NCBI GenBank assembly: GCA_047495785.1
Contig: JBLDXI010000010.1
Location: forward strand, 1,860,001-1,924,000
DNA from: Lepidodermella squamata
Lineage: Eukaryota > Animalia > Gastrotricha
DNA length: 64,000 nucleotides
Reading direction: 5' to 3'
Within the stretch, counting starts at the first letter, position 1; every line of letters begins with the position of its first letter. The notes beneath the pieces are model-generated. The model searched no databases, was not told where the DNA came from, and was given only the letters and a program-made list of their open reading frames with translations. A program made the translations under genes and the position numbers. Positions 1 through 64,000 of the stretch are shown here, piece by piece.

Positions 1-1967
1 GTCACGTAGGTTTCCACAAACTGATCCGCGACTTCATCCCTGTAACCCGACCCCAACGCAGCTACAAGACATTGCTGAGGGTCGATGCCGAACAGCCAAA
101 GGCTTAAGACGAGTAGGATAAGAATAGAAAAGCCAAGTGATGCCGTCAATGTCTGTGAATCTTTGATTTCAATCGGTGCAAGAACTAAATTTGGCATGAC
201 TGATGATTTTCGCGATACACGAAGGTCTACACCTGGCGATGACCGCCGACGGGCTTCATCTTCCTTAAGCTTCCGATAGCTGAGGAAAACGTGAACAGCG
301 GTGATTGAAGTGATAATTGCTACAGAAATCAGTTCAATGAAAATTCGACTGATCAATAAAGAGTGAGCTGATAGAAGTGACGTCTTTACAACGAAGAGAA
401 TTGCAGACACGTCCAACAGAACACAACCTGCAAGCGTCGAGATTTTCGCAGCTCGAACTCCTGTAGGCTCCCTTCTATAAGCCGAGTAAACCGCGACAGC
501 GAATTTCGCAACTATAAGGAATCCAGCGAAAGTTGATATTGTTGCTAGAGAAGTATCTGACGTATCAAGATGCCGAACTACCCTAGTCTCCATGTCACTG
601 GGAGGGCTCCCGTTTACAGTTGGCCAAGGAATTTTGCTCAGAATGGGGATGACCCTGGAATTGTCGTAAGGATCACTCGAGTTGGACTTCTCATTACTAA
701 TTTGAACTATCTTAAAACCATTTTTCAGGGTGACGTAGAACGGCAAACCTTGAAGATTTCCGGCTTTATCGTAGCTGACCGAAGAAGTTCGCAATGGTTT
801 GTAGGTGGTAGCAATGAAGTTTTCTTGCACGGCTTGAACAATCGTGGCGGAATTCTTCCGAAAATCTCTTAAGGTTAGATTTTTCGCTGCCAGGGCTTTC
901 TCGGCATAATCCAGAGCAATGACAGATTGCATCACAGTATCGTGGCAGACCTTGGAAATGGCGTAGTCTGATGTTCGAACTCCCATGATCTTTTCATTCA
1001 GCATTGCCTCAAATTCAGTTGGATTGTAGCCAAAGTCGCTAGGATGCGTCATGTCCCCATCACCGTCGACAGTTCCGAAAACGAAGGTCTGATCAAGTTG
1101 CTCGGCAATTACAGATTTCTCACACTTTGCCTTTCCTGAACCTTCAACGTAATTCTTATAGACACCTTGAATTCCAGCATCAATGCCGAGGAAGAGATAC
1201 CTGGAACCCTTCATTCCAGCTTCATGCAAGGTGCACAGAACGTCTGGTAGCGTGACAGTAAAACTAACGTAGATCACAATTATTCTGACGTCCTTTGCCT
1301 TCAAATTTTCAGCGTTTTGCCGCTCGAAATTGATGGATGTATCGAAGGTAATTACATTGACCCCTTTCGCTTGAGCAATATCCATGAAATGCAGAGCCCC
1401 GACCAAGTCATTCGAGTTATCTGGATTCAAAATCATGGCGATATTCCGCCAACCTCCGACCGTCTTAATAAATCTTAAGTAGCCAAAGTTGTAGTTAATC
1501 ATCGTCGAGGCAGATAATAAAAGGTTGGGGAACTGTTTCCTATCAGAGAGAATAGGGTGAGTACAAGCTGATGATAGGCTCATGAAGTTGATGTGATGCA
1601 AGAAACGTCCGATACCCTTGCAGCCATTCGAATTGGTTGGGCCAACTGCGATCGGTGAAGGCAGAATGCTGTCATCGGAACTTTCAAAATATTTCCGATA
1701 GTAGTCCATGAACGCTGTTGGAGCGTTGTTTCCCGATAGCTTTTCATCTCCAAATACCAGTTGAATCTCGTAATCAGGGAGATATTTCGTGCTATTATTT
1801 GCAACTTCAGCTGCCAGGGCAGATGCAGCTCGGCAATTGGATGGGATAGATGGCTCCGAACCCGTGATTCGGCTTTGCACATAAAGCGCGAGTTTAAAAG
1901 GCTTTTTCTGACCTGCAACCGGGTGCAGGACAAATGCCAGGATGTACACAAAGATTCGCATTCTCAT
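1..1967 (-). CDS. Class C GPCR, GABA-B-like (Venus flytrap + 7TM), paralog 1; truncated by the window edge
   Basis: ATG at 1967 gives MRMRIFVYILAFVLHPVAGQKKPFKLALYVQSRITGSEPSIPSNCRAASALAAE...GDEKLSGNNAPTAF...CTHPILSDRKQFPN. The same frame reads ...GSGYRDEVADQFVETYV at the left edge, collinear with 3636..6020. It is absent from the ORF track, consistent with no stop inside the window. Confidence 0.88.
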   Translation of the reverse strand, partial: MRMRIFVYILAFVLHPVAGQKKPFKLALYVQSRITGSEPSIPSNCRAASALAAEVANNSTKYLPDYEIQLVFGDEKLSGNNAPTAFMDYYRKYFESSDDSILPSPIAVGPTNSNGCKGIGRFLHHINFMSLSSACTHPILSDRKQFPNLLLSASTMINYNFGYLRFIKTVGGWRNIAMILNPDNSNDLVGALHFMDIAQAKGVNVITFDTSINFERQNAENLKAKDVRIIVIYVSFTVTLPDVLCTLHEAGMKGSRYLFLGIDAGIQGVYKNYVEGSGKAKCEKSVIAEQLDQTFVFGTVDGDGDMTHPSDFGYNPTEFEAMLNEKIMGVRTSDYAISKVCHDTVMQSVIALDYAEKALAAKNLTLRDFRKNSATIVQAVQENFIATTYKPLRTSSVSYDKAGNLQGLPFYVTLKNGFKIVQISNEKSNSSDPYDNSRVIPILSKIPWPTVNGSPPSDMETRVVRHLDTSDTSLATISTFAGFLIVAKFAVAVYSAYRREPTGVRAAKISTLAGCVLLDVSAILFVVKTSLLSAHSLLISRIFIELISVAIITSITAVHVFLSYRKLKEDEARRRSSPGVDLRVSRKSSVMPNLVLAPIEIKDSQTLTASLGFSILILLVLSLWLFGIDPQQCLVAALGSGYRDEVADQFVETYV

Positions 1968-2745
1968 TTATAGTTTGTCAAATAGTCTACAATTTACAAA
2001 TTTTTCTTGATAGATCTGGTGCAAGTGGGGATGATCACCTTATATAGGCGCGAAATGGCGAACTTGTATGTCAGCCACGGGGTACAAGAACTGTTCTTCT
2101 GTTCCCGGTGACGTCGCGCATAGCATTTCTTCGTATTAGTACCGGTCGTATAATGTTTAATAATTCTATCTAAAGCATTCCTTGCAGTGACTTTCTTGGA
2201 CAATCTTAAACTACTCGAGTCAAATTTCATGTTTCACGCGCCAAAAAGGACAGCATCGGCAAAAAGTTTATTCTCGATTATTCCAAAGCCTAAAGCTGCC
2301 AAAACACTAATCGAAAAGCAAGGATTGTCAACAGTTCTTTGAGGCCATTTTTTTCGAACAAATTACGTAACTATCTTACAGAAACTGGGTGTAAAACATA
2401 CTGTTTTAAAGTCCTTACAGCTACCTGTTTGAAATATTCGATTATTTAATCAATCCATTAGCCTGAGTATATATTTATCTATGAAAGTAGGTTGATATTA
2501 ATACTAATAGCTTTCAGACTTATTAATCCGGTGCAATTTCAAGGGACAAGGTTCTATCATGTCACCAACCTTATCGACATTAAAGGAGGCAGTTGGAAAC
2601 AGTTGCTCTTCACCACAATGGAAAAAATTCCGAAGTCATATATCCGGATACAGGGTATCATTTGTTTTGTTGGAGATGGAGTCCACTCAGGCCGAGAAGA
2701 AATCAGGATAGGTTTTGAATCATGTTTCAAAATTCTTCATAATTG

Positions 2746-3125
2746 TCTCCCCCATAGAAAGTATACTCTCAATATAATATATGCATTGAGAGTTGACGCT
2801 AACAAACGTTCATTGTTTCTCCCGTCTTGAGCAGCCGAAAGAGTACTTCCAATAAAAGGATTGAACATCTTTTGCGTGGAAAGTATACTCTCCATGAAAT
2901 GATCGCGTGTGTCTTTAGCGTGGAAAGTTCACATTCTAATAGTGATATCATGGAAAGCAGACTCTCAATGAGCCTTTTTTTATTGAGAGTATGCTCTCCA
3001 TGGGGGATAGTGTGCATGCAATATTGAAAGTTCACTCAAACTCAAGAAAGTTCAATTTCAATAAAAAAAGGCCCATTGAGAGTTAACTCTCAACGATACG
3101 ACACTCTCAATGTAACACATGCATA
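2746..3125. repeat. Degenerate foldback/palindromic repeat built from ACTCTCAAT/ATTGAGAGT units
   Basis: About 7 copies of the motif in both orientations. Imperfect ~28-bp IR at 2746-2773 vs 2982-3009, a second IR at 2961-2985 vs 3059-3083, and palindrome TTGAGAGTTAACTCTCAA at ~3076. Confidence 0.55.
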
Positions 3126-3635
3126 CGGAGTCGAACAATTTTTTACTACAACAATGCTCCCCCGAGGGCGAGGCTCGAGGCCGCGCTGTTATCCCGCGAA
3201 GCAAATGAGCCTGAAATTTCGATGGGAGATCTTCAAGAGAGATCTCTCACCAAGAGTTTAGTGGAAGAAGCTGTGTGCTTCACACAATACAAAAATATGT
3301 AATCAAACAAATAATTATTTTTTACTATAAAATAATTTTTGAAATACATTCAAGAAGCGGGACCTGGCAGTCTGCTGGGGAATTGCACTTATCTAGAGTG
3401 CAGTTATCGGAGGAACACAGTATTACAATTTCCCGCACCAGTCATCACCAACGCTGAGAACCGATTAAAAACCCCTAACATGGGTGCATTCACGAGGAAT
3501 CGAACCACCCTATATAAAAATACCACAACACAGATACAAAAAATTACAAAATAGTAATATGTCAAACGAATGTCTCGATGGCGTGAAAACGGCGGATCAC
3601 CGGTAAAAATGGCGGCGCTATTCGATCCGCCGCGA

Positions 3636-6020
3636 TCAAATCGGTGACATTTTTTTAGATATTTCCTTTGGACGCATCGGCGACGTAATTCGAGATAATC
3701 GAACAGCTGCCGCTTGTCGGCGGGTCGCATTGCCCGGAGTTGTGCTGCGTATTCCCGGGGTCCCTATCTCAACCTTCGCATTTTTAAGAATTTTCAGCAG
3801 CAGTGTCGAGACAATCAAAGACACCATTAGATCGATTATAGCTACGCCCAGTTGCTGATCCAAAGGATTTCTCAGCATCAGCATAATCAAGCTGGAGCAA
3901 GGTATGACAGTCAAAAAAATGAGTACAATGACCGACATTTCCTTGAAACCAGGCATCAAATCATCTCGCTTAGATTGTTTCAAGTTGAACAAAGCAAAAG
4001 CGGCCGGGATTAAAATAGCGAAATTAGCCGACAAGAGGCTTGCGAGCCAAGAAATCTGATCTGTTGAGGTGCAAACGATGGCGTAGCTTTCAACAAACGC
4101 ATCGGCCCCTTCATCGCGGTAACCTAATCCGATATTAGCCTCAACGCACTGCAATGGTTCGATCGCAAACAGCCATAGGCTCAAAATGAGAATATTAAGT
4201 AAAAGAAATGCAAAAGATGCCTTCAACGCCCCGAAAGTTTCGAAAATCATTGCTTTAGGAGGCTCGATAACGATTCTCTGAAAAATGGATTTCCGACTAG
4301 ACAACCTTGGGCCAGCACTTTGATGTTGAATAGTTCGATTCATTATTAAAATCTGAAACGATACTGCCGACGTTATGATTGACAGCGAAGTGAATTGAAG
4401 GAACAATCGAGCAATCCAAACTTTAAACGGTGAAATCGAAGTTTCGAGAACAAAGAGTATCGCAGACAAAGACAAAAGAAGGCTTCCTGATAGACAGCAA
4501 ATTATTAAAATCGGACAGTTCCGTTTCTCCCGGTTCCTAAACACGAGGATACTGATGTAAAGTTGGAAAATTAGCAGAAAGCCAGAAGTAGTCGATACTA
4601 TTATCAAAGAAATCCAGCTATTATCCACCAGACGTTTGACCACAGATTCCAGATCTTTCGGGCTTCTGCCGTCCAGGGTTGGCCAAGGGAATTTGTCCAC
4701 TATCAGCGTTACTTCAGTGTTCTCATATTCATCGCTCGAATTAGAGGCTATACTCACTGCTTGCACTAATTTAGACCCACTTAACAGAGTAACATAGTAC
4801 GGCGTATTTTGAAGATTTCCCTTGCTATCATAAGTTACAACTGAGGTTCTCAGCGGGTTGTATTTGATAGCGACGAAGTTTTGCTTGGCTGCTTCTATAA
4901 CTAAATTAGGCTTGGTAACAAAATCTCTCAGAGAAAGATTTCTAAAGCTCAAATCTTTCTCGGTCCTATCCAGGGCGACAATCGTTTGCATCACAGTATC
5001 ATGGCATACCCAATTGTAACCGTAGTCGGACGTTTTCACACCTCGACTTCTCTCATTGAACAAAACATCGAATTCCCTCTTACTGTAACCAAAATCACTG
5101 TTATGCGTTTCCTCCCCATCTCCATCGATTGAGGCAAGCACCAGCGTTTGCTTGAACTGCTCCATATAGATCTCTTTGCTGCAATTAAGACTTGCAGTTG
5201 ATAGATCTGTCACCCAAGTCCAAAGAGCTTGAATTCCTGTATCAATGCCTAAGTAGAGATACTTCGGCCCCTTCAAATCGGCTTCGTAAGCTAGGCAAAA
5301 GAGGTTAGGGTGCCAGGAAGTGCTGTAAATCAGGATTATCCTCAGATCTTTCTCCTTCAGATTTCGAGCAGCTTGCAAGTCGAAACTAGCCACTGTTTCG
5401 AATACAGGAACTGCTACGCCTTGCGACTGAGCTGCGTTCAAAAAATGAAGACCACCTGTGAAATCGTTAGAATTTTCCTGATTGATGATTACTGCTATAT
5501 TGCGCCACTTTCCGATTGTCTTCATAAATTTGATGTAACCGAAATTTTTGTTAATCATAGTAGTGAGGGATAGATACATATTAGGGTACCTTTTACGGTC
5601 TGATAGAACGGGGTGAGTACAAATTGATGAGACGCTCATGAAATGGATGTGATGTAGAAAATTGCCAATCCCGCGGCATCCATTCGAATTCCAAGGTCCT
5701 GCAGCTATCGGGGATGGGTATTCTACCGAATCTCCTCGGTTTTCGTAATAATTTCGGTAGTAGTCAATGAAAGCTGTCGGGGCGTTATTCCCTCCCAATT
5801 TTTCATCGCCGAATATGAGTTCAACATTGTACGAAGGTAGATACTTTGTGTTGTTGTTAGCCCATTCAGCTGCTAGCGATGCAGCCAGTCGACACATGAT
5901 TGGGACGTAGTCTGTTCCTGTGATTCGACTCTGGACATGAAGAGCCAATGTATATGGCTTCGGCTGGCTAAGTTGTGTTTGGATACTTGGAATAGATAGC
6001 AGTATTATGACGGAAATCAT
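3636..6020 (-). CDS. Class C GPCR, GABA-B-like, paralog 2 (794 aa, intronless)
   Basis: Signal peptide; ANF-receptor/VFT motifs (YLPSYNVEL, GPWNS, CTHPVLSDRKRYP, WRNIAVI); WP..DG.SP.D linker with no Cys-rich domain; seven hydrophobic segments. Confidence 0.9.
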   Translation of the reverse strand: MISVIILLSIPSIQTQLSQPKPYTLALHVQSRITGTDYVPIMCRLAASLAAEWANNNTKYLPSYNVELIFGDEKLGGNNAPTAFIDYYRNYYENRGDSVEYPSPIAAGPWNSNGCRGIGNFLHHIHFMSVSSICTHPVLSDRKRYPNMYLSLTTMINKNFGYIKFMKTIGKWRNIAVIINQENSNDFTGGLHFLNAAQSQGVAVPVFETVASFDLQAARNLKEKDLRIILIYSTSWHPNLFCLAYEADLKGPKYLYLGIDTGIQALWTWVTDLSTASLNCSKEIYMEQFKQTLVLASIDGDGEETHNSDFGYSKREFDVLFNERSRGVKTSDYGYNWVCHDTVMQTIVALDRTEKDLSFRNLSLRDFVTKPNLVIEAAKQNFVAIKYNPLRTSVVTYDSKGNLQNTPYYVTLLSGSKLVQAVSIASNSSDEYENTEVTLIVDKFPWPTLDGRSPKDLESVVKRLVDNSWISLIIVSTTSGFLLIFQLYISILVFRNREKRNCPILIICCLSGSLLLSLSAILFVLETSISPFKVWIARLFLQFTSLSIITSAVSFQILIMNRTIQHQSAGPRLSSRKSIFQRIVIEPPKAMIFETFGALKASFAFLLLNILILSLWLFAIEPLQCVEANIGLGYRDEGADAFVESYAIVCTSTDQISWLASLLSANFAILIPAAFALFNLKQSKRDDLMPGFKEMSVIVLIFLTVIPCSSLIMLMLRNPLDQQLGVAIIDLMVSLIVSTLLLKILKNAKVEIGTPGIRSTTPGNATRRQAAAVRLSRITSPMRPKEISKKMSPI

Positions 6021-6419
6021 CTTCGCGTCAAATTGAAGTTAATGCTTCAATCTGCTCCCGTTAAGGGTTTTTAACTCAAACCTCGACGATCCTGTCATGC
6101 CAGCGGAATTTATTAGCTGGATCATCGAATAAGTCTCGAATTAGAATTGTTGAACGTGATTCAGAAGCTTGAATAAGCAACGATGCTAAACGCCTAAATG
6201 ACCATATCATATGACCCTGTTGAGACAAATTCTTGGCGTCTAGTGACGACTCACCACGGACCACCCCCCTCGTAAGATTCTGCACCTATTGCTACTAACA
6301 GAAATGAGATATGAGTTCCGACGGTTTAAGCGGATTTTACGATAAAGTAGGCGCATGCTCCGATGACATAAACTAAAATAGATCATTCCGATTGAATAAT
6401 TTACTTTTCTAATTTAATT

Positions 6420-7249
6420 TTGCGCAAGCTCGACCGGCACCAGCCGCCTCGATCGAATGGTCCGATGAAGCTGCCTAATGGTTTGGTTCTTCACCCCTCG
6501 ACTGTCCTTGCCGACGAGCTAGCTGCTCACCCACTTTGCGGCTCCGATGCACCCCTACTGCGACCCAGCTGCGATGCAGGATGCGCAGGATCAATGTTGC
6601 GCATTGATCGAACCGAAGTTGCACCGAAATGATCAATATGTTGCGCAGGATCAATCAACAGTTCTTCCTGGAAGCCTCGTGAGCACTCGTGAATGAAGTC
6701 GTCAAATTCCAACTCGGTCGGCTCCACGCTCCAGCCAAGTTTTCGAGTGATATAACCAGCGACATATCGGAACGATTTCGGGTTATGGATGAGTTGCCGC
6801 GGAACACCCTTAGACAGTATGTGATTGTGCTGTATGCCACGCAACATATCGCGCACCCGTTTTTGTAGTTACGGGCCAGTTTGACGTCCAAGCAACGGTG
6901 CTGAACCCAAGGCTGAACCCCTTGAATATTCGCACGTAAAGAAATGCCAAACTGCGAGCTAGCCAAGCGTAGATGAGCCGCAAAAACTAAGACGTCGTAG
7001 ATTGATGGATGGCGACGTGCTCCGCCGCAGCGGCGAAGTTGTGAGAATAGCTGCTCAACAGCGTCCTCTAATTGATTCGACTCGCCATAACGAATTTCAC
7101 ACCGTTAGCCAGCAGATAGCGTATCAACTCGATCAGGTTCTTCGTGGTGTGGACGACACCGCGGAAGACATTTCGAGGCCAAGCCCGGCTTTGCTTGTAA
7201 TTGCGCTTTTCGGTCTTTATAGTGCTATAGTTTTTCAAGTTGCAGTTAT
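6420..7249 (-). pseudogene. P-element/THAP9-family transposase, C-terminal part (degenerate)
   Basis: Minus strand reads FRGVVHTTKNLIELIRYLLANGVKFVMASRIN, then after a stop/frameshift EDAVEQLFSQLRRCGGARRHP (the QDxLExFF..IR..GG..HP catalytic-Glu motif), and later FRYVAGYITRKL (YIAGY motif). Confidence 0.85.
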
Positions 7250-7895
7250 CGTTCGTGTTGCGACGTAAGGGACCGCCAGTGCTAGCGCATATTTCTATAT
7301 ATTATTATACCGCTACATTGCGGTTGTTTACAACTGCGGAGCGGTTGCATCCCAAATTACTATCTTCGGTTCAGGGGCTATAAAATTGCCATTAGCTGCG
7401 ATTTCTATCTTGCGCTCTTGGACTCTTGAAGAGAAAAGAGAAATTCAGCTTCTTCGCCTATCCTTTCTATAATTCTTCAAAGTTTTCTCGCGCTCTTCTG
7501 GAATTCTTCAATTGAAGATTTTACTGGTAGCAAAAACGAGCTGCCGTGACCCGTTGCCGTGCACCTTTATTTTCAACGCAGCGAAATAATCGAAAATGAA
7601 CAAAAGAAATGAAACCAAGAGAATAATTCAGCACACTTTGATTCAACAAAAATGGCGATAGCAGGTTGAATATATCGAAATAGCCAGCACTCAGCAATAG
7701 TTTAGTAGCGACCTTTTGCCGGAATTTCGCCTATTTTCCATTTCTGATTCCCAATCAATATCCAATCAGCTATAAATAAAGGGGCGACTTCGCGTAAAAG
7801 TTGAAGTAAAATAATCCTATCAACAATGCAGAATTTAAGATTTAATTCGGCAGCTAATAGGATGCACTATTGCTATACTTTAATAGCTTTGAGAG

Positions 7896-8095
7896 ATATC
7901 GTTAGCGACGCTGAATAACTCGGATTTAGGCTTGTTTGCATCTATTTCAAATTGATAGGTAACAAGTAAAAAGCATTTTGTTTTTGCCTCTTTGTACTTT
8001 GAAAAATGTCATTTTTACTTGTCACTTGTCACCCGTGACCTTGAAACAGATGTAAACAAGCCCAAATTCAAGTTATTCAACGTCGCTAACGATAT
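7896..8095. mobile_element. ~200-bp hairpin MITE, family A copy 1
   Basis: ~55-bp arms GTTAGCGACGCTGAATAACTCGGATTTAGGCTTGTTT... / ...AACAAGCCCAAATTCAAGTTATTCAACGTCGCTAAC. Confidence 0.7.
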
Positions 8096-8426
8096 TGCGA
8101 TAAGATTTTGATGAATCATTACTAACTATTTTAGAAATGACCCATTCTAAATAGAAAGTTCCTCTGATTACTGCGAAAAATTATAGAATGATATTTATGA
8201 ACACGTAATATTATTGAAAGTAGACCCCGCCGCTGGAAGGTAGCGGATAATCTTTGTAGTGTCGCAATTATAAAACAAGCGGTATTCAAAGTTTTCTGAA
8301 AATGTATCCCTTAAAACCGAAACAAGTGAAGTAACAATTTTCAAGAATAGAGGACGGCGATACTCTATTGGGTATCTAGCAAACTAACTAACGATAACTA
8401 ACTTCGTAAGCCACAGAAACGGGAGC

Positions 8427-8610
8427 GTTAGCGTCGTTGAATAACTCAGATCTGGGCTTGTTCACGTCAGTTACAAGATGAATAGTGACAAGTAAAAGGT
8501 GATAGGAGCGTTATAAATGAAGAGGGGAAGCAAACTTGACACCCGTCAACTGTCTGTAATCTGTAACTGACGTGAACAAGCCAGAATCCGAGTTATTCAA
8601 CAACGCTAAC
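8427..8610. mobile_element. ~185-bp hairpin MITE, family A copy 2
   Basis: Same arms (GTTAGCGTCGTTGAATAACTCAGATCTGGGCTTGTTCACG... / ...CGTGAACAAGCCAGAATCCGAGTTATTCAACAACGCTAAC). Confidence 0.7.
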
Positions 8611-9005
8611 AACTACGCAGTAGTGATGGCGATGCATCCTGCTTGAATGCTGTTTTCTCCCCGTTCAAAACGAAGAATTAGTCTATTGGAGACTAATTAA
8701 GCTCATTAAGTGTTACATTTTAATACCTGGAGCCTAGAGCAGATCAGATTTGTCTCTAACAAGCTGCGCTTTGATTTCTTATCCTTGCCAAGCAGAACAA
8801 ATCGCTCCAGTTGCTCCAGAGATCTACCCGTAACCCGTTCTCATCGTGAAGTACGCGCCACTTTTTAGCCTTCACTTACTCTGAACCCCTGAGAATTATT
8901 CTACATTCTTGCCAATAGATCGGTTTGAAGTGCCGTCAGCATTCCTGATAGCCCTAATTATAGGATTCCAACCAAAATGACCGAGCGGATGCGCTTTGTA
9001 AAATA

Positions 9006-9293
9006 CAGGGTGACTTTTTTATAGTGGCAATAATCCATGTTAACAATAATTGCGTCTAGTACTGAATCATCTTTGTATGGCGAGTACTTGCATGTCGATT
9101 TCTCCAAACTTAACGAACTCGTGCTAGCAATAAAATTTTATGAATGGCCTGGTATTACGCGATAATTATCAGATAGAGTTTGAAGAGTTTGGAGAAATCG
9201 ACTTTAGTGCAGTGCAAGTACTCGCAATACTAGACAGTACTAGTCCCGATTAATGCTAACAAAGATTATTTCCACTATAAAAAAGTCACCCTG
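9006..9293. mobile_element. Tc1/mariner-type MITE
   Basis: TA|CAGGGTGACTTTTTTATAGTGG ... CCACTATAAAAAAGTCACCCTG|TA, with internal palindromy. Confidence 0.85.
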
Positions 9294-9945
9294 TATACTT
9301 TCTTTGTTTTCTTTGACAACCATTAGTCCGTGGCATTTTGCTCTAGACGTAGTATATCATTACGAAGTCCGCGCAAATATCGTGAAACCCAAACTTGCAT
9401 GGTGGGTCTGGATTTGTCGTATAGGAATCAAGCCAATCGAGCATTACTCGAATACGGCGGAATCGCTGTTAATTGCTAATCATGAATTATCGCTAACCAG
9501 ATGACATTCCCAAGACCATCCGCTATCTTTCTTAGGATGTAGGGATGCAAGTCATCCTAGCAATTCTCGAATGCTACTAAGTACGCAAACATTGTGCGAT
9601 TCTACTGTAGACCCTATGCGGCTGCGAATCTACTTCCAGTGATTTCACGTGCTTCGCGCAAGGTTGTAGGTTGTAGTTCACTTTAGTGCAACAGCTCAAC
9701 GGCTCATAAAAGTTGACAAAACATGAAATGCGATTGATTCTGTGATCGAAACAGAAAAATATGTGATCGCTTTTTCATGTCATAGAATTTAAGAAGGATA
9801 ACGAAATATCTGCGAGATAATGGAGAAGGATATTCACAAAATAGATTATGAATAATAGCGTATAATAAGTGCTATCTTGGCATTTTCAGGATTTAGGGGC
9901 TGAATAGTCGAAAAATTGGCTCATCTAGTCCATAGTTCCATAATA

Positions 9946-10382
9946 CCGTATTTTACGAATTATTAGGCTGGACCCAATTATAGGGCAGAACCGGAATAAA
10001 GGGCAGAGGGTAATGGTCATTTGAAATAATAAAGGGCAGAACCGTATTAATAGGCAGGGCCTTGTATGAATTGGCTTACATGAGCGCCTGCTGGGTAAAT
10101 GGTTAAGTTGGATAGGATGCGATTTTTCGTCACTAATAGTCGTTTATCCACCTTAATCCACTTAAGCACACACTTCACGTATGTAGTCACAGGTGGAAGG
10201 CAGTAGCTAGAGTGGTTATTCGGCGGTTTTAACTGTTGATCTAGGTACACTTCAGGTGACTAATTAAGTTCGAAAAATTAAAGGGCAGACCCGAAATAAA
10301 GGGCAGACCCTAAATACAGGGCAGGACTTGAACCTCTTTTGAAAAAAATACAGGGCACGGTCTTATAATTCGCAAAATACGG
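9946..10382. mobile_element. pogo/Tc2-type MITE
   Basis: TA|CCGTATTTTACGAATTAT ... ATAATTCGCAAAATACGG|TA, with repeated AATAAAGGGCAGA subterminal motifs. Confidence 0.85.
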
Positions 10383-10831
10383 TATGCATTTTCGTGGGTT
10401 GCTTGCAATGTTGCTCCGGGAACGAGAAACTCAATAACTAAGTATGTTTTTTCGAAGACTCTGGCCATGTTTCAACAAGTGGTGATGGTCATGGGTCATG
10501 GTTCATGGTTCAACAAGACAATACAGAGAGACAGAAAAGTATTATCCTAGACTACGCTCGAAATGAACGAAGGTGAAATAAGGAAGAAGAGGATAAACTT
10601 GGTTGATTTTAAGAATTTGACCATGATAACGGAGAAATTGTCTGAAGCGTTTGTGCGCAGTACGCATTCTGGTTGGCGTTGCAACCGCTCGGTATCGGAT
10701 GCGCCGCGATAATGATGCTATTACTAACGAATAAACAGTAGCTTATACCAGTACCAAGTATTTTATTACAAACCGCATGAAAGTACTGCCTAACGAGGTT
10801 TCTTACGTCGCAACTCGAACGTTATGCCATA

Positions 10832-11877
10832 CCGTCATTTGGGGCAAAATGAACCTTTGGGGCTAATTGGCCAAAAATTGAGGTTTTCACATTTTTATCG
10901 ATAGCTCAAAAACTACAAGATAAAACTTCACAAAAATTTACGGGGACGATTATCAACAAGCCCTTTACAAGCCTGTAAATTTTCAGCCAGGTATGTCCCG
11001 AAATGAGGTCACAGCATGTTGTTGTTTAAAGGTGAGTTTGGGGAGGTAAAAACGACTCCTCTAAATTGAATTACCTGGAGCCAATCACGAGGTTTGATGT
11101 TCAGATGAAATTTTTTCCTTCGACCATTTTCGTCGTAGATGACAGCAAAAAAAACCGCGACCCCAGGCGATGCACAGGTATGGCTAGGTGATTGTGGCCA
11201 AATTACCCCATGGAAAACTCAATGATGGGGGCTAATTGGCCACCCTTATCCTTATAATGGGTTTTTAATATTTGATGATTGTGAGGGTTGAATGGTCGAG
11301 TGGTTGTGATGCGTCATCAGAGCTTGCGAGTGATCTGATGGGCGACGGTTCGAATCCTCATAAAGTAGCATTTTTTTTGCTGCGCATTTAATTTTTTAAT
11401 TTTTTCTGTTAATTTTCCATTTTAATTATTCTACTAACACCACGTATCCCGGGCATTTCTTTTGTTCGGGAGGCGTTTAAAAGTTGCTCAGCAGTAAAAC
11501 TATCAGAAAAAACGGAGAAACTAATTAAAAATTATTAGTAAAATGGACAATTGAAACCAAAAAATTAAAAATTAAATGCGTAGCAAAAAAAATGCTACTT
11601 TATGAGGATTCGAACCGTCGCTCATCAGATCACTCGCAAGCTCTGATGACGCATCACAACCACTCGACCATTCAACCCTCACAATCATCAAATATTAAAA
11701 ACCCATTATAAGGATAAGGGTGGCCAATTAGCCCCAAAACACCTGTCCAATTTGCCCCAAACCTGGGGCAAAATGAGCTTCCTATAAAATCGGAATCAGG
11801 ACCCTCTGAAACGTGTAAAAATGCGAAAAAAACAGGGGGTCATTTTTTTCCCGCGGCCATTTTGCCCCAATTTACGG
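10832..11877. mobile_element. TA-flanked MITE (family B) with an internal ~175-bp inverted repeat containing tRNA-like A/B boxes
   Basis: TA|CCGTCATTTGGGGCAAAATG ... CATTTTGCCCCAATTTACGG|TA; internal arms at ~11228-11405 and ~11558-11735. Confidence 0.85.
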
Positions 11878-13400
11878 TACTCTAAATCGTATTGGAAACG
11901 TTTTTTTGAGCCATTCAAAACGTGCGGGTCGTTTTCATCCATGAATGGCCGTAGGTCCGAGTTTCTAGTTCTCGCCGCTTTGGTGAAGCTGCCGCCGTTG
12001 AAAATATCGAAGAAACGATTCAAAGTCTTCATCATAAAGGCAGGCCATGGCAGTCGCATTTTTCTTCTCATTGGCCGGCGCGTAGTAAATGACGCCACGA
12101 GCCATTGAGTCGGACAAAACTTGTACGGTGTAGGTCCTCATCTTCTGCGGGGCTCGCTTGTTTCGCCGAATCGTATGAATGTGATGAGCCTTAATTTTTC
12201 GGATCATGCGAAATTCCGCCTCGATGTCCGAGTCGTAGGCATGTTAGACTAGCGCCCATTTCCATTCTGCACCGCCAGGAATGTTGAAGCCGTCTTGAAT
12301 TAGGCCGTTGCGGACACACTGTGACAAAAATACGAATAATATAAAATTCAACTAAATTTTGTGAAAGCTATAATTAGTGAAAAATACCTTGAATAGATGA
12401 GGAATATCGAAAACCACGAGAACCTCTTTGCCAGGCATTGACGGATGTGGAAATCGTAGCTTTTTGTCGAAACGATTTTGTCCACGATTGGCCAATTTAT
12501 GAAGTCCCCATCCATGATTAAGGAAACAACTTGAACGCCAATATCAGCCAGCCGACGAACAGACTCAAATATTGCGTCTCGCAAAATAATTTGCTGAAGC
12601 GTTGATTGTTATTTAGCAGGGCAATTAGCGACATTCACGATTAGGCTGTTGGCAGCGAATCTTACAACAAAACTCAACACTTCTGTAGCCATTGCCCGTT
12701 GAGCTTCTTCCGCGGTTTCAATTGTTCTATCGGGAGGGAGCGGGACATCCATTGCTCTACCAACAATGAGACCAGCCGAGTTGTTCTTGATGACTATAGG
12801 ACTAGACGATACGAGGATTTCATCCATCAACAGAAACCCATGGCGATAATCGACATCGGGGTTCTGTTCCATCTGGCCTTTAAGCAGGGCGTAGGCTGAA
12901 TCCGATGGACCACCGTCGTACTCGATCGGTATTAACCTCCGTAGCGTTGATACATGAGGTAAAGGAGCAATTGACCATTTTCCCGCAAGAACTCGTAGGC
13001 TGAATCACTCCGAAGATGAAGGGATAGAGAAAATCGATGTAATAATGCGCAGTAACGTCGCCCATTGGTTGGCGTCAACTTAAGCTCTTCTTGTTCTCGA
13101 AGAATTTCGGTTCGTTCGGCTTCGGTCAGCAAACTTTCAGGCGATAGAATTTTTTGATTAGAAGGTGTTCGCCAGGTGGAATCGCCTCCGTTTCGGCGTT
13201 CGATTCTGCAACAGCGTCATGCTCTCTGACAACATAGCCGCCACCAGATGCCGATATTTTTGGTTCTTTAGGGCATTTTTAATAACCACTGTTAGCCCTC
13301 GATCAGGTCTTAGTAAACGGTGTAGTCGAACTCGATTGTTAGCCAGTTTTTGCCTTGCTCTCTTCAGCTTATCCTGCAGAGTCTCTACCTTCTCTTCGGA
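11878..13400 (-). pseudogene. P-element/THAP9-family transposase, N-terminal and catalytic part (degenerate)
   Basis: GRRY..LHRFSLSLHLRSDSAYEFLR..LPHVSTLRR; LLMDE (first catalytic D); SLIMDGDFIN (second D); FDIPHLFK/CVRNGL (D(2)H motif, across a short GT-AG intron at ~12321-12387); QKMRTYTVQVLSDSMA; NRFFDIFNG. Several stops and frameshifts. Confidence 0.88.
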
Positions 13401-14026
13401 TTCTCGCAGCTTTTAACAAGGGAAAGCTATAACGAGGGCTGTAATTGAATGCAGAAGCTAAAAATAGACCGTTTCTACGCCTTAAGACAGTTGGCATGCC
13501 AACGCGCAGAAAGAGACGGACACGGATTACGCTCGCTGAAGGCTGTGAAACAATAACACTATGAATCATAAGTTCGGCGCCAAGTTTTTATTCTTATTTG
13601 CCAAGGCGGTTTTGATTTGACTGGTTGGCCTTGTGTTTTTACTCTGATTTTAAGTCCTGCCTGGGGTTAACGAACTCAGTAACTGAACGAATAAAAAAAA
13701 AGCTGATATCTCATTATTTCAATTTAATTCAAAAATACCCAGCTCGTCCGATTTCGCAAACAAATTCATTTGAAATCACAGCTTAAAAAATCAATCACCT
13801 TGGTCAAGATGTACCAGAATGATTCTGAATTAATCAACGGCAAATTCAGCCAAACGTGGAATTATTTAAAAAATAATATGAAGTTTGAAAGAATTAGGAT
13901 CAAAAATGTATTTTCGATAATTTTTTCGTGGTTAACATGACTTTTTCTTTTTTAAATTCATCATGTCACTGAGCAATTTCAAGGCATTAGACGTGTGGTT
14001 CCGTCGAGAGGGAGCGATTCGATAGG

Positions 14027-14052
14027 TGTTTATTTATTTATTTATTTATTAC
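14027..14052. repeat. (TTTA)n microsatellite
   Basis: tttatttatttatttatttatt. Confidence 0.7.
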
Positions 14053-15203
14053 GAGCATATGTCCCAAAGTTGAGAGCTCAACAACAAAAGATGTCATACC
14101 GCATACAAAAGTAACAAAAAATCAGGTCCAATCAGTCCATTTCAAAGTCCGCAGGTTCCGATTGTTCCGATTGAATGGAATAAATGTGTATCTTCTCAGG
14201 CGTGATTTCGTTTTCATTCGACTGGCCTGTTAAGATCAGAGCAAGGTAACAAATCGGGCAGAAGCTCCCGCCGCCCCTCCTCGGGATGTTGCGATTTTCA
14301 AAGTAAAAATCGAATGATTAAAAGTTGTGAAAAAATCCGTAAAATTGCCAAGGCGTTGAGCAATGAAATCGTAGAGTAGTGGCAGCCAGTTTCATGTTAG
14401 ATCAGGCCTATCGACTATCGAAATCGACTTATAATTCCGATAACTCAGGTCTAATTTTATGAGAATAAGTCCATGTATCGAAATTAAAATAAATCTTAAA
14501 ACAAGGACGTGATTCTTCATGATTACGCAACACAGCCGGGAACAAAATTGGGAAAAACTGAAGTTTCAGTTTCCTTAAAAAACACGATTTAGGTATATCC
14601 TAATTTGATCATGCTAATAATGCTGGTAAATTTGAAGAGATTTTCTGGCCGGGAATAAGCTAAAAAATGAAAAATCAGGGCAATTCAGATGAGTCTTTTT
14701 GTTCAGATTCAGATTCATGATTCAGATCAGCAATTGACCTGAGGAAAAATCTGCAAATCAAGGAGATAGAAGATTGACGGGCATTTTTAAAGTTATTGAA
14801 ATGAATTGCTGATTTTGTCTGATAAACTGGCGTAATTTCTTATGGAAAAGTTTAACTAAAAAAGCAAGACGAGTCGCAGCACGACCAGAGTGGCAGCTAA
14901 TCCACACACTCTGTTGCATAATCGAAGTCATTTCAAAACCACAAGAACATCCAAATGCACTGATAATCTTTCAACTCGTTTGAACTAAACTTGAAATAAC
15001 TGGATCTCTCAAAACCACGACAACGCGCCGCTAGGCGCTAGGTTTCTAGGAACGCTTTATTATTTTAATTTTTCACGCTTAATTTTTTTAATCTATCAAA
15101 AAATTATTATTTGTTTAATTAAAAATTTACAACTAATTTATTTAGCAGGGTCCAAAATTACGGTCTACAAACGAGGGAGTTCTTTTAAGGAGGGTGCCAT
15201 TAA

Positions 15204-15980
15204 CCCTTTCATGGCGGAATTATTTATCTGCGGGAGAAAAAATATTTGACGGCAGTTGTAGAGGTTCTAAAGGGCCCTGATCACGATTTTGAAACCCGTT
15301 TATCTCAATCTATCACCGTTAATGCTGTACAAAAACTGGCCGAAATTGTCCTATCCGCCCAGCTGATTTCAGCAGATTTTTCGAACACCCTAATTTCTGC
15401 GTCAGGTGCCTCCAGCTTTGGAATTTTAGATTATAAATTACTCCCATGAATGTCTCCAAAATTCTCCCTCACTTAAATCGCCGAAAACATTCAGTTTAAA
15501 AAAGTTTCAGAGGCTCAGCATTCAGATCTGAATTCAGTTTTCCAGTTTTTGCTCGCGACAGTTTTTGCAGCACAAAAACCACGCACTCCGCCTGTATAAG
15601 TCCTGGCGGATAGGACGATTTCGGCCGGTTTGATTAAATCTCAATAGCGTCGTAATTTTTAATTTCCAACTCGAAAAAATTTACACAGAGGTCGATGAGA
15701 CTATGGCGGACACGGTGGTGTTTTTTGTTGGATCAAAAAATGATCAGAAACCTATGAGATTTCAAGTTGAAAAAAATCGAAATTTCAATCTCAGGTTGAC
15801 TATTTTCAAATTGCTTGTATGTCCTGACAATGCAAGATAACGGCGACCTGGTCTCAAAACCTTGTAGCCAACATCGAAAAGCAATATTCCTGAAAAGGGC
15901 GATCAAAAATTCATCGAATTCAATTTTCTGTGAATTTTCAAAGTCGAAATTCCGAAATCGTCCTTCCCGCCGTGAAAGGG
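15204..15980. mobile_element. piggyBac-type MITE (family C) copy 1
   Basis: TTAA|CCCTTTCATGGCGG ... CCGCCGTGAAAGGG|TTAA. Confidence 0.88.
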
Positions 15981-17620
15981 TTAACGAGGGAGCACTGTAT
16001 ACTGTTTCAAAATTAAATACCAAATCGTTAATTTTAGGTCATATAGCACGCAGCAATATTCAAAAATCGGGCAGAAGCTCCCGCTGCCCCTCCTCGGGAT
16101 GCTGAAGTTTTCCAAGTCAAGTTCATTAATAATTAAAAACTCCAACAATCTGAAAATCTATAAACGTGGGGATGATTAAAAAAAATCGAGATCAAAATAC
16201 TGTTTCAGTAAAATTTAGGCCAGGATTGTCAGTCGAATCAGAAATTGTCGTTTCATCAAAAAATATTGCCACTTAAAATTTATTCAATTAATATCCTGTA
16301 AGTAAAATTATCAAAATAGGTATTAAAAATAGTTAATTTTCGGCACCAGGCACACAATCAAAAAAGGCTCACTTGAAAGTGGGAATTTTTCGGCTCTGCA
16401 AACTTGGCCCATCGACATCCATTTGTTCCGCCGAAGAGTTGATGTCGCTCTCCATCGAATCACCTCAATCGAACTCGCCTTGCCAAGACTCAAAGCCATA
16501 GCCTCAGTCTCGTTACTAACCGCCGAATTTGTGGGAACATCGAAATCCGATCCAGCCCCATTCGTCGCCGAGCTAATCGACAGCCTTGAGCTTTTTGACG
16601 GCATGCCTCTTTGGACGCCTACCAATTCGCCTACGTAGGGAATTAATTTTAATACGGCCGAAGGGCATAATAAGGGAAGCTAAGGGTTATCTAACAACCT
16701 TAAAAAAACTGCTGACCTGAGCTTTCCGAATATGTATTTAGATTTAGAATAAATTGAGTCTAACAAGGTGAAAACCGCTGCAGTTTACCTGCGACCGGTC
16801 ATTTTCTAGTCCGTAATGGCGTGTGGCTGAAAAATGGTGATTTTATTTGATAAACAATTTTTGCCTCGATCGTAAATTATCGATTTTCGTGTTTGCGTTA
16901 ACAGCATTTTCCTTGAGTGGAGTCTCCATAACGTCATTCCTCTCAAGGCCTCTGCGGGACGACGTGGAAAGCGTCCACACCTCCTCGCCACCCCTGAAAT
17001 CCCCTGTGACTCTGCTGGCTTCTCGGCTGCCACCGGGCCCGCTCACTGCACTCCTTTAATCCTGTCATGTCTTGTTAGCTCTTCTGTTCCGTGTCACATA
17101 TGCGTGGTTTGTTTCACCCCCGCGCCTGTCCGTATCCTGTTCACCAGCTAGTTGCTTCTCGCGTGTGCCTTTTACCTGTAACTGTTTGCTCGCCTTTCTT
17201 TATGTGTTCGCCATTTCAGCGTGCGATAATTACTCCCCTGTACGATAAATTCATGCGTGTGCCCCCCCCTTCGTGTATTCGGCGCACTGTCTCCGACAAG
17301 CGCCACTTACTAGACTGCTCGAGCATTGAATTTTCCTCGTTTTTATTGTTTTTATTTTGCTGTTAATGGATGTTCAAGGACAAATTAAAAGGTTTTTCGT
17401 TCTATAGCAATTTTTGTATTTCCGACTCTTTAAGCTAAAATGGTACGAGAAAAGAGAATAAAGGTTCGATGAAACCAGCTGAGTCCAAGTTTCAAATGGA
17501 AGCACAGACATAGAATAGCAAGTTATATACAGGCCGATAAAGCAACACTGCCTTTGCTTTCCCTGAGGAAAAAAAACAACGGCATAACAAATCAGAAGAG
17601 TCAACACTGCCTGCAAAAGT

Positions 17621-18385
17621 CTAGTCGAATCCAGGCTCAATAGCTAAAAGGCTATAAGTCCCCTGAGCGGCCGCTGCTGTTTCGTTGAGCAACCAACCGA
17701 CTCTGTCGCAGCCGTCCAAAGCAAGCATCCAGAATGTATCTTTAATAAAAGCTTCTTCGTCGACGAAGGGGAAGCGTTCTCCTTTTGGGATCGAGTCTCC
17801 ATTACTTCTATAAACTTCCAGGCATGGCCTGCTAACGACATAGTAGGGAATGCCGGCAAGGTTGTTCCTAGCCAGCGAGTTTTCAATGTAGGTTTAAATT
17901 ATTCCAATACACTCTTGGCTTGCTTGCATTTTTTCTGCAGGGCTCAGACGACTGTAGGGCTTTCCATAGAGGTGACTCGCATGATTTTTGAGGTCGACGT
18001 CGAACATGGTCCGAGCAAAACGAACAGGTACTCCGAACCTGACCGCCAGTCTCGCCCAAGCAAAGTCATTCTCGAGCTCTCGATTTGCCATTACAACCAC
18101 GATGCCTTGCATACAATGAAGGAAATATTTTTTGAAATTGGCCTCACTGGGTTCCACGCCAATCTCCCATAGCCGAGTGGAGGGAAATAACCGGTTCGTG
18201 AATTGCTGGACTTCATGCTGTCCTCCAATGACATCAGCCAGATCGTCTCTGCCGACCATGGCCTCGATGATGCTTGATTTGCCATTGCCTGCATCACCCA
18301 CAAATGCGAGATTCGAGTTGCAAATGAAATTGACACCGTGACCAATTCGTTTTGCATTATTGATATCGTAAATTGGCAGGGCCAT
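17621..18385 (-). pseudogene. IRG-like P-loop GTPase paralog with one in-frame TAA (17894-17896)
   Basis: G1 GDAGNGKS, degenerate G3 (LWEIG), G4-like RTMFDVDL. Past the TAA the same frame continues TYIENSLARNNLAGIPYYVVSRPCL...FPFVDEEAFI, matching the neighbour's VPFFVVSAPAL...LPFADEKKLM, up to TAG at 17621. Confidence 0.78.
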
Positions 18386-18619
18386 ATTTACAATCAAAAT
18401 GCCGATTTAATGAATCTAAAAGGATAATATTAAAATTGTCTTCAGTAATTGTACATTTTACTGCCTATCGGATTGGATAATTTCTACATAGCTCTTATAA
18501 AATAAAATTTACTGATTTTGGGATATAAGGGTGAACTGAACAGTCAAGTATACAATCAAGCAAGCTCTACGTTATGAGCTGAAATGTTTCTTCAGGAAGT
18601 GCTGGCTTTTTTCGATTTT

Positions 18620-19648
18620 CTAAATTTGCGCGAGTGCTGCCATCAACTTCTTCTCGTCCGCAAATGGCAATTCACCATGTTTCTCCATGCCTCCACGTCT
18701 CCATGCCATGAGCGCCGGGGCACTTACAACAAAGAAAGGAACTGCTGCAATTAAACCGGCCCTATCAAGTTCAGCTGTCATGTATGCTGTTATTTTGTCC
18801 TTGCATCGTTTCGATAGCTCAGACTTTTCGTCTGCGGTTAAACCAGTGTAAGACGCAAAGGGTCCCTTCATTTTCTCGGTTTCGCAGTCCAGGCTAAAGT
18901 CGAATCGAGTTCGAACCAACATTACCGGAATTTGCAAGCTATTCGCTCTTCTAGCCAGATCGATGTCTTGTTTCTCCAAGCGTTGCCCGACGACGATGAC
19001 CACACGATTAAGCTTGGGAGTTTGTGCAATGATCTTGTCGAAATATTCAGTAGCATTTGGGTTAATGTATGTTCCGAAACCAAGTGTATCGACAATGTTA
19101 ACTGTTCCAGTTCCTAATCGACCGTGGAAACAATCCATTCCAACATCAGCTTTGCCAACGATTCCAACATGGGCCTCGTGCCGTCCAAGTAACGCATTTA
19201 TTAGGGTAGATTTTCCCTGTCCAGTTTTCCCCATGAAAAGCACTTTACTTTCCTCTCGGAAGTGTAGTGACGAGGTTTTAGCACGTGGATTCCAAGAGAG
19301 AAGTAATTCCATCAATTCCCGTTGGTAAATTGACTGATCCAAAATAGCTTCGTCAGGATTTTCGCCAATTGATGCGGACATTTCTTTCCTGGCTCTTTCG
19401 CTAAGCCGTCCCAATATACGCTCCTTGAACTTTTCAAAAGCGCCGTCAATGATTTCACGATAATCAAAGGATTCCATCGGAAAAATCGGAAAAGTCGGAA
19501 AAGTAACCTCATTTTTGACGCCGTACACATCAATTAGGTAAAAGCCGTCGTCTCTCTCAACAGGGTTCTCGAGCCAGTCATAGCCGAGTATAGAGTCGTT
19601 CTCGCGCTCACAGTCGAGTGCAAGGGTCCTTTCAATTGATCGGATCAT
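18620..19648 (-). CDS. IRG/IIGP-like P-loop GTPase (342 aa)
   Basis: G1 GKTGQGKS, G3 DTLG, G4-like VRTRFD, FFVVS (IRG G5-like), N-terminal helical extension; intronless. Confidence 0.8.
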   Translation of the reverse strand: MIRSIERTLALDCERENDSILGYDWLENPVERDDGFYLIDVYGVKNEVTFPTFPIFPMESFDYREIIDGAFEKFKERILGRLSERARKEMSASIGENPDEAILDQSIYQRELMELLLSWNPRAKTSSLHFREESKVLFMGKTGQGKSTLINALLGRHEAHVGIVGKADVGMDCFHGRLGTGTVNIVDTLGFGTYINPNATEYFDKIIAQTPKLNRVVIVVGQRLEKQDIDLARRANSLQIPVMLVRTRFDFSLDCETEKMKGPFASYTGLTADEKSELSKRCKDKITAYMTAELDRAGLIAAVPFFVVSAPALMAWRRGGMEKHGELPFADEKKLMAALAQI

Positions 19649-19806
19649 TATTATACTGAGCTCAAATAAATTATCTATATAAAAAAATATTAGAAGCTTC
19701 CAGGTATCACGGTTAGAGATCCAGAGAGATCACAAAGATGACTAAAGATCTCCCTTTAGAGGTCAGGCGACGCGGCGACCGGACTTGACGAAAATTCAAA
19801 ATTTAA

Positions 19807-20972
19807 CCCTTTCACGGCGGGGAGGACGATTTCGGAATTTCCCAAAAAATTGATTTTGATGAATTCTTAATCGCCCTTTTGAGGAATATAGCTTTTCGAA
19901 GTTAGCTAAAAAACCAGGACGCCATAATCTCGCATAGTCAGGAAATACTAGAAATTTGAAAATAGTAAGCCTGAGATTGAAATATCGAATTCTTTAAACT
20001 TGAAATTTCATATGTTTCTGATCCTTTATTGATCAAACAAAAAATACCACTGTGACTACGCTATTGAAATTCAATCAAACCGGCGGAATTAGTCCTATCC
20101 CGCCAGACTTATACCGTCAGTTGGGGCTATCCGGACGGCGAATACGATTTTTTTGCATTTTTACACGTTTCAGAAGGTCCTGATTCCAATGGAACCAGGA
20201 TTCCGAATAGCCCCACGGATGGGGCTATTCGGACAGGTGTGGGGCTATTAATGAAAGCAGGGTTCGAGTCCACGCCGCGGAGCAATTTTTTTCCGCAAAA
20301 TTTTTAGCATATGCAGTTCATTAGCATATTGAAATGGCAGACCGAATAGCCCCACAACATCATTTTTTCGTGGGGCTAAAAGGACGCAATTAATTAAACT
20401 TACACCTGAAAGGTAAGCCCATATCTTCACAACCACTTACTGTCAGGTCATGAAATTTTTACGGTATGTGGGTCGTCTTTTCACCTAACTCCGTGCAAAA
20501 TTTCATTGCCAACGGCCGAGTAGTTTTTGAGCCATGCTCATTCTCCTGTTTGCATGAACATTCGTCCGAATAGCCCCAATGACCCAGATTACCCCAAATG
20601 ACGGTAATGGCGGAGTGCATTATTTTTGCTGCAAAAAATTTCGCGGGGAAAAGCTGAATTCAGATCTGAATGCTGAGCCTCTTCAACTTTTTTAAACTGA
20701 ATGTTTTCGGTGGATCTTGGGGACATTCATGGAAGTAATTTGGAATCTAAAGTTCCAAAACTGATGTCACTTGACATAGAAATTAGGGTGCTCAAAAAAT
20801 CGCCTGAAATCAGATGGGCGGATAGGACGATTTAGGCCAGTTTTTTGTACAGCCTTAACGGTGATTGATAAAGACAAACAGATTTCAAAATCGTGATCAG
20901 GGCCTTCGAAAACCCCTTTAACTGTCGTAAAATATTTTTGTCCCGCAGATAAATAATTACGCCATGAAAAGG
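19807..20972. mobile_element. piggyBac-type MITE (family C) copy 2, inverted relative to copy 1, with a nested insertion
   Basis: TTAA|CCCTTTCACGGCGG ... CGCCATGAAAAGG|TTAA; the interior is reverse-complement-similar to 15204..15980. Confidence 0.85.
20114..20604. mobile_element. TA-flanked MITE related to family B, nested in family C copy 2
   Basis: TA|CCGTCAGTTGGGGCTAT ... TTACCCCAAATGACGG|TA; contains a GGTTCGAGTCC B-box at ~20261; absent from copy 1 at the equivalent TA. Confidence 0.8.
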
Positions 20973-21071
20973 TTAACGTCAACTAGCTTGCGGAAAGAAA
21001 TGGTAAAACTAATGTAATAACAGTAAAAAAGGATTATAATAATAAGTTGTAAAAGTAAGTTGAATGAATAG

Positions 21072-21384
21072 CCGTTAACAAGTGAAAAGTAGGGTTTGTT
21101 GTAATTTCTGTATTTTCCAGCAAATGCAAAAACTGTGCAAGCTGACTTGAAGAGAGACGATTCCTTACTTCGTTTTTCTTCGAATTTTCGAGGATTTCGA
21201 ATTTTTCAAATAAGACCTCTTAGAGGCTCCCATCCACATCAAAAGACGTGAGACCTCAAATTATCACTGAAATGGCTTATCGATCTAGGTTTACGCGCAA
21301 GCATCATCTTGATTCCATCAACATTTTGAATCTCACAAAATCTCATGATTTCAACAATTCTTACCACTTTTCACTTGCTAACGG
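21072..21384. mobile_element. Putative MITE with ~20-bp inverted termini
   Basis: CCGTTAACAAGTGAAAAGT ... ACTTTTCACTTGCTAACGG; no clear TSD. Confidence 0.45.
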
Positions 21385-21828
21385 TCAAGTGTAATAAAGA
21401 TGCTATTTTGATGTTTACTCATGGTTATACGGATTCGTGGCAATGAATTTTACTACAGTCTGCGACGATGAAAAAATAATAAAAATTAAGCAAGCCTAGA
21501 GGTTCCTTCTGCCGCGCTGCCAATATGTAAGATGAATAAGCAACCCCTCTTAGCTTATCTTCATCGCCAAAATATATAAACACCTAGATGTGGTGGGTGC
21601 TATTAAAAAAATTCGTATTTTGATACTGCATGTGCGCATCAGGATTAATCTTTGAACGCACAATTCCGCTGATACCTATTACGCAGGTGTGGGATGCAAT
21701 ATTTCTATTACACTTCGGCGCTACGAGGAAGATTGATCCTCTAAAAACCGCATATTAAAAACACCGAGCGCTATTGGAAATTCATTGAACGTCGTCACCT
21801 TACAGAAAACGAAAAAAATCAAAGGAAT

Positions 21829-22750
21829 TTATTTGTTCAAGCACGCAGCCGCGCCAGCAGCAGTACCACCGTGGCCGCAAACTTGCCTGCCGACTCGGCA
21901 AACACAACGCCAAGTGCACCCCTTTCGACAACCACAGACGTAGGTATCTTCAAGCCGCAGCTTCAGCATGGTCAGGCGCCTGCTGTCGGCCTCGTCATCG
22001 CTAGAACCTTCGATGATTGCCCGTCTTCGTTTCGTCGACACCATCTTCTCCTTGGGTTTCTTCTTTTCGCCCCTGGCAGCTGTTTCGTCATTTGCTGACG
22101 TCTTACCTCATTTCAGACGGCCGTATGCCGTAACAGTTCGAGCAGAGCCGTAGTAAGAGTGATGTCCTTGTCGGGAACCTCAAAAGGAGCCGTGGCGCCA
22201 TTCAGCAGCTTATTTTGTTCCATTCGGAATTTCGTCTTCAGGGCAGCCGAGTCGCCCTCCACCTCGACCACCTTAGCGATAAGGCTACTCACAGAGATAT
22301 TCAAGCGATCGGGCTTCGCAATGGGCAGCAAACAATAGTCGCCTATCTTGATGATTCGATGGATAGATGTCAGCTTGTTTCGCGCCATCGGCTAAGTACC
22401 TCCTGTAGTCGGGCAATCGGGCCCTAATTTGTTCGACTGTAAACCCCAGCTCGAAATTAAGAAAGGCCACGACGCTGAGGCTGCATTGATTAAAAGGGTT
22501 GTACAATACGTTCCCAATGAAAAGTCAGTTCTATTCGCTGATTCTACTGCTTCTTGCGACTTGCTGAATACTTCTCTCACCTTGATTGTTACCTCCTCAA
22601 GTGCAAGCGTTACTGTTACCGGTCGCCGGTCGCGGTTGTCCTGCATCGCTGCTAAACAGCTATGAGAAAGTATTTCGATTTGGCTAAAGAAAAACTTCAA
22701 TTCCAGCCGAATGCTTTGCTTTTGTTACCGATATGAGTGATGCCGAACAC
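21829..22750 (-). pseudogene. KRBA2/SCAND3-like integrase-derived transposase remnant
   Basis: Fragments IGDYCLLPIAKPDRLNISVSSLIAKVVEV..LKTKF and C-terminal CGCRKGCTWRCVCRVGRQVC, resembling the C-terminal module of this integrase family; frameshifted. Confidence 0.6.
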
Positions 22751-23008
22751 AACGTTCTAGAAACCGTTTTCTCCCTCGCCAAACTAATTTTATTGCATTT
22801 TTTATGTTCTCCAGGCCATATGAAGGTGGCTCATAGATCGTGATAACAAGATTGATAACAAGACTGATGACTGATACATGTTAATATATTCGCAGAACCC
22901 ATTTGTGACTACGAATTTCTATGCCGATAGTATTAGTAAATTATGGATGCATTCACCGAACATGCATTGGAGCATGCAAAAATGATTCTGTTTTGAAAAG
23001 CTTCGAGA

Positions 23009-25336
23009 TCATCGAATAGCTGACGATCGGCTTTGGAACGCATTGTCGTAAGTGGTGCTGCGTCTCCCCATTGTCCCTATTTCACCCTTCGCAGTCTTTG
23101 AGACTTTGAGCAGCATTGTTGAAACAATAAATGACACCAGCAGATCAATTATCGCTAGTCCGACTTGCTGATCTAAAGGATTCCGAAGCATTAGCAAAAT
23201 CAAGCTGGAACAAGGTATAACAGTCAACAAATTGATTACAATGACTGACATCTCCCTGAACCCGGGCATCAAATCATCTCGTCCAGATTGTTTGAGATTG
23301 AACAAAGCAAACGCAGCCGGGATTAATATAGCGAAATTAGCTGACAAGAGGCTTGCAAGCCAAGACGTATGGTCTGTGGAGGTGCAGACGATGACGTAGC
23401 TTTCAACATACTCATCAGCCCCCTCATCGCGGTAACCCAATCCGATATTAGCCTCAGCGCACTGCAATGGTTCAATGGCAAACAGCCATAGACTTAGTAT
23501 GAGAATATTAAGAAAAAGGAAGCCAAAAGATGCCTTTAACGCTCCGAAGCCATTGAATACCATTGCCTTAGGAGATTCGAAAACGATTATGGGGAAAGTG
23601 GATTTCCGTCTAGACGATCGTGGTCCAGTACTTTGATGTTGAATAGTTCGATTCATTACTAAAATCTGAAACGATACTGTTGACGTTACGATTGATAGGG
23701 ACGTAAATTGAATAAACAGTCGAACAATCCACATGATTTGCGGTGCAATCGAAGTTTCGAGAACGAAGAATATCGCAGACAAACACAACAGCATGCTACC
23801 TGATAGACAGCAATTTATCATATGCGGACAGCTCAACTTCTCTCGTTGCACAAACACAGTGATACTAATGTAGAGTTGGAATATGATGGAGAAACCAGAA
23901 ATCGTCGAAACTGCTATCATATGAACCCAGCTGTTATCTATCAAGCGTTTAACTACAGATTCCAGATCTTTTGGGCTTTTGCCATCCACGGTTGGCCAGG
24001 GAAATTTCCCCACTAACAGCGTTACTTTAACGTTCTCATATTCATTGCTCGAATTGGAAGAAATACTCATAGCTTGGACCAATTTAGACCCATTCAGAAG
24101 AGTAACATAGTATGGCATACCTTGAAGATTTCCCTTACTGTCATAATTTACAGCTGAGGTTCTCAGCGGATTGTATTTGATAGCAACGAAGTTTTCCTTC
24201 GCTGCCTCTATGATTAAACCAGGCTTGGTTACAAAATCTCTCAGAGAAATATTCCTCAAGCTCAAGTCTCTCTCTGTCCTATCTAGGGCCACTATAGTTT
24301 GCATCACCGTATCATGGCATACCCAATTGTAATCGTAGTCAGACGTTTTCACTCCTCGACTTCTCTCATTAAACAGAACATCGAATTCCCTTTTGCTGTA
24401 ACCAAAATCGCTAGCATGTGTTTCATCACCATCTCCATCGATTGTACCAAGGACCAGCGTTTGCCTGAACTGTTCACGAAGGATCTCCTTCTTGCAACTA
24501 AGACTTGTAGATTGGTCCAAAACTAAATTCCAAAGCGATTGAATTCCTGTGTCCATTCCCAAGAACAAATACTTGCGCCCTTTCAAGTCAGCCTCGTAAG
24601 CCAAACAAAAAATATCAGCGAGCTGAAACCAGGAAGTACTGTAAATTATGATTATTCTCAGATCTATCTCCTTCAGATTTCGAGCAGCTTGCAAGTCGAA
24701 ACTAGCCACTGTTTCAAATACAGGAACTGCTACGCCTTGCGACTGAGCTGCGTTCAAAAAATGAAGACCACCTGTGAAATCGTTAGAATTTTCCTGATTG
24801 ATGATAACAGCTATATTGCGCCACTTTCCGATTGTCTTCATAAATTTGATGTAACCGAAATTTTTGTTTACCATAGTAGTAAGCGACAGGTACATATTAG
24901 GGTACCTTTTACGGTCTGATAGAACTGGGTGCGTACATATTGATGACAGACTCATAAAATTGATGTGATGCAGAAAATTCCCAATTCCACGACATCCGTT
25001 CGAATTCCAAGGCCCTGCAGCTATCGGAGATGGATATACCACCGAATCTCCTCGGTTTTCGAAATAATTTCGGTAGTAGTCAATGAAAGCTGTCGGGGCG
25101 TTATTTCCTGCTACTTTCTCGTCACCAAATACGAGTTCAACATTGTAAGCGGGTAGATACTTGGTGTTGTTGTTAGCCCATTCAGCTGCTAGCGATGAAG
25201 CCAATCGACACATGATAGGGACGTGATCTGTCCCAGTGATTCGACTTTGGACATGCAAAGCCAACCTATAGGGCTTCGGTTGGCTAAGTTGTGCTTGGAT
25301 ATTTGGAAGGAATAGTAGTAATATTGTGAAAATCAT
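23009..25336 (-). CDS. Class C GPCR, GABA-B-like, paralog 3 (775 aa, intronless)
   Basis: Full-length close paralog of 3636..6020; ~230 bp of 5' flank is also shared (6020-6247 vs 25336-25565). Confidence 0.9.
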   Translation of the reverse strand: MIFTILLLFLPNIQAQLSQPKPYRLALHVQSRITGTDHVPIMCRLASSLAAEWANNNTKYLPAYNVELVFGDEKVAGNNAPTAFIDYYRNYFENRGDSVVYPSPIAAGPWNSNGCRGIGNFLHHINFMSLSSICTHPVLSDRKRYPNMYLSLTTMVNKNFGYIKFMKTIGKWRNIAVIINQENSNDFTGGLHFLNAAQSQGVAVPVFETVASFDLQAARNLKEIDLRIIIIYSTSWFQLADIFCLAYEADLKGRKYLFLGMDTGIQSLWNLVLDQSTSLSCKKEILREQFRQTLVLGTIDGDGDETHASDFGYSKREFDVLFNERSRGVKTSDYDYNWVCHDTVMQTIVALDRTERDLSLRNISLRDFVTKPGLIIEAAKENFVAIKYNPLRTSAVNYDSKGNLQGMPYYVTLLNGSKLVQAMSISSNSSNEYENVKVTLLVGKFPWPTVDGKSPKDLESVVKRLIDNSWVHMIAVSTISGFSIIFQLYISITVFVQREKLSCPHMINCCLSGSMLLCLSAIFFVLETSIAPQIMWIVRLFIQFTSLSIVTSTVSFQILVMNRTIQHQSTGPRSSRRKSTFPIIVFESPKAMVFNGFGALKASFGFLFLNILILSLWLFAIEPLQCAEANIGLGYRDEGADEYVESYVIVCTSTDHTSWLASLLSANFAILIPAAFALFNLKQSGRDDLMPGFREMSVIVINLLTVIPCSSLILLMLRNPLDQQVGLAIIDLLVSFIVSTMLLKVSKTAKGEIGTMGRRSTTYDNAFQSRSSAIR

Positions 25337-25649
25337 TTTTGCGTTGAATTAGTGTTAATGCTTCAATCTACTTTCGTTCAGAGTTTCAAACTCGAAATAT
25401 AATGATCCCGGCATGGAGGCGGGAGTTATTAGCCGGATCATCGATAGGGAATAACTCTCGAATTAGAATTGTTTAACGTGATTTAAAGCATAGAAGCAAC
25501 GATGCCAAGCGCCTAAATGACCATATCATATGAAGCTATTAGGACACATTTTTGGCGTCTAGTTACTAGTGTCACCCGCTAACGGACAACTGAATGAACA
25601 TATATTTATAAATTATTCACAGTGTGCATATTTGAAATCTGAAGTTGAG

Positions 25650-25940
25650 CTATCTTCTAGCCAAAGGAACTCCTCCATCCCCCTTTGGCTCTGTAAGGCA
25701 TTGTTCCTGTAAAATCTCACTGAAATGTTTCACCAACTCAAGCCCAGCCCCTTCAGATGACGCTAATTCTGAAATTCGGTAGAAATGTTCATGCACATGT
25801 CGCCAACTCAGAAAATACTCTACTCTGGTATTCGTCACAGAGATACCCCGAGGCAATACCAATCCCTTAACATGCGTGAGGTACAGTTTCCTCACTGTTT
25901 CGTATTTCGTAGAATTAAACAAAACCTTGAGGGTGTCCAT
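25650..25940 (-). CDS. Hypothetical 96-aa protein
   Basis: ATG-started ORF with protein-like composition, divergent from 26311..26532; no recognisable motif. Confidence 0.3.
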   Translation of the reverse strand: MDTLKVLFNSTKYETVRKLYLTHVKGLVLPRGISVTNTRVEYFLSWRHVHEHFYRISELASSEGAGLELVKHFSEILQEQCLTEPKGDGGVPLARR

Positions 25941-26310
25941 GATTATTGGTGATTTTAGCTTATCAAAGCCTTTCGCACCTTATGATTCGTAAAAAGCAAA
26001 TTTACAGCAATATGTGGCCACATCAGCACGTGGAATGAATAATTGCATGCACTGAGCCCAGAAACCACGCCACTCGTACTTACGTTGCTTGGTGCGCTAG
26101 TCAATACTCATTATTTATTGAAGACAATGCGAGTGCGCGCCGAATCATCGCTACATGAAATCATCGCGATGACAACGGCCAACACACGCGTCGCTTGGGG
26201 AGTGCGTATATAAGCCGCCCGCTGCGGGACTCACTCTCAGCCTCCCACGAAAATATAAATTCGTTTACTCCGCTGAAAACCACTCTCACTCGCACACAAT
26301 CCCGTCAACA

Positions 26311-26532
26311 ATGCCATTGACTCAAATTGCCAGCGAGCCGATGTTCATGGAGAGCGAAGGCGATATTTTGAACGAGAGCTTCTCGAGGAACCTGCTTGTT
26401 TCGCAGAGCCTTCGCAGCAAAAAGTGGCGATTCGTGGTGCTCTACGCTAACGACATGTGGCGGAAGCTTCAGCAGAAAGTTCACCGTCAAAGACTGCTTC
26501 GCTCGAGATCTGGCTTTCAAAAATTCGAGTGA
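26311..26532 (+). CDS. Putative 73-aa microprotein
   Basis: TATATAAG at ~26208, CAACAATG start context, AATAAA at 26601, GC-richer codons than the flanks. Confidence 0.5.
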   Translation: MPLTQIASEPMFMESEGDILNESFSRNLLVSQSLRSKKWRFVVLYANDMWRKLQQKVHRQRLLRSRSGFQKFE

Positions 26533-27250
26533 ATGTAGCATTTGTTTGTATAAAAAAACTGTCGTCGTTCATTACAATTGTTGAGCAATTTTCTCAGAAC
26601 AATAAAGCGAAATGATTCATAAAGCGAATGGATTTTTCGGAATTGTTGTCAGAATTTTCTGCCTTAATGTTCTTTCTGCTCATTTCTCCCTTAGAGATAA
26701 CTCGAAAGGATTACTCAACTGCTCACTGCTCACTTGCACTTCAGTGGTTTGTTTCAGTGCAAGCTGGCAAATTGACGATATGTACAACGTTTTCAATCAA
26801 TATTTTATCGATCAAACTTTCTTTGCGCTTTAGCCAAACAGAGCAGTTCAATAGAAATTGCGCTATGGCATATGAGCTATGGCTACAAGTCCAAATTCTT
26901 CAAAGGGAAAAATATTTGCGAGAAAAATTCTGTAAACCTTTATCCGTATATTATGTCAGACCAGTGAACACTAGTAAAATCAACAATTGTATAATTTTGA
27001 GTATTATTTCCTTTCAGCTTGATTGTTTGTTAAAACTTCCTTTTCTCACAGCCAAGGCAGTAAATTAGAATGACCGATCTCAGCAGATAATTTTGCAATA
27101 TAGATATCATTCAGCGATCAGCCAAACAGCTCCAGACATAGATCGGCAGAGTATTTCACTGAAGTTACTGAACCCTGTTTCAAAATCTCATTTACTTCAA
27201 AATTTAATATTGAATGATCTAGCTAATTAAAAAGTCTGCGATCCACACAA

Positions 27251-29636
27251 TCACGAGCCACCGCGAGCTGCCAAGTACCGAGCCAGCGCGTACTTGCCAC
27301 TGGCATAGGCGACCTGCACCGGCGTCTCGCCCCGGTAATTAGCCTGCCACAGTGACGCACCAGCATCCACCAAATACACAGCAGCATCCGCGAAGCCGAA
27401 AAACGCCGCTAAATGCAGAGGAGTCGAACCGCTCTGACTATCCACCGCATTAATATTCGCGCCATACCGTAGCAAAATCGAGCAGACATCGACATATCCC
27501 AACTGAACGGCGTAGTGTAGAGGGGTCCTGTTAAATTGGCCTCTGACGTCAACATTCGCCCCACTCCTGAGTAACAGCGTGACCATGTCCTTATTCCTCA
27601 TCAAAACCGCTGTGTGAAGAGCAGCGTCGCCCTGGTTGTTCTTCGTCTCGAAGAAGCTTGAAACCAGAAGCTGGACAACATCTGAATGACCCATCGCCAC
27701 CGCAGTGTGTAGGGCAGTATTCCCAGTAGCAGGGGATCTAAATACAGGATTAGCCCCGTTTTCCAACATTGACGCAACTAAGGGTAGATTTCGGTCCTGA
27801 ATTGCGTTGATGAACATAATTGGACCCATATCAACTGCCGGGGTTGTAGTTGTAGGTCGGGCTGGAGGTCTGGGTGGTATAGCTCCCTTTGCTATAAGGA
27901 CTTGAATAACGCCAGTTGCATTTCGAGCCATGGCTAACGTAAGAGGTGTCTGACCGAAACTAGTCGCGGCGTTAGGATCAGCCCCCCGCTCTAATAACAA
28001 CCTGGCCACGGCAGTTCTTCCAAAAGTCGCTGCTAAACACAAAGGAGTGGCGCCTGTATCGTTATCCCTCGCCTCAATGTCAGCGCCATAGCGTAGGAGA
28101 GTGGCGGCCACTTGAACAAATCCGAGATCAGCAGCGTAATGCAGCGGCGTTCGCCCGTACTGGCCTTTCACCTCGACCGAAAACGGGCTCTTGATCAGCA
28201 TACACTCAACCCATCGCGACTGGTTCTGGAGCACTGCCATGTGAAGGCTTGAATCGCCTAGTACATTGCCTTGTGCGTAGGTTTGCACGAACCGAGCTAG
28301 CTCATATGACTCGCACTCAATAGCCCTGGAACCTCCACTAGGCTGGAGGTAGATCGCAATGTCATTTGTATCTTCGTCCAGAACTTGAACACCACCTCGC
28401 CTAGCTTGCCTGAACACATTTTCGACGGGTCGAATTGGCCGGGTAACCTCGGGAAGTTGAGTAACCTGGAAATCATTGCTATACCCGATGCGATAAGACG
28501 TGCTGATACTGCAGACAACTGAAGTTGAATTAGACCATAAACCAGTTGAGAGGCACTCGCTTTGCCTCGATCCATTTGTTAATTGGAATCCTTCGTTACA
28601 GTCAAAGATGATAACAGTTCCAACCGGGACGTAATCCCTAGATTCCGAGTAATTGCTCCGACTTAGTGAAACTAGTCCATTTTGAGGTCGATTCGGCATT
28701 TGGCAATATTTTGCTGTTGTTCTGTTGACACAGTCCCAGAGTAAAGATGACCATTCACCAGTTTCAAGACATTCAATTTCGCGGAGTTGGACTGGAACGT
28801 TGATTTCCATACCAGTGGGACATGAGTAAGTAAGCTTGGTTCCGATTTTTTCGTAGTCAGAGGTTGGGTCTGAAACCTTCCAATCGCCAGTCAACTTCTT
28901 CTTGAGTAGCTGCATATGCTGAGGGAATCTGACCTTGGGGCATCCGACAACTGACATCGGCTCTGGCGTAGAAACACTTCGAGCTGAAAAAGAGGTGTGG
29001 ATCAGGCGGGGAGAAATCTATTATTCGAGACTTACCACTGCTATCCTCACAGTGCGGAGGGTCACGGGACCAGATTCCTTCTTTCATACAGGTGATTTCC
29101 ATAACATCAGACCTCCTAGCCTCTAATCCTTCCACGCATTCGAAGGTTAGCGTTGTATTAGCTGCGAAGCCGTAAAAAGGCGAGATTCCATCAGACGCAG
29201 TGGGCGGAGCTGAAATTCGTGTAATTTTGATCGAAGAAGTTAGATTCGGCATTAAGCAGAGGGAATCTAGAAGCTTGAAAATGTAAGTACCTATCACTTT
29301 TTGAAGTTGGAACTTACTTTCACATTTTCCGAAAGTGTTGGACCATTTTCCGCTTTCAAGGCATGAAATTATAGAGGATCCGTTTGAAACTCGAACACCA
29401 GAGGCACATTTTATCATAAGGATAGACCCAACATCGAAGGGCAGGCCAACGGAGGTGTTGTCAGCGATTCGCGTCTTCAAGCCGTCCAGATCTTCGTGGA
29501 ATAGTAGAATTTTCGACCAGTCGAGGTCATTCGGCAGCTGGCAGTGCAGATCATTATTAGACGACCCAGCCGCACCCAGTCGAAAATTAATTGACAATAA
29601 AAAAAGGCTTAACAAGGACAGAACTAAGCTCGCCAT
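27251..29636 (-). CDS. Secreted protein: signal peptide + 4 Sushi/CCP domains + two ankyrin-repeat blocks (3 exons)
   Basis: MASLVLSLLSLFLLSINFRLGAAG signal; four C..C..(G)xW..C CCP modules; about 9-10 ankyrin repeats (GRTPLHYAA, GATPLCLAA, GNTALHTAV, etc.). GT-AG introns at 29267-29317 (51 nt) and 28984-29035 (52 nt) join ORFs 28857..29636 and 27251..28957 in frame. Confidence 0.85.
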
Positions 29637-31246
29637 TTTTGCTCGACGTAAATTGCGCTTTAGTTGCTAGATAGTTATGATATACGCACGTTTTTTTTGT
29701 CGTCAATTGCTCCACCTTAACTCCTCCTTGACGTTTAATTGATCTTATAACACATATAATTTCGCCTTAACACATCTCTCTACGCTCGTGTTCACGTTAT
29801 CACGCGCGTTAGGCCATTTGGCTATTTTACAATCGCCACTGGCCATGCACGCGGCTTATGTCTTAATAGCGGTTATTACATCCATTAAACAAGGAATAAG
29901 GAATAATGTTGCACTTGCAACACGTGTATGCAATTGCCGTAGTGTTGAGCTAACATAGCTAAAGATCTAGAAGGTTAGTTTTTTCGCTCATTTGTCATCC
30001 GTGAGATAAGCGCGGTTTCGTGCAGCATTTTGTTGTAAAATTGACATCTCATCATTATCAGGCGGCGTGTTAAACTAGTGGTCAAGAGTTAAACCCTCAT
30101 GAATTACACTTTACGTAGGCGCTTCTGCCGGCATCACCATCAGCGGTTTAGCATGAAACCGCGAAAAAGTTGATTGCTGCGATAAGAAATCTTATTTTCT
30201 GTGGCTCATTTTCAACAAAACGCAGAAGCTTAACGGTTGCAGTTTTTTTTAACAATGACGTGTGAAATAACAAAGTCGCGTTTTAAAGCGGCTCATGTGA
30301 GCTCGCAGCTAAATTGCGGATGCTACCGTGAAGGGGAAAAACTATGTTCACTTCAAACACCCTAAACTATGCACAAATTTTGATAGCCATATTGGCGAGA
30401 GTTCGCTACAATACAAATAAACTCAAAAGCCATCAGTGTGCGATCGTGGATCTTTGAGCTGCCTGGGATCGAATACATTTTTTTATATATTTTCCAAATT
30501 ACTTTTTATTTCAAAGCAATATTTGAGCTTCACAATGTTCAAGAATCTCCTTTTATTATGCTCCGAATTCTCAAAAAATTGACGAAACAGTGGGTTACAT
30601 TTTCTTTAGCTTGAGGACAAAAATCGAAAATATTCTATGCTTTTCTTCTTGGTTCCATCAGGGCCCTTTTGATTTGTGTAAGAAAGATTTGTTGATGGTC
30701 ACAACCGATTAACATTTTGAAAAATATCTGGGAGCTTTGCTACGGCTAGTGGAATGTCAAACTCACCTAGCTTTCCTGCAACGAATACCGACGATAAAGA
30801 TGAGTAACCTATTAAACTTGATACAGACTCGAGCAAGGAAAGGACGATTACAAGGACGATTTAAATGCATAATATCTATAAAGACATACATAATATGGCT
30901 TTATGTGGCTTTATTACCGCACTAGGACAAAAGTTCTTTTTCATTGGGTTACTGTAGCTCAATTTCTGTGCCATTAAGTCTTCGAATACATTTTTGTATT
31001 GTCTAAACGCAATAAAAATATTTGGAATTTACACATTTAAACATAAAGTCATACCATGTTCCTCTCAGCGTGTCCCCGAAAGAGGATAGTAAAAAAGTGG
31101 AATTTGGAATTGACGCAGCTTCATTACACTTCCCGAGTGCGCATGTGCACGTGAATCCTGTATATTCTATCGGCATCTGATTTGTAAGTACGATATTTCA
31201 GCTGTCGTTGAAAAAACACAGATCCTGACAGAGATCCCGTTCATTT

Positions 31247-31311
31247 TCCTGGCGGTACGACCACGCGAGTACGGGGGATGGCAGCTGAAACGATCATCCC
31301 ACGTAAGGATT
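31247..31311 (+). promoter_or_regulatory. Block identical upstream of both repeat-protein genes (candidate cis-element)
   Basis: TCCTGGCGGTACGACCACGCGAGTACGGGGGATGGCAGCTGAAACGATCATCCCACGTAAGGATT occurs in reverse complement at ~48609-48673, while the sequence just upstream is diverged. Confidence 0.45.
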
Positions 31312-31403
31312 GGGCTATTAAAGCGGGCGAAATTCATAGCTGAAATCACAACTATCCTTCTACTACTAATCTATAAAGTTCACTAAATAATCAAATACAA
31401 AAG

Positions 31404-32366
31404 ATGTTCGTCCGCATTGCGTTGGTTGCTGCTCTCTTTGCCGCCGTCTTGGCTGCCCCTCAGGGTCCTCCTCCGGCCTCTGGCTCCGGCTCGATTGCCC
31501 GCCACCTTCAGGGACCTCCTCCCCCTCCTCATGGTTCTCACTCCCAGGAGCACTCCAATGAGCACTCCGAGGAATCATCCGAGGAAGAGGAATCTGAAGA
31601 AGAAGAAGAAGCGGAAGCCCGTCAGCAGCAGTCTGGCTCCGGAGTTGCCCAGACTCGTCAGCAGCAGCAGCAGCAGCAGCAGTCTGGCTCTGCTCCTGCC
31701 ATGGCTCGTTGCAACAAGAGTTCCACCACCCAGAAGGCCGCCGCTGCCCGCCAGCAGTCTGGTTCTGGTTCCGCTGCTCTCAAGTCTCGTCAGCAGCAGC
31801 AGTCTGGCTCTGGCTCCGCTGCCCCCAAGTCTCGTCAGCAGCAGCAGTCTGGCTCTGGCTCCGCTGCCCCCAAGTCTCGTCAGCAGCAGCAGTCCGGCTC
31901 TGGCTCCGCTGCCCCCAAGTCTCGTCAGCAGCAGCAGTCCGGCTCTGGCTCCGCTGCCCCCAAGTCTCGCCAACAGCAGCAGTCCGGCTCTGGCTCCGGC
32001 GTTGCTAAAGCTCGTCAGCAGCAGCAGTCTGGCTCTGGCTCCGCTGCCCCCAAGGCCCGTCAGCAGCAGCAGTCTGGTTCTGGCTCCGCTGCCCCCAAGT
32101 CTCGCCAACAGCAGCAGTCCGGCTCTGGCTCCGGCGTTGCTAAAGCTCGTCAGCAGCAGCAGTCTGGTTCTGGTTCCGCTGCCCCCAAGTCTCGTCAGCA
32201 GCAGCAGTCCGGCTCTGGCTCCGCTGCCCCCAAGTCTCGTCAGCAGCAGCAGTCCGGCTCTGGCTCCGGCGTTGCTAAAGCTCGTCAGCAGCAGCAGTCC
32301 GGCTCTGGCTCCGCCGCTCCCAAGGCTCGTTGCAACAAGAGGTCCACCACCGCCGCCTCTGCATAA
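31404..32366 (+). CDS. Secreted low-complexity repeat protein, copy 1 (320 aa)
   Basis: Signal peptide MFVRIALVAALFAAVLA; Pro/His block; poly-Glu block; ~12 x 15-aa (S/A)RQQQQSGSGS(AAP/GVA)K; two ARCNK motifs; strongly biased codons. Confidence 0.85.
   Translation: MFVRIALVAALFAAVLAAPQGPPPASGSGSIARHLQGPPPPPHGSHSQEHSNEHSEESSEEEESEEEEEAEARQQQSGSGVAQTRQQQQQQQQSGSAPAMARCNKSSTTQKAAAARQQSGSGSAALKSRQQQQSGSGSAAPKSRQQQQSGSGSAAPKSRQQQQSGSGSAAPKSRQQQQSGSGSAAPKSRQQQQSGSGSGVAKARQQQQSGSGSAAPKARQQQQSGSGSAAPKSRQQQQSGSGSGVAKARQQQQSGSGSAAPKSRQQQQSGSGSAAPKSRQQQQSGSGSGVAKARQQQQSGSGSAAPKARCNKRSTTAASA
31784..32326 (+). repeat. 45-bp coding tandem repeat
   Basis: Unit TCTCGTCAGCAGCAGCAGTCTGGCTCTGGCTCCGCTGCCCCCAAG, ~12 copies. 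Confidence 0.95.
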
Positions 32367-33276
32367 ATAATTCTCGCTTTCTAGTTTCATCTAGTTTTAG
32401 TTTTCTCTGATTTCGACTTTAAACTGACATATCACCTTACTTGCGCCAACTGCAAGGAAAGGCTCCTATGCCGTACTTAGTTTCTTCACCTTTCGATTTC
32501 GTTATGAGGAGTGATACTCTGGAAAATAAATATATTTTGCTCTCAGTATATTCGCATGATGGATGACATTTCGCCCTGAGGCGCTCCACAAATTGAGTCC
32601 GGATCTGGTTGCTAGATCAGAGTTCGAATGTAACCAAAAGCCATTGAAGATAGTCGAAAAAAATCGTACAAGTTCGCTCCAAGCATAGAAGTTTAGAGCT
32701 CGATCAGAGAGAGGTTCCTGTTCCATCAAAATTACCTGTTATGTTTCCTCGAAGCGATGTGCGTTTCATGAAATTGGGTACCTGGACGCCGCGGCTTCAA
32801 AGCATCCTTAATACTTCCCCGAAAATTGAATAATGAGCTAGAATTACGTGGGAATGTTGACACTTTTATAGAGGAAACTTTGGAAAGCTTCTTATTCAAA
32901 AATTACATTTCAAAATAATTCAAATTCAACAATTCAAAATAATGTTTTTTTGCGAGCCGCGGCGTCTCATAGTCGGTCTCAGGATGCTTTTGGTTTTTGG
33001 TCCATGCCTGGCTCGTCTTTGTTTTCATTCAATGCTGTAACGCAGTCCTTTTTGGGCAGGGTAATTTCTGACACTTTTGGCTTTAAACGCGAGTTTCTCC
33101 ACAACCCAGGTAGATAGAAATACCGTTCAAAATGCAGGAGCTCCGAGTCTTGTCTTTCAAATGACACCAGAAATATGAGATTGGATTTGTTAACGAAGAA
33201 TGGTTGCACTTCTTCGCAGGTGAGCGCCGAGGTAAAATTTGCTTTGGCAGTATTTTTTGCTAGATAGAAACGTAAA

Positions 33277-34376
33277 AGTTTAGTTTAGTTTAGTTTAGTT
33301 TTATTTTGCTCCGTAAACATGATGAATATATGTATGTATCTATCACATAGATACTAGTTAATTATATATAACAAATTATATATTAGTCGATCAGGAGCCA
33401 GGGACACATATGCGCCCTGTCCACTCACATTATATTTTTGTAATAATATTTTTTATATGGTTTTTAAAGATTAGTCGATCATTAATATCTATAATAAAGG
33501 CTGGCAATTTGTTCCAATTATTTATAACTCTAAAGCTAAAGAAATGAAATAGCACATCAAGATGAGATTTACGCATCAGGAGAAAATATTTATGGCTACG
33601 TGTATCATAGTTTGATTTTTTAACATCGAAAAAACATTTCGTATCTAGATTAACATTGTCTTTCAATATATCAATATATATATATAATTAGTTACACATA
33701 TATCTCTAACCAAGTGACGCTGAATAATAGTTAAGCGGCTAGGTTTTAGAAGTCTTTTTTCGTAGTCATGCGTTTTCATCACGCGCCAGGTAAACGTTTT
33801 TTGCACACCTTCCAATAACTTTTGGTCGCCAATTAGTCTTGGAGACCAAACAGTACTACAATAAAGTAAGATGGGTAGCACATAAATGTCAAAGGCTTTC
33901 ATTAGTATTTCTGTTTTCTTCGTTTGGAACGAGCGTAAAATCATACCGCATATTTTTCTGGCTTTAGCAACAGTTTTGGCACATTGGCTGGAGAAAGTCA
34001 GACGGCTGTCAACAATAACACCCAGATCTTTAATTTCATCCACACATTCTAGATATTTTTGTCCGATTACAATATTTACACATTCAGTAGTATTAATTTT
34101 CAAAACAACACATTTGTCCGGGTTCAAAATAAGCTGGCGTTCTTTTAGATAGTTTACAATATTATCAACGTCTCTTTGGATATATTCATAGCTAAAACGT
34201 TTGGTGCTTTGATCAATAGGAGTTAAGGAGGTATGAGGAAATAGTTTAATATCATCGGCGAATAGACGAATGATGCTGAATTTGATATATTTTGGTAAGT
34301 CATTTATATACAATAAAAATAGCAAGGGGCCCAAGACACTCCCTTGTGGGACACCGCTGGTCACATCGTACAATTC
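33277..34376 (-). mobile_element. 5'-truncated non-LTR retrotransposon (CR1/L2/Jockey-group RT C-terminus) with (AAACT)n tail
   Basis: SGVPQGSVLGPLLFLLYINDL, LFADD, KDLGVIVD, YCSTVWSP, then FFSFRVINNWNKLP in another frame; tail repeat at 33278-33302; AT-rich. Confidence 0.9.
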
Positions 34377-37059
34377 AGAGAAGCAATTATGTATTTTTAC
34401 ATAGCGCAGCCTGTTTTTCCTACAAAGGTGGGATTTATTTTACGCAAATTTTTGTTAATCAAGTCGCTGTTAATTCTTAAAAATAATTTTATCTCATCAA
34501 AATAGTTATCGGAAAAATAAAATAAGAGTAACGCGACCTTGACTAGCCGTTGCCATGGTAACGGGCGACGCCGCCGTAAAAATTTCTCGTGTTCGAGGTT
34601 CAACCAGCAACCCAAGGTCTGAACTCGGGTTTTGATGCATTTTAATGCCGATTTTTCTTGGCAGCAGTCGGAGATGTGCTTATTCTACCTGCTTGTCACT
34701 TCAAACCAGGTTACTGAGGGTTCTAAAATGGAACTAACAGGTTCCAGCGATCAAGACACTCTGAAAATTGAATGAAATGCACACAAGTAGGGTTTCATGC
34801 AAGAATTTCCCCAAGGCTTCATAGATCAAAATCGAAGCTTTCTAAAGGTATTTGAGTGAAATTATGAAACTTTTATTGATTCGTCATAGTTATATGCAGT
34901 TCGAGCTAAAAATGATTGCAATCAATCGAGAGTTACGAAGAGAGAGTGCGAGATGAGTAACGAAGCAACGAACAATCACTTTGGAAGTTCGATAAAGTTT
35001 GAGAAACTTTCGGCGGACGTGCAGTATCACTGTGATGTAACAAGACGAGCGATTACGCTCTGGTGGATTTGACAAAATGCAGGCCTTTAAAGCTGGGCGA
35101 ATCGAGTTCGATCCACTTTCAGCAGATAGCTCTGGGTGACATCGGGACATCCTTGATTGACGGGATTTTGGCTGAAGTTGAATCGACCGATTTTCGGCTT
35201 GCAAGAGGAAATTGCCAATGGAGAAGTGAATTGATTCCTATTAACAGAGGAATATTAGAATTTCAAATTATTTGAGTAAAAGCTAAAATAAGACCTTACA
35301 AAATTTAGTAGCTTGAGATAATTATGTACCCAACTAAAAGCAGACAATTCATAATCTTCCTGGTCTGAATGATGCAGCTATTGAACATTGAACATGATTT
35401 ATAGGTAAAATCCGAGCGGCCGTAATTACTGTTGAAGAACGACGCAAAAATATGAGCGAAACGCCGCGTTTGAAATGGAAAAATCGGCAATTTTTTAAGA
35501 GAAAATTTTAATTAGCGTCTAAATGTATAGGTAGCGAAATGACATAAAAGTTAGAAGCGCCAAGATCTATTAAAATCGACGATCGAGGAGAATTTCATAG
35601 AACGCAAAAAAATCAGTTTTAGCATGAGCTTTCCTGAAATACTTGCCAAAATCGAAACGGATACAGGTTGGCGGAAATGTTCAGCTTCAACTTCTTTTAC
35701 ATGGTCCAGATAGTAATATTGTCACGCTTGGCTGATTTAGCATTCGAATTTAAATCAATCATTTAAAGGAATGATTTAAAGGAATCTCTGCCGTAAAATA
35801 CTTACTCACCTAATAATCAGGTATGATTCTAACTCTTAAATAAAACTATCAGGAATAACAAGGTGTTGTTGCCGTGTTTTTAATGAAATTAGGAATAAAA
35901 TCATAAGGGTGAAAAATTAGCAAAAATGACAGGCTTGTTAGAAGTTGGAAGCTTGATAATTCCAATTCCGATCGCCAGCAAATAAAATAAGCAACGTAAG
36001 GATGGATATTCGCGACTGAGTTTTCACGAATCATCACCAAATTAATCCAAGAAAAATTTGAAAAAATCTAATCCAAGCTGAAGTCACCTTAATTGAATTT
36101 TTTTAGGGCCAGATATTCTTAGGTATCAATTTTTAATTGATAAAAAATTTGGAAAATAATAGAGAACAGTGAATTCTTTTCATAATCGCATAGCATTAAA
36201 TTTCTCGATAGAAATCCAACCGAAAAAATTACTGCTAACTTTTACCTTTCACATGGCTGCTTGAACTGGAAATTTCTCTCGTCCAGGATATGCCTTGATG
36301 TCCAAGAAGTTCTTTCCAGCCTGCGACGTCTCAGTGACAACGGAAGGCTCAAATTCGACTTGCAACAGCAACTCCGTCACGGTTGAGTGATTGCGGGGTG
36401 TCTGATAATCTGATAATTGAAATCAAGTCGCAGGAACATATTTCGAATCAACGTTCGGCCTCATTTCGACTCTGATTCCAAAATTTTCACCAGGTAGTAT
36501 CGGGTTTCAGCGGCCAGGGTTGCCTGGGATAGAAATATAATGAAATTAATATAATTTTGGAAATTTATCAATTTTTTCTCACAATGAACTGTTCTTATAT
36601 TATTATTCAAAGCTCGAAGCCTCCACGTCACGCCTGAATGAATCTACCGAATGAAAATACCTATGAGCCAAATTGAGCTGAAATTTGAATAAAACTTGAA
36701 ACCCAGGCGATCGACGCTACTCAGGGGCGGAAATGATGCGTTGCAGAGAGGGACATAAATGCTGAAAATAGCCGAAACGAAGTTGAATGATTCAAGTAAA
36801 TTTAAGGAAGCTGATAACACGCAACTCAAGCATATTATCATGGGCTAAAATATCGAATGTCGAAAATTGCCTTAAACATGAACTAAATGAACTCGCAAAG
36901 CACGCGAATCGACAATTTCCCACCCGCTTCTCAGATTAATTAATGAAATAAAAAATCGATTTGAGTAATCAAATTTGGTAGCTTACCTATCATCAGGTCG
37001 CCAGTAACAGAACCGACAGAAAGTCGAGGTTTTAGCATTTCCAAATATCAACCGGCATC

Positions 37060-38720
37060 GGCCAATCGCTGCAGCGCTAATTTGGCCACGGTTGACTGAT
37101 TTCGATTTGGAGATCGCTCTGTCTGACCGCGCCACCTTCACGGTTGCGATGCAGGAAAATGGTAGTTTTTCTGAGAGAAATCCGCGTTTCGGGCCTTGGC
37201 ATATACCGATAATTTTCGGGTCATCGCCGTGTCGAGTCTGACGTAATTTGATTGAGCGAAACTGAAGAGCGCCACTGCCTTGCCGAATTGAAGTGAGAAC
37301 GATTACTCAAACAGATTGGTTTGTCCGAAATTTTTCTAGGCTGAATGCTTTTGGAGAATTCGCTGGATTCAGTCTCACCGAGTTAAGGTTTTGGTTGCTG
37401 TTGATTAGACGGTCATCTTCCTGTTTCCTGGCCATAAATGGTACAACAGGCAGTCGAGTCCAATGCCTCAAATTTCCAAAATTTTCGAATTTGAAGGCGA
37501 ATTGTTGGCCAGGCTCTCCCCGAGTCAAACGCCGGCCATGGAAAGCTCATGCCTTGATCAAGCGTATTTTATCTATAAAGATAGCGTAAAAATTTGAAAA
37601 TAATAAAATAACAGGCGTTATTATTAGACATTATTAGAATTAGAATATTGAAAAGAACGGGAAAAATGTCTACGAAAAAATAAGCGTCAACAAATTTACT
37701 GGTGCTTTGCGTTTGAAGCTGATATTTTTAAATATTATTTTTAAGTTGTTTTTTCCTGAAAATTACGATAGAATCAGTCTTTATTTTCGGGAATTTTTCA
37801 AAAACAGTTTATAAATTTGAGGAAAGGCTCGAGGGCTCTACGTCACGCCTGAATGAATCTAAGGTTTTTAAATAATGAACGTAAAATTTAGGGAAGCTCA
37901 AGAGTGGGAGATATGACGACAGCTAAAAAATTCAAAAATTCATGTACACTAATAGATGTGGTCCTTCTTTTAGCGGAACCAAATTTTGGAATTTTCTAGT
38001 GGCCTGAAATCGCCTTTCGGATATTTCTTGCGGGTCAGGATTGGCCAAAATAACTTTAGAAAAATCCCCAGTAAATTCAGCGTAACATTCTCTACAAGGC
38101 AGAGTGTTCAATTCAGCTTCGCCTAAAATTCGTAGAATTATTCAAAAAATGACTCTTGACATATTTCGACTTATTTCGACATATTTAGTTCCGATACAGC
38201 AAATTTGGTTCCGTTAAACGATATTCTGTAATAGATGATTCAAGGCCCGTTTCCCAATCATTTTGAAGAACAATATTCGGAAAAATAATAGAAAGAAATA
38301 GGTCACCTGCCATCAGATCACTAGCACCAAACTGGGTCCATCGAAACTTGAGGCTGAGCCTGGTTCCAGCCCAATGCTTCCCCAAGAAGGTAGGAGACGA
38401 GTACAACAACAACGCCACCAACTGCGACACTGATTTAGTAACAATTGGCTGAAATTGATGGCAATCTCACTGACCGCGCTTCGTTCGCGGTAAAATTGCG
38501 GGGCTTTTCGGGTTATCGCTGTGTTGAGTCTGATGACGATTTGACTGAACGAAGCTCGAGAGCTACAATGCCTTGCCGGGCAACCGAAGAGAACGATTAC
38601 CGAAACAATATTCGATTTCTACGAAATTTTCACGGTTGAATGATTACAGCGAATTCGCTTGATTCAGTCTTACCGAGATGAGATCGCGTTGCTATGAATT
38701 GGATGAATTGGCCGTCTTGG
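37060..38720. repeat. Diverged direct duplication (~37120-37400 vs ~38450-38690), possibly decayed exons
   Basis: Shared blocks CTGACCGCG, GAGTCTGA..ATTTGA, TGCCTTGCCG, GAGAACGATTAC, GAATTCGCT.GATTCAGTCT.ACCGAG; also CT.CACGTCACGCCTGAATGAATCTA at ~36621 and ~37836. Confidence 0.55.
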
Positions 38721-39416
38721 ATTAGGTAATAATCAGTACATCACTGTCGAGTTTGATGGCACTAAACGATCACATTTTCCGCGGCACGGTCGACTCATTC
38801 CAGGCACGGTCGTTCCAGGTTTTTCATTTTCAAAAATTCGGTCTTGAAATTTATGGTCAAGACGGAAAATAGGCTATTTGCGAAGCAGCGTCTTCCGCAA
38901 TAACTGCTCGGCTTGATAATAACGGCAGCTAAATAATTAAGCTAAAAAGTATTAAAAAAATTCTAAAAATTTGTGAAACGGATTGTGTATTTTTAACCCT
39001 ATTTAACGCCAAATATCTTTGTGTAATATCACTTGAAATATCCCGATACTGTATTTAGTCGCAAGCAAATTCCATTCTTTTGGAAATCGTAATAATCGAC
39101 AATAGTGCCATCGATTTTAATAACATGTGGAGGTAAATTGGCCGAAAGTGACCAGAAAAAATAATAATATTATCAAAATTATATAAAAATAAATAAATAA
39201 AAAATTATAAAAATTGTCATGTCTCATTTTTGACGACGATCGACGTGAAGACGAGATTCGGTGTTCACCCATTTTTTGCCTATAAATTTTATGGCTTTTC
39301 CCTTTTCCCTTTCATTTTTCTGTTAACCGCAATTCGAAATTAAAGCGGTATTATTTTTTACGAGAAAAAATGGCGATAATCCGCGCACAAAGTTAGGTCG
39401 ACATGCACGAAATCCA

Positions 39417-39978
39417 GAGGTGCGTTTTTTATTAAAACCGTGGTGCTATTGTTCAGCGCTGTGATCAATGTTTCGGTGAGATTCGTAACAGAGAAATCAC
39501 AATCGGCACGTCTATCATAAACTGACCGGCTCGAATTGCGGTCAAGGTCGGTCAGAAAAGGCAAATCCCCGCGCGGATTAAGAACATTTGGCCGCGGCTA
39601 AATCGTGACATGGCTGTAATTAATTTACGACCATGCAACATGTGACCCTCGTTAATATCTGACCACATGTCTTAAAAAGAGCTAATTTCATCAAAACTAC
39701 GCAGAAAAGGTTTTTTATTTTCTCCGCAATTATTGAACATGAAATCGATTTTAAAGAAATCGATCAATTTGGTAAAATTTATGAAAATCCAAAGCGTTTT
39801 AGGCGATTTCTGACCATTATTTTGAATCCAAGCGTGCCGACAAGTTCGAATTTCTTAATTTTCAATTTTTGAGTTTTTGATTGGGTTTGAAAAGCTTTAA
39901 CTTTCCGTGTGTGTCATCTGGTGTTAATAGATGTAATTAGTCTTCAGCACACCACGGTTTTAATAAAAAACGCACCTC
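39417..39978. mobile_element. MITE with 27-bp TIRs
   Basis: GAGGTGCGTTTTTTATTAAAACCGTGG ... CCACGGTTTTAATAAAAAACGCACCTC; TSD not evident. Confidence 0.7.
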
Positions 39979-42900
39979 AGTCGAAAAAGGAGTCTCGTTT
40001 TTTCATTGTGAGTGAAGCACATTACGTAACACTACTGGCGGAGGAGTATTTTTTCATTGTGAAACCGAACCCCCTCCGAACCCCCTCCAGCTTCTCGCAT
40101 GTTTAGTACTAGCGTGATTCACTCTGATGGATTAGCGAGCTCAAAGCGACTTTTTTGAACTACACTAAAAATTCCAATTTCGAGGTTTCGACCCACATTT
40201 TGGAATTTTTTGGCTAAGGTTCGGAATTCTTGAATAAACTTCACTAACTACTACTATTGATGATGCTCACTCGCGCTGTCATGTTTTTTTCTTGAAAAAC
40301 CGTCAATTTCAAGACTTTTTTGACTTTGAAATCTCATTCAAAAAAGACATGTTGTTGACAATTTGTTGGTCATTCTTACTAGTAGACGACTTGCCAAAGT
40401 AAAAAGACGTCTTAATATCAAATTTGGGATTTATGGCTCGAAGGAAAGTGATAATTTAGGATAATTCTTTTTGTAGACAGCCTATTTTTATAAAGGCATT
40501 AAACTTACTTAGTCATCAATTTTGCGCCCAATAGTTGCATGAAATCGTAGCCGTAAAGAAGTAATAACTGATAACGTCATGAAACTATTAAAATAGATGT
40601 GCTTCCAATAGAAAAGTTTTTGATTTTATGAAACTCGCACTTTAATTTTATGGTCATAAGAGGCAAATAGAAATGATGCTAAATTATAGAAAAACCGCCG
40701 CCCATGAAGCTAAATTCATTGCTTCAGGCTTCAGCGGAGATTTCAAGGTCGCAGCGGTAGAAAAATCGAAAAAGTAGCCAAAAGCAGTTAATTACTTACC
40801 TAAGAAAAATTATAAGCATCCAAAAGCGAAAAATTCGTAACCCGCAATCACGAAATCGAAGGTTTGTAAATAATCCGATTGCGCAACAATGGTCGGAAGG
40901 ATTAACTCGTCGCAGTACGAGCAAATAATTCTGCCAAATCAAATTATCAATATTTATACCCAGTCCTTAGCAGGTAATAGAATATCATGGGGAAGTTTCT
41001 TAGGCTGAAACATTTCGTCAGTGTCTGCCGCTTTATTTTATTACGTTCAATTATAGAAAAAGCCGCGTGACCTCAACGCGCGGAAAAGCCATCATTATCA
41101 TCGCGCTGCACTTTCATCGCTGCGGCCCCTTTTGAGTTTAATTTCTGGTGTTAATTTTAAATGTCTCGCCTTGCTTGATGGGTCATTGTTTTCATTAAAA
41201 TAATATTTCATCTTGAAAAACGGCATTTTCTTGGCGTGATGATTTGCCAAAATTCAAAAAATCAGAAAGTGTTGTAAAATTTCTAAAAATGTAATCTGAT
41301 AATTTTACCTCAATACAAACCTATAGCTTCGAATCATGACGATTTTAAGGTAATTTAACAGCTGGGAATCCAAAACGCGAGCTTGCCGAAAGCCGAATTT
41401 TTTGAGCGAAAGTGGAACGAAAATTGTCTGAAAAATCGGTTAAATTCGAGCCTAATTTTAGAAATTCAGAAATTTTTTATTTCTTTCGCTTGTGGGTTTG
41501 TGGTAACTATTTTTATAACCTGGCTCTTAAATATCACCAACGCTATGGTAAAATCAAACTGTTCAGTTCTGTCAGCCTTCGCGATACATATTCTGGGCAT
41601 TATTTTCCACAAATATAGGCATTAGCAGCTGTCGAATTTCCAATTCTTTTTCACTAAAAATTTTCATTCAAATTCGATCCAAAATTAAATGCGTGCATAA
41701 TGTTCAACCTTCAAGCGTTTACGCCAGGAACTATTAGGCCGGACTGGGTATTTTCTGATTTTTTATTAAATTTATTTTTTATCAGGTGATTTTTTTCTCA
41801 ATTTTTATTTCTCAATTTTTTTCGTGCGTGTTCTTCATTGTGCGAACTTTTAGTTGTTGCGCACTTATTTTCACGTAACAATCCAAGCGTCACAATTGTC
41901 TTACTGCCACATGCCACATGCCGTTCATCCTTCATTTGATTATTTTTCTGATTTTAGAATTTTTCATTTTTCGCTTTTTGATCACGGAACTTTCTGATGC
42001 ATGGCTGTTCATTCGCAGGCCAAGTTTCGAGTTTGCGGCCGTTTAGCCACACCGTTAGCCAAGTTATGTTACGGTAATGCTGTTGAGCAATCAAAGCTGA
42101 CCTCAGCTTTTTTGCCAAGGTAAATTTCTCAAATTTTGTAATTTATATCGCTTATGAGGAATTTTATTGTTTGCCATCGTGAACATATCTATCTTAAATT
42201 ACTTGCTCGTGCCTAGGCCCTAGGAAACTCCTACCGCACAAGAGCCAAATTTTTAATCTGGTATTCCCCCTGTTCCGAGCTTTAATGTTCCGGCGCCTTT
42301 GAAAAATTGAAATTTAATTTATTAGTATCATTGTTCAGATTGGATAGCAGCTGATCGACTGGTCGAGCTTTGACCGATGAGTGTGACGACACAGCTTACT
42401 GGCTTCCGATATCAATAGTCTACTCAACTCATTACTCGGTAATTTATCTGATTTTTTACTTATTTTTCCAGAAATTTCCTGAATTTGTCCAATTGCCTTG
42501 ATCCTCGATGTCATTGAAAATTTCAAAATTTCAAAAAATTAAATTTTAAATCTTATATTTGTCTGATATAGCACGAGTAAAGAGTCTATATCTGAGCGGA
42601 GCCGGCCGAGATTTACGAATCGGAACCAGTCGCAGACGAGTGGAGATGAGTAAATCGAGTGCGGCGAGTTCAGATATAGACAATTTACGAGTGCTGTATC
42701 AAAAAATTTCAAAATATTTAATTTCAAAATTTTAAATTTTAAACAATCTTTTAAATTTTAAAATTTCAAAAATTAATTTATAAATCTTTAATTTTAAATT
42801 TTTAAATTACACGCGTTTCCATTTTTTTCAATTTCTGATTTTATTTCAGCTCTCGTTCCTGCATGCTATCGAACCAACGCCATGCTATGGAAGATCCGAT

Positions 42901-43298
42901 TGAGGTGTGTGCGATGAAAAACCGAGCAATAATTTCCAGCCAGTGTTAAATTTCGTTACGGCCGTCATGTCGATATACCCAAGATTTTCTAATTATTCTA
43001 TAATTTGTGATCATAATATCTTCTGTTACTTGAATTCGCCTTAGGTCTATTGATTCCATAATTTTAGCCATTATTGAAGATGCCACAGATCATGCACTGA
43101 GAGCTGCGGTTATACGGCTTTGAAAAATAAAAAATTGGAACCCAGCTCTCAGCAATTTGAGGCTCCAGTACTGAATTCAAGCATTGCGTACTCCGTGAAT
43201 CCCAGGCAAACATAATGTTGGGAACTGTGTTGCTGGAGCCTCAATTGTACCGTGTACGAGTATCGGCAGAAAGTGCAATTGGATATCATACCTGAATA

Positions 43299-43450
43299 CA
43301 GGGTGGCCAAAAAATTCTGTGAAGGCGAATTCGATGCGCATCAATTTAATGAGTTATAAGAAGTTGAATAAGAAGTTTTGCCAAAGGAACTCAATTTCTT
43401 GAATAATGCGCATCGAATTCACCTTCTGCGGAATTTTTAGGCCACACTAC
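43299..43450. mobile_element. Degenerate Tc1-like palindromic MITE
   Basis: TA|CAGGGTGGCCAAAAAATTC..GAAGGCGAATTCGATGCGCAT ... ATGCGCATCGAATTCACCTTC..GAATTTTTAGGCCAC. Confidence 0.6.
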
Positions 43451-44861
43451 TGTTGGGCTCAAATCGGCACTAGGGTGTCTAATTTGTCTAATTCTTCAAA
43501 ACCTTTGAAAAGCTGCTCACACTGACTGTAATACGTCTCTGCTTATGGGCGGCCAAAATTACGCACTTTTTAGCCACCTTGTACTTGTCTGAATTCAATG
43601 CGACACGCTCTAGTGAATTCGAATTCTGCACAGTAATCAATTTCTGCGTGATTCATTACGAATGCCCTCTTTTTTCTGAACCGAATGCGACGTTATTATC
43701 TCTTTGTTTAAATTACTTCCGATACAATTTTTGGAATTTTGCCTGAAATTAAAAATAACAATTCAGCGATAACCTGTGAGTTGGTGATGTTCACATTTAC
43801 GTTATATTCACGCGTGAGTGGTTTAATCATGTATGACTTTTTGCGCGCTCTTCGTTCCAATTTAATACGGCCGTGTCACCTTTTCCTACCTTTTCCTACA
43901 AATGTCTCGTTGTGCAGAAAATAATGCAGAATTTTTTAATCATTGAAGTTGTGGAATGCGCTACTAATTAACCGTTATCTTATTCACATTCCCGAATCTC
44001 TCAGATACTTGCGAAAATTATGCCTCGAGATTCCCAACCATGGCTATAATTTTTCTCGTCTTGGAAAAAATTAAAAAAAATACCTATGGAAAAATCCTAT
44101 ACCTATCCACTTATTTCTGACTCGACAAATTTTCGAAATTTGTGTTAAATTATTCAAATAGTTCTTCCAAATAATAAATTCTTGTTTCTATTTTGTGTTA
44201 TTCTTTATTCTGATCTCGCCGGCCGTAAAAATTCTCTACCCCTATCAATTGTTTTCAATCAGCTTTCTTTTCGCCAAAACTTTCACCTCGGAAATCTCGT
44301 TTTCAGCTCGTTTTCAAAGCTTACTGAATATTAATATCTCGTGGGAAGTATGCGGTTTCAAATAATCCTGGCTGCAAAAATGTGTCAATATGTTATTACT
44401 TCAATCTTCAATTACCTTCTTATTTTCACTGCGATGGCCGCGATAGCCGGCCGAAATAAAATAAAAATGCTGATCAATCAGTGGCGTCATTTTTTCGAAC
44501 TGTGACCTATTAAGGTTACCGTATCCGGATGCAGCAGGTACTAACAGGCTCCAAATCACCTTGAAACACCTTGACATTGATCAATTCGTCGAGAATTGCG
44601 GAGAAAACTTCCATTCTTACACTACAGCCACATGACGTTCTGATGACTCAATGATGATTCATCGTTAATCCAAAGGAAAAACCGGCTGCGCTATGTACGC
44701 GAAATTTACGTCCTGTTAGAAAAGATGATATCCAATTATATAAACATTCATTAATATTGAAAGATTTTAATGTTCCGATAAAGACCCGAACTGGGTAAAT
44801 CTTTAACAAAAAGGAGAGCGATATTCTGTTGACAGTTTTATTTGAAAGTGACGTTTCGGTA

Positions 44862-45192
44862 CTAGCTCGTACCTTTAGAAAGTTTTAGGTGGCCTTTAGA
44901 AAGTTTTTTGCAAGCGTAATAGCAGTCAAAATAGGAATTATGAGAGTAAGCTTTCGCCATGTTTTCATCACAACCCGCGACCTGCATATCGCATTGCTTC
45001 GTCTCGGCATTGAAAACGTGATACGGCCCGCCAACAAACTTGATATTACAAAAACCAGCCATTGCAGGGTAGTAGTCACAAAGGCCCAATATTCACCGGG
45101 GAGCTATCACCATCGACGGAATCACCCATTGGCCTAGAATATGCGATAGCGATGAGAAAACTCGCCACGAAAAATGAACATCGGCAACTCAT
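44862..45192 (-). pseudogene. Single-domain atypical Kunitz-like gene with a frameshift
   Basis: ATG at 45192 gives the signal-like MSCRCSFFVASFLIAIAYS..., out of frame by 1 nt near 45090 with CDYYPAMAGFC...GPYHVFNAETKQC...GC...DCYYAC, which is homologous to domain 2 of 62156..62683. Confidence 0.65.
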
Positions 45193-45376
45193 ATTTCTCA
45201 AAAAAGGAATCAACCGGTGTAGAATATACTATTCGCGTTAAATTCTGTGCTACAACATCTATGATCTCAGCTGTTGCTTTGCATAATTACCAAAACAAGA
45301 CAACCTTTATTCATTAACGGAGATATTTCTCGGAAATAAATTCATGAAAAAAAATGTTTCAATCAGATACGAAAAA

Positions 45377-46309
45377 TTAAGAATTTCTTTTATGGACAGA
45401 ATTTTCGTGCTTCCGCAGACACGCAGCTTGTCGAAACTTTTTGTCGCACATTGAGCATTGAAAGCGAAAAACGCCGTCGTGGACGTAATTATGCATAGTC
45501 AAACTGAAAATACGTTGGGAAAATTTTAAAAATAACCCAGCTGCAACGGTACTAAACCTGAATTTTCGTGCGAATTTCTTGCCGCAAGTTTGACATTGAT
45601 AAGGCTTGCAATTCGGGTCATGCGTCCTGATATGATCATTGCGGTGAGTTTCTTGGGTAAATGCCGCCTCGCATAACGGGCACTTGAACGGCCTCTCCCC
45701 GGTATGAATCCTACGATGCTTAACCAAAGCCCTTCTTCGGCCGAATTGCTTTGAACAAAAATCGCAGATATGCATCCTACCAGAGCTTGCTGGCTTAAGA
45801 ATCGCTGGCTTTGTCAAATTCTCCGGCTCTTTGCTAGAATCCGTATCAGGTTTCATAGAATCTTCATCCTTATCCTCGGAATTCGATCCAGAGGAGATTG
45901 GGGAGTTCGAAATTGCGGTGTTGTCGTTGATTTGTGGACCTGATTCGGCTAACGTGTTTAAAGTGAGGTAGAATCGATTTTCAGCAGATATCACAGAAGA
46001 CGAGAGCTTGATAACGCCCTTAACGACCAACATCCCAGGCGTTGCTTCGTCCTTATTCTCCGGCATAAGGAAGCCGCAAACCTTCCCAGATTCTGAACCA
46101 TCGACAATTGCGATAACTGAAGCTGAAGGTAGCACTAAGGGTGTGTCGGAAGGTTTTGCTGGGGCGTCTTCGGGATCTTGTTTAATCGAAGAGAGATTTA
46201 GACTGATTCCGTGAGCTTCAGACTCGTGTTGGTCCAACTCTTCCGCGTTATTCACGACTTGCCCGCAGTAACAGCAAATGATCGGGGTTTCATCGATGAT
46301 AGGATCCAT
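45377..46309 (-). CDS. C2H2 zinc-finger protein
   Basis: One N-terminal and four C-terminal C2H2 fingers with an HTGERPF linker. Removing an in-frame 54-nt GT-AG intron (45504-45557) restores the finger CQTCGKKFARKFSLTMHNYVH. Confidence 0.88.
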   Translation of the reverse strand: MDPIIDETPIICCYCGQVVNNAEELDQHESEAHGISLNLSSIKQDPEDAPAKPSDTPLVLPSASVIAIVDGSESGKVCGFLMPENKDEATPGMLVVKGVIKLSSSVISAENRFYLTLNTLAESGPQINDNTAISNSPISSGSNSEDKDEDSMKPDTDSSKEPENLTKPAILKPASSGRMHICDFCSKQFGRRRALVKHRRIHTGERPFKCPLCEAAFTQETHRNDHIRTHDPNCKPYQCQTCGKKFARKFRFSTVAAGLFLKFSQRIFSLTMHNYVHDGVFRFQCSMCDKKFRQAACLRKHENSVHKRNS

Positions 46310-47514
46310 TGCTCACGGGCACTTGGTAACGGAAGTTGAGGGGTGTAATTATGAAGTTGGGAAAGCACCAGCTTTGTAGTATGAGGATACCCGAGGGCTG
46401 TTTGTATATATACAAGTGATAAAAACACACAAGGTCAACGTCGCACCGGTGCGTGCGGGGTACTGGTGGCTGTAGGTTAGCATAGCGGTACCACAAAACA
46501 GATAGATACCTGTAGTAGTAGTAGTAGCAACAGCAACAGGAGCCCGCGTGTTAAAAGATTGATGCTTGTGTATATACATACGCATCACTGTTGGGTACAT
46601 GTGTACAAATAACCAATGTGTTTTTGCGAACAGCCCGTGTATAGGCAGGGGCGCTCCAACGCCACCGCCACTGCCACGATTTTTCGCCTGCTGCCACCGC
46701 CAGTACGCAGGGGCAACGATAAGATTTTTAGCGGGCTCTCATTGTCAAATGGCAAGCTTACTACATATACAATACGGTGGCGTGTTTCATCTCGCTAACA
46801 TCACCTTGGCGAGGTGGTGTTTTTCGCAACTCTTCCAACCATTCATGAAAACATCTACATCTGCAAAAAATACACAGCAGTATGCGATGAAGAAACGTAT
46901 TAGCTGGGGATCTTTCGCTCAGGCTCAATTCCGGGCCCAAGTTTGGTCGTTTATTAGTTTCGACCGGCCCCCAATCGGATTGCGCAATTGGAGGGTAAAA
47001 GCGACCACTAAGACAACAATTTCGAATAGTTTCAGCGAATTTTCGGCCGCGCGTGCTTTCGGTAGTTATTAGGAAGCAAAGAAGCCAATGCCTTCGACAA
47101 ATTCTTGGTTTCTGCCACGGAACAATGTCCATTGGTGAATCAGAAGGCTGCAAATTGACTGATTCCTTGATGGCCAATTTTTACACTAAAAATTAAAACA
47201 ATGGTGATATTTAGCTGAAAGCTTTCCATGTACCCTAAGCACTCTATCCGCCCCGAAATTCCACCTGAAGAGTATATCGTAAAATGGAAACATAGAAGTT
47301 ACTATTTGCAATTAATTGAAAGCAAAATATATTTATTTTCTAGAGTGTGACTCTTCATTATAACGAAATCGAAAGGTGAAGAAACTAAGTACGACATAGG
47401 AGCCTTTCCTTGCAGTTGACGCGAGTAAGGTGTAGAAAATGAGTGATATGTCATTTGAAAGTCGAAATACTAAGAGAAAGCTAAAACTAGAAGGAACTAA
47501 ACAGCGAGAATTGT

Positions 47515-48516
47515 TTATGCAGAGGCGGCGGTGGTGGACCTCTTGTTGCAACGAGCCTTGGGGGCAGCGGAGCCAGAGCCAGACTGCTGCTGCTGACGAG
47601 ACTTGGGGGCAGCGGAGCCAGAGCCAGACTGCTGCTGCTGACGAGACTTGGGGGCTGCGGAGCCAGAACCAGACTGCTGCTGCTGACGAGACTTGGGGGC
47701 AGCGGAGCCAGAGCCAGACTGCTGCTGCTGACGAGACTTGGGGGCTGCGGAGCCAGAGCCAGACGGCTGCTGCTGACGAGACTTGGGGGCAGCGGAGCCA
47801 GAGCCAGACTGCTGCTGCTGACGAGACTTGGGGGCAGCGGAACCAGAACCAGACTGCTGCTGCTGGCGAGACTTGGGAGCAGCGGAACCAGAACCAGACT
47901 GCTGCTGCTGGCGGGCCTTGGGGGCAGCGGAACCAGAACCAGACTGCTGCTGCTGGCGAGCTTTAGCAACGCCGAAGCCAGAGCCGGACTGCTGCTGTTG
48001 GCGAGACTTGGGGGCAGCGGAGCCAGAGCCGGACTGCTGACGGGCAGCGGCGGCCTTCTGGGTGTTCGACCTCTTGTTGCAACGAGCCTTAGCAGAGGCA
48101 GAGCCAGACTGCTGCTGCTGGCGAGTCTTGGGAGCAGCGGAGCCAGAACCAGACTGCTGACGGGCAGCGGCGGCCTTCTGGGTGGTGGACCTCTTGTTGC
48201 AACGAGCCTTGGGGGCAGCGGAGCCAGAGCCAGACTGCTGCTGCTGCTGCTGCTGACGAGTCTGGGCAACTCCGGAGCTAGACTGCTGCTGACGGGCTTC
48301 CGCTTCTTCTTCTTTTTCAGATTCCTCTTCCTCGGATGATTCCTCGGAGTGAGAGTGCTCATGGGAGTGTTCCTGGGAGTGAGAGCCATGAGGAGGGGGA
48401 GGAGGTCCGTGGGGGTTGCGGGCAATGGGGCCGGAGCCAGAGGCCGGAGGAGGACCCTGAGGGGCAGCCATGACGGCGGCAAACAGAGCAGCGACCAAAG
48501 CAATGCGGACGAACAT
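47515..48516 (-). CDS. Secreted low-complexity repeat protein, copy 2 (333 aa)
   Basis: Paralog of 31404..32366 in inverted orientation; ~10 tandem 15-aa units and three ARCNK motifs. Confidence 0.85.
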   Translation of the reverse strand: MFVRIALVAALFAAVMAAPQGPPPASGSGPIARNPHGPPPPPHGSHSQEHSHEHSHSEESSEEEESEKEEEAEARQQQSSSGVAQTRQQQQQQQSGSGSAAPKARCNKRSTTQKAAAARQQSGSGSAAPKTRQQQQSGSASAKARCNKRSNTQKAAAARQQSGSGSAAPKSRQQQQSGSGFGVAKARQQQQSGSGSAAPKARQQQQSGSGSAAPKSRQQQQSGSGSAAPKSRQQQQSGSGSAAPKSRQQQPSGSGSAAPKSRQQQQSGSGSAAPKSRQQQQSGSGSAAPKSRQQQQSGSGSAAPKSRQQQQSGSGSAAPKARCNKRSTTAASA

Positions 48517-50195
48517 CTTTTGTATTTGGCTATTTAGTAAACTTTATAAATTAGTAGTAGAAGGATAGTTGTGATTTCAGCTATGAATTTTGCCCGCTTA
48601 AATAGCCAAATCCTTACGTGGGATGATCGTTTCAGCTGCCATCCCCCGTACTCGCGTGGTCGTACCGCCAGGAAAAAAGAACGGGTCTTTGTCGGTGTAG
48701 TTTGATAAGATGTCAGTTTTTGTGTAACGACAGCTGAATTATCGTACATATCAGATGTCGATAGCATATACAAGATTCACGTGCACATCCGCACTCTGGA
48801 AGTGTAATCAAGCCGCGTCAGTTCCAAACTCCACTTTTCTCTATCCTCCATTGGGGACACGCCGAGAGAAAGATGAGCATGACTTGTAGAGGAATGCTAA
48901 ACATTTCAAAATCCTTCCTTGTCATCCTCCAAGAACAACAACAAACAACAACAACCAATTTATCCCACTGTTCGGTGGTTTGGGTGATAAAAGATCGGAC
49001 TTTTAGCTTGTGAAATCCCCTCAATTAGGGCCCTGTGAGTATCCTAATTCACGGATTTTCAACATTTATCTGAATCCATACCCAAAATCACCCTATTTCA
49101 TGTACAAAAATGCAGTTATTTATATACTGAAAGCATGAATTCAGATACCGAAACTAAATTCATGCTTTCGGTAGATGAATTAGGGTGATATTTTTTCTGG
49201 TGCATAGTACACGAGTGTACTATAGGACACGGTTTGGGAAACGCTGGTTGAAATGACTATTCATTTTGACAAATGCGGCAAATAACCTTTTTCCCTCCCT
49301 GGCAGCTCCGGAATCTAAGATCGCACCCTGGATCCTACTATCCACTTTGTGTTTCAAATAGTAAGTTAATCTTAGACCGCCTTTTTCAACTTATTGCTGC
49401 TATGACTCCGGGATGAAACAATTTTGTCGTGCGATGCACTAATAAATTTTTTACATTCATGCAAAGAATGTCCTTGCCACACCCTCTGACCGGTTTAAAT
49501 TGACCACGAACCACGAACGTTAACTCCATATTAATCGTGATAAATTACTGCGGAAAAAACACTTGCAAAAAATCTTATTGATCGTACGACCATAATGTTT
49601 CATCTGGAAGTCATAGCAGCGATCGATTGACCAATCAGCGCGCGCCCAGAAATTTCACAATGAAAATTCCAGCCGTTACCATTTCTCAGCAAATCCGACG
49701 GGAGTTTTAAAGCATTGAGTTCGTCATTTGCCCTGTGATTCCTCGCAGCACTCCCAGTCCAGCAGCAGTCCTGTTTGGCAACGTCTTTGAATAGGCGGGA
49801 AAGGACGATTGAGTCACAAAGTGTGAAGTATATTTTTTGCATCGCAATATTTCAATAACTTCATCACCATGAGGATGGGGCGACAGAGTTGGGCCAGCAG
49901 AATGTCTCTCATGTATATGCTGTGGTGTATTTCTATGAGCATTCACATATTCACTGGAATAGAAAAGGCGGGGATAAACAATGACCACACAACGCCATTA
50001 TCTCTCGAAAACAAACACCTGATATAATATTTTGCATATTCTGGAGGCCAACAACAACATATATTTAGAATTTAGATGTTATTTTGAAGTATTATTCAAA
50101 ATAACCATGACAGGCACCGGCTATAAAATCGCCAAATTGATGCATCAAAATCATCAGTCAACTTTTCCCAATTCAAACATTCCTGAATACGAACG

Positions 50196-51545
50196 ATGAA
50201 CGGCACCTTTGTCGCTTTCTTACTCGTTGCAGCCGCTGTTCTGGTGAGCGTAGCCGGAACTCCAATCAAGACGGACGACCAGGACGATCCTCGCTGGGTG
50301 GAGCACCGGCAGCAGCATCCAGATCCGGAAATCGATACTGAGGAAGAGGACGAAGAAGCCGAGGCCGAACTCCTGGACACGATCAAGGATATCGAGAAGT
50401 GGAACAAGGAGAACGACAACACGGATCCGGATGTTGAGTTTGGCCTTAACGCGTACAGCCACAAGAGCGAGGAATGGAAGCGCAAGCATCTCCGAGGCGC
50501 CATCCCCGCAACCGGCGTCCCCCTCTCAGAATTAGTCACAGACGCATCCGGCAACGCGACCCGCACCAAGCGCAGCTCATTCAGCGGACAAACGTCCTGC
50601 ACTACGAAGATCGTCAACGGGGTGCGGTCTCGGACTTGCACCATCTGCGTTACAGAGACCGACGATAACGGCAACGTGGTCCAGAAGAAGTGCATGCCTC
50701 AGGATGGAACCGTCAATATGCAGGACGTGATGAATAAAATGGCGACTGACAAGCCGCTGTACTCCTTCGCAACTGGCGATATCACGTATGACAACGCCCC
50801 GACCCTGGATGTGTCTGAAGAGGATGCAGAGACCTTCCCCGGTTTCACAATGGACTGGCGCACCAAGGGGTACTTGAGCCCGATCAAGGACCAGAAGGGC
50901 TGCGGAAGCTGCTACTCGTTCGCTGCGACCGCTGTCTACGAATCCCGAGTTGCGATCCAGAACAAAGCTACGCCTTTCGTCATGGCTGAGCAGCAGATCA
51001 TCGACTGCGCCAAGGGCAACCAGGGGGCCAACGGGTGCAATGGCGGCAACCTCGCCGGCGTGTCCAATTACTTCAAGAGCGTTCAATCCTACGCGTCCCC
51101 GGATTCGTACCCGTACGAAATCACCGACAGAAACGGCTGCCGCTTTGATTCATCGTCCGGATCACCGATAGCTATTAAAGACTCCTTCAACGTCATGGGA
51201 ACGACCAGCACCCCGTATTACTCTAACGAAGTGCCCCAGGCGCAGATGATGCCCAAAATCTTGGAGGCGCTCAAGTACGGCCCAGTTTACTTGAGCATCT
51301 ACGCGACGGACCAGTTCCAAGAGTACAGGCAGGGTGTGTGGGACGCGAGAGACTGCCCCGCTGGTCAGACCAACCACGCTGTTGTTGCCGTAGGCTATGG
51401 CACAGACCCAGAGACCGGCGAGGACTACTGGATCATCCGCAACTCTTGGGGCAAGACTTGGGGCCGCAATGGCTACGGTAAGATTCGCAAGGGCATCAAC
51501 CGGTGCGGCATCGAGTCTAGCTTGTCCATTCCTTATTTCGCCTAA
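50196..51545 (+). CDS. Papain-family (C1A) cysteine protease, secreted, intronless
   Basis: Signal peptide; GLNAYSH (GxNxFxD-like pro motif); DWR, QKGCGSCYSF (catalytic C), NHAV (H), IRNSWG (N); TATAAAA at ~50122. Confidence 0.93.
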   Translation: MNGTFVAFLLVAAAVLVSVAGTPIKTDDQDDPRWVEHRQQHPDPEIDTEEEDEEAEAELLDTIKDIEKWNKENDNTDPDVEFGLNAYSHKSEEWKRKHLRGAIPATGVPLSELVTDASGNATRTKRSSFSGQTSCTTKIVNGVRSRTCTICVTETDDNGNVVQKKCMPQDGTVNMQDVMNKMATDKPLYSFATGDITYDNAPTLDVSEEDAETFPGFTMDWRTKGYLSPIKDQKGCGSCYSFAATAVYESRVAIQNKATPFVMAEQQIIDCAKGNQGANGCNGGNLAGVSNYFKSVQSYASPDSYPYEITDRNGCRFDSSSGSPIAIKDSFNVMGTTSTPYYSNEVPQAQMMPKILEALKYGPVYLSIYATDQFQEYRQGVWDARDCPAGQTNHAVVAVGYGTDPETGEDYWIIRNSWGKTWGRNGYGKIRKGINRCGIESSLSIPYFA

Positions 51546-51863
51546 AAGCATAAAATGCTGATAAAATGGGAGACTTAACGGTGTTGGATTAAAGCAGATT
51601 GTTTTTTCTCTGAGAAATTTAATGTTTTTGTCGTTGTGCAAATAAAATGATGCAAGAATTATTTGGAGCCAGCATTTTGAATTTCATGGAACAGTTCTAC
51701 GAAGTCGGGGATGGGTGGCTGGGCTATTTTCAATGTTTAATGAAAAATTGACGTTTCTGTTTTGAAAACCACCACAAAATGTTTCTTTATTCATCAAAAA
51801 GAGGGGAACGGAAACATAATTTTTCTGAATAGCTTGTTAAAGGGTTCTTCTGAAACAATCATT

Positions 51864-52406
51864 TCAAGGCTGGTAAAGTTCGGAGGTTGAGTTTTGTGCT
51901 TCCATGTACTTCGAGCAAGCAACTTCACAATTGTGCTCATCAAAGTGCGAATATAACCTCACAACATCCTCATCGCATCCATGTCGCTGTTCTTCGCAGG
52001 TTTTAGTTTCAGAGTTGAAGATTACATAAGGCTGAGAGAAACGCTTTCCGCATCCGCCAGCGATCTCGGGCCTGTACGAGCATTTCTGGCGGTTAGTCAG
52101 CGGCTCATCAGCAGGATTCAGCGGGGAATTGTCGCCACAAGTTTCGCGGCACTCCCAGACACTTTGGAAGGACATTTGCTCAACGTATTCTTGATTGCAG
52201 TCGCCGTATTCCAAAACGCAACGGCCGCTTGTGCTGTCAAAGACGTGATAATAGTCCAGGCCACCGATCATGCAGTGATAAGGCGCAGGTTTGAAAGAGC
52301 AGCGGTCTGTGCTTCGTTCGTGGCGACTGAAAGCAGTCCATTGGCAGCCGAGAGCCAAAGTCGCGACAGCACAGAATAGGACGATCCTTGTTACTGAGGC
52401 AGTCAT
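51864..52406 (-). CDS. Secreted two-domain atypical Kunitz-like protein
   Basis: Signal peptide; two 6-Cys domains with C-x8/9-C-x17-C-x6-C-x15-C-x3-C spacing; TATAAAA upstream (~52489). Confidence 0.8.
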   Translation of the reverse strand: MTASVTRIVLFCAVATLALGCQWTAFSRHERSTDRCSFKPAPYHCMIGGLDYYHVFDSTSGRCVLEYGDCNQEYVEQMSFQSVWECRETCGDNSPLNPADEPLTNRQKCSYRPEIAGGCGKRFSQPYVIFNSETKTCEEQRHGCDEDVVRLYSHFDEHNCEVACSKYMEAQNSTSELYQP

Positions 52407-52901
52407 TGCTTAAAGTTTGAAACGAAATGATTGTTTGAATGAGAAGTGAGTTGGTGAATGAAATTAGGCGTTCTCCCAGCCATTTTTATAGGCAATATCA
52501 CGAGACACACGCCAACTATTTAGCTCGCTCTATTTTTTGTGAAATTCCGGAAGTGAATAGCTGCTTTGCATACCAGGTTGAAAAAAACCGCGTGGAACTC
52601 AATTAGTCATTCCGATTTCGCTATGCTACGCTTCAAACGGTTCATCCAACAACGTAAAAATGATGATGGTTGGATTTTTGGGAATTTCTGCTGGTTTGAG
52701 AATTCAACGCTAAATAATCAGCTGATGAGTCCTGAAATCAGACTTCGAAAGAGACTGCATTAAGCCGATTCAACCTCACTGCCACTTTTTCATGTTTCTC
52801 AGTCCAGTCACGATCTTGCGAATAACAGATGCTCCCTATCCCGGCCAGACTGTTTTTCCTCCTGATTTCAATTCAAACAGAATCCTAAAGCCTTTCTAGC
52901 A

Positions 52902-53306
52902 ATGGTTCGCGTCGAACCACTTGCAATTTTCTTGACACTTTTACATCTCAGCAGCATTGTTAGTGGTAAGAGAGACGATAGGTGTGACCATAAGTTCCCC
53001 ATATGGAAATGCGAAGCTGATTTCGCCCCAGTTTGGATCTATCACCGCCATCACCGCAAATGCAAACTGGCAAATGCTTTCTGCTGGAGTGATTACGACC
53101 GTAGCATGATCTTCGCTGACGAATACGAATGCCGAGAAATCTGCATAGAGCAGGAAGAAAAGCCAGAACCAGATGAGCCGAAATTAAAGCGATATGGTCA
53201 TGGTGACTATGAATATGACTACCCGGAGCAAAAGCCCGAGCCGAAATACCCTGATTCTGATAGAAAATACAGCCGGAAGCGGCCTAGTAACAGACTATGG
53301 CTATGA
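52902..53306 (+). CDS. Secreted single-domain atypical Kunitz-like protein with an acidic/Tyr/Pro tail
   Basis: Signal peptide; C-x8-C-x16-C-x6-C-x15-C-x3-C; tail ...KRYGHGDYEYDYPEQKPEPK; AATAAA at ~53318. Confidence 0.78.
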   Translation: MVRVEPLAIFLTLLHLSSIVSGKRDDRCDHKFPIWKCEADFAPVWIYHRHHRKCKLANAFCWSDYDRSMIFADEYECREICIEQEEKPEPDEPKLKRYGHGDYEYDYPEQKPEPKYPDSDRKYSRKRPSNRLWL

Positions 53307-53537
53307 CATTTGTTTCAATAAACTCCCTAGCAACCGTTGCCAAGTTAAAGCTGTATCGGTGTGAAATAATGAATTTAGCTGCTGAAAGCCATGTCTCACT
53401 TTCATGTGCATTGTTTGCCTCATTAAATGAATTAACGCAAAGAGTACACTCATATTTCACCGCTGTGCGCTAGCCATCCGCCTTAATGCGTTTGTTCTCA
53501 ATTCTATGAAGTACATAGCTGCTATACAGTGCTATAC

Positions 53538-53556
53538 TACACACACACACACACAC
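53538..53556. repeat. (CA)n microsatellite
   Basis: acacacacacacacacac. Confidence 0.8.
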
Positions 53557-53753
53557 GCAAATCTAACGTTGCTTCCGTCCCGCGCATTTAATTTCGTCGT
53601 GCCGTGTTTACCGCCGCAAACGACATTTTTTGCGGCTAGACGCCTCGAATTTTCGCTTAGTTTCCGGCACTCGACTAGGCGCGGCCCTTTTCCCTCGATA
53701 TTGCCTTGTAAAAATTCAGTATAATTTCTCTTGCCAAAAAATTAGAAGCTATA

Positions 53754-55616
53754 ATGAAGGTCGACATAAAGCCAGTATCTTTCTACCGCGAATTCTCACC
53801 AGCTGAGGTCGAAATTATTTTCCGAGAAGCCACCAATCACCTCGTGAAACTCGATAACTTCAAGGATCGTTGCATTGGCATTGCTGCTATTAAAATAACT
53901 ACAAATACGAGCAGCGATAGTACTGAATTGGAGTCAAGCACTCAAAATATGTATTTACTCGCAATATCTGGCGATGATACCCCGGAGAACAAGATAACTA
54001 ATCACATCGAAGAATTTCTCCATGAGAAGCAGAACCGGTCAATGGCGGATGAGGAGCCGTTCTTCTGGCAGCAGGTCAGTTTTGCTGGTTTCGACGCAGC
54101 CAGGCGGCAAGATCAAAGAAGCATGTATTCTCAGGGTCTACCTATCTCCTTCGGGTCTCATCTTTACATCGATGATTTCGATAAGAAGACTCTCATCTCC
54201 GAAACAGAAAGTCGACTTTACGAAGCTAAAAATGGGCTTCGGTCACGCTTGGCTGGTTTTCTATCAACATGGAGTGATGCCAGGTCACGCTTGGCTGAAC
54301 TCAACGACGAAAGCCCGATTCTACCTTACTGCGAAAGATTCAACTTCGATTTCGATGTTTGCACCAGTCGAGATAGCTACTGGTTAACGTGGTTCGTTCA
54401 GGAGCCTGAATCTATTCGAAACATTTCCGAAAAATTACTGACTATCATTGAGAACGACGCGCCTGTTTCTCATTTTACCAAAGACCCGGATGACTTCACC
54501 TGGCAGGAATTTCTATTAGCGAAACGGGACTACTTCGCCAACGTCATCGATTGGGACGAGCTAACTTCGATTTTCCAGATCTGCGGCATCGAAGATCTGA
54601 GAATGTTCTGTTACGACGAATCCCGGTTTAAAATTATATTCAAGTCGAAACTAGACGACAATCAAATGTCGATATGCTTGGACTTCTTATGGCGGTACAA
54701 GCAATTTCGTCACTTTATTTGCCACGCTTTGAAGAAACCAGACTTCTCACCTGAGGAAATGGTCGAGAAATTAGCTACAATTGCGAGATTGAACAAATGG
54801 GCGTCACGGGACTGGCCGAGGTTAGGATCTATGCCTATATCGGAAGATGTTGGTTGTCAGGCCGGTAATATCTGTGACTCTGAAACTCTTAAAAAGCAGT
54901 TGATCGAGATATACCATGTAGACCCTCATTGCTTAACAGGAAATTCGGCTGAGTTCCAGGTAATCTATGCAGATTCATTCAAGTTACCCGGGTCTTACTT
55001 CAAATCAGCGGTGGAGTACCTAAATTTGCTGGAAGATGCTTCCTTGCTCAAACTTGAGGATTTCCAGCGAATCGTCAAAAAGTTACGAGATTCACGTGTT
55101 TCGACGAGTGTTCTAATCCCTGGTCAGGATACCGAGCAACAATGTGATAAAATGTATGCAACTCTAAGACTATACAACTTACAGGACGCTTACAAACTCG
55201 AGATGGCTGTTCGAGGATTCCGTGACTTCTACTCTAAGTTTGAGAGGATAATTCAAGATTCGATCTATCGACTGTGCTATGACGAAGCTCTGGACACTGC
55301 TTCAGCTTTTGTCGGCTTGTGGCCACCACCTAAGCCCTACAAAAGTCGAGTTTTGGCATTTTACCCTCATTGCGCTGAGGATAATGTTAGCCCAGCTATT
55401 CGAGGCCTTGTAATGGCTGCTAGCCAGCTCGGATGTGTTGTGGACTCGATTAAGGTGACATGGTACTGCGTCCAACCGTCTGAGAATGGCGAACAATTCT
55501 ACGATCAAACGCTTTGCCCGATTTGTAAGCCGAAATTTGTGCAACGGCTCACGAATTTATTGAGAAATGACGTTATCGACTATCACTTACCAACAGTTTT
55601 TGTATCATCTGAATGA
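53754..55616 (+). CDS. 620-aa intronless protein; candidate Zn-dependent deaminase-fold protein with a large insert
   Basis: Long ORF with AATAAA at ~55645. N-terminal strands CIGIAAIKI and YLLAISG; C-terminal HCAE (aa 539-542), strand IKVTWYC and LCPIC (aa 587-591). The CDS is confident; the function is inferred. Confidence 0.75.
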   Translation: MKVDIKPVSFYREFSPAEVEIIFREATNHLVKLDNFKDRCIGIAAIKITTNTSSDSTELESSTQNMYLLAISGDDTPENKITNHIEEFLHEKQNRSMADEEPFFWQQVSFAGFDAARRQDQRSMYSQGLPISFGSHLYIDDFDKKTLISETESRLYEAKNGLRSRLAGFLSTWSDARSRLAELNDESPILPYCERFNFDFDVCTSRDSYWLTWFVQEPESIRNISEKLLTIIENDAPVSHFTKDPDDFTWQEFLLAKRDYFANVIDWDELTSIFQICGIEDLRMFCYDESRFKIIFKSKLDDNQMSICLDFLWRYKQFRHFICHALKKPDFSPEEMVEKLATIARLNKWASRDWPRLGSMPISEDVGCQAGNICDSETLKKQLIEIYHVDPHCLTGNSAEFQVIYADSFKLPGSYFKSAVEYLNLLEDASLLKLEDFQRIVKKLRDSRVSTSVLIPGQDTEQQCDKMYATLRLYNLQDAYKLEMAVRGFRDFYSKFERIIQDSIYRLCYDEALDTASAFVGLWPPPKPYKSRVLAFYPHCAEDNVSPAIRGLVMAASQLGCVVDSIKVTWYCVQPSENGEQFYDQTLCPICKPKFVQRLTNLLRNDVIDYHLPTVFVSSE

Positions 55617-55806
55617 ACTGTTAACATTATCACCATGACTTGCAAATAAAATGGTATTTTTGATCAACAGGAATTTGTTTTGGTTTGGGATTGTTGACAT
55701 AAAGAGTTTGCAGTTCGCAGTTCGCAGACATATTGTTTACCTAGTGAAATAATTTAAAAACAAAGGCTATCAGTTGAGCATAGTGTTGATCTAAAGTGTT
55801 ATAGCA

Positions 55807-56328
55807 ATGTCTCCTCTTAGAGTAAGCTCAATTTCAATGATCGTCCTCATGGCTGGATTTGCAATGGCAGAATCCTTAGTTAACGACACACGATGCTCTT
55901 ACCGTGGACCAATCGACAATTGCCACGTTTCAAGCTTTGCGAGTTACATAATTTTCGACCCAACCTTCAAGCTATGCCATGTTGCTATTGGCAGTCCTTG
56001 TGATGGCGACGAGATCGAGGCTATGTCCTTTGAAACTACGGAGCAATGCCGGGAGATTTGCGGCGATTCAAGCAACAGCACTCGGCTCCCAGAGCGATAC
56101 GAAATCCTCGAGCGTCAACACAAGGTTATGAGTTATTGCAATTACAAACCTCAAACTAACTCATCGTGCTCGAAAGACTTCTCCTATGGCCCGTACGTTG
56201 TTTACAATTCCGAGGTGAAAAGGTGTGAGTTGCAAACAAGTGGTTGCAACGAGGAGGATGCTAAGGATCACGCATTCAAGGACAAAGCTGAATGTCAATC
56301 TCTCTGCTTTTCCATTTCTATTCATTGA
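55807..56328 (+). CDS. Secreted two-domain atypical Kunitz-like protein
   Basis: Signal peptide; RCSY...C...FD...C...C...MSF...CREIC and CNY.P...C...GPYVVYNSE.K.C...GC...C...C; N-glycosylation sequons. Confidence 0.8.
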   Translation: MSPLRVSSISMIVLMAGFAMAESLVNDTRCSYRGPIDNCHVSSFASYIIFDPTFKLCHVAIGSPCDGDEIEAMSFETTEQCREICGDSSNSTRLPERYEILERQHKVMSYCNYKPQTNSSCSKDFSYGPYVVYNSEVKRCELQTSGCNEEDAKDHAFKDKAECQSLCFSISIH

Positions 56329-56678
56329 ATTTCGATTCGAGCACTGTTTTATTTCATATCCTCTTCAACCCTTCCTCGCCCTATTCAATAGGTATGCGAT
56401 CGGTTTCTGTTTTGCTTTAGACAAAATAAAAGTTGTGCTGAAGTTATGAACATTTTGTACGAGGTTTCCTATGACATGAAAAACTGGAGCGGACAAGCCT
56501 GAATTGTTTTCGAGCTAATTGCGACCAATTAGTATAGAATAGGCGACTGGTAATGTAAGGTCAACAAGGCAAAATAAATGCAAAGTTTCCGTTTTAGACG
56601 GTGTTTCCGCCCCCGAGTTTTCAAAATGAGTGAATGATTGTGATACATCACAACTGTTTGCTCCGATATCGATGCAAA

Positions 56679-57893
56679 ATGCTGCTCAGAATACTGATAA
56701 AGCTGTTGTTTACCCAGCATTACATACTACATCAAATTGATGCCGATTCAAATTATGCCTCGAATCTCAGCTATGACGAGCTTTCGGTCCAGTTTTTCGA
56801 GAGAGACTGCCCGCTAGCCAAGTCACGTAATTTAATCACGGATCTCGATCTCCAAAATCGAGACTATGCTTTTCCTCTCGAGGTGAGGCTTGATCTATAT
56901 ATCTTTCGAATCATAGAAATCGACGATATAAAACAGAGGTAACGCATTTTGTTCGTCTCAATCGCTCTGGGCAAATTGTTTTTCTTTAGCCTTTCAGCAA
57001 GAGCTGGTCCTGTTATTACCTGGATTATGCCTGAATTCGGTTGTAAGCACCCTGCAGTTCCTGACATGAAAACTAGACTGAAGTTCCGGCGACCTAAATC
57101 TGAAACATTCTACATCGATCTTTATCATTTGAACGCCTTGGACGGATCTGATTGGCTGGGAAAGCTAACTGACTGGGTTGAGTTCCAGGCGTATGAAACC
57201 CCTGTCCAGGCCAATTACTACGGCGAAACGCTGATAGAAACAGCCTGCGAAGGCTTCTCACTAGCGAAATTTCCATTCGATAAAATGTCTTGTTCAATCG
57301 TGGTTGAAGGTTACGCCAACGCAAGTCAGGCCAAAATATCCAGGTACACTATGGGCTATTCCGAGGCTTTACTCCAAGACGGCAATATCTGGCGAGCTTT
57401 GACATCACAGTTCAACGTTTCTCGAATCTCTGTCTACCATCATTCATCAGAATTGGACCAAGTCAAGTTCACTATGGTTTTTCAACGGCAGCATCACTAC
57501 TACATAGGCAACATATTTGTACCCCTTGCTGCTATGGTGATCCTCCAATTTTCGGCCTTCATCATGAGCCCGGAATTTCCTGACCGGCCGACATTCAGCA
57601 TAACCGTCGTGTTAGCCTTCGCTGTACTACTTTCAATCGTTTCTGAGCAGATTCCGAAAACCTCAGAAACTGTCCATCTCATCACGCTGGTTTGCGTTCA
57701 GATGTTGGCATGTGCAGCTATAACGGTTTATATGCAGTTTGCTTGCTATGTTGCAGCGACGAAATGGGGATTGAACATTAACAAATTTTTCCGGATGTGC
57801 AATGTCAGACTGTTAGATTTGGCAGCCTTTGCTGTTACCTTTTCAGCTCTTGCTATTGCCAGTGGTATTCTAATCGGCAAAATGGTTTATTGA
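56679..57893 (+). CDS. Divergent Cys-loop (pLGIC) ion channel subunit, 2 exons
   Basis: Exon 1 MLLRILIKLLF...VRLDLYIFRIIEIDDIKQ; 51-nt GT-AG intron at 56939-56989 restores the frame; Cys-loop CEGFSLAKFPFDKMSC; R..YY..NIFVP M1, PDRPTFSITVVLAF M2, IPKTS M2-M3 loop; four TMs. Confidence 0.88.
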
Positions 57894-58299
57894 TTGATGG
57901 GGAAAGATTAACTGACTATAAAACTTGAATGAGTTGAGTACTGCGTTACAGACTCGCATCTATGCTTGCACGCAAATGCTAAATTTGATTAAAAAACACG
58001 CTCGCCCTCATTTAGAGGACAATTTCGAGGGCCAAAGTGTTTCTTTTTAACCCTGAAACTTGCCATGGGAGGGGAAAATCGCAAAAAGTGCTATATTCGG
58101 TCTGTGGTGAGAAAAATAGGCACCAAGGGTCGATAATTAACTTCTTGTCCTTTTATTTCAATCATTAAAGATTATGCGCGACGAAATTATAAATTAGCAA
58201 TTACAGTTATATTGTCAGCCAATATTTTCGGTATTTAAAGAACACAGCCAAGGACCGATCGGTTATTGTATTCCTTCAGGTACAGGATACTTATAGGAA

Positions 58300-60657
58300 A
58301 TGTTAGCCATCTACTTACTTGCTTTCTTGTTGAGCTCAGCAAAATGTCAGCTGAAGCCTTACAAACTCGCATTCTATGTCCAAAGCCGTATCACTGGTAC
58401 GGAGCCATCAATCCCAACCAATTGCCGAGCTGCCTCAGCCCTGGCCACGGAATTCGCTAACAATAGCACTGCCAGATTATGAGATTCAGCTGGTTTACGG
58501 CGATGAGAAGCCATCTGGTAACAACGCTCCAACGGCCTTCATGGACTTCTATCGGAGATTTTTCGAGAGTTCTGATAGCTCGATTAATCCGTCACCACTG
58601 GCAGCAGGTCCGTGGAATGGATGCCGGGGCATCGGGCGTTTCCTGTACCACATCAACTTCATAAGCCTCTCATCAGCATGTATGCATCCTATTCTTTCGG
58701 ACAGGAAACTATTCCCGAATCTTTAATCTATACCTTTTCGTCACAACAATGATCACCTTCAACTTTGGTTACGTGAAATTCATCAAGACGATCGGAGGCT
58801 GGCGGAATATAGCTATGATTTTGAACCCGGAGAGCTCAAATGATATGGTTGCAGCTTTTCATTTCATGGAGGTTGCTCAGGCTCAAGGCGTGAACGTAAT
58901 TACCTTCGACACAGCCGTCAATTTTGGGCGGCAAAATGCTGTAGATATGAAGAAAAAAGACGTCAGAATCATTGTGATTTACGTTAGTTCTACCTTCAGT
59001 TTACCGGACGTTCTCTGCTCCTTGCATGAGGCTGGGATTAAGGGTTCCAGGTATCTCTTCCTAGGCATAGATTCCGGAATTGGAGGAGTTTACAACGTTT
59101 TTGTCGAAGGGTCCAGGCTCCAGGCAGGCAAGGTGTTCTAAATCTGTTCTTGCTCAGCAACTGAATCAGACTTTCGTTTTCGGAACTGTGGATGGTGACG
59201 GTGGCATGACGGTGGCAAGCGACTTTGGTTACAATCCTACAGAATTCGAGGTTCGGCTTAATGAAAGGACTAATGGAGTGCGAACCTCCGACTACAGTGT
59301 AGCCTACGTTTGCCACGACACTGTAATGCAGTCTGTCATCGCTTTGGACGCAGCTGAAAAAGCTCTGGCAACCAAGAATCTCACACTCAGAGATTTCAGG
59401 CAAAATCCTGATACAATTCTCGAAATCGTGAGGCAGTCCTTTCTAGCAATGACTTATAAGCCTTTGCGTAACTCCTTGGTTAGCTACGATCGAGAAGGCA
59501 ATCTTCAGGGCATGCCATACTTCATCACGCTAATAAATGGGCAAAAAATAGCTCAGATCATTAGTGAAAAGTTGAATTCCAGCGATCCATACGAAAATTC
59601 GAAGATCACTGCGCTGAGCGAAATTCCTTGGCCGACTATAGACGGAAAACCTCCTAAGGACCTGGAAACTAGAGTGGTTCCAAAACCTGGACTCGTCAGA
59701 TATGGCCCTTGCTATTATATCATCAGGCTTTGCTGGATTTTTTGTAACTGTCAAACTTTCAGCGATTGGTTACTCATTTTACAAGGGTGAGCTACCTAAT
59801 TTTCGAACAAAGAAAATTCTAACTTTAATGGGTTGTTCACTTCTACATTTAGCCGCAGTAACTTTTGTCTTGAAGACGGCAATTTAGCCCTTATGCCGTG
59901 TGGATTAGTCGAACGTTTTTCGAGATAATTTCGAGATCACTTTCATTACTTCAATCACGACGTTTCATGTTCTCTTTTGTTACCTGGAGATGAAAAAAAA
60001 CGAGATAGGACTGCCGTGGATCGCAGCTTATCATCCCGCAAATCGTCAACTGTAAAACACTTGATTCTCGAGCCAATCGAAAACAAAGAAGGTTCGGCGA
60101 CGAAAGCATCGGTTTGCTTTACCTTAGCCATAATACTCATTCTGTGTCTGTGGATTTTTGTCATAGACACACCGCAGTGTTTTGAGACCAGGTTTGGATC
60201 AGGCTACCGAGACGAAACCGCAGATAAATTTGTCGAAAGCTACGTGAGGATTTGCGCCACGGCTATTCAAATGTCTTGGCTAGGCGCGATCGTATCAGCT
60301 AATTACGTCCTACTAATCACAGCAGGTTTCACTCTGTTCAGTTTAAAGCAATCTGGCAGGGCTTTTATGCTGCCAGAGTTTAAAGAAACAGCGCTGATAA
60401 TCTTGAACTTGATGACGATGATACCGTTCATGTGTCTCGTCTTGTTGATCCTTAGGAACCCTTTGGACCAGCAACTCGCAGTGTCTGTGGATGATATAAC
60501 TCTCTATGCCGTAATTTCGCTGCTGGTGATGAAGACAATGATATTCAGAAGCGACTCGGATATCTCTTACCGGTCAAGCAGCGCGGCTTTTGGTTCAGCG
60601 TTTGGTTCAAGCCGATATGCATCCCAACCGCCGCGAAGCTCATCCTTAATGACTTGA
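58300..60657 (+). pseudogene. Class C GPCR paralog 4, pseudogene (closest to paralog 1)
   Basis: Collinear fragments in several frames (58300-, 58376-, 58749-, 59080-, 59702-, 59977-) with frameshifts and stops (e.g. TAA at 58724, TAG at ~59885). Confidence 0.85.
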
Positions 60658-61157
60658 AGGAAATTTGCAGAGCATTATGACGATGAAGGCTGGATTTCCT
60701 CAAACTTCAAAGTTTTGAGAAAGTGTGAACAAGTAAAAAGTTTTAACATCGTTTTTTTCTTATGTTCCAATTGTGGATTCAGCTTCAATGATTTAGCTAA
60801 ACGCTAAACTCGCGGTCCGAAACCATGCAAAGCCACGCAAACTCAAAATAAATACAGTCCAAACCAGCGACAAAATGAAATGCCTTGACCGGTGAAGAAT
60901 GTATAATTTAGAGACAAATTACAGAAAGCGAGTCGGGAGCAAAATATGCGAATGGGTTGGAGAATCAAATTCGAATGCGAAGTCTATTCACATCACGTAA
61001 GCCTTGCCATCCAAGACGAACAGGTCTGGATTCTGGAATGAGCGCCCATAGCCTCAACTTGTTCTGCTACTTCATTTACACTCAAGTGATGCATGAAGAT
61101 TCCTCTCTGGCTTTTTCAATTCCCAATTATTTATGATTTCCAGTTCGTAACAACATA

Positions 61158-61406
61158 CAGTGTGCGACTTTCAGGGGGGAGGGGGGGGGGGGGGGGATGG
61201 GGGGATCATCCCCCCAGCTCGGCCGGGCTTGACAGCAAAATGAGAATTTATCCCACTGTTTCGTTAATTTTGAGAGGTTGTAGAGCTTGCTTTAGAGGAA
61301 AATCTTCAAAATTGTCTCGCTTCGCTCGGTTATTCGCCGGTTATTTGGCAAATACAGCAAAAATATGTCCATCCCCGGCAGCTCCGGGATCGGAGATCGC
61401 ACCCTG
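61158..61406. mobile_element. hAT-type MITE
   Basis: ACAACATA|CAGTGTGCGA ... TCGCACCCTG|ATAACATA (8-bp TSD, 7/8 match); poly-G tract; a related end occurs at ~49270-49330. Confidence 0.75.
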
Positions 61407-61431
61407 ATAACATATTCCCTTTGTGATATAG

Positions 61432-61800
61432 ATCTATCGTTTTGTTATCACGATTCTTCTTGTTGCAACAATCGCCTGCACTTTTGGTGAGGCCAGGAGA
61501 AGGAGGCGCCGTTTTGACGATGATAAATACAAAGACTACTTCGGCGGTTACGTTTGGCCAGCGGGATTACCCCATGACGATGAAGTCCCACCAGGGCGGC
61601 CGGGAAGTGATAAGCGATGCAAGTACGTGCCTGACGGTAGTCGCCTATGTCCAAAGATTTTGAAGTGGTATCCCTCTTTCATTGTTTTTGATGCTGAAAA
61701 GCAACGATGTGTTGTTGAACCTGGGGACTGTTACGTTACTGAGGTACGCAGCATGTCTTTCCACACATTCTCTCAATGCAAAGCAACATGCATTGGCTAA
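61432..61800 (+). CDS. Single-domain atypical Kunitz-like protein lacking an in-frame ATG (3' exon or disrupted gene); not in the ORF track
   Basis: After ...GATATAG the frame reads IYRFVITILLVATIACTFGEARRRRRRFDDDKY...RCKYVPDGSRLCPKILKWYPSFIVFDAEKQRCVVEPGDCYVTEVRSMSFHTFSQCKATCIG*; AATAAA at ~61819. Confidence 0.7.
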   Translation: MYRFVITILLVATIACTFGEARRRRRRFDDDKYKDYFGGYVWPAGLPHDDEVPPGRPGSDKRCKYVPDGSRLCPKILKWYPSFIVFDAEKQRCVVEPGDCYVTEVRSMSFHTFSQCKATCIG

Positions 61801-62155
61801 AATTCATGGGCTATCCCGAATAAAAAATGACTATTGATATCCATTGTTAAAATTCGAAAGCCAGATTTGGCATGTTTATCTGCGAGTGCGCACTCGACCG
61901 TGTTTTTTATTGGCTCAACGCCGATACAGGTCACTGCTTATCACACACCGACGCTGATGATAACAATGCGCTGAATCACAGCAGCACAACAACATTCCAA
62001 ATACCAGAAAAACACACGTATCACATATCGTGAAGCTTATATGCTAATTTCACGCTTTTCACGCTTATAAAAACGCAAAGCACCGCCAGTAAATTCAATC
62101 AATTTCAAAACAATCTTTTTTATTGTAAAACGATACATTCTATTGTTATTAAAAA

Positions 62156-62683
62156 ATGACTGGTTCATTGTTTCAAGCCTTCATCTGTGCAACTGCAATC
62201 CTCGGAGCTTCCTGCTGCCTCTGGGGCGACAAATCCACTGAGGAATTAGTTGTCCAACGTTCGAATGATCAACGCTGCTCCTACCAACCGGCAGATATCG
62301 CTTGCATGATCGGCGGCAGCCCTGATTTCATTGTTTTCGACTCAAGAACCGGCGAATGTGTTAGGGAGAACGGCGCCTGTCGCGTTTCTGAGGTTAGGAA
62401 AGTGTCCTTCAAATCAGCGGCCGAGTGCCGTGAGATCTGTGGTGGAACGACCAAGTCGAACCCGGAATCGGACCCTGTCAGCACCGAGGAGCTGTGCAGC
62501 TACAACCCAGCCCTTGCTGGTCCTTGCTACATGCGCTTCCCGAATGGACCGTACACTGTTTTCAATGCTGAGACCAAGAAGTGTGAGGAGCAACACGGCG
62601 GCTGTGACGAGACTGTTGTCAAACGTCATTCGCATCAGGATAAATTCAACTGTGAATACGCTTGCAAGGACTACATGAACTAA
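62156..62683 (+). CDS. Secreted two-domain atypical Kunitz-like protein (paralog of 51864..52406)
   Basis: Signal peptide; shared RCS..P...CMIGG...VFDS..G.C and CSY.P..AG.C...PY..FN.ETK.CEEQ..GCDE.VV; TATAAAA at ~62067. Confidence 0.82.
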   Translation: MTGSLFQAFICATAILGASCCLWGDKSTEELVVQRSNDQRCSYQPADIACMIGGSPDFIVFDSRTGECVRENGACRVSEVRKVSFKSAAECREICGGTTKSNPESDPVSTEELCSYNPALAGPCYMRFPNGPYTVFNAETKKCEEQHGGCDETVVKRHSHQDKFNCEYACKDYMN

Positions 62684-64000
62684 GAGCAAGATACTGTTAA
62701 CTATGTACGATAATTGTAATGAATCTCGGGCTGGTTCCGCAAAAATCCTGAGATCGAGTAGAATTTAAACCGGTAGAATTTATTAGACGATAGATTTTGT
62801 AAAAATAAAAGCTTGGAAATTGAATCGATTTGTTTTTCTACGATTTCAGCTTTGTTACGTGCGCGGAATCTGAGTTAAAATCCTCATTTATCATCGCAAG
62901 CTTAGACTGGTTCGATGAAACATGCTAGGTAAATAATAATTCTAACATCCGCATATAGCTAGTTTTGAGATAGTGGTCTTACTCCTGACTAGGCCTGCAA
63001 ACGCCAAGGGCACCAAATGTTGTGATGAATCAGCATCGAGGGGTTGGAAAATGGAAAAGTAAACAAATCAGGTGATTTTTCCTTTTCCGATTTTTCATTC
63101 ATGGAAATCTCCTCCAAGACGCGATTCTTTTTTCGAAATTTTCAGAGCGATGTAAAGCAGAGAAATCGAGAATAAACAATTTCCAAATGGATGAGTCCCG
63201 GAGCTGGGGTGTTGCAACCCAGCACCCCTAATTCGCACTCGCGTTTCGCACGGTCACTTCACACTTGAGCGGCTTCCTAAAAAATATTTCAAAACAGCAC
63301 CACTACCAAGTGAGCCTCCGATATACGTCTACACTACGGTCGGAAGTCGGAAACGTTGAAGTTAATGAATATTGAACTATAGAAGGATTGCATTACGAGC
63401 TTCGTCAATGACGAATCTCAAATGGAAGAAAACGGAGCGAACTAAAATAAAAGTAGCGACTGTAAATAGTCAATTTTAGGAGGGTTCGGAGCCCTTTTTC
63501 ACCGAAAAAATCGAAAAATTTCTCGCTTCCCCCGTTTCAAGGGTTAAAATCATGGTTAATTGTCCCCCATGCCGAGAAAACGGTATTCCGGAAGCGAGCG
63601 CAATTTTTGTGTTGCTAATATTAGGAACACACCAGCTCGAAAATCCTACTTCGCACACTGCACCCGATGTTTTCTCCGAAAACAACCGTGCAAGCCCTAT
63701 AGTTTATTTTAATTAAAAACGTTCAAAAAAGTATATCGATCAAAAAGTACTCGATAAATTCAAATAAAGAATGTGAATCGCTGTCCAACGGGTATACACG
63801 AAAACGATCAAAAATAAAGCATACAAATAGTCGCCGTATCGCACAGGAAACCTAGCATAAACGTCACAGCAAACGCCAAGCCATCCATTATATCGATATT
63901 CCGGAGCTTCCATCTCGTATATTCACCCTCAAGGTATATTCCAGCGTTAACACTGTTAGTCAATCGACAAATGATGAGGCAATAAATCGAGACGAGAACT

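Follow-up and report, generated by a model that had tools for sequence, protein, structure and literature searches.

Gene and locus

The window, i.e., the whole 64,000-nucleotide stretch of DNA analysed here, contains an intact, intronless ORF of 620 residues with an ATG start, followed by a likely polyadenylation signal (Table 1). A search of the 121-Mb assembly returned a single copy of the gene and no paralogue, and its GC content, 0.44, equals that of its surroundings. The Kyte-Doolittle mean over 19 residues peaks at 1.41 and the N-terminal end is polar, so the protein is taken to lack a transmembrane segment as well as a signal peptide. The lack of introns and of both these segments had been described in a sequence-only reading of the locus and was borne out, as was the placement of its four motifs, AISG, PHCAEDN, IKVTWYC and LCPICK: A70-I-S-G73 closes the second of two N-terminal hydrophobic stretches, and the C-terminal motifs lie at P538-H-C540-A-E542-D-N544, I566-KVTWY-C572 and L587-C588-P-I-C591-K592.

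Table 1. The 620-residue gene, its parts and neighbouring ORFs, in window positions
Feature	Residues	Position	Strand	Remarks
Gene for the 620-residue protein	1-620	53754-55616	+	Stop codon within the coordinates
N-terminal alpha/beta domain	17-117	53802-54104	+	Predicted helix-strand-strand-helix-strand; kept by all three homologues
Hairpin CIGIAAIKI ... MYLLAISG, then DDTPEN	40-79	53871-53990	+	Y67, A70, S72, G73, E78 and N79 invariant in the three full members of the family
Mostly helical middle region	125-500	54126-55253	+	Shared with the 38% homologue; strongly shortened in the distant one
C-terminal conserved module	517-620	55302-55613	+	AFVGLW, RVLAFY, CAEDN helix, strand IKVTWYCV, 13-residue loop, CPICK helix, terminal strand
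C540-A-E542-D-N544	540-544	55371-55385	+	Invariant; just ahead of a predicted helix start; proposed first zinc ligand and proton-shuttle Glu
C588-P-I-C591	588-591	55515-55526	+	Both Cys invariant, running into a predicted helix; proposed second and third zinc ligands
Likely polyadenylation signal AATAAA		55645-55650	+	29 nt past the stop codon
Small secreted Cys-rich protein		51864-52406	-	Flanks the gene
Small secreted Cys-rich protein		52902-53306	+	Flanks the gene
Small secreted Cys-rich protein		55807-56328	+	Flanks the gene
314-residue ORF		56949-57893	+	End of a Cys-loop ligand-binding domain and transmembrane region
794-residue ORF		3636-6020	-	ANF_receptor ligand-binding domain
775-residue ORF		23009-25336	-	ANF_receptor ligand-binding domain

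Contigs of a DNA run (X2) over window positions 53400-56000 fall into two allelic forms ~6% apart (16-17 differences over contigs of 247-287 bp), which implies high heterozygosity at this locus in the animal or population that was sequenced. The coding differences listed between the alleles number 39, of which 30 are synonymous and 9 non-synonymous; set against the 392 synonymous and 1468 non-synonymous sites compared, they give a ratio of ~0.08, which indicates that the reading frame is under purifying selection. In another run (X1), whose RNA label is a guess, five short contigs match perfectly, four of them in the 620-residue ORF and one in the next ORF; none matches intergenic DNA.

Besides this gene, the window encodes class C GPCRs, a cathepsin L-like protease, C2H2 zinc-finger proteins, an IIGP-like GTPase and a fragment of a Cys-loop channel, predicted genes that point to an animal genome. 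The possibility that the gene derives from a transposon or a contaminant was considered and ruled out: it is a single-copy gene with two diverged alleles and a GC content like that of its neighbours, and such an origin is also contradicted by the canonical GT-AG intron of a homologue, described below.

A small family on eukaryote-like DNA

An exhaustive profile (HMM) search of 1.84 billion protein representatives returned only four proteins at E<=0.001 (P0001-P0004). P0001, which was also reached by word search, has 477 residues and is 38% identical over residues 173-608; its metagenome contig, 17.7 kb long, also carries Ras-like and thiamine-enzyme genes. A separate upstream ORF encodes the N-terminal 126 residues of this homologue; it starts with MKIDV (the window gene has MKVDI) and is connected to the P0001 ORF, right after ...YTQ, by a canonical GT-AG intron of ~116 nt. 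P0001 is thus part of a spliced eukaryotic gene, and the window gene either lost this intron or never had it. P0003, a fragment of 111 residues from the same sample as P0001, matches residues ~435-515; past the conserved helical part it diverges (L008, 1299-1634), and it may be a paralogue or a pseudogene.

P0004 is a distant 159-residue ORF that corresponds to the C-terminal exon and is identical in five metagenomes. An ORF 5 nt upstream, in another frame, carries the N-terminal hairpin (...YIVAVSGQSG...EEN...), and the repetitive stretch between the two is probably an intron. In this homologue, far fewer residues separate the conserved N-terminal part from the C-terminal one than in the window gene. 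The distant homologue (L004, 1-8052; also L003 and L005) adjoins a called ORF of 4149-4731 residues that has no Pfam domain and a GC content of 70-75%, against ~50% in the homologue's own region; repetitive, GC-rich DNA may have produced this long ORF as an artefact.

More homologues were sought in JGI metagenomes, where none was found beyond the known contig, in 185,579 prokaryotic species genomes, where there was none, and by a word-index search, which gave nothing beyond P0001-P0004. The family profile run against 301 Bacteroidota genomes produced four matches at E 0.007-0.03, all with internal stops and fewer than expected by chance. The gene had been called an orphan, and this is nearly true: the family appears to be very small and eukaryote-restricted, with four proteins in 1.84 billion at the threshold above and no match in Pfam, NCBIfam or PDB. 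A further suggestion, that the gene was acquired horizontally, fared less well. There is no bacterial or viral relative at any threshold, the composition is native, and the DNA that carries the three members is eukaryote-like. Horizontal acquisition is therefore without support, although the divergence of the family would leave room for it.

The three full members define what the family conserves. In the N-terminal part, the invariant residues are the six of the hairpin (Table 1); in the last ~100 residues they are V-G, R, A-F, C-A-E-D-N, G, V, Y, D, L-C-x-x-C, F, R-L and N, with C-A-E-D-N as the longest invariant block. Over this C-terminal block, the three homologues are 35-42% identical, and the module has no invariant Cys other than C540, C588 and C591; E542 is invariant in all three, so the four residues on which a zinc-dependent enzyme was postulated are all conserved, and D543, N544 and D584 are likewise invariant. 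Immediately upstream of CAEDN, two conserved hydrophobic stretches surround a Pro-rich turn (window gene, AFVGLW-PPPKPYKS-RVLAFY; distant member, YVGIEEHPILTGRFLAFF); AFVGLW and RVLAFY could be deaminase strands 1 and 2. A [CH]xE ... CxxC pair turns up in 4.2% of shuffles of the 620-residue protein and in one sequence alone is consequently weak evidence; its invariance in three homologues lifts it above chance here.

Structure prediction

Two AlphaFold models are of low confidence (pLDDT 41.8 and 51.7), and no deaminase was found among their Foldseek, VIA-align or Atlas matches. The sole part modelled with moderate confidence is the N-terminal domain (residues 17-117, pLDDT 55-78). At this low overall confidence, both runs place CAE at the start of a helix or two residues before it (the helix begins at 538-542), make C591 the first residue of a helix with C588 just before it, and put strands between and after the two motifs. 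Co-folding of residues 1-130 with residues 501-620 and zinc gave ipSAE values of 0.02 and 0.07, which do not weigh on either side of the question whether the two ends form one domain.

Similarity to known deaminases

Scans of the whole protein, its homologues and C-terminal pieces against Pfam, NCBIfam, PADLOC and PHROGs gave no meaningful match. Pfam profiles taken up to E<=10 gave nothing, with ADAR, ADAT, APOBEC and other deaminase models unmatched, in keeping with the earlier placement of the protein outside these three groups; sequence and profile searches of PDB gave nothing, or noise at E>1. PF14431, the YwqJ model, has no match in the gene's own genome, and its control was positive in Bacillus subtilis.

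Profile-profile comparison with hhalign used target alignments built from genomes: 31 Streptomycetales and 2 Bacillaceae YwqJ domains, 30 tetrameric CDAs, 3 Toxin-deaminase domains and, as a rival, 30 beta-carbonic anhydrases. The C-terminal alignment matched YwqJ at P=0.2 (observed score reached by 6 of 40 column shuffles), CDA at P=0.10-0.15 (9 of 40) and Toxin-deaminase at P=0.07 (1 of 40); against beta-carbonic anhydrase it gave P=0.63, and 33 of 40 shuffles reached the score. The scores against the deaminase families are thus slightly above those of column-shuffled controls, while the beta-carbonic anhydrase score is not. In the same set-up, known deaminase clades match one another at P=0.0012, 0.00023 and 0.015. 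Since the query amounts to ~1.7 effective sequences and has little power, these values neither show nor exclude a deaminase. At permissive settings, the alignment with YwqJ is co-linear and places CAE against C.E and CxxC against CxxC.

In an ESM-Atlas feature search with P0004 as the query, five of the six named neighbour sets shown carry toxin-deaminase families: YwqJ at 0.89, MsddA-like at 0.87 and Toxin-deaminase/MafB19 at 0.77-0.78, the clusters being partly or mostly so annotated. This search is noisy, as the top-ranked named set is Urocanase_N, evidently a spurious one. The full 620-residue protein as the query brought up GGDEF clusters at 0.76 only, which were treated as noise.

Two of these bacterial families were counted in sampled genomes. 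MsddA-like (PF24174) was found in none of 251 Pseudomonadota, and the YwqJ-deaminase domain in none of 401 Bacillota at E<=1e-6. The latter domain exceeds the Pfam cut-off in 270 of 301 Streptomycetales genomes (L132-L161), mostly once per genome, a spread far more uniform than would be expected of a polymorphic toxin module.

A candidate deaminase-like domain and its rivals

Three Cys and a Glu two residues past the first Cys form the catalytic zinc signature of the CDA type, as opposed to a four-ligand structural site. Members of the deaminase superfamily have [H/C/D]xE where helix 2 begins and (P)CxxC where helix 3 begins, within a three-layer alpha/beta/alpha fold whose sheet, of order 2-1-3-4(-5), draws the three ligands together. 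Because the invariant Cys and Glu stand at predicted helix starts and the architecture fits most of the published description of the YwqJ clade, a deaminase is a plausible reading of the C-terminal module. Our preferred version, to which we give slightly less than an even chance, is a contiguous, C-terminally truncated deaminase-fold domain, predicted to be a zinc-dependent base deaminase; counting also the split layout discussed below, a deaminase of either kind has about even odds. The idea of a deaminase thus came through in part: it gained the invariance of the motifs and the toxin-deaminase language-model neighbours, but no significant profile or profile-profile match and no structural match. 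Against it also stand the length of the loop ahead of CxxC and the missing Gly of the YwqJ motif Gx[CH]xE.

The protein would be cytosolic and consist of three parts: the N-terminal alpha/beta domain (residues ~17-117), a helical linker of variable length (~125-500) and the C-terminal module of ~110-120 residues. In this module, for which we infer fold, zinc binding, catalysis and substrate alike, AFVGLW would form strand 1 and RVLAFY strand 2, helix 2 would start from C540-A-E542, and IKVTWYCV would be strand 3, followed by a loop of 13-19 residues, helix 3 from C588-x-x-C591 and a last strand. Zinc would be held by C540, C588 and C591 with water as the fourth ligand, and E542 would act as the proton shuttle while a base, cytosine being the likeliest, is hydrolytically deaminated in a nucleotide or nucleic acid. 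Substrate choice or regulation may fall to the N-terminal domain and the linker.

The sequence-only reading had laid the domain out differently: strands 1 and 2 were the N-terminal hairpin (residues 40-73, with its SG end), and a helical insert of ~465 residues preceded helix 2 with CAEDN. Several observations agree with such a split domain. The hairpin, SG and EN are invariant and always occur together with the C-terminal module; by eye, the hairpin is similar to strands 1 and 2 in YwqJ-domain proteins from Streptomyces (AVAAALSV ... TLTCTAG), and the helix that follows it (..EEFL.. / ..NDFL..) resembles the insert past strand 2 of YwqJ (..VQDFL..); and the length of the linker differs among homologues, as that of an insert would. 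Yet residues 17-117, which AlphaFold models with more confidence than any other part of the protein, form a self-contained unit (helix-strand-strand-helix-strand) in the prediction. When the N-terminal alignment was compared with YwqJ or CDA by hhalign, only noise came back and strands 1 and 2 were not aligned with the hairpin; the His that is conserved in the YwqJ insert has no conserved counterpart here. The long insert is also not needed: the deaminase-like language-model neighbours came from the P0004 exon alone, which has no hairpin, and a candidate hairpin, AFVGLW / RVLAFY, directly precedes CAEDN. The split layout is accordingly improbable, and a contiguous minimal domain (about residues 500-620) is a candidate that fits at least as well.

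The resemblance to deaminases could also be coincidental, the C-terminal module being a non-catalytic zinc-binding or structural element of undescribed fold in a lineage-specific protein. Possible, if rather unlikely, this account draws on the failure of every profile, structure and family search to tie the module to any enzyme, on the frequency of the motif pair in shuffled sequence (4.2%, as above), on the invariant D543, N544 and D584, any of which could give a fourth ligand, and on the mostly helical character of a protein in which no domain is recognisable. It is weakened by the pattern of just three invariant Cys and an invariant Glu at +2, typical of catalytic rather than structural sites, by the several independent toxin-deaminase clusters among the language-model neighbours, and by the agreement of the predicted helix-start positions of both motifs with the deaminase template. 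A zinc site of the beta-carbonic-anhydrase kind is very improbable. Here C-A-E-D-N-V-S-P and C-x-x-C, ~50 residues apart, would replace C-x-D-x-R-V-x-P and H-x-x-C; the former partially matches the first beta-carbonic-anhydrase signature, C-[SA]-x-x-x-[LIVM]-x-[AP], and the ligand motifs are similarly spaced. However, the catalytic Asp and Arg would have become Glu and Asn, and the His a Cys; the Pfam Pro_CA model is unmatched, the hhalign score reported above is lower than that of most column shuffles, and no Pro_CA cluster is among the language-model neighbours shown, so that this reading is already close to refuted.

Comparison with known deaminase clades

Iyer et al. (2011, Table 1, PMC3239186) give the YwqJ clade a CxE or HxE motif, an insert that separates CxxC from strand 3, and domains that often stop short after helix 3 or strand 4; against this source, what the sequence-only reading had stated on the deaminase clades is broadly right. 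The family resembles YwqJ-like domains (PF14431) in its CxE variant at a predicted helix start and its CxxC at the start of the next helix, in the 13-19 residues from the strand to CxxC, in ending 17-29 residues past the second Cys, and in having a partly YwqJ-annotated cluster as a near language-model neighbour of its distant member (0.89). It differs in that neither HMM nor significant profile-profile similarity to PF14431 is seen. The Gly of Gx[CH]xE is replaced, with P-[HQ]-C-A-E in the window gene and the closer homologue and S-Q-C-A-E in the distant one, and the YwqJ His after strand 2 is absent: the contiguous model has no insert to hold it, and in the split model H84 is unconserved. 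Moreover, the 620-residue protein is eukaryotic and cytosolic, carries an N-terminal alpha/beta domain and a long helical linker, and has neither toxin-delivery domains nor an immunity gene.

Tetrameric CDA/CDD enzymes (TIGR01354) share the three-Cys zinc site C-A-E ... C-x-x-C and a small domain. Here, by contrast, no G-C-N-x-E-N substrate loop is found in register, a loop of 13-19 residues precedes CxxC, the C-terminal elements of CDA are missing, and the hhalign comparison stops at P=0.10-0.15. From OTT_1508-like deaminases (PF14441), with their fungal versions, the family differs in having CxE, not HxE, and no match to the Pfam model; there is no GxxK before CxxC (YDQTL, KDSQL or HLDL stands instead), the extended strand-4/helix-4 loop with H and axxP is missing, and the 620-residue protein ends after the last strand.

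MsddA-like, MafB19 and Toxin-deaminase families are language-model neighbours of the C-terminal exon (0.77-0.87) and have the same kind of minimal zinc site; unlike the window protein, they are toxin modules at the C-terminus of bacterial secreted proteins and carry HxE or DxE in most cases, and the hhalign comparison with the three Toxin-deaminase domains stops at P=0.07. Experiments have shown MsddA-like and MafB19 members to deaminate cytosine in DNA (bioRxiv 10.1101/2023.06.29.547047).

It is tempting, though doubtful, to see in the family a new clade of active nucleic-acid deaminases, so far found only on eukaryote-like DNA and missed by all current family models, in which a minimal catalytic core of four strands would be attached to an alpha/beta domain at the N-terminus and to a variable arm of helices, and which would serve in genome defence or editing in an invertebrate lineage. 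If this were so, a known superfamily would gain a clade. New deaminase clades are sought after. Time and again they have been found to act in eukaryotic immunity or editing; base editors and methods for methylation sequencing are developed from them, MsddA-like and DddA-like toxins being cases in point. An animal protein that combined a minimal CxE/CxxC core and targeting-like domains of its own with a lack of detectable relatives would also widen the range of the superfamily and imply that profile libraries miss whole clades. Should the motifs not be catalytic, the protein would still belong to a selectively maintained, almost orphan family. At present the deaminase claim is supported by motifs and by a lead from a language model, which makes it a well-defined hypothesis that is cheap to test.

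Neighbouring genes

The gene is flanked by three small secreted Cys-rich proteins (Table 1), two of which have two domains, with a six-Cys spacing that is roughly Kunitz-like; the three look like a local paralogous family. They had been described as secreted and Kunitz-like, and the first part of this description holds, as does the approximate spacing, but the best match to Pfam Kunitz_BPTI, obtained for one protein, is at E=0.33. Farther downstream, the 314-residue ORF with the end of a Cys-loop ligand-binding domain and a transmembrane region (Neur_chan_memb, E=4e-6) probably represents a single exon from a gene for a ligand-gated channel. Elsewhere in the window, two long uninterrupted ORFs each contain an ANF_receptor ligand-binding domain, and that of 794 residues also matches 7tm_3, just below the Pfam cut-off; both are class C GPCR-like genes and appear intron-poor.
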